Shown here piece after piece: positions 1 through 6,071 of a stretch of 6,071 nucleotides of DNA. How positions within the stretch are numbered: position 1 is the first letter of the stretch; every line of letters begins with the position of its first letter. Source of the stretch: Escherichia phage ID32. The notes beneath the pieces were generated by a model. That model was not told the DNA's origin and searched no databases. It saw only the letters and a list, made by a program, of their open reading frames with translations. The position numbers and the translations under genes were made by a program. The stretch lies in the sequence record NC_007819.1. One strand, written 5' to 3'.

Positions 1-3
1 TTG

Positions 4-42
4 TTGACATACTCTAATCCCTTATGAGACTCTTGCTTCAAC
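4..42 (+). repeat. Degenerate upstream copy of the gene-A promoter region (TTGACAT...CTCTAA...CTTAT...TGCTTCA); left arm of an imperfect direct repeat with 700-738
   Basis: Direct comparison: 4-42 ttgacatactctaatcccttatgagactcttgcttca versus 700-738 ttgacattcctctaacccaccccttatagtgccttca. Perfect TTGACA -35 hexamer at 4-9, but the -10-like TTATGA sits only about 12 nt downstream, so promoter activity is doubtful. Confidence 0.4.
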
Positions 43-66
43 GAAATGACGCAGGAGTCTTTGCTT

Positions 67-435
67 ATGAAACCCGCACATCGCTTAACCCATCCGGTCC
101 TCGGTTCTTGGTTGTTTAAGTGCCCTGTTTATATCCGTTATGAACACCTTCATCATGGTCGTCTTATTAAGGTTCGTGCCGTTCGCGATTTGTCCCCTCG
201 CCAACAGCTTATTGCTAACCCTAAAAATTGCTTTGATGTTGTTATCGCTGAGATTGATGTTACCTATGGCTCCATCACTTGGTTTGATTATGAGCATGAG
301 GAGTATGACGAGTTTGATCCTGATGTTATAAATGGCCTCGTTAACTACATTGATATTCCTCACGTTATCCGTTCTGAGGAAGACCCTTCTGTCGATATTG
401 ATGATATGGATTGGCTTTATGAAATTGCGGAGTAA
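67..435 (+). CDS. Hypothetical protein, 122 aa, basic N-terminal half and strongly acidic C-terminal half (accessory ORF1 in the H-A region)
   Basis: ORF in the six-frame track (46..435). The ATG at 67 is preceded by AGGAG (55-59) at 7-nt spacing; the ATG at 46 is in frame but lacks an SD. TAA stop at 433-435 lies 3 nt before the next ATG. About 21 of the last 65 residues are D/E (e.g. YEHEEYDEFDPD, SEEDPSVDIDDMDW). No homolog recognised from memory. Confidence 0.55.
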   Translation: MKPAHRLTHPVLGSWLFKCPVYIRYEHLHHGRLIKVRAVRDLSPRQQLIANPKNCFDVVIAEIDVTYGSITWFDYEHEEYDEFDPDVINGLVNYIDIPHVIRSEEDPSVDIDDMDWLYEIAE

Positions 436-438
436 ATC

Positions 439-525
439 ATGGAAACTGTTGTCGGAAAATTTATTGCTTTGGCTATTGTTGCTCTTATGCTGTATGGAGT
501 TTCCCGTTTGATTAGTAGGACTTGA
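439..525 (+). CDS. Hypothetical 28-aa hydrophobic peptide, possible single-pass membrane peptide (METVVGKFIALAIVALMLYGVSRLISRT)
   Basis: ATG at 439 preceded by GGAG (429-432) at 6-nt spacing; TGA stop at 523-525 is 1 nt before the next ATG. Uninterrupted hydrophobic core FIALAIVALMLYGV. Below the ORF-track length cutoff, found by manual translation. Confidence 0.35.
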   Translation: METVVGKFIALAIVALMLYGVSRLISRT

Positions 526-526
526 A

Positions 527-703
527 ATGAAGTATTTTAGCCTTGTGGATGAACACTATGCTTATTGCCCTGATTCGCGCATTTTGCACATCACTCGTAG
601 TCGTGTTTCTGACCCTCGGTATGAGCGTCGTTTTCTTACTGATGAGGAGCATTTTGCGCTTTTGGATTGGTTAAAGAGTCGCCCAACATACATTAATTCT
701 TGA
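527..703 (+). CDS. Hypothetical 58-aa protein, Arg-rich (MKYFSLVDEHYAYCPDSRILHITRSRVSDPRYERRFLTDEEHFALLDWLKSRPTYINS)
   Basis: ATG at 527 preceded by AGGA (517-520) at 6-nt spacing; TGA stop at 701-703 lies inside the -35 hexamer of the gene-A promoter. Manual translation; not in the ORF track because under 60 aa. Confidence 0.45.
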   Translation: MKYFSLVDEHYAYCPDSRILHITRSRVSDPRYERRFLTDEEHFALLDWLKSRPTYINS

Positions 704-729
704 CATTCCTCTAACCCACCCCTTATAGT
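700..729 (+). promoter_or_regulatory. Sigma70-type promoter for gene A (P_A): TTGACA (700-705), 18-nt spacer, TATAGT (724-729)
   Basis: Consensus -35 hexamer and near-consensus -10 read directly; position immediately upstream of gene A matches the known P_A location in phiX174-like phages. Confidence 0.6.
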
Positions 730-759
730 GCCTTCAAAGTATTACTTTGAGGGCTTTTT
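730..759 (+). promoter_or_regulatory. Stem-loop plus T5 run in the gene-A leader; stem overlaps the gene-A SD (GAGG 749-752)
   Basis: GCCTTCAAAG (730-739) pairs with CTTTGAGGGC (745-754): 10 bp with one G-U, 5-nt loop, followed by TTTTT (755-759). Lies between the P_A -10 and the A start codon at 763. Confidence 0.5.
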
Positions 760-762
760 CCT

Positions 763-2247
763 ATGGCTACTGAATTATTCTCTGACGTTGTAAAAGCTAC
801 GTGGTCTCACGCTACTGCTAAGCACCCTCACCTTCGCATGGCTGTACAGGTTGATAATCGCAGTCGTCTTCTCTCTGATTTGGTTTACCAGCTGGAAAAA
901 CGCCTCTCTGAAGAGACTCATCTGGATGATGAGACTTATGCCCTTTATGAATCTCAAACCGGTCTTTTGGAAGACCATATGGCGCTGGTTCGGAAGTGTG
1001 CTGCCCAACTTGATAATAGTAACACTATAGACCACCGTACCCCTTTGGATGCCGAATGTGTTTTCCTGTTTGAAATGATTTGCCCAGGTGTTCGTTACGG
1101 TAAAACGTTGAATTCTCTTTGGACTAAGTATGTTGCTCAATGGCCTGAGAAGTTGATTCGTCAAGAGTTAGACATGGTTAAGCCTTTGTCCTTTAAGGAT
1201 GAAGTTGCTAAGTACATGGAGAAGATGCAGGAAAAAACACGCAAAAATCGCATGACTCAAAAAGTAATTAATGAGATGCGTATCGCTCACCAAAAGGGCT
1301 GGTTTTTCGTATTTGATACGTTGACACTTGCTGATGACCGTTTGCAGGCTTTTAATGAAAACCCCAATGCTCTTCGTGATTATTTCAGGACTGTTGGTCG
1401 AGCTGTTCTGCGCGCTGAAGGTCGTTCGGTTAAGGATTCCTACAACGACTGCTATCGCTATCTTTGTGTGCCGGAGTTTGGAGGCCAGCATGGCCGTCTT
1501 CATTGGCACGTTGTGCATATGGTGCGGACTCTTCCTTTGGGAAGTCACGACCCTAATTTCGGTCGCAAGGTTCGTAATTATCGCCAGATTAACTCGTTCC
1601 GTGGAATGTGGCCTTATGGCTTTACGCAACCGATAGCTGTACGCTATCAACATGATGCTTATTCTCGTAAAGGTTGGCTGTGGCCTGTTGACAAAACAGG
1701 AAAAGCAATGCAGAGTAAGCCCTATCAGGCGGTCGCATGGTATGTGACCAAATATGTGGCTAAGCAATCTGACCAGCGTCAGAAAGCTATTACTGAGAGA
1801 CAAAAAAAATGCAAGAATCCACTTATGGCAATCTGTCTGAAAAAGGAATTCAGAGTTCGCAGCAGCCGGAAGCTCGGAATGGAGTTACCGTCGATGGCGC
1901 ATCTCAGCAACAAAGTGCTTCTGGAGCTGAGCCGAATCAGCTTCGATTCCAGCCCTCTGTATCAGATAGTGAAAGAGAACGCCAAAAAGCAATTGACCTT
2001 GAACATCGGCGCGCTGCCTTTGCACGTCATTTTGGATGTGCGCCCGGAAGTGAGAAGTATGTTGAAAAATATCCGTCGTTTGATGAAAAAGACACCCGAG
2101 TTCAATTGGCAGAGTTCTATCGCTTCCATGACGGTCACCTTAAAAAATGGGGATATTTCTGATGAAGCACGTCAATACATTATTGATGCAGGAATTACGC
2201 CTTTTGATTTGCGAGCTAAAGCGACTCAAACTTTCGGCGGTAAGTGA
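763..2247 (+). CDS. A: Replication initiation protein A (HUH rolling-circle endonuclease), 494 aa
   Basis: Long ORF with strong similarity to phiX174 protein A as recalled (e.g. GWFFVFDTLTLADDRLQAFNENPNALRDYF, GRLHWHVVH HUH motif, paired catalytic tyrosines in AWYVTKYVAK, C-terminal FGGK). An in-frame TGA at 748-750 excludes any upstream extension. Confidence 0.95.
   Translation: MATELFSDVVKATWSHATAKHPHLRMAVQVDNRSRLLSDLVYQLEKRLSEETHLDDETYALYESQTGLLEDHMALVRKCAAQLDNSNTIDHRTPLDAECVFLFEMICPGVRYGKTLNSLWTKYVAQWPEKLIRQELDMVKPLSFKDEVAKYMEKMQEKTRKNRMTQKVINEMRIAHQKGWFFVFDTLTLADDRLQAFNENPNALRDYFRTVGRAVLRAEGRSVKDSYNDCYRYLCVPEFGGQHGRLHWHVVHMVRTLPLGSHDPNFGRKVRNYRQINSFRGMWPYGFTQPIAVRYQHDAYSRKGWLWPVDKTGKAMQSKPYQAVAWYVTKYVAKQSDQRQKAITERQKKCKNPLMAICLKKEFRVRSSRKLGMELPSMAHLSNKVLLELSRISFDSSPLYQIVKENAKKQLTLNIGALPLHVILDVRPEVRSMLKNIRRLMKKTPEFNWQSSIASMTVTLKNGDISDEARQYIIDAGITPFDLRAKATQTFGGK
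1006..1035 (+). other. Viral (+) strand rolling-circle origin; predicted protein A nick site between G1012 and A1013
   Basis: CAACTTGATAATAGTAACACTATAGACCAC closely matches the conserved 30-nt phiX174 origin (CAACTTG^ATATTAATAACACTATAGACCAC, from memory) and sits inside gene A as in phiX174. Confidence 0.8.
1216..2247 (+). CDS. A*: A* protein (in-frame internal initiation within gene A); start codon uncertain
   Basis: By analogy with phiX174, where A* begins at an internal Met near MKSRRGFA. In-frame ATGs in the homologous region are at 1216, 1225, 1252 and 1276; none has a convincing SD. Confidence 0.3.
   Translation: MEKMQEKTRKNRMTQKVINEMRIAHQKGWFFVFDTLTLADDRLQAFNENPNALRDYFRTVGRAVLRAEGRSVKDSYNDCYRYLCVPEFGGQHGRLHWHVVHMVRTLPLGSHDPNFGRKVRNYRQINSFRGMWPYGFTQPIAVRYQHDAYSRKGWLWPVDKTGKAMQSKPYQAVAWYVTKYVAKQSDQRQKAITERQKKCKNPLMAICLKKEFRVRSSRKLGMELPSMAHLSNKVLLELSRISFDSSPLYQIVKENAKKQLTLNIGALPLHVILDVRPEVRSMLKNIRRLMKKTPEFNWQSSIASMTVTLKNGDISDEARQYIIDAGITPFDLRAKATQTFGGK
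1809..2162 (+). CDS. B: Internal scaffolding protein B, 117 aa, overprinted within gene A
   Basis: ORF in the track; C-terminal AEFYRFHD...GYF matches phiX174 B; a different frame from A, as in phiX174. Confidence 0.85.
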   Translation: MQESTYGNLSEKGIQSSQQPEARNGVTVDGASQQQSASGAEPNQLRFQPSVSDSERERQKAIDLEHRRAAFARHFGCAPGSEKYVEKYPSFDEKDTRVQLAEFYRFHDGHLKKWGYF

Positions 2248-2323
2248 CCCGGATTTTTCTCAGGAGAAGATTCATGCTGAGCTCGACTCGTTACTACGCA
2301 AGTTATCGCGCTACTTTGACTAA
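2162..2323 (+). CDS. K: Protein K, 53 aa (MKHVNTLLMQELRLLICELKRLKLSAVSDPDFSQEKIHAELDSLLRKLSRYFD)
   Basis: Manual translation of the third frame. The ATG overlaps the B stop (TGATG at 2160-2164); the ORF spans the end of A and the start of C as in phiX174; QELRLLICEL resembles phiX174 K QELLLLVYEL. Under the ORF-track cutoff. Confidence 0.75.
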   Translation: MKHVNTLLMQELRLLICELKRLKLSAVSDPDFSQEKIHAELDSLLRKLSRYFD

Positions 2324-2480
2324 GCAGCTGATGTTTTTGACTAAAGCTGACTTTACCGATGATGATGAAAAATGGCTTAATGCCTTTGGTAATTTGCTCC
2401 GTCAGTGGTTTCAGATTGAGGATTGGAAAGGTAATCATAAAAAATTGCTTGACGATTTAAAAAAACGTGATTACATTTGA
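2274..2480 (+). CDS. C: Protein C (DNA packaging / stage III replication), 68 aa
   Basis: ATG at 2274 preceded by AGGAG (2262-2266) at 7 nt; DDDEKWLNAFGNLLRQWFQ matches phiX174 C (DEEKWLNMLGTFVKDWF). The track ORF begins at an upstream GTG (2244) that overlaps the A stop and is unlikely to be the real start. Confidence 0.85.
   Translation: MLSSTRYYASYRATLTKQLMFLTKADFTDDDEKWLNAFGNLLRQWFQIEDWKGNHKKLLDDLKKRDYI
2449..2477 (+). promoter_or_regulatory. Candidate sigma70 promoter for the D-E-J-F-G-H late genes (P_D): TTGACG, 17-nt spacer, TACATT
   Basis: Hexamers read directly at 2449-2454 and 2472-2477; located inside the 3' end of gene C just upstream of D, as for P_D in phiX174. Confidence 0.5.
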
Positions 2481-2523
2481 GCTGTTTCAAGGTTTCTTAC
2501 CCATTAAATGTTAGGAGAATGTT

Positions 2524-2982
2524 ATGTCTAATCTTGTTGCTACTGATGTTAATTTCGCTACTTCTGTTGCTGCTCTGAAAATGCTTCAGGCTTCAGCTGT
2601 TTTGGATATTACTGAAGAGGATTTCGATTTCCTTACTGGTGATAAAATTTGGATTGCTACCGACCGCAACCGTGCGCGTCGCTGTGTTGAGGCTTGTGTT
2701 TATGGAACGCTGGACTTTGTGGGATACCCTCGCTTTCCTGCTCCTGTTGAGTTTATTGCTGCCGTCATTGCTTATTATGTTCATCCCGTCAACATTCAGA
2801 CGGCCTGCCTCATCATGGAAGGCGCTGAGTTTACGGAAAACATTGTTAATGGCGTCGAGCGTCCGGTTAAAGCCGCTGAGCTCTTCGCGTACACCTTGCG
2901 TGTTAAGGCTGGATTCAAAGAAACGGTTCTGAGCGCTGAAGAGAATGCTCGTCAGAAACTTCGTGCAAGTGGAGTAATGTAA
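2524..2982 (+). CDS. D: External scaffolding protein D, 152 aa
   Basis: Near-identity over long stretches to phiX174 D (ARRCVEACVYGTLDFVGYPRFPAPVEFIAAVIAYYVHPVNIQTACLIMEGAEFTEN); AGGAG at 6 nt upstream. Confidence 0.96.
   Translation: MSNLVATDVNFATSVAALKMLQASAVLDITEEDFDFLTGDKIWIATDRNRARRCVEACVYGTLDFVGYPRFPAPVEFIAAVIAYYVHPVNIQTACLIMEGAEFTENIVNGVERPVKAAELFAYTLRVKAGFKETVLSAEENARQKLRASGVM
2702..2932 (+). CDS. E: Lysis protein E (MraY inhibitor), 76 aa, overprinted in +1 frame of D
   Basis: MERWTLWDTLAFLLLLSLLLPSLLIMFIPSTF matches the phiX174 E N-terminal transmembrane region; GAGG at 9 nt upstream. The track ORF starts at an upstream GTG (2639). Confidence 0.85.
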   Translation: MERWTLWDTLAFLLLLSLLLPSLLIMFIPSTFRRPASSWKALSLRKTLLMASSVRLKPLSSSRTPCVLRLDSKKRF

Positions 2983-2983
2983 T

Positions 2984-3058
2984 ATGAAGAAAGCTCGTCG
3001 TTCCCCTTCTCGTAAGAAAGGTGCCCGTCTCTGGTATGTAGGCGGTTCTCAATTTTAA
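2984..3058 (+). CDS. J: DNA-binding protein J, 24 aa (MKKARRSPSRKKGARLWYVGGSQF)
   Basis: Small, highly basic ORF immediately after D; the 24-aa length is characteristic of alpha3-like phages (phiX174 J is 38 aa). Confidence 0.9.
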   Translation: MKKARRSPSRKKGARLWYVGGSQF

Positions 3059-3063
3059 TTAAT

Positions 3064-3077
3064 GGGGCTTCGGCCCC
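3064..3077 (+). terminator. GGGGC-UUCG-GCCCC tetraloop hairpin in the J-F spacer (probable leaky terminator or mRNA-stabilising hairpin)
   Basis: Perfect 5-bp GC stem with a UUCG loop; followed by the F SD (AAGGA 3081-3085) and a T run. Confidence 0.55.
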
Positions 3078-3092
3078 TATAAGGATTTTTAA

Positions 3093-4376
3093 ATGTCAAA
3101 TGTACAGACTTCCGCTGAACGTATCCCTCATGACCTGTCTCATCTGGTTTTTGATGCAGGCAAAATTGGTCGTTTAAAAGTTGTTTCTTGGACTCCTGTT
3201 GTTGCAGGTGATTCTTTTGAGCTTGATATGATTGGCGCTATTCGCCTTTCTCCGCTTCGTCGTGGCCTTGCTGTTGACTCTCGCGTTGACCTGTTCACGT
3301 TTTATGTCCCTCATCGTCATGTATATGGTGAGCAGTGGATTGAGTTTATGAAGCAAGGTGTTGATGCTGCTCCTTTGGCCCCTGTTCAGTGCTCTCGTGG
3401 TTGGGATAGTGCTCAGTATCTTGCTACTATTCCGTCTAGTAACTTAAAGGTTCCTAAGTTTCTTCATCAAGGTTACCTGAACATTTACAATAACTACTTT
3501 AAAGCTCCGTGGATGGATGACCTGACTTATGCCAACCCGTCCAATATGGAAGGTGAAGATGTTCGTTTTGGTGTTCGTGCATGTAACTTGAAAACTATTT
3601 GGACCGCTCCGCTTCCTCCGGATACTGAAACCTCTCATTCTATGGAGACTGAAACCAACTCCATTGATATTATGGGTTTGCAGGCCGCTTATGCTCAATT
3701 ACATACTGAGCAGGAGCGTGATTACTTCATGACTCGTTATCGTGATATTGTTAACGAATTTGGTGGTAGCACTTCTTATGATGCGGATAATCGTCCTTTG
3801 CTTGTTATGCACTCTGAGTTCTGGGCCTCAGGCTATGACGTCGACGGCACCGACCAAAGTTCTCTTGGTCAGTTCTCCGGTCGTGTACAGCAGACCTTTA
3901 AGCATTCAGTACCGCGATTCTTCTGCCCTGAGCATGGTACTATGTTCACACTCGCATTGGTCCGCTTCCCGCCGACTCATGAAATGGAGATGCATTATTT
4001 AGTTGGTAAAGAAGATTTGACTTATACTGATTTGGCTTGTGACCCTGCTTTGATGGCTAACTTGCCTCCGCGTGAGGTTAATATGTCTCAGTTCTTCCAT
4101 TCTGGAAGTGCTAGCGCTAAGTTTAAGATCGCTGAAGGTCAGTGGTATCGTATGCAGCCTGACCGCGTTGCATTGCCGTATAACTATCTTGATGGTTTTC
4201 CGTTCTATAGTGCGATTCCGTCTAATGATATTAAACAGCGTGTTCTGGTTAATACTGATAACTACGATGAGGTTTTCCAGTCTATGCAACTTGCTCACTG
4301 GAATATGCAGACTAAGTTCAACTGCACGATTTATCGTAATATGCCGACCACTCGCGACTCTATTATGACCTCTTGA
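3093..4376 (+). CDS. F: Major capsid protein F, 427 aa
   Basis: Extensive similarity to phiX174 F (RLSPLRRGLA, FTFYVPHRHVYGEQWI, QGYLNIYNNYFKAPWM, YDADNRPLLVM, GTMFTLALVRFPP, TTRDSIMTS). Confidence 0.97.
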   Translation: MSNVQTSAERIPHDLSHLVFDAGKIGRLKVVSWTPVVAGDSFELDMIGAIRLSPLRRGLAVDSRVDLFTFYVPHRHVYGEQWIEFMKQGVDAAPLAPVQCSRGWDSAQYLATIPSSNLKVPKFLHQGYLNIYNNYFKAPWMDDLTYANPSNMEGEDVRFGVRACNLKTIWTAPLPPDTETSHSMETETNSIDIMGLQAAYAQLHTEQERDYFMTRYRDIVNEFGGSTSYDADNRPLLVMHSEFWASGYDVDGTDQSSLGQFSGRVQQTFKHSVPRFFCPEHGTMFTLALVRFPPTHEMEMHYLVGKEDLTYTDLACDPALMANLPPREVNMSQFFHSGSASAKFKIAEGQWYRMQPDRVALPYNYLDGFPFYSAIPSNDIKQRVLVNTDNYDEVFQSMQLAHWNMQTKFNCTIYRNMPTTRDSIMTS

Positions 4377-4382
4377 TTATGT

Positions 4383-4396
4383 GGGGCTTCGGCCCC
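4383..4396 (+). terminator. Second copy of the GGGGC-UUCG-GCCCC hairpin, in the F-G spacer
   Basis: Same stem-loop as at 3064-3077, again followed by AAGGATTTT and the next start codon. Confidence 0.55.
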
Positions 4397-4413
4397 CTTT
4401 AAGGATTTTGATT

Positions 4414-4959
4414 ATGTTTCAAGTTTATGTATCTAAACATGTTGCTCCGTTCACCTCTGTGAATCGTGCCTTTTCTATTGCCCCTGCTGCCAATCCGCAG
4501 GTTGTTAACTCTGGTGAGATTGTTGCAGGTCGTTCCACTTTCCGTATTGCGTCTTCCATTGGTGCTCCTTCTAATGGTAGTGGTTTTTCGTTTGTTCAGA
4601 TGATGGACCCTAACTCTCCTGATTCTCAGCAGGTTTTTTCTGTTGCTGCTTCGTTGTCCTTTAGTGTTGATTCGAATTATATTCCTTGTGTTGTTCGTTT
4701 TGAGAGCACTGTTGCTCAGCCTACCAGCTTTGATATTGCAACCGCTGATTTTATTCCGGTTGAGGCTTCTGCCCTTTCTCCTCGTGCGCTTAGCGTTCGC
4801 GATTGTGTTACCGTTGATGTTAAGCCTCGTACTGAAGGCAATAATGTTTTTGTTGGTGTGGTTTTCTTCTCTGCTGCCGCTAATGCTGGTAATGTCACTG
4901 GTGTTGTTTCGATGGCTCAGGTTGACCACGAAGTTACAGCTTTGCAGCCGCTTAAATAA
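4414..4959 (+). CDS. G: Major spike protein G, 181 aa
   Basis: MFQ..SKH N-terminus and C-terminal ALQPLK match phiX174 G; AAGGA (4401-4405) at 8 nt upstream. The track ORF starts at a GTG (4381) inside the hairpin and is not the likely start. Confidence 0.9.
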   Translation: MFQVYVSKHVAPFTSVNRAFSIAPAANPQVVNSGEIVAGRSTFRIASSIGAPSNGSGFSFVQMMDPNSPDSQQVFSVAASLSFSVDSNYIPCVVRFESTVAQPTSFDIATADFIPVEASALSPRALSVRDCVTVDVKPRTEGNNVFVGVVFFSAAANAGNVTGVVSMAQVDHEVTALQPLK

Positions 4960-4986
4960 AAGGCTGCCGCACTCCCGGTTAGATGC

Positions 4987-5063
4987 CTGCCCAGTGTAGG
5001 GCAGACCGAGCCGTACGGAGATACCCGATAAACTAGGAACGTGGAAGGCGCAAGCCGCCTTCC
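4987..5063 (+). other. Stem-loop cluster in the 134-nt G-H spacer; candidate primase-dependent complementary (-) strand origin
   Basis: CTGCCC-agtgta-GGGCAG (4987-5004), palindrome CCGTACGG (5011-5018) and GGAAGGCG-caagc-CGCCTTCC (5043-5063) read directly. I recall St-1/phiK/alpha3 minus-strand origins being mapped between G and H, but cannot confirm this. Confidence 0.45.
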
Positions 5064-5093
5064 CTCCTGCTAAGCCCAAAAGGAGTTACAGCG

Positions 5094-6071
5094 ATGTTAG
5101 GTGCCGTTGTAGGTGGTATTGCTTCAGCCTTAGCTGGTGGAGCCGCTTCTAAGCTGTTTGGTGGTAAACCTGCCGCTCAAGCCGCTACCGAGTCCTCTGG
5201 CCTTTCTAATGGTCAAGGTGTTATTGGTATGGATCAAGATGCCGGTATTCAGTCCGCTATTCAGGGCTCAAATGTCCCAAATGGTCAGATTCCTGCTCCC
5301 ACTACCACAGGCGGTGTTATGTCTGATGCTGGCAATATGATTAAGAATGCTGGTAAAGATTTGCTTGATGGTGTCATGACTGCTGGTAGTGACCGAGTTA
5401 AGCAGGCTTTGATTGATAAGTTAGGTGGCAATAATGCAAAGAGACAAGGACAAGCAACCCGTGATTACTTGGCTGCGGCCTTCCCTGAGCTCAACGCATG
5501 GGAGCGTGCTGGAGCTGGTGCTTCCGGCGCCGGTTTGGAATCTTCCAGCCAGGACCAACAGAAAGAATTAATGCGGATGCAGCTGGACAACCAGAAAGAT
5601 ATTGCGAAGATGCAGATGCAGAATAATTTGCAGATTGCAGGCATCCAGTCCGCTACTTCTCGTCAAAATACGAAGGATTCTGTTTATGCTCAGAATGAAA
5701 TGCTTCAGTACAATCAGCGTGAGTCGCAAGCGCGTGTTGAGTCCATCCTTGCCAACACTGACCTTACGGCTAAACAGGCCACCCATGAAATTATGAGAAT
5801 GGCTCTTACTCGTGCTCAGGAAACTGGTCAGCATTTGACTAACTCTCAGATTATGGCATTGGAGAAAAAGGTTTATGCAGAAATCGGAAAAATTCACCAA
5901 GATACTCAAAACGCTCGTTATGGTAGCTCTCAAGTTACTGCTGCGGCGAAAGATGTTACAAATATGATTTCTGATGCTGCTGGTGGTGTTGCCGATTGGG
6001 CTTCTCAGCAGTGGAATTCTTTCTTTAAGGATGGCAAGTCTAATGGTATTCCTTTAAATACCCGAAAATAG
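5094..6071 (+). CDS. H: Minor spike / DNA pilot protein H, 325 aa
   Basis: Gly/Ala-rich N-terminus (GGIASALAGGA.SKLFGG) and long matches to phiX174 H (TRDYLAAAFPELNAWERAGA, IAGIQSATSRQNTKD.VYAQNEML, QNARYGSS); AGGAG at 8 nt upstream; stop is the last codon of the window. Confidence 0.93.
   Translation: MLGAVVGGIASALAGGAASKLFGGKPAAQAATESSGLSNGQGVIGMDQDAGIQSAIQGSNVPNGQIPAPTTTGGVMSDAGNMIKNAGKDLLDGVMTAGSDRVKQALIDKLGGNNAKRQGQATRDYLAAAFPELNAWERAGAGASGAGLESSSQDQQKELMRMQLDNQKDIAKMQMQNNLQIAGIQSATSRQNTKDSVYAQNEMLQYNQRESQARVESILANTDLTAKQATHEIMRMALTRAQETGQHLTNSQIMALEKKVYAEIGKIHQDTQNARYGSSQVTAAAKDVTNMISDAAGGVADWASQQWNSFFKDGKSNGIPLNTRK

Follow-up and report, generated by a model that had tools for sequence, protein, structure and literature searches.

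Two conserved junctions, each with a promoter-type box and a hairpin, flank the accessory genes between H and A in Escherichia phage ID32 and other alpha3-like phages

In phiX174, genes H and A are separated by a single junction unit, pA-T_H, which has a counterpart in G4. In this unit, a TTGACA box and a −10 box are followed immediately by a GC-rich hairpin, which includes the SD site of the downstream gene, and then by a T-run and the ATG. In both phages the SD site is GGAGG, and the whole H-A interval measures 63 nt in phiX174 and 58 nt in G4. The combined pA-T_H element of phiX174 has been found to be a terminator in net effect, changing transcription 0.29-fold (bioRxiv 10.1101/2020.03.05.979765). 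Because the annotated phiX174 start site, 3962, falls in the 5' arm of the pA-T_H hairpin, the element terminates only incoming transcripts. The H-A intergenic region of phiX174 also gathers parallel adaptive substitutions, which fall in the H terminator as well, and it may interact with a limiting component of host replication (PMC3606162).

The window analysed here is the whole 6,071-nt sequence of Escherichia phage ID32 (NC_007819.1), a complete genome of an alpha3-like microvirus (Alphatrevirus; 94% to WA13). It is linearised directly 3' of gene H, the minor spike/pilot protein gene (5094..6071, + strand; present in the open reading frame list, annotated in the WA13 and alpha3 orthologs and matched by Pfam Microvir_H in relatives), and the H stop codon forms its last bases. 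Gene A, the replication initiator gene (763..2247, + strand; from the open reading frame list and the annotation of relatives), lies downstream. The H-A region between them is long, occupying positions 1-762 in ID32 and 729–870 nt in all alpha3-like relatives. Whereas phiX174 and G4 possess one junction unit, the alpha3-like phages possess two, which are separated by about 700 nt and enclose three genes. We refer to the junctions as arm 1 and arm 2 and to the genes as ORF1, ORF2 and ORF3.

Both arms and all three ORFs are kept in 26 of the 26 distinct H-A regions examined, and none of these regions carries the ORFs without the upstream arm. As a sequence-only reading of this window had supposed, the insert is absent from the H-A junctions of phiX174 and G4, and a short junction resembling an empty site was seen only in these other genera. 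In alpha3, St-1, phiK and the alpha3-like isolates of Rokyta (GenBank X60322, M25640, DQ0798xx, MK629527), the region is 78–91% identical and has these arms and ORFs too. The arm architecture is an ordinary feature of the alpha3-like phage group. The H-A region is unannotated in most public records; in M25640, ribosome-binding sites are already annotated at the arm 1 AGGAG and at other places downstream, and Lilleven has three hypothetical proteins annotated here. A literature search found neither an account of the H-A region of alpha3 nor transcription data on an alpha3-like phage, and Rfam, Pfam, PHROGs and PADLOC gave no match for ORF1-3 or for the region. ID32 itself is a new mosaic genome, and its arm 2 lies within a recombinant patch that has no close relative.

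On sequence grounds, arm 2 (697..762, + strand), directly in front of gene A, is a true ortholog of pA-T_H. A covariance model built without the ID32 arm 2 recovers it with 73.2 bits (E 1e-13), and it is colinear with arm 2 in the rest of the clade. Its predicted pA promoter (700..729, + strand) joins TTGACA (700-705) to TATAGT (724-729) across 18 nt; with 11 of the 12 consensus bases and the best sigma-70 match in the genome, it bears out the earlier description of this copy as a near-consensus promoter. Within the clade, the −35 and −10 boxes each have an identity of 0.987, and the spacer between them one of 0.748. The hairpin (730-754) and the T5 run behind it (755-759), together 730..759 on the + strand, were called by the terminator scan, and the RNA fold has a free energy of −15.3 kcal/mol (z = −3.75). 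Compensatory changes are found at 5 of its 11 pairs, and the covariation score lies above 500/500 shuffles. GAGGG (749-753), within the hairpin, is the SD site of gene A, which begins with ATG at 763. The spacer and −10 allele of ID32, TTCCTCTAACCCACCCCT-TATAGT, was absent from all collections searched, including, for the spacer, IMG/VR. NC35 has a 29-nt deletion that lies within arm 2, not between the arms, and it lacks the −10 box of this arm.

Arm 1 (1..66, + strand) is a composite junction that runs from the H stop to the ORF1 start. Its −35-type box, TTGACA (4..9, + strand), stands 3 nt past the H stop, at the same offset as in G4, ID18 and ID2. TTGAC is invariant in 26/26 sequences, with A or T as the sixth base, and this invariance extends to L041, whose own ORF1 is strongly diverged. 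The mean pairwise identity of the box is 0.965, compared with 0.735 for the neighbouring spacer and 0.655 for the third codon positions of ORF1, which served as a neutral proxy. The conservation profile is alike in arm 2 (0.987 for the −35 box, 0.748 for the spacer), and arm 1 is better conserved than the coding sequence that adjoins it. On the + strand of the genome, TTGACA occurs only four times.

Downstream of the box lies a hairpin (26..61, + strand) with an 11-bp lower stem and 3 bp more, which folds as RNA at −18.9 kcal/mol (z = −3.6). In the alignment fold, nine lower pairs are nearly invariant and two upper pairs are maintained by compensatory changes. The 3' arm of the hairpin includes AGGAG (53-57), the SD site of ORF1, whose ATG is at position 67. 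Behind the hairpin, the T-rich tail (58-66) is a run of T5-6 in most relatives and is broken by GC in ID32 (TTTGCTT), and the terminator scan of ID32 did not call the arm 1 hairpin. With filters off, a covariance model of pA-T_H units finds arm 1 at full length as its best non-self match on the + strand, a weak match (8.8–13.8 bits, E 0.3–3.4 in an 18-kb search) that lacks genome-wide significance. With default filters the model did not detect arm 1.

The sequence-only reading also described the upstream copy as a poor promoter with a shortened spacer. This holds for TATGAG (23-28), which is 13 nt from the TTGACA, and not for a second candidate −10, GAGACT (26..31, + strand), which is 16 nt from the box and overlaps the 5' arm of the hairpin. 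By a sigma-70 weight matrix with approximate base frequencies, which in phiX174 ranks unverified sites high and misses pB, TTGACA-16-GAGACT scores 10.6 bits, about the same as the verified phiX174 pA (10.0 bits), and ranks fourth of ~6100 + strand positions. The three sites that outrank it are placed like pA, pD and pB. GAGACT has only 3 of the 6 consensus bases of a −10 box, and its invariance is confounded with its pairing role in the stem opposite the SD site. Arm 1 may be a weak promoter of the form TTGACA-16-GAGACT.

The genes between the arms are orphans. ORF1 (67..435, + strand; 122 aa; identity at the three codon positions 0.817/0.867/0.655) is restricted to Alphatrevirus, with homologs only on microvirus contigs of roughly 6 kb. 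Searches of Pfam, PHROG, PADLOC and the PDB gave no match for it. In St-1 the gene carries a frameshift. Its AF2 model has a pLDDT of 90.8, and the predicted fold is confident and, as modelled, unlike any solved structure. ORF2 (439..525, + strand), known from its translation, encodes a hydrophobic peptide of 28 aa that is called at 29–30 aa in relatives, and its most conserved codon position is the second (0.958). ORF3 (527..703, + strand; 58 aa by translation; codon-position identity 0.920/0.964/0.795) has homologs confined to alpha3-like contigs, and its TGA stop (701-703) sits within the −35 box of arm 2. The composition of the block is not distinct, with a GC content of 0.39–0.44 against roughly 0.37–0.54 elsewhere in the genome. 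Searches of phages, plasmids and E. coli genomes and of 5.8 billion proteins gave no donor of the block. Origin from the host or a plasmid was set aside, as E. coli genomes and plasmids held no match; so was a diverged copy of A, H or another phage gene, for which tblastn and blastn searches of the remaining genome and of phiX174, G4, ID18 and ID2 returned chance matches only.

We consider it probable that the two arms are separate, individually conserved copies of one type of regulatory junction, pA-T_H. Each leads from a TTGACA box to a stable hairpin that holds the SD site of the next gene in its 3' arm, and from there through a T-run to the ATG. This is the layout of the phiX174 and G4 units, and AGGAG in arm 1 and GAGGG in arm 2 stand before their ATG as GGAGG does in those phages. 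Arm 2 would terminate transcripts that come in from upstream, and low-level transcription of gene A would begin within its hairpin. Arm 1, placed after the H stop codon, most likely ends the late H transcripts and starts the translation of ORF1 by supplying its ribosome site; ORF1 is followed by ORF2 and ORF3, and the translation of these three accessory genes, kept in every alpha3-like phage, would be linked. Transcripts from the possible weak promoter in arm 1 would begin in the hairpin loop and, because they start there, would escape termination. The termination, promoter activity and transcription start sites that we infer for the arms are drawn from these conserved features and from the phiX174 precedent. 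Unlike the phiX174 and G4 units, arm 1 has its hairpin 8 nt nearer to the −35 box, where it overlaps the only plausible −10, and it matches the covariance model only weakly.

The resemblance of the arms to each other is a different matter. It had been proposed that an imperfect direct repeat of promoter sequence brackets the ORF block, and the motifs on which the proposal relied are indeed present in the same order: TTGACAT at 4-10 and 700-706, CTCTAA at 12-17 and 709-714, CTTAT at 21-25 and 722-726, and TGCTTCA at 34-40 opposite TGCCTTCA at 729-736. In a gapped local alignment, the 66-nt arms score 24.5, compared with 13.9 ± 2.4 for dinucleotide shuffles (z = 4.5; the score was reached by 14/5000 and 4/3000 shuffles). 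Once the −35 hexamer is taken out, z drops to 1.65, and 207/3000 shuffles reach the score. In eight other alpha3-like genomes, arm 1 against arm 2 gives z values of −0.7 to 1.4, which is chance level. Beyond the −35 box, similarity above an AT-rich, promoter-like background was not borne out; two elements of the same design do flank the block.

Further comparisons agree on the scope of this similarity. In an all-against-all table of arms, the ID32 arm 2 alone rises above background against arm 1 sequences, and aligning arm 2 to an unrelated region near 2460 gives 23.5. An ungapped repeat finder listed short, chance-level pairs only and did not group the arms into a family. The shuffle test has little power, because it gives true orthologs (arm 2 against the junctions of G4 and phiX174) z values of only 0.05–3.8, several pairs being near zero. 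As a repeat of sequence, the resemblance is weak, hinges on the promoter hexamer and is peculiar to the arm 2 allele of ID32; the arms do not form a preserved direct repeat. Sources of the resemblance would be the −35 hexamer common to both arms, their C/T-rich spacers and the lineage-specific spacer allele of arm 2 in its recombinant patch.

The further idea that the repeats could mediate deletion of the block fared no better. No deletion product was found among the 26 distinct H-A regions or in IMG/VR, where the predicted product, TTGTTGACA-N13-CCCTCTATATT, had 0 matches. In a metagenome scan for arm 2, 1 of the 77 matches came from a microvirus, nearly all others being chance matches, and this lone alpha3-like arm 2 was intact. 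Homologous recombination between the arms is unlikely because the stretch they share perfectly, 7 nt only, is too short.

Several explanations of the likeness have to be weighed against one another. It is quite possible that arm 1 is an independent element, which arose on its own or came in separately, for instance together with the ORF block, and that its likeness to arm 2 reflects function and chance. The same parts are required wherever one junction has to terminate, reinitiate and begin translation. Several observations agree with this explanation: pairwise similarity in every relative stays at the level of shuffled sequences, the region near 2460 matches arm 2 almost as well as arm 1 does (23.5 vs 24.5), the spacers evolve near the neutral rate, and the covariance-model match of arm 1 has an E value of 0.3–3.4. 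The difficulty lies in the −35 box. A terminator with a ribosome site needs no TTGACA, yet the box of arm 1 is invariant and keeps a G4-like offset from the H stop. With only four occurrences on the + strand, a chance TTGACA within ~20 nt upstream of a hairpin is also unlikely.

We are more doubtful of an ancient duplication, in which a pA-T_H unit of ~60 nt, or its −35 box and spacer, was copied as the ORF block originated at, or was inserted into, the short ancestral H-A junction, and the copies have since diverged almost past recognition. The order of the parts is indeed shared by the two arms and the one unit of phiX174 and G4. The arm 1 box is offset by 3 nt from the H stop, just like that of G4, ID18 and ID2, and the A-proximal half is kept by arm 2. 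A covariance model of arm 2, G4 and phiX174 places its best non-self + strand match on full-length arm 1 in three genomes scored without filters, which is nominally significant for a location fixed beforehand. Both spacers also have a CTAA(A) ... CCCT ... TAT pattern, and in a test where true orthologs reach such low z values, low scores say little. Against this, nothing significant extends beyond the −35 hexamer in ID32 and nothing at all is seen in the eight relatives. The hairpin sequences are unlike (GAGACTC.../...GGAGTCT vs GCCCTC.../...GAGGGC), and the distance from −35 box to hairpin differs by 8 nt. The ORFs resemble neither A, H nor any other phage gene, so no simple tandem duplication of coding sequence is visible, and there is no outgroup to separate insertion from deletion. 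Such a duplication is a question of origin and is compatible with the functional account of two pA-T_H-type junctions.

The arrangement also invites comparison with the morons of tailed phages, which are accessory genes placed between conserved genes with a promoter and a terminator of their own. The block of the alpha3-like phages is moron-like in that sister genera lack it at the corresponding position and that it has an intrinsic terminator downstream and a promoter-like box upstream. Unlike morons, it is fixed throughout the genus, has the native base composition, has an upstream promoter that is putative, and belongs to a 6-kb ssDNA phage. A further, rather unlikely reading is that the H-A block is a self-contained cassette derived from the phage's own copied pA-T_H junction. 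Arm 1 would then be a fourth promoter, fused to the H terminator, that drives three orphan genes independently of gene A, and the levels of accessory and replication genes would be set separately.

By analogy with the proposal for the phiX174 H-A intergenic sequence, the arm 1 box might have no role in transcription and instead bind a replication factor of the host that is limiting. The conservation of arm 1 in excess of the neighbouring coding sequence would fit such a site. The conserved bases, though, are exactly the −35 hexamer and the stem that bears the SD site, and we regard this explanation as very improbable. Least credible of all is a recent patchy copying from arm 1 to arm 2, by gene conversion or template switching in the ID32 lineage: the ID32 arm 2 does score 32–34.5 against arm 1 of WA13, alpha3 and ID62, above any other arm 2, and the alignable ID32-specific spacer differences from L017 (among them TT 706-707, CC 721-722 and G 728) all match the arm 1 consensus by reading of the alignments, but arm 2 retains the exact length and 18-nt spacing of the clade with no indel transferred, which is not expected of copying, the spacer varies freely in every lineage, the matching differences were counted after the alignment was chosen, and the choice of genome is biased, since the resemblance itself drew attention to it.

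The repeat of the arms is no evidence for recent duplication or instability, and the orphan ORFs are more interesting than the repeat itself. The Bullavirinae are treated as fully annotated models, yet a whole genus among them carries ~700 nt with three conserved and uncharacterised genes, flanked by two copies of the most familiar control junction of the family. If arm 1 is both a terminator and a promoter, this region would be a compact natural case of a tiny genome that adds an expression unit, and insulates it, by reusing a control module.

The window is the complete genome of an alpha3-like microvirus (Alphatrevirus), opened just past gene H. Gene H occupies positions 5094–6071 and gene A positions 763–2247, both placed from the ORF list and the annotation of relatives; positions 1–762 therefore constitute the H-A region. 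This region is 729–870 nt long across all alpha3-like genomes collected, whereas phiX174 has only 63 nt there and G4 only 58 nt. It carries no annotation in most GenBank records; three hypothetical proteins are annotated there in the Lilleven record, and ribosome-binding sites were already marked in M25640, an alpha3 H-gene record from the 1980s. At least 80% of the window is covered by 23 public records, and WA13 is 94% identical over the full length. The window is a recombinant mosaic that is WA13-like at roughly 1000–5150 (97–100%), ID21-like at roughly 5250–6071 and 1–450, and NC29-like at 451–600. Positions 690–770 lack a close relative, the best match being 84.8% to two IMG/VR contigs (L017 and L020), which are also nearest to the first part of gene A (770–900, 92–93%). 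The G-H intergenic stretch (4951–5100), probably the primase-dependent origin of complementary-strand synthesis known from alpha3, St-1 and phiK, is 98% identical to alpha3, compared with only 50–76% for the G and H coding regions on either side. The C-D interval is a second intergenic site that varies within the genus: NC29 (about 2480–2712 in its genome) has roughly 190 and NC3 roughly 30 nt more there than the window.

The sequence-only reading had described an imperfect direct repeat at 4–42 and 700–738, and its four motifs are indeed shared in the same order: TTGACAT (4–10 and 700–706), CTCTAA (12–17 and 709–714), CTTAT (21–25 and 722–726), and TGCTTCA (34–40) with its counterpart TGCCTTCA (729–736). 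Gapped local alignment of arm 1 (1–66, between the H stop and ORF1) with arm 2 (697–762, preceding gene A), 66 nt each, scored 24.5 against 13.9 ± 2.4 for dinucleotide-preserving shuffles, 14 of 5000 and 4 of 3000 of which reached this score. The excess similarity comes mostly from the −35 hexamer; without it, the rest of the alignment had a z of 1.65 (207 of 3000 shuffles). An unrelated stretch near 2460 aligned to arm 2 with a nearly equal score of 23.5, and arm-to-arm comparisons within eight other alpha3-like genomes (alpha3, WA13, NC29, NC28 and four metagenomic) stayed at background (z −0.7 to 1.4). When all arms were compared with one another, arm 2 of the window alone scored above background against arm 1 sequences, and its scores against arm 1 of WA13, alpha3 and ID62 (32–34.5) exceeded that against its own arm 1. 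The window's arm 2 is colinear with that of the clade, without indels, but differs in its spacer and has TATAGT where TATATT is otherwise near-invariant; the resemblance is thus largely a feature of one fast-evolving arm 2 spacer allele, which had no match in IMG/VR. The window's gpA was likewise absent from existing records. The motifs are real, but the direct repeat amounts mostly to a common promoter hexamer and a lineage-specific spacer allele.

The downstream copy, previously called a near-consensus promoter, holds up as such: TTGACA-18-TATAGT, with 11/12 positions matching, is the genome's best sigma-70 match and is directly followed by a terminator-like hairpin (730–754) and T5. A covariance model built from the arm 2 sequences of 13 further alpha3-like genomes together with G4, ID18, ID2 and phiX174, with the window's arm 2 left out, recovers it at 73.2 bits (E 1e-13). 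The stem shows compensatory changes at 5 of 11 pairs, with covariation exceeding all 500 shuffles. Arm 2 is clearly the ortholog of pA-T_H, the combined promoter/terminator at the phiX174 H-A junction. In NC35, a 29-nt deletion inside arm 2 (about 700–729 in its genome, window 707–735) takes out the pA −10 box together with the hairpin's 5′ half, so that transcription of gene A must come from upstream, as read-through or from arm 1.

Both arms occur in 26 of 26 distinct H-A regions (including NC35 with its shortened arm 2) in the same layout: a TTGACA/TTGACT box, a stable hairpin with the Shine-Dalgarno site of the next gene in its 3′ arm, a T-run and ATG. The single H-A junction of phiX174 and G4 has the same design. 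The net effect of this element in phiX174 is termination, transcription changing 0.29-fold between H and A (bioRxiv 10.1101/2020.03.05.979765). In the phiX174 annotation the start site is 3962, within the 5′ arm of the hairpin; transcripts from pA therefore cannot form the terminator, whereas incoming transcripts can. Mean pairwise identity is 0.965 (arm 1) and 0.987 (arm 2) for the −35 box and 0.735 and 0.748 for the spacer, compared with 0.655 for ORF1 third codon positions, our neutral proxy. The conservation profile is alike in the two arms, so arm 1 is under selection and not a decaying copy.

Arm 1 starts 3 nt past the H stop codon, exactly where the −35 box lies in G4, ID18 and ID2. Its hairpin (26–61; −18.9 kcal/mol, z = −3.6) has a nearly invariant lower stem containing AGGAG at 53–57 and upper pairs preserved by compensatory changes. 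TTGAC is invariant in all 26 distinct sequences, including that of the divergent relative L041, whose ORF1 gave only a distant match to the family profile (E 4.5e-16). With the covariance model run unfiltered on three genomes, the best non-self plus-strand match in each fell exactly on arm 1 and covered its entire length (8.8–13.8 bits); with E 0.3–3.4 in 18 kb this is not significant genome-wide, yet it is suggestive, as the location was fixed in advance. Arm 1 is best read as an H terminator and ORF1 translation start, and possibly as a weak promoter. The earlier judgement of a probably poor promoter rests on pairing TTGACA with TATGAG, spaced by 13 nt, but an alternative −10, GAGACT (26–31; with A at the second and T at the sixth hexamer position), lies at 16 nt and scores 10.6 bits on an approximate sigma-70 matrix drawn from consensus frequencies, ranking fourth of about 6100 plus-strand positions. 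The three sites above it (700, 2449 and 1688) lie where pA, pD and pB are expected, and experimentally verified phiX174 pA scores 10.0 bits, its predicted start being the annotated 3962. Because the matrix fails to find phiX174 pB and gives high ranks to unverified sites as well, the arm 1 promoter should be taken as no more than a lead. Initiation some 7 nt past GAGACT would lie in the loop of the hairpin, mirroring the arrangement at pA. Ranking second and third among plus-strand sigma-70 candidates are TTGACA-17-CAGAGT and TTGACG-17-TACATT (1688–1716, inside gene A upstream of B, and 2449–2477, upstream of D).

Either of two origins is compatible with this functional account. That the arms arose independently is plausible, though we would not favor it outright; an old duplication of the pA-T_H junction seems rather doubtful, although the order of parts, the G4-like distance between the H stop and arm 1, and a CTAA ... 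CCCT ... TAT spacer pattern common to both arms speak for it. Spacers evolve almost neutrally, and the shuffle test, applied to true orthologs (arm 2 paired with the junctions of G4 and phiX174), gave a z of only 0.05–3.8, with several pairs near zero; the sequence test therefore cannot decide on duplication. Deletion of the module by recombination between the repeats, as had been proposed, is not supported: perfect identity covers just 7 nt, both arms and the ORFs persist in all 26 regions (none lacks the upstream arm while retaining the ORFs), the predicted arm-fusion product had no match in IMG/VR, the single alpha3-like arm 2 in the metagenome scan was intact, and the only natural lesion seen, that of NC35, is internal to arm 2.

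Between the arms lie ORF1 (67–435, 122 aa), ORF2 (439–525, a single-helix hydrophobic peptide of 28 aa here and 28–30 aa overall) and ORF3 (527–703, 58 aa), whose stop codon sits inside the pA −35 box. They are tightly packed, each preceded by a purine-rich ribosome-site-like motif (GGAG, AGGA), and in most relatives the end of ORF2 runs into ORF3. ORF2 and ORF3 are conserved genus-wide. Identity by codon position is 0.817/0.867/0.655 for ORF1 and 0.920/0.964/0.795 for ORF3, the third position being least conserved, as expected of coding sequence. In the 1992 alpha3 record, frameshifts are sequencing errors, because ORF1 is intact in resequenced alpha3 (DQ085810.2); the frameshift in the St-1 record (65–432) either reflects a sequencing error or indicates that the phage can do without ORF1 in the laboratory. 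Among 5.8 billion proteins, homologs occur only on ~6-kb microvirus contigs, and among phage records only in the 25 alpha3-like ones; none were found in plasmids or E. coli genomes, and Pfam, PHROG and PADLOC gave no family match. The predicted ORF1 fold is of high confidence (pLDDT 90.8, pTM 0.82) with no PDB match; the ORF3 model, four strands and a helix, had no structure match, and ORF2 likewise had neither family nor structure match. No similarity to the rest of the genome, phiX174 or G4 was detected for the block, whose base composition resembles that of the phage elsewhere; the origin of the block is therefore not recent.

The underlying feature is ordinary for the genus: two pA-T_H-type junctions around a conserved block of three accessory genes. 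Set beside phiX174 and G4, the arrangement is a variation on a known element and has been in public sequences since the 1980s; its interest lies mainly in the uncharacterised ORFs.

Follow-up and report, generated by a model that had tools for sequence, protein, structure and literature searches.

The Bullavirinae, familiar from textbooks as '11-gene' phages, are much used in experimental evolution and synthetic genomics. The spacer between genes H and A of phiX174 and G4 is a few tens of bases long and holds no genes, whereas in the alpha3-like genome studied here the same two genes are about 760 bases apart. The DNA analysed (the window) is a complete, circular Alphatrevirus genome of 6071 nt, numbered from the base just after the gene H stop codon; gene H lies at 5094-6071 (stop codon 6069-6071) and gene A starts at 763. 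Three ORFs on the same (+) strand occupy 83% of the H-A stretch: ORF1 (122 aa, 67-435), ORF2 (28 aa, 439-525) and ORF3 (58 aa, 527-703, stop codon TGA at 701-703), separated by 3 nt (436-438) and 1 nt (526). The first-pass annotation, made from the sequence alone, had proposed these three frames and both gaps, and its coordinates were confirmed. Its assignment of the genome to the alpha3-like microviruses also held, as the whole-genome best matches were WA13 and WA45 (94% identity) and ID21 (93%). The genome is a mosaic, in which the segment from H to ORF1 is nearest to ID21 (94-96%), the ORF2/ORF3 junction and ORF3 are nearest to NC29 (95-100%), and the segment from A to G is nearest to WA13 and WA45 (96-98%).

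To evaluate conservation, we aligned 28 distinct H-A regions, taken from 14 GenBank genomes, IMG/VR and metagenome contigs, and Logan contigs, the last of which encode divergent ORF1 variants. One further divergent lineage, the contig L042, was recovered through an ORF1 relative (P0029, E = 8.5e-16 in an exhaustive profile search) and is counted apart from these 28. Its gene order (H, ORF1, ORF2, ORF3, A) is that of the window, and its proteins are 85% (H), 83% (A), 91% (ORF3), 78% (ORF2) and 39% (ORF1) identical to those of the window. Across the 28 aligned regions the three frames were intact, with the single exception of a 1-nt deletion in ORF1 of St-1.

The length of ORF1 is unusual by chance: when positions 1-762 were shuffled 2000 times with dinucleotides preserved, ORFs of 122 aa or more arose in only 0.55% of the shuffles; a 58-aa ORF appeared in 28% of the same shuffles, so that the length of ORF3 alone is unsurprising. 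The first-pass annotation had claimed that these are real coding frames rather than random open ones, and the substitution pattern bears this out, with no scattering of frameshifts or stops and with dN/dS well below 1 in ORF1 and ORF3. ORF1 had a dN/dS of 0.19 (bootstrap interval 0.14-0.25) and ORF3 of 0.13 (0.075-0.21), compared with 1.1-1.9 in the off-frames of the two. In the same genomes, canonical genes gave 0.05 (A), 0.05 (C), 0.11 (D), 0.145 (H), 0.21 (F) and 0.52 (G). Because ORF1 and ORF3 fall within this canonical range and their off-frames do not, the two are protein-coding beyond reasonable doubt. Codon usage was found to be core-like, as had been proposed (third-position T, T3, of 54-55% in ORF1-3 and 38-64% in A, D, F, G and H), and independent automatic gene calls on metagenomic contigs yielded the identical trio of ORFs. 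Together with the junctions described below, these data make it very likely that ORF1-3 are genuine accessory genes specific to Alphatrevirus and form one translationally coupled unit.

That conserved frames exist between H and A is already known, and the suggestion that the module had gone unannotated did not hold in full. Wichman and Brown (2010; PMC2935103), in the part of their text that cites Rokyta 2006 (J Bacteriol 188:1134), mention five conserved frames of alpha3/WA13-like phages with function unknown, and these were kept out of the standard 11-gene table given there. By inference these frames belong to the H-A region, as no other long stretch lacks canonical genes. The alpha3 record M25640 (Kodaira) marks four ribosome-binding sites in the region, the Lilleven record MK629527 annotates three hypothetical CDS (122, 29 and 58 aa) at matching positions, the MG945254 record flags two of the ORFs, and metagenomic gene calls include them. 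The Lilleven proteins (QBZ71502, QBZ71503 and QBZ71504) were the only named entries in public protein sources, and the isolation paper of that phage leaves all three undiscussed. The accompanying claim that the region is treated as non-coding is largely true, since the records of the Rokyta set, alpha3, phiK and St-1 give canonical genes only, as does a 2026 isolate paper (PMC13029530).

The Lilleven trio is orthologous to ORF1-3, in the same order and position (74.6% identity for ORF1 and 84.5% for ORF3), and differs from the window in having a GTG/GTGA junction and another ORF1 C-terminal allele. With respect to the five frames attributed to Rokyta in that review, which concern the same phage group, the present analysis leaves three frames that bear a coding signature and one candidate overlap (419-511), and reads the others as by-products in the +1 frame. 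It further adds the hypervariable segment of ORF1 and its 39%-identical allele, a hairpin that would occlude a Shine-Dalgarno (SD) sequence, confident structural models with no match, and the conservation of ORF3 above that of H and A. One of the three Bullavirinae genera has three extra, strongly conserved orphan genes, amounting to about 10% of the genome. Their near-absence from reference records, including RefSeq, affects annotation, genome design and fitness landscapes in which H-A mutations are scored as 'intergenic'.

ORF1 starts at ATG67 and is preceded by the SD sequence AGGAG at 53-57. We rejected ATG46, which would give a protein of 129 aa; ATG67 is the conserved start, because indels between 46 and 67 place ATG46 out of frame in relatives. 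Among the 26 relatives whose start can be compared, 25 have AGGAG, at 6-9 nt from the ATG, and ID62 has TGGAG. The first-pass annotation had put an SD motif 6-7 nt upstream of each of the three starts. All three motifs are present, and this spacing is correct for ORF2 (GGAG at 429-432, 6 nt) and ORF3 (AGGA at 516-519, 7 nt) but slightly off for ORF1, where it is 9 nt in the window. Of the 27 full-length sequences, 26 carry an intact ORF1, and so does L042. The frameshifted St-1 is a lab phage, and ORF1 is broken in the old alpha3 entry X60322 and intact in the resequenced DQ085810.

The two halves of the ORF1 product differ in character. The N-terminal one is strongly conserved (dN/dS 0.063) and basic (pI 9.8), and the C-terminal half is very acidic, with a net charge of -17 over 58 residues and a conserved terminal motif, DDMDWLYEIAE; motifs of ORF1 are retained in L042 despite its low identity. 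Within ORF1, codons 81-105 (307-381) form a hypervariable segment that occurs as discrete allelic types and includes a predicted surface helix (residues 85-95). Nucleotide diversity in this segment was 0.32-0.37, the highest among the coding segments measured (0.27 in G), and sliding dN/dS rose to 0.86. Its sole indel is a 2-codon deletion shared by three sequences, and its alleles recombine independently of the remaining genome. Allelic variation on this scale suggests that ORF1 takes part in an interaction subject to diversifying pressure. The AF2 model of ORF1 is confident, predicts a compact domain rich in beta-strands and agrees with an independent BFVD model of the Lilleven orthologue (TM 0.96). 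A beta4-alpha topology shared by the N-terminal half of ORF1 and by ORF3 was considered as a sign of paralogy and rejected (hhalign probability 0.85%).

The charge of the C-terminal half and its variability, which would fit an arms race, could be read differently, with ORF1 as an acidic DNA-mimic anti-restriction protein of the Ocr or ArdA kind for growth on restricting hosts such as K-12 or B and with ORF2 and ORF3 unrelated or auxiliary. The host range agrees with this to a degree, as phiX174 and G4 are grown on the restriction-less E. coli C and the alpha3-like phages St-1, phiK and Lilleven were propagated on K-12; St-1, however, is the one phage whose ORF1 is frameshifted. The window genome contains no EcoKI or EcoBI sites at all, so that the gain from anti-restriction would be small. 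Neither the sequence nor the fold of ORF1 resembled Ocr, ArdA or any other protein of solved structure, and its model predicts a compact rather than an elongated, mimic-like shape. We consider a DNA mimic very improbable and treat ORF1 as the variable member of the three-gene unit.

ORF2 was intact with an ATG in all 28 sequences and in L042, is 29-30 aa long in relatives, and follows the pattern METV[IV]GK[FL]IALA[IV]VALMLYG..R. Its SD, GGAG, is made by the last sense codons of ORF1 and stands 6 nt upstream of the ATG in 25 of 28 sequences. The product would consist of one hydrophobic helix with a basic C-terminus (GRAVY 1.29) and is a probable small membrane peptide. Its amino-acid changes are mostly conservative (I/V, F/L, A/V, S/A), and T3 is 55% in ORF2 as against 21% for the +1 frame at the same place. 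The ORF2 stop follows the position of the ORF3 start through three junction configurations. In terms of dN/dS, however, the support for ORF2 is less clear than for its neighbors: over 442-513 its value was 0.37 with an interval that spans 1 (0.13-1.09), and the +1 frame gave 0.15 (0.05-0.38). Synonymous divergence in these codons was also depressed, at 0.16 compared with 0.69 in ORF1 and 0.43 in ORF3.

This pattern raises the alternative that only ORF1 and ORF3 of the trio stand as proposed, and that 419-525 encodes a different frame in place of ORF2, or both frames in overlap as in K/A and E/D. The candidate, ORFx (419-511, + strand, 30 aa, MKLRSKSWKLLSENLLLWLLLLLCCMEFPV), runs in the +1 frame over the end of ORF1 and into ORF2. 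It is open with an ATG in all 28 sequences and in L042, has a basic N-terminus and a Leu-rich helix, and combines low T3 with high T2, as do the overprinted genes E and K (T3 of 16-19%). The overlap of A and K shows the same dN/dS pattern, with 0.15 for K and 0.79 for A. On the other hand, chance alone left ORFx open in 21% of synonymous resamplings, and the conserved Tyr-Glu of ORF1 forces its ATG. A good SD for ORFx was not found, and among the changes in its frame are two cases of L>P, one each of E>G and S>L, and a stop loss. ORF2 is favored over ORFx by its canonical GGAG, by the coordination of its stop with the ORF3 start and by the gene callers, which choose ORF2. We regard the replacement or sharing of ORF2 by ORFx as unlikely and ORF2 as quite likely a real gene; ORFx may be a fourth, overprinted membrane peptide and as such a further case of overprinting in the Bullavirinae.

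In the case of overlapping frames, dN/dS was not a reliable predictor of coding status. When calibrated on real overprinted genes, the own-frame values were 1.13 for E and 2.8 for B, without any purifying signal. Because real genes score at least 1, dN/dS cannot dismiss ORFx or the other +1 ORFs, and we abandoned it for that use in favor of synonymous resampling and the retention of start and stop codons. These tests bear on a five-gene model, in which ORF1-3 are joined by a 41-aa ORF in the +1 frame inside ORF3 (549-674, + strand) and by a long +1 ORF inside ORF1 (123 aa in WA13), and which may correspond to the five frames of Rokyta. The 41-aa ORF is open in nearly all sequences, and a dN/dS of at least 1 would be no obstacle, given E and B. 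It was, however, open by chance in 33% of resamplings, and of the 28 sequences two have lost its ATG and one its stop codon. The long ORF is complete in just three genomes (WA13, WA45 and MG945254) and broken up in the others. No SD motifs were found for either frame. With T-rich third positions, T falls in the middle of +1 codons, which accounts for the openness of the +1 frames, and we find it very unlikely that the two extra frames are genes alongside ORF1-3.

For ORF3, all 28 sequences carry an intact frame (exactly 58 aa in 26 of them), as does L042. Its start is served by GGAGG 5-6 nt from a GTG or by AGGA 7-8 nt from an ATG in 27 of 28 sequences, with phiK (TTGAGG) as the exception. The AF2 model predicts four beta-strands and a C-terminal helix (pLDDT 80). 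ORF3 is better conserved than the essential H and A proteins, which argues that it matters in nature.

A coupled operon had been proposed from the close spacing of the three frames, and the comparison of relatives upheld this signature. The ORF1/ORF2 junction is TAA-N3-ATG, with N0 in L042. At the ORF2/ORF3 junction, 20 sequences overlap through GTGA and have GGAGG as the SD, and in the other 8 the SD is AGGA and the two frames either overlap through ATGA or are 1 nt apart. All stop/start junctions lie within 0-4 nt in every configuration seen, and the SDs of ORF2 and ORF3, each inside the preceding gene, are kept. Tight junctions retained across independent rearrangements are a signature of translational coupling, which supports coupled translation of ORF1-3.

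Upstream of ORF1, positions 26-61 (+ strand) can form a hairpin that holds the ORF1 SD in its 3' arm and is followed by a T-rich run (TCTTTGCTT in the window and TCTTTTTT in most relatives). Its RNA fold was -18.9 kcal/mol (z -4.8) in the window, compared with -20.1 kcal/mol (z -6.5) in alpha3 and -20.8 kcal/mol (z -6.4) in WA13. All 22 distinct sequences compared, L042 among them, retain the stem, almost entirely through invariance and with one compensatory pair. Alpha3 and most relatives have an unbroken U-tract behind it (UCUUUUUU), whereas that of the window is interrupted (UCUUUGCUU), and a consensus scan did not call the hairpin as a terminator. This hairpin is a candidate for a leaky terminator after H, for a translational brake that would occlude the SD, or for both.

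At the other end of the module, a sigma-70-type promoter for gene A lies at 700-729 (+ strand; TTGACA, 18 nt, TATAGT; 11 of 12 consensus positions), and the ORF3 stop codon sits within its -35 hexamer. It is followed at 730-759 by a terminator-like hairpin of 11 pairs (730-754, inverted repeat I1) with TTTTT, directly 5' of the gene A ATG, with an RNA fold of -15.3 kcal/mol (z -3.8). In phiX174, the H-A region consists of a promoter (TTGACA and a -10), a GC-rich hairpin, a T-run and the A ATG, which we take to be the same layout as positions 700-762 of the window. Relative to phiX174 and G4, the window differs by about 700 nt with three genes placed between the H stop codon and this promoter-terminator cassette, and this stretch is bracketed by a repeat. 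The repeat is a 12-nt direct repeat, TAATT(G/C)TTGACA. On the + strand, its upstream copy (1-9) reads, with the H stop codon, TAGTTGTTGACA (TAATTGTTGACA in most relatives) and its downstream copy (694-705) reads TAATTCTTGACA. The copies match at 10-11 of 12 positions in local alignment against 690-762, with a shuffle p of 0.002-0.03 in most genomes and non-significant values in two. This hints that the module arose by insertion into, or duplication of, an ancestral short H-A cassette. The TTGACA at 4-9 was considered as a promoter of the module and rejected, since it lacks an acceptable -10 hexamer and the promoter scan called nothing there.

Two stable hairpins flanking the module, and the cis-acting roles of the phiX174 H-A intergenic region, where a 'reduction'-type sequence has been mapped, would also suit a region that acts as a DNA or RNA element in cis (in replication, membrane attachment or 'reduction'), with the ORFs incidental. 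A DNA element, however, cannot account for substitutions that cluster at the synonymous sites of one frame. ORF2 and ORF3 are free of frame-breaking indels, and ORF1 has only that of St-1, despite local diversity of up to 37%. As ssDNA the region folded no better than shuffles (z +0.6), and a structured ssDNA element was rejected; Rfam gave no match in the region. We judge a purely cis-acting role extremely improbable, and the module is treated below as coding.

The three genes are without detectable relatives outside the alpha3-like genomes of about 6 kb. By tblastn, module matches were found in only 25 Alphatrevirus records, compared with 569 phage records that match the genome, and plasmids and bacterial (GTDB) genomes yielded no relatives of the module. 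A word search of 5.8 billion proteins and a profile search of 1.84 billion representatives returned only alpha3-like contigs, including L042 in the latter. ORF1-3 had no significant match in Pfam, PHROGs, PADLOC, NCBIfam or PDB (weak PHROG hits had E of 0.03-0.3), and fold searches with the predicted ORF1 and ORF3 structures gave no significant neighbor.

Several known systems resemble the module in part. Like K and E of the Bullavirinae, ORF1-3 are small, include a hydrophobic helix (ORF2), are accessory in character and are tightly packed with overlapping stop and start codons. K and E, however, are overprinted and use atypical codons, whereas ORF1-3 occupy their own space with native T3, and no sequence similarity of ORF1-3 to K or E was found. 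As in phage moron modules, an insertion confined to one genus sits at a gene boundary between transcription signals and is exchanged as a mosaic between lineages. Unlike morons, the module has no promoter of its own detected by the promoter scan, and it has no homology to any such family in PHROGs or PADLOC. The ORF2 product, a hydrophobic peptide of about 30 aa with a basic tail, recalls type I toxins and superinfection-exclusion peptides; the likeness to these peptides and to morons is one of analogy only.

The arrangement of signals suggests how the module could be expressed. Transcription of phiX174 starts from the promoters pA, pB and pD and passes leaky terminators. By analogy, rightward transcripts that continue through H would probably carry the module at their 3' end, because there is no promoter between H and ORF1; over positions 1-900, the scan found no promoter-like site other than 700-729. 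The 26-61 hairpin and its T-run would probably let only a fraction of transcripts pass and would hide the ORF1 SD. Ribosomes that end ORF1 could restart at ORF2 (TAA-N3-ATG), and those that end ORF2 could restart at ORF3 (GTGA, ATGA or the 1-nt gap). Such gating and restarting would result in low synthesis of the three products in a fixed ratio, and the 730-754 hairpin would end the unit of H and module ahead of gene A.

As for function, a role in the virion or in replication is unlikely because phiX174- and G4-like phages do without the module. This absence and the frameshifted ORF1 of St-1 argue for accessory status of the genes. We tentatively propose that the products act jointly at the inner membrane and are directed at the host or at competitors (e.g., superinfection exclusion or counter-defence), a reading that we hold to be doubtful. 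In such a scheme ORF2 would serve as membrane anchor, ORF3 as the conserved core, and the acidic, variable segment of ORF1 as the specificity surface. It is possible, though unlikely, that this constitutes a self-contained, low-expression system of a new kind, in which a membrane complex of ORF2 and ORF3 and a diversifying, novel ORF1 protein work against host defence or competing microviruses. The genes are small and the phages easily engineered, so knockouts are simple and the role is directly testable. A single 761-nt contig (P0022) carries a natural in-frame fusion of ORF2 and ORF3, which may reflect either misassembly or a defective variant; if genuine, it weakly suggests that ORF2 and ORF3 act together at the membrane, with ORF3 on the cytoplasmic face.

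Segment-wise comparison with related phages showed that the ID32 genome (window 1-6071) is a mosaic with three different affinities. From H through ORF1 the nearest relative is ID21, at the ORF2/3 junction and in ORF3 it is NC29 (100% and 95%, respectively), and from A through G the nearest relatives are WA13 and WA45. Because the nearest relative changes from ID21 to NC29 inside the module, at least one recombination breakpoint must lie within it, between ORF1 (67-435) and the junction of ORF2 (439-525) with ORF3 (527-703). A divergent alpha3-like lineage, represented by a 1962-nt Logan contig from SRR20337160 (L042), is 85% identical to the window in H and 83% in A at the amino acid level. 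There, an ORF1 allele with only 39% identity is found next to near-identical ORF2 and ORF3. This contrast shows a much more rapid evolution, or exchange, of ORF1 than of the genes beside it.

ORF1 also varies in length and integrity. In some metagenomic alpha3-like genomes (L036, 1201-1665, and also L037; proteins P0009 and P0015) an insertion of approximately 100 nt adds a 32-amino acid N-terminal extension beginning MKPLTSSEI, giving a protein of 154 amino acids. In St-1 (L011), ORF1 is frameshifted by a 1-nt deletion near position 230. The 1992 alpha3 sequence (X60322, L017) is likewise broken near position 195, whereas ORF1 is unbroken in the 2005 resequencing (DQ085810), so the break in X60322 probably reflects sequencing errors.

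The region around the ORF1 start (window 1-69) and that around the gene A start (694-765) share one architecture, in which TTGACA, CTTAT(G/A), a hairpin, a T-run and the ATG follow in the same order. This repetition suggests that the module originated by duplication of, or insertion into, a short H-A cassette present in an ancestor. Of the two TTGACA copies, the upstream one, within window 1-69, is accompanied by no usable -10 hexamer.

A natural variant on a 761-nt ENA contig, the 78-amino acid protein P0022, joins the ORF2 helix in-frame to ORF3, apparently as a result of a deletion of approximately 26 nt spanning the ORF2/ORF3 junction. The fusion is either a hint that the ORF2 and ORF3 proteins cooperate or an assembly artefact. 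Separately, a 56-amino acid ORF3 variant was grouped with a 450-amino acid archaeal M28 peptidase in one 90% cluster (that of P0028); the peptidase was almost certainly placed there in error when the protein collection was clustered.

A further frame of 30 amino acids, ORFx, lies on the + strand in the +1 frame (window 419-511), overlapping the end of ORF1 and ORF2. It is uninterrupted in all 29 lineages, dN/dS is lower in its frame than in that of ORF2, and the stretch shows reduced synonymous divergence. ORFx may represent a fourth, overprinted gene or merely a by-product of T-rich codons.

Neither EcoKI (AACN6GTGC) nor EcoBI (TGAN8TGCT) sites occur on either strand of the whole window. The 134-nt G-H intergenic region (4960-5093) is unusually conserved for non-coding sequence, with a diversity of 0.082 compared to the genome mean of 0.136, and two strong hairpins are predicted in it (fold z -1.9). 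We take this region to be, probably, the primase-dependent complementary-strand origin known from alpha3, St-1 and phiK. Diversity is highest in the whole genome at the C-D spacer (2481-2523; 0.52), which is longer by approximately 190 nt in NC29 (L006, 2480-2712; genome 6259 nt) and by approximately 30 nt in NC3.

Follow-up and report, generated by a model that had tools for sequence, protein, structure and literature searches.

Does the 28-codon hydrophobic open reading frame (ORF) wedged between two larger ORFs at positions 439-525 of the Escherichia phage ID32 genome encode a membrane peptide, or is it an incidental product of a T-rich strand and of the sequences that overlap it? The window, that is, the whole 6071-nt stretch of DNA that was analyzed and to which all coordinates refer, is the complete genome of an α3-like microvirus (Alphatrevirus, Bullavirinae) linearized directly 3' of gene H. 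Comparison of this locus with its relatives suggests that the 28-codon ORF (hereafter micro-ORF) is probably a genuine, translated small gene of the α3-like microviruses that encodes a single-pass membrane peptide and is the middle cistron of an accessory cassette. The case for this reading, and for the alternatives in which the selected entity is a different frame, both frames, or the nucleic acid itself, is developed below.

Organization of the region between genes H and A

All long ORFs in the window are on the plus strand, in the gene order A, B, K, C, D(E), J, F, G, H; the 494-aa product matches the Pfam family Phage_GPA and the 325-aa product matches Microvir_H. Bases 1-762 correspond to the H/A intergenic region that is left blank in most records, and show 78-91% identity to 25 Alphatrevirus records, including ID21, phiK, NC29, WA13, α3 and St-1. 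In the Rokyta-style records, the match to this region begins at base 1 of the record, directly 3' of gene H. The region is packed with three consecutive plus-strand ORFs, namely ORF1 (67-435, 122 aa), the micro-ORF (439-525, 28 aa) and ORF3 (527-703, 58 aa). A further plus-strand ORF of 30 aa (419-511; MKLRSKSWKLLSENLLLWLLLLLCCMEFPV) is located in the +1 frame, where it begins within the 3' end of ORF1 and extends over most of the micro-ORF.

A hairpin 3' of gene H (26-61, plus strand; -18.9 kcal/mol, z = -5.8) is preceded by TTGTTGACAT and holds the Shine-Dalgarno (SD) sequence of ORF1 in its 3' arm. Ahead of gene A, there is a promoter-like site of the form TTGACA-18-TATAGT (700-729, plus strand), followed by a terminator-like hairpin (730-754, plus strand; -15.3 kcal/mol, z = -4.9). 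Within positions 1-900, promoter-like and terminator-like sites are found only at 700-754, where they mark the downstream edge of the cassette. Segments 1-66 and 697-762 are similar units that frame the cassette, with the region of the 26-61 hairpin aligning to the copy before gene A. Each unit consists of TT(G/C)TTGACAT, a stable hairpin, and TTxCxTATG, which is the start of ORF1 or gene A, respectively; the 3' arm of each hairpin carries the SD of the next gene, and a proper -10 element at the correct spacing is present only in the second unit (697-762). Judging by this arrangement of motifs, the H/A junction seems to have been duplicated when the cassette was inserted.

Both neighbors of the micro-ORF are clearly coding by dN/dS (NG86), which is 0.19 for ORF1 and 0.08 for ORF3, and variation in ORF1 is dominated by third codon positions. 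The AF2 model of the ORF1 product (pLDDT 90.5) has no meaningful neighbor in the PDB (Z <= 3.8; none at Z>=5), and the model of the ORF3 product (pLDDT 80.6), which consists of four strands and a helix, has no informative PDB neighbor (Z <= 5.2). The ORF list places the start of ORF1 at ATG46 (129 aa), inside the post-H hairpin; the annotation of phage Lilleven and the gene callers on related contigs start ORF1 at the equivalent of ATG67 (122 aa), with a GGAG motif 8 nt upstream. In some relatives, ORF1 has a 32-aa N-terminal extension, for a total of 154 aa.

Sequence features of the micro-ORF

The micro-ORF runs on the plus strand from ATG439 to TGA525 and encodes the peptide METVVGKFIALAIVALMLYGVSRLISRT. 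The original prediction, made from the letters of the window, was that a 28-aa hydrophobic ORF with its own SD lies between ORF1 and ORF3 and abuts both of them, and this description holds in all three respects. The SD is a GGAG motif (429-432, plus strand) that is located inside the last codons of ORF1 (GCG GAG), 6 nt before the ATG. The predicted duplex with the anti-SD, at -6.1 kcal/mol, is the same as for genes A and F and ranks in the top ~13% of the ATG codons of the genome. The ORF1 stop (TAA, 433-435) is 3 nt upstream of the micro-ORF ATG and the two ORFs share the reading frame (TAA ATC ATG); at the other end, ATG527 of ORF3 is 1 nt past the micro-ORF stop. An SD-like AGGA of ORF3 (517-520, plus strand) is embedded in the tail codons of the micro-ORF, with a duplex energy of -3.9 kcal/mol in the window; most relatives have GGAGG in this place. 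The stop thus abuts or overlaps the next start with neither a promoter nor a terminator in between, which is the arrangement of a coupled operon.

The hydrophobic core was expected to span 15-19 residues and to be flanked by charges. The flanks are as expected (E2/K7 on one side, R23/R27 in a basic tail on the other), whereas the core is slightly smaller, with 14 uninterrupted hydrophobic residues (F8-V21), or 18 (V4-V21) when K7 is counted in. The Kyte-Doolittle maxima are 2.14 over 19 residues and 2.59 over 15 residues. By these hydropathy values and charge counts, the peptide has a hydrophobic stretch of bilayer length and flanks that fit the positive-inside rule.

Under a chance estimate in which ORFs of 20-70 aa that combine an ATG, an SD and a hydrophobic product were counted in random genomes of the same composition, 0.08 such ORFs are expected per genome, compared to 2 in the real one. 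The only other ORF in the genome that fits this description is found at 1490-1636 (plus strand, 48 aa), out of frame inside gene A. Only 8 of the 243 point mutations in the micro-ORF frame create a stop codon, and none of these is a transition. Because the frame is intrinsically robust to stops and these counts come from one sequence only, its openness here proves little, and the weight rests on the comparative evidence. The propensity of the T-rich strand to yield hydrophobic ORFs in several frames also weighs against the micro-ORF reading.

Conservation of the micro-ORF among alphatreviruses

The comparative set was assembled from 14 GenBank relatives, IMG/VR, metagenomes and Logan/ENA assemblies, and consists of 49 loci with 31 distinct sequences. 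Loss of the frame in relatives had been named beforehand as one of the findings that would refute the original prediction; both the ATG and the frame of the micro-ORF are intact in all 49 loci. Together, these loci encode 23 peptide variants of 28-30 aa with a nearly fixed core, METV[IV]GK[FL]IAL[AV][IV]VALMLYG[IV]. The tails vary (SRLIRRFP, SRLISRTLK, SRLIDRTLR, YVTINRILK and others), but each of the 23 variants has a net charge of +2 or more. Other alphatrevirus copies show 86-100% peptide identity over residues 1-25, and agree with the window copy in the SD and in being coupled to ORF3. Combined with the hydrophobic core, this conservation of the frame supports the view that the micro-ORF resembles a genuine small gene whose product spans the membrane once.

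The translation signals are maintained along with the peptide. The SD is GGAG in 43 of the 49 loci, GGAA in 3, GGGG in 2 and GGAAGA in locus L041. In 48 of the 49 loci, the micro-ORF stop overlaps the GTG or ATG start of ORF3 (GTGA/ATGA); the window is the sole exception. Compared to the closest tail class, the window has a 1-nt deletion at 520-527 (ACTTTGAAATG to ACTTGAAATG), as a result of which the peptide is two residues shorter and, at 28 aa, is the shortest known version. The start codon, the SD and the stop-start overlap persist through the indels at the 3' end. Two features of the alignment weigh against the micro-ORF reading: the SD is weaker in a few relatives (6 of the 49 loci), and several lineages carry the radical replacement R23C in the basic tail. 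The most divergent context is that of L041, a mosaic (recombinant) locus in which ORF1 is only 39% identical; this locus is not a deep test of conservation because the micro-ORF and ORF3 are found there at the ordinary within-group distance.

The existence of the micro-ORF is already on record, so that it is an under-annotated feature and no discovery. As originally surmised, it has been overlooked by annotation, with most database records lacking it. Gene finders call it on several metagenome contigs, and the Lilleven record (MK629527) is the only one that annotates three hypothetical proteins in this region, including a 29-aa protein at the orthologous place; this protein (QBZ71503.1) is the micro-ORF ortholog, in the same position between the same neighbors. 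The α3 record of 1985 (M25640) contains bare ribosome-binding-site features, one of them directly before the orthologous ATG. According to a 2010 review (PMC2935103), which refers to Rokyta et al. 2006 (J Bacteriol 188:1134), these phages have five additional conserved frames. This number would be consistent with ORF1, the micro-ORF, the +1-frame ORF, ORF3 and another +1 ORF that is located inside ORF3.

The latter ORF (549-674, plus strand; 41 aa, MNTMLIALIRAFCTSLVVVFLTLGMSVVFLLMRSILRFWIG) is hydrophobic and open in 32 of 32 aligned relatives. Transitions that are nonsynonymous in ORF3 are seen at 9 of 38 sites when they are silent in the 549-674 frame, compared to 2 of 40 when they are not, and this ORF is a candidate for one of the five frames.

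Searches for homologs and known families

A tblastn search with the micro-ORF peptide found it only in the 25 alphatrevirus records, with no match in plasmids. A homology search in which tandem copies of the peptide served as the query matched only a mis-called fusion with ORF3. Searches based on the neighboring genes, which covered IMG/VR, metagenomes, a set of 5.8 billion proteins, a set of 1.84 billion representatives and bacterial genomes, retrieved only ~6-kb alphatrevirus contigs. To the extent of these sequence searches, the cassette is confined to alphatrevirus genomes of ~6 kb.

Family searches with the micro-ORF peptide and with the ORF1 and ORF3 products gave nothing meaningful in Pfam, PHROGs, NCBIfam or PADLOC; the best scores of the micro-ORF, with DUF7266 (E = 0.11) and phrog_4546 (E = 0.028), are below the meaningful range. 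The suggested kinship to families of small toxins or membrane modulators is therefore not borne out by a match in any of these four collections. No similarity between the micro-ORF and the microvirus K or E families was detected with the profile HMMs of Pfam, PHROG and NCBIfam. At the RNA level, the micro-ORF stretch has no relevant match in Rfam.

Substitution patterns and competing explanations

Substitutions in the micro-ORF are distributed in a coding pattern, and its synonymous sites are unusually conserved. Parsimony steps in codons 1-24 are distributed over the three codon positions as 37/3/20, with position 2 depleted at p = 1e-7, and the replacements are conservative (I/V, F/L, A/V, S/A). 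The density over all sites, 0.83 steps/nt, is low compared to ORF3 (1.22) and ORF1 (1.61), and the difference is greater at third positions, where ORF3 has 2.46 and ORF1 3.09 steps/site, compared to 0.83 in the micro-ORF. As a point against the micro-ORF reading, synonymous transitions in its core are polymorphic at only 9 of 24 sites (0.38), whereas the fraction for ORF3 and single-coding gene A is about 0.63; in the overall estimates of this fraction, ORF1 is at 0.86-0.90, ORF3 at 0.57-0.62 and single-coding gene A at 0.52-0.76, so that the silent-site diversity of ORF1 is well above that of ORF3 and gene A. The zone of low synonymous variation (~395-500) begins inside ORF1, crosses the boundary between ORF1 and the micro-ORF, and coincides with the +1-frame ORF. 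T-rich third positions were rejected as its cause given that T->C silent sites vary at 5 of 15 positions here versus 65 of 74 in ORF1. RNA structure was rejected as well: the alignment of the micro-ORF folds at -12 kcal/mol with 0 compensatory pairs, the MFE z is +0.70, and there is no Rfam family.

The +1-frame ORF is hydrophobic, and is open with ATG419 in all 49 loci (21 variants), including the mosaic L041, where the surrounding ORF1 is only ~60% identical. The alternative upstream ATG401 is not universal, and the stop at 509-511 varies among TGA, TAA and TAG. A +1 frameshift from ORF1 into this frame was considered and rejected because the candidate slippery sequence CTT-T is not conserved. 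Hydrophobicity and conservation therefore do not single out the micro-ORF frame, a point that the original prediction missed, because the overlapping +1-frame ORF, also hydrophobic, is at least as conserved. The main test of the two frames was a logistic model of which point variants exist, with a free regional intercept. Earlier likelihood-ratio tests, which took the neutral baseline from the ORF1 and ORF3 flanks, gave p of about 1e-6; these values are inflated because control windows reach 1e-4 in such tests and ORF1 is unusually diverse.

Given these patterns, it might be argued that the +1-frame ORF (ATG419 to TGA511), with its basic N-terminus and Leu-rich helix, is the selected gene and the micro-ORF frame is a stop-poor, T-rich by-product that happens to lie behind an SD. 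Besides its openness in all loci, this frame has a dN/dS of 0.23 versus 0.39 for the micro-ORF, and the zone of low variation begins near 395, inside ORF1, where the +1-frame ORF starts. Among the 13 variants that are present in at least two sequences, 9 are silent in the +1 frame (the remainder being K->R, S->L, F->L and V->A) versus 6 in the micro-ORF frame (the remainder being I/V, F/L, A/V, S/A and R/C). Synonymy in the +1 frame also improves the model when the micro-ORF frame is already included (p = 0.057 for any variant, 0.0005 for variants in at least two sequences). The converse is, however, true as well, with p = 0.019 and 0.0085, respectively, for the micro-ORF frame given the +1 frame. 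Furthermore, the silent transitions of the +1 frame itself are polymorphic at just 12 of 35 sites, about half the backbone level, and sites that are silent in the +1 frame but nonsynonymous in the micro-ORF are depleted (8 of 25), in particular the T<->C sites at the first positions of Leu codons (TTR/CTR), which hit position 2 of the micro-ORF codons and vary in 1 of 8 cases. The +1-frame ORF lacks a good SD (-3.9 kcal/mol, spacing 3), even if this signal is no weaker than those of the known overlapping genes B and K, for which weak SDs are usual; it contains the radical singletons L->P, L->S, E->G and C->F; and its W/C/L-rich composition is an automatic result of frameshifting an NTN-rich gene. 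Taken together, these observations make it unlikely that the +1 frame is the only gene. An extension of the preferred reading, which does not compete with it, is that ~70 nt (440-508) encode two overlapping mini membrane peptides that are both under purifying selection. In 32 sequences, the transitions seen among those possible are 3 of 3 when silent in both frames, 8 of 21 when silent in the micro-ORF only, 8 of 25 when silent in the +1 frame only, and 1 of 18 when silent in neither. Each frame improves the model given the other, and either single-frame model leaves its own silent sites ~2-fold depleted relative to ORF3 and gene A. The Bullavirinae are the classic home of overlapping genes, and the five extra conserved frames mentioned in the 2010 review exceed the three non-overlapping ones. 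The two peptides are predicted to have opposite orientations, N-out/C-in for the micro-ORF product and with the basic N-terminus inside for the +1 product. Against this stand the small size of the tested stretch (67 nt, 26 variants), the fact that the sequences are phylogenetically related and recombining, the miscalibration of the flank-baseline tests, and the modest p values of about 0.0005-0.06 under the free intercept; besides, a single coding frame combined with some other constraint at the nucleotide level would look alike. The chances that the +1-frame ORF is functional as well are roughly even, and dual coding is a tentative proposal, possible but on balance somewhat doubtful.

The low density of substitutions, the extension of the quiet zone across the ORF1/micro-ORF boundary and the location of the ORF3 SD in the micro-ORF tail could also be accounted for by an untranslated nucleic-acid element, e.g., an initiation or standby region of ORF3, or a signal in RNA or single-stranded DNA. 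Such an element does not readily explain the strong three-base periodicity, nor that the substitutions present are exactly those that are conservative or silent in the two frames, nor that the start, the SD and the stop-start overlap survive the 3'-end indels; with no conserved or unusually stable RNA structure detected in the alignment, this explanation appears quite improbable. Still harder to sustain is the notion that the micro-ORF is a read-through extension that provides some of the ORF1 protein with a C-terminal membrane anchor. It is compatible with the in-frame arrangement of ORF1 and the micro-ORF in all 49 loci, the two being separated by 3 nt except in L041, which has no spacer (0 nt). 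The ORF1 stop is, however, always TAA, which is the least leaky stop codon in E. coli, the micro-ORF keeps its own ATG and SD in all loci, and the in-frame relation would be forced also if the +1-frame ORF has to run unbroken across the junction. Read-through is, accordingly, extremely unlikely. The reading of the micro-ORF as a translated gene in its own right thus remains the preferred one, with the 30-aa ORF in the +1 frame probably encoded by this stretch as well, or at least imposing a constraint on it.

Comparison with known small membrane proteins

Type I toxins and small membrane modulators (TisB, Ibs, ShoB, DinQ; MgtS, PmrR, AcrZ) are peptides of 19-50 aa with one hydrophobic helix and a short charged tail, and peptides of this size are routinely missed by length cut-offs. 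The micro-ORF product shares the length class, the single (predicted) hydrophobic helix and the short charged tail. It differs from these peptides in that it has no match among the toxin and small membrane protein families of Pfam, NCBIfam and PADLOC and no relative on plasmids, and ORF1 has no bacterial relative; in addition, an antisense-RNA partner, as in type I toxin systems, would be implausible for the micro-ORF if only one strand is transcribed, as in phiX174-type phages. Proteins pVII and pIX of filamentous phages (32-33 aa) are likewise tiny hydrophobic products of a single-stranded DNA coliphage that are encoded in abutting or overlapping cistrons. These proteins, however, belong to a virion that is assembled at the membrane, in contrast to the cytoplasmic assembly of microvirus capsids, and there is no sequence similarity between them and the micro-ORF peptide.

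Within the microviruses, the lysis protein E of phiX174 has an N-terminal transmembrane helix and blocks MraY. The micro-ORF product resembles it in being microvirus-encoded, with a single predicted N-terminal transmembrane helix, among overlapping frames, but is much shorter (28 aa vs about 91 aa) and has no match to the Pfam family Microvir_lysis; an E-like frame is already present inside gene D of the window genome. Protein K of the phiX174 group is another small, hydrophobic accessory protein of the Bullavirinae that is encoded in a region of overlapping frames (~56 aa and non-essential; for its role, see table 1 of PMC2935103). The micro-ORF shows no sequence similarity to K, is half as long and is sited after H rather than at A/C, and the window genome carries its own K at 2147-2323. 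The closest counterparts of the micro-ORF remain its orthologs in the other alphatreviruses, from which the window copy differs in the short tail and in the stop located 1 nt before the ORF3 ATG instead of overlapping it.

Proposed role and implications

If the micro-ORF is a gene, ORF1, the micro-ORF and ORF3 would comprise a tightly packed, translationally chained cassette that fills the H/A region. Synthesis of the peptide would depend on long phage transcripts that continue past the hairpin 3' of gene H. The product could span the inner membrane of E. coli with a single helix (approximately residues 4-21), leaving its short N-terminus on the outer side and its basic tail on the cytoplasmic side. 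Our best guess, extrapolated from these features, is that the micro-ORF product functions as an accessory single-pass inner-membrane peptide of N-out/C-in topology. Such a small membrane factor might be a partner or anchor for the products of ORF1 and ORF3, and might modulate infection at steps that involve the membrane, for example entry exclusion, the site of replication or the timing of lysis. Since the cassette is absent from phiX174 and G4, the peptide is probably not needed for the core cycle of microviruses.

The phages α3, St-1, phiK and WA13 are textbook models to which 11 genes are usually ascribed. Most records label about 12% of the genome as intergenic, yet there are at least three clearly conserved genes in this region. 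The cassette is missing from the RefSeq annotation of the type species, and the RefSeq annotations of the genus should be updated. If the two-frame reading is true, the locus would be a compact natural case of overprinting between two micro-proteins. More generally, the cassette, with a possible 3-5 genes and no relative outside the genus in the searches described above, is the main trait that separates the alphatreviruses from phiX174 and G4. Its role, which possibly lies in exclusion, host takeover or the tuning of lysis, would account for the presence of 700 additional bases in genomes under extreme size pressure.

Follow-up and report, generated by a model that had tools for sequence, protein, structure and literature searches.

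We found that the TGA stop codon of ORF3, the last of three small genes between genes H and A of an alpha3-like microvirus, lies inside the -35 hexamer TTGACA of what is very probably the gene-A promoter (P_A), and that this overlap is most probably a by-product of genome compaction, with three nucleotides in dual use, and not a regulatory coupling. The ORF list and the promoter scan agree on the coordinates of the stop codon and of the hexamer, which are those given in the original prediction. It had further claimed that ribosomes terminating ORF3 and RNA polymerase initiating gene A transcripts use the same nucleotides, and that the module end and the A promoter are thereby physically coupled. 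The first part holds in the sense that 3 nt are under a dual evolutionary constraint, but the second does not, as ribosomes act on the mRNA and RNA polymerase acts on duplex DNA. The overlap is in itself unremarkable: one of the three frames of TTGACA reads TGA, and any ORF entering the hexamer in this frame, an a priori chance of about 1 in 3, has to end there. Taken alone it matters little, adding one more case to the nucleotides known to be in dual use in compact genomes of ssDNA phages; of more interest are two by-products of the analysis, a duplicated composite promoter-hairpin element and a series of natural variants (phiK, NC35 and L041).

The DNA analysed (the window, 6,071 nt) is the complete genome of an alpha3-like microvirus (Bullavirinae, genus Alphatrevirus), numbered from directly 3′ of the gene H stop codon, so that gene H occupies 5094-6071. 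Over window 1-800 the closest public relative is phage ID21 (90%), with phiK, NC29, NC28, WA13, St-1 and alpha3 at 79-85%, and the nearest of all the relatives found is L068, a contig from a metagenome (about 92%). The H-A gap of 762 nt contains three ORFs on the same strand (ORF1, ORF2 and ORF3, hereafter the cassette), and the features discussed below are collected in Table 1.

Table 1. Features of the H-A region of the window and of gene A.
Feature	Position	Strand	Remarks
H-proximal promoter-like element	4-33	+	TTGACA 4-9, TRTG motif 23-26, weak -10; putative function
Upstream hairpin and T-rich run	26-61	+	ORF1 Shine-Dalgarno AGGAG (53-57) in 3′ arm
ORF1	67-435	+	122 aa from conserved ATG 67; dN/dS 0.18
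ORF2	439-525	+	28-aa hydrophobic peptide; dN/dS 0.36
ORF3	527-703	+	58 aa, ATG start; last gene of the clade-specific H-A cassette; conserved coding gene
-35 hexamer TTGACA of P_A	700-705	+	6/6 consensus match (promoter scan)
ORF3 stop codon TGA	701-703	+	Bases 2-4 of the -35 hexamer; local reading AAT TCT TGA CAT
P_A spacer	706-723	+	18 nt; length fixed, sequence variable among relatives
-10 hexamer TATAGT of P_A	724-729	+	5/6 match; TATATT in relatives; deleted in NC35
T_H-like intrinsic terminator (predicted)	730-759	+	11-bp hairpin 730-754, then TTTTT 755-759
Predicted P_A transcription start	736	+	By homology to phiX174 3962
Gene A Shine-Dalgarno GAGG	749-752	+	Within hairpin 3′ arm (745-754); read from sequence
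Gene A, replication initiator	763-2247	+	Annotated gpA in relatives

The segment 700-729 matches the promoter consensus at 11 of 12 hexamer positions, the only site that good found in the window by the promoter scan, and it lies on the + (coding) strand, 34 nt 5′ of the gene A ATG. Matches of at least 11/12 arose 0.126 times per simulated genome when either strand was counted; the bare TTGACA hexamer is not enriched (five found, 4.25 expected). We compared 28 distinct junctions, of which 25 came from GenBank, IMG/VR and assembled read sets. The other three are new ones on metagenome contigs, given by a metagenome scan; each is of the standard type, and the remaining 25 matches of the scan were unrelated. 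TTGACA is kept in 27 of the 28, the exception being phiK with TTGGCA, and TATA(T/G)T stands exactly 18 nt downstream in 27 of the 28, the exception here being NC35. The pattern TTGACA-N18-TATANT matches 34 loci, with N18 invariant. When the relatives are aligned, little or no variation is seen in the columns of the hexamers, whereas most of those of the spacer vary, and the CA at 704-705, which lies outside ORF3 and is non-coding, is invariant. Since the hexamers and their spacing are kept over a variable spacer, in a layout homologous to the pA-T_H element of phiX174 and G4, the segment 700-729 is very probably the gene-A promoter. Alignment of the junction across alpha3-like phages, the check that had been proposed together with the original prediction, also bore out the overlap, as ORF3 ends on the TGA of TTGACA in the window and in 35 of 38 related loci, with phiK (two copies) and the NCBI assembly contig L041 as the exceptions.

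From window 700 to the gene A ATG, the parts and their order are those of the combined promoter and terminator pA-T_H in the H/A intergenic region of phiX174 (nt 3918-3980), which consists of TTGACA, 17 nt, TTTCAT, G, CCTCC...GGAGG, CTTTTTT and ATG, and in which the pA -35 at 3927-3932 is the positional homologue of window 700-705. According to the phiX174 RefSeq record, the first nucleotide of pA transcripts is 3962, which is the 7th nt past the -10 and falls within the hairpin 5′ arm. This position maps to A736 of the window, where the context is GCCTTCA as compared to GCCTCCA in phiX174, and we infer both the activity and the start site of P_A from this homology; it matches the start near 736 that had been predicted. 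In the literature searched we found no transcript data for alpha3-like phages, only secondary mentions. For phiX174, a saturation mutagenesis preprint reported that 15 of the 35 substitutions found to be detrimental in pA affect the -35 hexamer, that 11 of 18 changes to the pA -10 are detrimental, that the TRTG extended -10 motif is essential, and that the GGAGG at 3969-3973 lies in the 3′ stem of T_H, which overlaps the gene A ribosome binding site (RBS) (bioRxiv 10.64898/2026.07.25.740675). RNA-seq of phiX174 by Logel and Jaschke gave a net 0.29-fold change in transcription at the combined pA-T_H element (10.1101/2020.03.05.979765).

There are also differences between the two elements. That of phiX174 follows the gene H stop codon after 9 nt of non-coding sequence, whereas the P_A element follows ORF3, and the phiX174 -10 is a degenerate TTTCAT with a TATG extension, whereas the -10 of the window is near-consensus. 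Unlike phiX174, the window has the stop codon of the upstream gene inside the -35 and a second element of this kind directly 3′ of gene H. Hence, if pA-T_H is defined as following gene H directly, it is not the P_A element but the weaker copy at 4-66 that does so. In G4, the H/A region reads TAA-TGC-TTGACT-N18-TAATAT-G-hairpin (CCTCC...GGAGG)-CTTTTC-ATG, with the same layout and 18-nt spacing as in the window, but there is no cassette, and the gene H stop codon lies 3 nt 5′ of the -35 and not inside it. This shows the layout of phiX174 pA-T_H to be ancestral to all three clades of coliphage microviruses. Nucleotides are likewise in dual use elsewhere in the Bullavirinae, namely where pB lies in gene A, pD in gene C and the RBS in T_H (for phiX174, 10.64898/2026.07.25.740675), as well as at ATGA and TAATG stop-starts. 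What sets the window apart from these overlaps is that the bases are shared between a -35 hexamer and a stop codon, at the boundary of a cassette, an arrangement of which we found no description in the literature searched.

The downstream hairpin begins 1 nt after the -10 and has 11 pairs, 5 GC, with a folding energy of -15.3 kcal/mol; the gene A ATG is 8 nt past the stem. Over the aligned relatives, 89% of cells are paired, compared to 36-50% with the partners slid, and two pairs show compensatory changes, so that the covariation is modest. An Rfam search of window 1-900 returned no family. Together with its T-run, the hairpin has the sequence features of an intrinsic terminator and is predicted to act as one. 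An RNA beginning at 736 folds at only -3.8 kcal/mol.

We consider it probable, and hold this with fair confidence, that 700-762 is a copy of pA-T_H, comprising a sigma-70 promoter with its start at about A736 in the 5′ arm of a terminator which carries the gene A RBS in its 3′ arm, and that ORF3 runs into the TGA of this copy, the overlap reflecting compaction and not coupling. Transcripts made upstream would carry ORF1-3, and the ribosomes translating them would be released at UGA 701-703, 26 nt 5′ of the hairpin and too distant to hinder its folding. The hairpin would then fold, most of the upstream transcripts would end at about 755-760, and the gene A RBS would be sequestered in the stem. 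On the duplex replicative form, RNA polymerase would bind 700-729 and start at about 736, and the resulting RNA would escape the terminator because it lacks the 5′ arm of the hairpin, which would also leave the gene A RBS free. This series of events is our reconstruction from beginning to end.

A second composite element is found at the other end of the cassette. From the gene H stop codon onward, the sequence reads TAG-TTG-TTGACA(4-9)-N13-TATG(23-26). The -10 may be GACTCT at 28-33, spaced by 18 nt, or GAGACT at 26-31, spaced by 16 nt, and matches the consensus at 2-3 of 6 positions. The element is conserved in all relatives, in which the variation between TATG and TGTG fits the TRTG motif, and in phiK it scores 10/12 as a promoter (TTGACA-16-TAGACT). 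Its hairpin folds at -18.9 kcal/mol in the window and at -20.1 kcal/mol in alpha3, where a 14-bp stem is followed by TTTTTT; 92% of cells are paired, a figure that falls to 41-55% when the partners are slid, and compensatory changes are absent. Gapped alignments, controlled by shuffling, showed the consensus of the upstream element (window 1-69) to resemble phiX174 pA-T_H (z 5.8) and the clade consensus of the downstream element to resemble G4 (z 4.0). Aligned with gaps to each other, the two copies of the window gave z 5.3 and the two clade consensuses z 2.0. From its sequence, the three-gene cassette thus appears to be bracketed by two promoter-hairpin-RBS elements, with TTGACA 700 marking the right-hand boundary. 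A long direct repeat bracketing the cassette was considered and rejected, since the ungapped repeat finder detected no repeat flanking it and the signal is a gapped one only, which points to a shared layout with weak similarity. The spacer of the window (706-723) resembled the upstream copy, and gene conversion between the two TTGACA copies was also considered; it was rejected because L028, L029, L041, L063 and L068 share this spacer and hairpin type, which indicates a diverged lineage.

The H-proximal element could supply gene A transcripts by read-through. This leads to an alternative in which 700-729 is not a working gene A promoter, gene A is expressed from the element at 4-33 or by read-through from P_B/P_D, and TTGACA is the ORF3 stop together with a relic of an ancestral pA. 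It would account for the high conservation of the upstream element and for its likeness to phiX174 pA, including the TRTG motif, and it draws on NC35, in which a 29-nt deletion (about 695-730 of locus L014, window 706-738) takes out the spacer together with the -10 and the hairpin 5′ arm but keeps TTGACA and the ORF3 stop codon. A scan of the first 861 nt of NC35 found no promoter-like or terminator-like site left. As NC35 was isolated as a viable phage, P_A is not indispensable in every member of the clade, and the description of the gene-A promoter as essential was too strong for the clade, given that NC35 lacks the -10 and phiK has TTGGCA. However, the same deletion removes the terminator, and with this arm gone read-through should be able to substitute for the promoter. 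Moreover, TATATT stands at exactly 18 nt in 27 of 28 sequences despite the drift of the spacer, which a relic would not maintain, nor would one expect of it an invariant yet non-coding CA at 704-705, and the -10 of the upstream element is poor. We therefore regard it as unlikely that 700-729 is inactive, and retain the reading of this segment as the promoter of gene A.

Also improbable is a selected coupling, by which the end of ORF3 translation would set the passage through the terminator into gene A, since the folding of the hairpin would be governed by ribosomes that finish at the -35 or past it, or could set how strongly P_A is occluded. It is supported by phiK (695-734 of locus L002, window 700-739), where the change to TTGGCA makes the hexamer weaker and at the same time abolishes the stop codon, so that ORF3 gains 12 codons, reaches 70 aa and runs to a TAG within the hairpin 5′ arm. 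Ribosomes which reach this TAG could melt the terminator and in this way compensate for the weaker -35. In addition, the -35 consensus fixes the base after the ORF3 stop codon and thereby forces a UGA-C context (701-704), which is the leakiest stop context in E. coli by textbook knowledge. On the other hand, the stop codon lies 26 nt before the hairpin, beyond the footprint of a ribosome, in 26 of the 28 distinct sequences, and phiK is a single lineage that was sequenced in the early 1990s. In L041, an extra A frameshifts the tail of ORF3 to a TAA located 6 nt upstream while TTGACA remains intact, although this frameshift may be a homopolymer sequencing error. The variants phiK, NC35 and L041 dissociate the stop codon from the promoter and constitute a natural allelic series for the interplay between promoter, terminator and upstream translation in front of a replication gene.

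By its substitution pattern ORF3 is a real gene, with purifying selection confined to its frame. The mean dN/dS of ORF3 is 0.076, which is as low as that of the gene A N-terminus (0.10), whereas the same DNA read in the other two frames gives 1.0 and 1.9. In an alignment of 15 H-A regions, the variable columns of ORF3 are distributed over the codon positions as 13/7/31, and the 58-aa frame is intact in the 35 of 38 loci named above, which span about 20% nucleotide divergence. A GGAGG Shine-Dalgarno sequence precedes the ORF3 start in relatives, and in most of them it stands before a GTG start which overlaps the ORF2 stop codon as GTGA, suggesting translational coupling between ORF2 and ORF3. 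That ORF3 is not a gene and the stop codon in the -35 is just the end of a chance open frame, as could be thought from its missing annotation in most GenBank records and from the absence of a protein family or fold match, appears already contradicted by this substitution pattern and is hardly credible in view of the intact frame, the GGAGG with a GTG/ATG start overlapping the ORF2 stop, and the extra conserved frames of the clade listed in PMC2935103.

Protein searches found homologues of ORF3 only in alpha3-like genomes of about 6 kb, and it has no Pfam and no PHROG match. An AF2 model (single-sequence, pLDDT 74) has four beta strands and one helix in the order beta-beta-beta-beta-alpha, and in it residues 55-58 have a pLDDT below 50 and are predicted to form a disordered tail. 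This tail is also the least conserved stretch of the protein, and its low conservation and predicted disorder fit a frame that runs on until it meets the TGA of the promoter. A Foldseek search of the model against the PDB gave nothing significant, the best match being Pur-alpha (E 0.5). The leading matches were Pur-alpha and Sub1/PC4-type binders of single-stranded nucleic acids, at an E of about 0.5 and a TM of about 0.3, which is far from significant and a mere lead. In the window and in NC29, the junction with ORF2 (519-530) reads TGA-A-ATG instead of GTGA and is preceded by a weaker AGGA. Read-through of the ORF3 stop codon would add 30 codons in the window and 12 in most relatives.

ORF1 and ORF2 also appear to be coding, from their dN/dS values (Table 1). 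ORF1 has homologues in alpha3-like phages only, as judged by protein search, and none of the three ORFs has a match in Pfam or PHROGs. Most GenBank records of alpha3-like phages leave ORF1-3 unannotated, with Lilleven listing hypothetical proteins; the three nevertheless look like real genes. Conserved extra reading frames in the alpha3 clade are on record in PMC2935103, which cites 2006 work on five such frames; like these, ORF1-3 are conserved and specific to the clade.

Several variations concern ORF1 in particular. An additional in-frame ATG at position 46 is present in the window, ID21 and L068 and would lengthen ORF1 to 129 aa. This ATG sits in the loop of the upstream hairpin without an obvious Shine-Dalgarno sequence, and the conserved start is at 67. 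In St-1 (locus L012, GQ149088), a 1-nt deletion at about 226-232, corresponding to window position 231 or so, cuts ORF1 into the frames 23-349 and 226-432, while ORF2 and ORF3 are intact; ORF1 is thus either dispensable in that stock or affected by a sequencing error. An older record of alpha3, X60322, similarly lacks 1 nt of ORF1 when compared with DQ085810.

We then considered the claim that the overlap constrains how the gene module could have been gained or lost. All 24-25 records with an alpha3-like 3′ end of H or 5′ end of A carry the cassette, and there is no member of the alpha3 clade without it among these records, so that no event of gain or loss is visible and the claim finds no support. 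If anything, the two bracketing elements would facilitate unequal recombination and not hinder it. About 400 G4-like and phiX174-like records matched only short conserved pieces of H and A, amounting to 36-38% and 23% of the queries; in the H-A region there was no match to any of them. Hence, as far as the available sequences indicate, the cassette is a fixed feature which defines the clade. We searched by tblastn and blastn for an origin of the cassette by duplication of the beginning of gene A or the end of gene H, or from phiX174 or G4, with nothing convincing, the best E-values being 0.01-0.02 on a tiny database. Nor does the coding part of the cassette detectably resemble any other part of the genome, phiX174 or G4. 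In practical terms, any engineering or deletion of the cassette must preserve TTGACA 700-705.

A more far-reaching scheme, which we offer as a speculation and consider improbable, is that the two composite elements, that of ORF1 and that of gene A, are tandem copies of an ancestral one, and that the cassette between them is an insulated transcription unit which arose, and could in principle be lost again, by unequal recombination. In such a scheme the position of the ORF3 stop codon would tune read-through into gene A, and in variants of the phiK type the ribosomes would enter the 5′ arm of the terminator and act as a translation-dependent antiterminator that offsets the weak -35.

The H-A region recombines freely within the clade. 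Over window 527-610 the sequence has 100% identity to NC29 and over 436-526 it has 96% identity to L030, whereas the lineage nearest to it over 700-860 is a different one, that of L028, L029, L041 and L068. The ancestry of 436-860 is thus a mosaic, with recombination breakpoints near the ends of ORF3.

Follow-up and report, generated by a model that had tools for sequence, protein, structure and literature searches.

Previous work reported that in phiX174 the terminator T_H overlaps the promoter pA and blocks about 70% of the transcriptional current, and that the pA-T_H element, across which the net change is 0.29-fold, "resets" transcription ahead of gene A (bioRxiv 10.1101/2020.03.05.979765). 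Saturation mutagenesis of the same phage classed 13% of the mutations in the 5' stem as detrimental versus 63% in the 3' stem, the 3' stem of T_H being the mutation-sensitive ribosome-binding site (RBS) of gene A (GGAGG, 3969-3973) (10.64898/2026.07.25.740675). The phiX174 leader reads TTGACA-N17-TTTCAT, GCCTCCAA ATC TTGGAGGC, TTTTTT, ATG, and in its RefSeq record the pA start is annotated within the 5' arm at 3962, which is the first A of AAATC and lies 7 nt past the -10 hexamer. The G4 leader is built of TAATAT, GCCTCC CATCAAAC GGAGGC, TTTTC and ATG, and that of alpha3 of TATATT, GCCCTCATAG TTTCA CTACGAGGGC, TTTTTCGC and ATG.

The window analysed here, 6,071 nt of Escherichia phage ID32 (NC_007819.1), is the complete circular genome of an alpha3-like microvirus (Microviridae, Bullavirinae, Alphatrevirus), which could be aligned end to end with WA13 (94.0% identity), WA45, ID21, NC35 and others and was about 84% identical to alpha3, phiK and St-1. 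According to the annotations of WA13, alpha3 and St-1 the gene order is A-(A*)-B-K-C-D-E-J-F-G-H, with the replication initiator gene A at 763-2247 of the + strand (open reading frame list, in agreement with the same annotations) and the end of gene H at 6071. The hairpin before gene A is located 730 nt beyond gene H, and three open reading frames (ORF1, ORF2 and ORF3) and a second hairpin (26-61) lie between them.

Directly before gene A we found GCCTTCAAAG (730-739), the loop TATTA, CTTTGAGGGC (745-754), TTTTT (755-759), CCT and the ATG at 763. The earlier note on this DNA had described a 10-bp stem with a 5-nt loop, and this structure is indeed present: nine of its ten pairs are Watson-Crick and the tenth, T733/G751, is a G-U wobble, and RNAfold added a U740-A744 pair, which gave 11 bp and a 3-nt loop with a dG of -15.3 kcal/mol. 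The + strand parts are thus a 5' arm at 730-740 and a 3' arm at 744-754 (both defined by fold and covariation), a loop at 741-743 in the minimum free energy fold (740-744 without the added pair), and the T5 run at 755-759, directly after the stem as the earlier note had stated. The folding energy calculation that it had recommended also came out in favour of the structure, since shuffled versions of the hairpin had a mean of -5.1 +/- 2.1 kcal/mol (z -4.9) and 0 of 200 folded as well. In a consensus scan of the whole genome the hairpin ranked first among 9 terminator-like sites, and it was within the most stable 1.5% of all 41-nt segments of the + strand. The feature is specific to the + strand, because the reverse strand folded less well (-11.7 kcal/mol, with a C.A mismatch) and had no T-run; a minus-strand role was ruled out on the same two grounds.

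The gene A Shine-Dalgarno (SD) sequence GAGGG (749-753, + strand), assigned by reading the sequence and from its phiX174 counterpart GGAGG (3969-3973), is located in the 3' arm, and its GAGG core (749-752) was the sole purine-rich SD-like element within 25 nt before the ATG, again as first described. The opposite part of the 5' arm, GCCTTC (730-735), forms the anti-SD. The hairpin has the features expected of an intrinsic terminator, namely a stable GC-based stem-loop with a loop of 3-8 nt (11 bp, 5 GC pairs, 3-nt loop), a U-tract directly 3' of the stem on the sense strand (TTTTT, 755-759), and a position beyond the transcription unit and clear of ribosomes: the ORF3 stop (701-703) is 27 nt before the stem, and therefore a terminating ribosome would not prevent the hairpin from folding. 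On the other side, the U-tract has only 5 U and is then followed by CC, which counts against the terminator model. A whole-genome Rfam scan (E <= 1) found no family matches, a result that excludes known riboregulators only, because terminators are not in Rfam.

The best sigma70-like promoter of the genome in the consensus scan was TTGACA-18-TATAGT (700-729, 11/12 matches), which we take as pA. Its -35 hexamer TTGACA (700-705, + strand) overlaps the TGA stop (701-703) of ORF3, and the last base of its -10 hexamer TATAGT (724-729, + strand) adjoins the hairpin. All alpha3-, G4- and phiX174-type genomes carried TTGACA or TTGACT at the -35 of pA but for two exceptions, a phiK-type sequence (L015, TTGGCA) and a distant relative (L025, TAGACA), and the gap between -10 and hairpin was 0-1 nt in every relative examined. 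By homology to the phiX174 start at 3962, pA transcripts of ID32 would start at or near A736 (+ strand), inside the 5' arm, where the spacing and the context (GCCTTC followed by AAAG) are the same as in phiX174.

The earlier note had predicted that folding may differ between read-through RNAs and those initiated at pA, and the calculations agreed with this for the start placed by homology: opening the SD cost about 4.3 kcal/mol with a start at 736 versus 10.8-12.0 kcal/mol in read-through RNA, and in folded read-through RNAs the SD was essentially never unpaired. With a start at 734 or 735 instead, a 5' hairpin of 6-7 bp was left and the SD opening cost was 5.8-7.3 kcal/mol. The leader 736-790 was less structured than shuffled sequences (z +1.26), and likewise the phiX174 leader from 3962 (z +1.59).

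The same module, with a -10 hexamer, a hairpin carrying the SD in its 3' arm, a T-run and the gene A ATG, stood before gene A in every Bullavirinae genome retrieved, including phiX174, G4, alpha3, St-1, WA13, NC28, NC29, ID62, the ID2/ID18-type, several metagenomic contigs and L025, a distant relative of 5.2 kb with an A protein 44% identical to that of ID32 (alignment A2). Scanning metagenomes for gene A leaders returned mostly phiX174 spike-in copies and only a handful of new variants, and the most distant matches (L101 and L102) had no usable upstream region. Among the metagenomic sequences, the 328-kb contig FUFK010037421.1 (L031-L100) consisted of dozens of tandem phiX174 genome copies and most likely reflects misassembly of the sequencing spike-in.

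In the covariation alignment (A3) of 17 distinct sequences, TTT followed the stem in 17/17 and nearly all had four to six T. In-register pairing was found in 88.8% of the cells versus 34-57% when the partners were slid, changes on both sides occurred in 5/10 pairs, and 0/500 shuffles reached the observed covariation score. Pairs 10-28 and 11-27 showed a CG/UA swap, with GCCTCC:GGAGGC in phiX174 and G4 versus GCCCTC:GAGGGC in the alpha3 clade, and U-G intermediates of this arm swap were found in the subgroup of ID32 and in ID62; such G-U variants pair on the + strand only. Further, the upper stem, which lies outside the SD, had compensatory changes from UA to AU and from AU to GC, as well as an A.C mismatch repaired to A-U, and an A.C mismatch was present within the stem in half of the alpha3-clade sequences. 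The covariation amounts to few independent events, one swap between clades plus 2-3 changes inside the alpha3 clade, and this cross-genus signal gives modest support for selection on the hairpin itself, beyond the SD.

We propose that about 65 nt before gene A would act as a composite of a sigma70 promoter pA (700-729), a terminator hairpin with its U-tract (730-759) and, within the 3' arm of that hairpin, the SD of gene A. Polymerases from upstream, whether they started at pB/pD and passed through F-G-H or came from the ORF1-3 cassette, would transcribe both arms; the hairpin would form in this read-through RNA and most polymerases would terminate at the U-tract, so that transcription would be reset before gene A. 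In the read-through transcripts that escape, the SD would be masked and A would be translated poorly, and the terminal hairpin probably also shields upstream messages at their 3' ends. Polymerases initiated at pA would start about 7 nt past the -10 hexamer, at A736, beyond the GCCTTC anti-SD. Because the start would be just past this anti-SD, pA RNA should not be able to form the hairpin; it would therefore not be terminated and its RBS would be open, and most of the A protein would come from the few transcripts that initiate at pA. The structure, statistics, conservation, covariation and promoter juxtaposition used here were computed on this genome and its relatives, and it is from the phiX174 literature and record that we took the activity as a terminator, the overlap of pA with T_H, the start site and the role of the 3' arm as RBS. 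By this analogy the ID32 hairpin should terminate transcription, and we infer that its read-through RNA is translationally silent. The suggestion of the earlier note that the structure could be an intrinsic terminator for read-through from upstream is accordingly favoured by orthology to phiX174 T_H as well as by computation.

A natural exception was found in NC35 (NC_007820.1; L008/L103, 696-732), a viable natural isolate with a 29-nt deletion of the pA spacer, the -10 hexamer and the GCCCTC anti-SD arm. What is left of its leader is TTGACAG joined to ATAG and, further on, GAGGAC, TTTTT, CGT and ATG, with the SD changed to GAGGAC and without a stable fold. Phage phiX174 mutagenesis indicates that the T_H hairpin is largely dispensable in the laboratory. 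Since NC35 carries this deletion and mutations of the 5' stem are mostly tolerated in phiX174, viability does not depend on the hairpin, at least under laboratory conditions, which limits the proposed model. We speculate that in NC35 the loss of pA forces translation of A from read-through RNA, and hence the loss of the anti-SD arm too.

Four other readings of the hairpin were weighed. The first is that it serves mainly as a 3'-end stabiliser, capping the upstream mRNAs (H, ORF1-3) against 3' exonucleases, with polymerase release as a secondary effect. This reading is in line with the stable, GC-closed hairpin that ends the upstream unit, and according to work of Hayashi and Hayashi in the 1980s phiX174 mRNA stability reportedly depends on terminator-region sequences, but it explains neither the invariant abutment of the -10 hexamer nor why the SD lies within the stem. 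As the main role we therefore regard it as rather unlikely. Termination is not excluded by it, since termination or processing must first generate the 3' end at the hairpin, and 3'-end stabilisation may be an additional function compatible with termination.

The second reading, also raised in the earlier note, is a general translational attenuator in which the hairpin is part of the functional gene A mRNA and, by masking the SD of every A transcript, holds A protein at a low level. In its favour, any RNA with both arms has its SD fully paired, and A and A* are needed at low levels, with overexpression harmful (Logel & Jaschke). However, the -10 hexamer abuts the stem in every genome, so that transcripts with a normal start, 7 nt further on, lack the anti-SD; the phiX174 start is annotated inside the arm at 3962; the leader from 736 was unstructured; and mutations in the phiX174 5' stem are mostly tolerated. 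Given the predicted start at 736, the calculations placed the paired SD in read-through RNA only and not in the normally translated mRNA. Nothing pointed to a regulated switch either, as no leader ORF (and thus no leader peptide) was seen in 704-762, the folds contained no competing helix or alternative pairing, and Rfam gave no match. Attenuation of A mRNA in general is improbable on these grounds, and of the overall interpretation first given for this hairpin, the terminator and the start-dependent folding are supported by homology and computation, and the attenuator acting on pA mRNAs, which should lack the anti-SD arm, is not supported.

The third reading is an incidental palindrome, with the 3' arm kept as SD, the 5' arm kept as a GC-rich discriminator or initially transcribed region, and their complementarity having no function of its own. 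It draws on the six pairs nearest the U-tract, which are SD/anti-SD sequence and constrained anyway, and on the hairpin being dispensable in NC35 and mostly tolerant of mutation in phiX174. It is contradicted by the shift of the SD from GGAGG to GAGGG, which is matched in the 5' arm by a change from CCTCC to CCCTC, by the compensatory changes of the upper stem outside the SD, by the far lower pairing of slid registers and the conserved T-run, and by the strand-specific G-U pairs, and we consider it very improbable. Finally, a structure acting on viral single-stranded DNA (ssDNA) in replication, packaging or protein binding, rather than on RNA, is hardly credible: the genome is packaged as + strand ssDNA and this DNA also folds here (dG -8.6, z -6.4), but by the annotations the viral-strand origin is inside gene A and the complementary-strand origin in the F-G or G-H spacer, strong structures are located elsewhere (4966-5071), and the conserved T-run, SD and promoter contacts point to transcription and translation.

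Several other structures were observed in the genome. The J-F (3064-3077) and F-G (4383-4396) spacers had the same hairpin, GGGGCTTCGGCCCC, with a UUCG loop, each followed after 3-5 nt by TAAGGATTTT and then, 3-5 nt on, by the ATG of F or G; these look like terminators of the T_J and T_F type, each with the AAGGA SD of the next gene behind it. The G-H spacer (4966-5071), which presumably contains the primase-dependent complementary-strand origin of alpha3, St-1 and phiK, had several of the most stable local structures of the genome on both strands (-16.5 to -20.2 kcal/mol). Of all 41-nt folds on the + strand, the one at 5496-5536, inside gene H, was the most stable (-20.7 kcal/mol).

A second promoter-like, hairpin and RBS module was present at 4-69, directly after the gene H stop. 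Its parts are TTGACA (4-9), a hairpin (26-61; -18.9 kcal/mol, z -5.3) whose 3' arm carries AGGAG (53-57), a tail rich in T and, at 67, an ATG; the module was conserved in all alpha3-like genomes, and in alpha3 the tail is T6. This module (1-69) and the gene A module (697-765) have the same length of 69 nt and an ungapped identity of 35/69, the best in the genome, the next-best window having 33. Such a likeness in sequence is only suggestive of a duplication. The hairpin after gene H may be the true post-H terminator, and much of the read-through from H may already end there.

The ATG at 67 opens ORF1 (67-435, 122 aa), which is followed by ORF2 (439-525), a 28-aa hydrophobic peptide (METV[VI]GKFIALA[IV]VALMLYG...), and by ORF3 (527-703, 58 aa), whose TGA stop is inside the -35 hexamer of pA. 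All three were intact in nearly all of 13 aligned alpha3-like sequences, and the variable sites by codon position (45/32/95 in ORF1 and 13/10/30 in ORF3) were concentrated at third positions. Homologs were found only in metagenomic assemblies of alpha3-like phages, mostly contigs of about 6 kb, and the three frames are unannotated in the WA13, alpha3 and St-1 records. Pfam and PHROGs scans of ORF1-3 gave nothing significant. The predicted model of ORF1 was confident (pLDDT 90.8) and that of ORF3, with four strands plus a helix, was moderate (pLDDT 78.9); fold searches with the two models found no significant PDB match. ORF2 is possibly a small membrane protein, and its stop overlaps or abuts the ORF3 start, which is GTG in most relatives and ATG in ID32. 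In phage Lilleven, ORF3 is annotated only as a hypothetical protein. The ORF1 homolog was broken by single-base gaps, relative to all other genomes, in the alpha3 record X60322 (L002) and in St-1 (L006), where the gaps could be sequencing errors or real frameshifts.

The "upstream module" is most likely a real gene cassette, with the hairpin at 730-754 as its terminator and as a gate before gene A. We tentatively suggest, as a plausible though somewhat doubtful extension, that the abutment of the -10 hexamer and the anti-SD was selected as a "transcript-origin gate" by which read-through RNA is terminated and silent and A is translated from pA-initiated RNA alone, and that its alpha3-clade duplicate (4-69 and 700-765) may bracket the ORF1-3 cassette. 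A literature search on the alpha3-clade H-A region found nothing specific. In alpha3-like phages, what has been called "intergenic" between H and A appears to be a cassette of three genes that has a promoter-like and hairpin module of its own, and it is of more potential interest than the gene A hairpin.

Comparison with known systems placed the gene A hairpin, quite probably, as the alpha3-clade ortholog of the phiX174 pA-T_H composite, an ordinary and already described feature; the element is already known because it is mechanistically the same device as in phiX174 and G4. With phiX174 it shares the order and spacing of the parts (-35, -10, hairpin, SD in the 3' arm, T-run, ATG), the closing pairs GCC...GGC, the H-to-A interval, a pairing kept by covariation and, by homology, the start-site logic. 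The abutment of the -10 hexamer (724-729) on the first stem base (730), the gene A SD in the 3' arm with a T-run before the ATG, and the orthologous position with compensatory pairing across Bullavirinae all agreed with the phiX174 type; a position directly downstream of gene H, the source of the T_H name, was not found, a difference in position and not in mechanism. In contrast to phiX174, ID32 has about 700 nt with three conserved ORFs after H and a second hairpin module right after H; its stem is longer with an AU-rich top (10-11 bp with a G-U pair, -15.3 versus -12.8 kcal/mol); its SD is GAGGG with a spacer of 9-10 nt to the ATG (phiX174: GGAGG, 7 nt); its -10 hexamer TATAGT is near consensus (phiX174: TTTCAT); and its U-tract is T5CC (phiX174: T6). 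The G4 and ID2/ID18 leaders are similar in that the -10 hexamer is directly followed by GCCTCC...GGAGGC, a T-run and the ATG of A, whereas G4 and G4-like hairpins differ from that of ID32 in their 6-bp stem, 8-nt loop, energy of about -11.3 to -11.7 kcal/mol and position directly after gene H. A GC-closed stem-loop and a U-tract on the sense strand past a stop codon are likewise found in generic intrinsic terminators of E. coli that overlap a downstream RBS or promoter, but the ID32 stem is split by the predicted transcription start, an arrangement known in phiX174 and uncommon in general, and would act only on RNA of upstream origin. This orthology allows alpha3-like genomes to be annotated correctly with pA, a T_H-type terminator and the RBS of gene A.

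Follow-up and report, generated by a model that had tools for sequence, protein, structure and literature searches.

The G-H intergenic spacer of an alpha3-like microvirus as a probable G4-type complementary-strand origin

At the complementary-strand origin of phage G4, primer synthesis needs only primase and SSB. The stem-loops of this origin phase SSB, and two primase molecules bind the stretches that are free of it (PMC6783573). Priming begins at the T of a 5'-CTG-3' triplet located 3' of the stem-loops, and the primer, up to 28 nt long, is then extended by Pol III (PMC6783573). In the G4 reference record (NC_001420), the F-G spacer is annotated with an 'RNA primer of replication' at 3970-3997 and with the 'origin of compl. 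strand synthesis' (rep_origin) at 3998; the annotated primer region ends with the T of the CTG, and the rep_origin is the next G. Origins of St-1, phiK and alpha3 were described by Sims, Capon and Dressler (1979, J Biol Chem 254:12615, cited in PMC13037366), priming by DnaG and SSB being named in the title of that paper. A 2026 review of mini-hairpin DNA relays from Sims et al. 1979 that Hairpin I of the St-1 and alpha3 origins contains the octamer GCGTTAGC. It places GCGAAAGC at the primer site of G4 and defines a GCG(N)NAGC family of mini-hairpins, which matches Hairpin I of G4, St-1 and alpha3 (PMC13037366). The alpha3-type origin is already known, having been characterised in 1979 in sequences near-identical to the one described here.

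The window, i.e., the whole stretch of 6071 nt that was analysed, represents a full alpha3-like microvirus genome (Bullavirinae, Alphatrevirus). Its identity with WA13 is 94.0% from end to end; with alpha3, phiK and St-1, to which 84-88% of the window can be aligned, it is 84% within the aligned part. The gene order is A, B, K, C, D, E, J, F, G, H, and the coordinates correspond to the WA13 annotation with an offset of +4. All genes are carried on the + strand, which is therefore taken as the packaged viral strand. The spacer between G and H had drawn attention in an earlier note as unusually long and as a likely complementary-strand origin. Its length of 134 nt and its boundaries are exact (Table 1), and the remaining spacers are far shorter (J-F ~38 nt, F-G ~37 nt). 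Our reading of the spacer is the same: we consider it, with a probability of about 0.93, to be a complementary-strand (minus-strand) origin of the G4 type that would need only primase and SSB. This reading is based on homology, conserved geometry, conservation and covariation, the biochemistry of G4, St-1, phiK and alpha3 being taken from the literature.

Table 1. Coordinates of the features discussed; positions refer to the window, except for the two plasmid copies.
Feature	Position	Strand	Remarks
G-H intergenic spacer	4960..5093 (134 nt)	+ (viral, packaged, gene-sense)	G stop TAA 4957-4959, H ATG 5094; WA13 gene order
Conserved origin module AAAGGC...AAGCCC, homologous to G4 oric	4961..5075	+	98.3% alpha3; 78-80% G4-like F-G spacer
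5' domain, long-range helix 4962-4968 with 5000-5007 (A5005 bulged)	4962..5007	+	two compensatory pairs
Local 6-bp hairpin CTGCCC/GGGCAG, 6-nt loop	4987..5004	+	stem 4987-4992/4999-5004; excludes the long-range helix
Palindrome CCGTACGG	5011..5018	.	judged incidental
Predicted primer template	5040..5068	-	predicted primer pppAGGAGGGAAGGCGGCUUGCGCCUUCCACG, minus-strand sense; homology with G4 primer
Stem-loop I: 8-bp stem GGAAGGCG/CGCCTTCC, 5-nt loop	5043..5063 (arms 5043-5050/5056-5063)	+	-9.4 kcal/mol, z -3.0
Mini-hairpin motif GCGCAAGC	5048-5055	+	inside stem-loop I; GCG(N)NAGC
Primase initiation triplet 5'-CTG-3' (predicted)	5067..5069	+	aligns with G4 CTG; predicted primer start opposite T5068
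Gene H Shine-Dalgarno AGGAG	5081..5085	+	8 nt before ATG; outside the origin core; read from sequence
Plasmid copy, L037 (CP057337.1)	1083-1205	-	83% identity
Plasmid copy, L033 (NZ_CP062859.1)	locus 863-985		75% identity

A sensitive BLAST search with positions 4940-5110 against 50,697 phage records matched only alpha3-like phages (91-99% identity) and a subgroup of the G4-like phages. The G4-like matches, at 80.5% identity (ID52 and NC6, E = 4e-22), are located in the F-G spacer, which is unannotated in these records. Compared with the spacer of G4 itself by local BLAST, the window is 78% identical over 133 nt (E ~1e-22), and in the multiple alignment the two are collinear and homologous from AAAGGC to AAGCC. 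The alignment that had been proposed as a check of the origin reading thus gave full-length homology to the G4 origin, together with identities of 98.5% to the spacer of alpha3, 89.6% to that of St-1 and 88.1% to that of phiK. The reverse BLAST search, with the G4 origin against the phage collection, returned only G4-like records, at 90% identity or more, and not a single alpha3-like phage. This asymmetry with the forward search counts against the origin reading; the homology itself is settled by the direct alignment and the local BLAST.

Phage phiX174 uses a PriA-type site in an intergenic hairpin region. A PriA (n') primosome assembly site of this type, instead of a direct primase origin, could be imagined for the G-H spacer as well, since structured single-stranded DNA between genes is common to both kinds of site. 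However, BLAST of the spacer against the 50,697 phage records matched no phiX174-like record, though many of those share coding similarity, and the homology that was found is to the annotated primase origin of G4. We regard a PriA site as extremely improbable.

The earlier note had placed the origins of St-1, phiK and alpha3 between G and H. This is borne out by the octamer GCGTTAGC, which occurs once per genome (at 5048 in alpha3, 5047 in St-1 and 5044 in phiK), each time within the G-H spacer. No open-access text stating the G-H location of these origins was found; from the uniqueness of the octamer, we infer that the published origins sit in this spacer. When 185,579 species-representative genomes were scanned with the pattern GGGCNGACCNNGCCN{1,2}ACNGAGANAC, 18 matches were obtained, mostly in Streptomyces and none with extended similarity; all of them were put down to chance.

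Conservation was determined in 14 alpha3-like phages (spacer and flanks) and in an alignment of 10 whole genomes. The core of the spacer (4961-5075) has 81.7% invariant columns among the 14 phages and 85% among the 10 genomes. In comparison, the adjacent 317 nt are invariant at only 40.4% in G and 45.1% in H, with 21-25% for the third codon positions of these flanks (14 phages), and the flanking G/H coding DNA reaches 34-60% in the 10 genomes. Towards alpha3, identity in the flanking G and H DNA drops to 58-66%, far below the value of the spacer. The segment 4977-5076 (87% invariant) is among the eight best non-overlapping 100-nt windows of the 10-genome alignment. The other seven are within genes A to D, and 4977-5076 is in the least conserved part of the genome. 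Homology and conservation, and not the statistics of structures, carry the case for the origin, as the individual features differ in how far they exceed chance.

Such conservation might also be expected from hidden coding. A 226-codon antisense ORF (4399-5079) crosses the spacer, a long antisense frame being open in several relatives too, and the H frame stays open over the 19 codons that precede its ATG. This antisense frame, however, is only 76-150 codons long in alpha3, phiK, St-1, NC29 and L030, it would overlap the poorly conserved G gene, and all WA13-annotated genes are on the + strand. The upstream extension of H has no start codon before 5094, and the covariation described below is of the base-pairing kind. 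Across 4960-5093, no conserved ORF was found among the relatives compared. Both frames were rejected as coding, the one being shortened in relatives and the other lacking a start codon, and hidden coding has hardly any likelihood as the source of the conservation.

For the analysis of the structures, 25 distinct copies of the origin module were aligned: 17 alpha3-like (including three IMG/VR contigs), 6 G4-like and 2 from plasmids. The perfect 8-bp stem that had been pointed out is present, with a loop of 5 nt, and corresponds to stem-loop I. It folds better than 199 of 200 shuffled sequences, and in the whole genome only one other hairpin-type inverted repeat has a seed of at least 7 nt. The pair 5046-5060 is A-T in the alpha3-like phages and C-G in the G4-like phages, a compensatory change that maintains the stem. 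The mini-hairpin motif inside this stem-loop is kept in all 25 sequences, with variation at its N positions (CA, TT, TA, AA, T or A), and the GCGCAAGC at 5048 is the sole GCGNNAGC on the + strand of the window genome.

A CTG triplet lies 3 nt past stem-loop I, both in the window and in G4. It is embedded in TCCCTNCTGCNAAGCC and invariant (25/25 sequences). Three CTG triplets had been listed in the earlier note as possible primase recognition sites; those at 4987 and 5067 are correctly placed, the first one begins at 4964 and not at 4963, and only 5067-5069 matches the mapped start of G4. The triplet as such is ubiquitous (222 matches on both strands of the window), so that CTG counts are uninformative. 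By analogy with G4, the window sequence would prime at T5068. The G4 primer, rebuilt from the annotated G4 coordinates, reads AGUAGGGACGGCGGCUUUCGCCGUCCAU, and the predicted primer of the window, with pppA opposite T5068, would begin with AGGAGGGAAGGCGG...

The fold of the whole spacer is only slightly better than that of shuffled sequences (z -1.9), 8 of 200 of which fold equally well. In its 5' domain, two folds are mutually exclusive, as both need positions 5000-5004. The first is the local 6-bp hairpin that had been noticed before. Its stem is present and perfect in the window; among the 25 sequences, however, its changes are one-sided and none is compensatory. In 18 of the 25, a T.G wobble takes the place of one pair, and NC28 and Lilleven have two wobbles. 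The second is the long-range helix, in which compensatory double changes replace C-G by T-A in 7 sequences and G-C by A-T in 2. As the aligned sequences are related and recombining, these probably represent two to four independent events, and not nine. Neither of these two pairs is broken in any of the 25 sequences. In the MFE fold of G4, the counterpart of the helix is found at the base of the large 5' stem-loop, which we take to be 'stem-loop III' in the numbering of the G4 literature. Calculated with DNA energy parameters, the MFE structure is the long-range fold in the G4-like phages (-12.5 vs -5.0 kcal/mol) and in most alpha3-like phages; in the window and in alpha3, the local hairpin is better by ~1.5 kcal/mol, which is inside the error of the model. 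As read from the alignment, the substitutions of WA45 fit the long-range helix via a shifted bulge. Covariation thus favours the long-range helix over the local hairpin, and the latter is probably not the conserved fold. The 5' domain of the lineage of the window might also be two-state, a possibility raised by the double change T4965/A5003, which perfects both folds.

Two other indications were set aside. The RNAalifold consensus is the local 6-bp hairpin; RNA rules pair G.U, and this consensus was not counted as support for a DNA structure. An inner helix GCACT/AGTGT, obtained when the window is forced into the long-range fold, was rejected: it is absent in the G4-like phages and carries an uncompensated change in the sequences L018 and L031.

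Between the 5' domain and stem-loop I, the 8-bp palindrome CCGTACGG exists as had been described, but it is broken in the G4-like phages (by a 1-nt deletion), in phiK, ID62 and WA45 and in the plasmid copies. About ten further 8-bp palindromes are found in the window, with ~24 expected in 6 kb (6071/4^4), and we judge this one to be incidental. No stable fold was found in 5005-5045 (-2.1 kcal/mol, z +0.9), whereas the G4 counterpart folds, and the window has no counterpart of the middle hairpin (stem-loop II) of G4. All alpha3-like phages, among them alpha3, St-1 and phiK, which have been studied by experiment, have other sequence in place of the 3' arm of this hairpin. Stem-loop II therefore defines G4 itself and not the wider family. 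Still, the incomplete three-hairpin architecture, with stem-loop II missing, counts against the origin reading, as do the marginal fold of the whole spacer and the loop of stem-loop I, which differs from that of alpha3.

The spacer belongs to the transcribed strand, separates two genes and immediately precedes the ribosome-binding site of H. Such a position would also fit a function mainly at the RNA level, as a partial terminator, as an mRNA-stabilising structure after G or as a translational regulator of H. H is needed in fewer copies than G, stem-loop I would also be stable as RNA, and other spacers of the genome carry hairpins followed by T-rich tails. Yet the terminator scan of 4960-5093 was negative, stem-loop I being followed by CTCCTGCTAAGCCC and not by a T-run, and the promoter scan gave nothing in the spacer either. 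An Rfam scan of the whole window, with E up to 10, returned only a meaningless miRNA match elsewhere. The conservation spans 115 nt and extends to unstructured sequence and to the CTG flank, whereas the H ribosome-binding segment, annotated at the equivalent place in the alpha3 record (M25640), is the part that varies among the relatives. In addition, the module precedes another gene in G4, where it is located between F and G, and sits outside any G/H context in the plasmids. An RNA-level function as the main role of the spacer is very unlikely; a secondary one, alongside the origin, is possible.

As a complementary-strand origin, the spacer would act soon after the circular single-stranded viral DNA has entered the cell. 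SSB would coat all of this DNA except for the folded origin, where the 5' stem-loop domain (4962-5007) and stem-loop I (5043-5063) would be left free. The E. coli primase DnaG would bind the SSB-phased structure directly, without DnaB or the PriA primosome. The RNA primer would begin opposite T5068, in the CTG at 5067-5069, and run leftwards through stem-loop I for up to ~28 nt. Its extension by the DNA polymerase III holoenzyme would lead to the double-stranded replicative form.

Current understanding is left unchanged by this reading, which finds a textbook primase-only origin, for decades the model of DnaG-SSB priming, in one more alpha3-like genome. In the GenBank records of alpha3-like phages that were examined, the origin is left unannotated, and the practical value lies in a confident annotation of the spacer. 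What evolution has preserved is the GCG(N)NAGC mini-hairpin and, in the large 5' stem-loop, the helix at its base, while the middle hairpin of G4 is dispensable across the alpha3 group.

Copies of the module were also found in non-coding DNA of small, non-mobilizable E. coli plasmids, with 83% identity in CP057337 and CP057350 (9653 bp) and with 75% identity in NZ_CP062859 and NZ_CP062904 (8009 bp). Among complete E. coli genomes, only the two 8-kb plasmids carry it, and no chromosomal copy was found. The genes of the 9.6-kb plasmid include those for AlpA-like HTH, Sf6-type small-terminase-like and resolvase proteins, and the module lies on the strand opposite to all of the genes; on CP057337, no replication gene or protein and no origin RNA was recognised with Rfam, Pfam and PHROGs. 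Since the plasmid copies keep the CTG flank (TCCCTCCTGCTAAGCC), the GCGAAGC mini-hairpin and similarity to the gene H leader (ACTATCAGCT), their sequence suggests a capture from an alpha3-like phage. In the phages, the module fills the whole slot from stop codon to ribosome-binding site, F-G in the G4-like and G-H in the alpha3-like group. The plasmid copies hint at a module that moves between replicons. The origin (~115 nt) could be a self-contained, portable priming cassette and, if the plasmid copies work, a satellite-like or plasmid replicon would have captured a microvirus minus-strand origin. We put this forward as a tentative idea, more doubtful than probable.

Several other features of the genome were observed. 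The 3' part of gene G (4640-4956) is 100% identical to that of WA13 and WA45 and only 84% identical to that of NC3, ID21 and NC35, whereas the 5' part of gene H (5094-5410) is ~90-94% identical to all five alike. Such a mosaic points to recombination, the breakpoint being close to the origin spacer. In the 762-nt H-A 'intergenic' region, there is an ORF of 129 aa (46-435, + strand, MKPAHRLTHPVLGSWLFKCPVYIRYEHLHHGRLIKVRAVRDL...; 122 aa from the ATG at 67). It is open and conserved in most alpha3-like phages and truncated in alpha3 and St-1; it is unannotated in the WA13 record and matches no PHROG family. A second ORF, of 58 aa (527-703, + strand, MKYFSLVDEHYAYCPDSRILHITRSRVSDPRYERRF...), is present in the window and in NC29; none of the other alpha3-like genomes examined has it as an ORF, and it likewise lacks a PHROG match. 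The best sigma-70-like promoter of the genome (700-754, + strand) has TTGACA and TATAGT separated by 18 nt, with 11 of 12 matches. It is directly followed by an 11-bp hairpin with a T-run (730-754 plus TTTTT), just upstream of the start of gene A at 763, an arrangement that resembles a promoter with a leader hairpin or attenuator behind it. Finally, a hairpin-plus-RBS module precedes gene F (3062-3080) and gene G (4381-4399), both on the + strand. It consists of TGGGGCTTCGGCCCC, with a 5-bp G/C stem and a TTCG loop, and then AAGGATTTT; the copy before F has a terminator-like score.

The origin module can be compared with three known systems. Plasmids carry G4-type single-strand initiation (ssi) signals, and the plasmid copies share with the window module the invariant TCCCTCCTGCTAAGCC and the GCGAAGC mini-hairpin; unlike in the window, their stem-loop I is rearranged and has no predicted stability under nearest-neighbour rules. 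G4oric resembles the module in its stem-loop I (8 bp, 5-nt loop), in the 3-nt distance from there to the CTG, in the mini-hairpin and in the helix at the base of the 5' stem-loop, and presumably shares the mechanism, with primase and SSB only (PMC6783573). It differs in its place (between F and G, and not between G and H), in its middle hairpin CGGAGA...TCTCCG, which the window does not have, and in its far more stable 5' stem-loop (-12.5 vs about -7 to -8 kcal/mol in the window). The origins of alpha3, St-1 and phiK share with the window the G-H slot, stem-loop I, the CTG and the 5' domain. Relative to alpha3, the window has one A fewer before the H ribosome-binding site and two substitutions in the loop of stem-loop I (CA, and not TT), GCGCAAGC replacing GCGTTAGC. 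This loop variant is common to the window, WA13, WA45, NC3, NC35 and MG945254, and its CA stays within the N positions of the GCG(N)NAGC motif.
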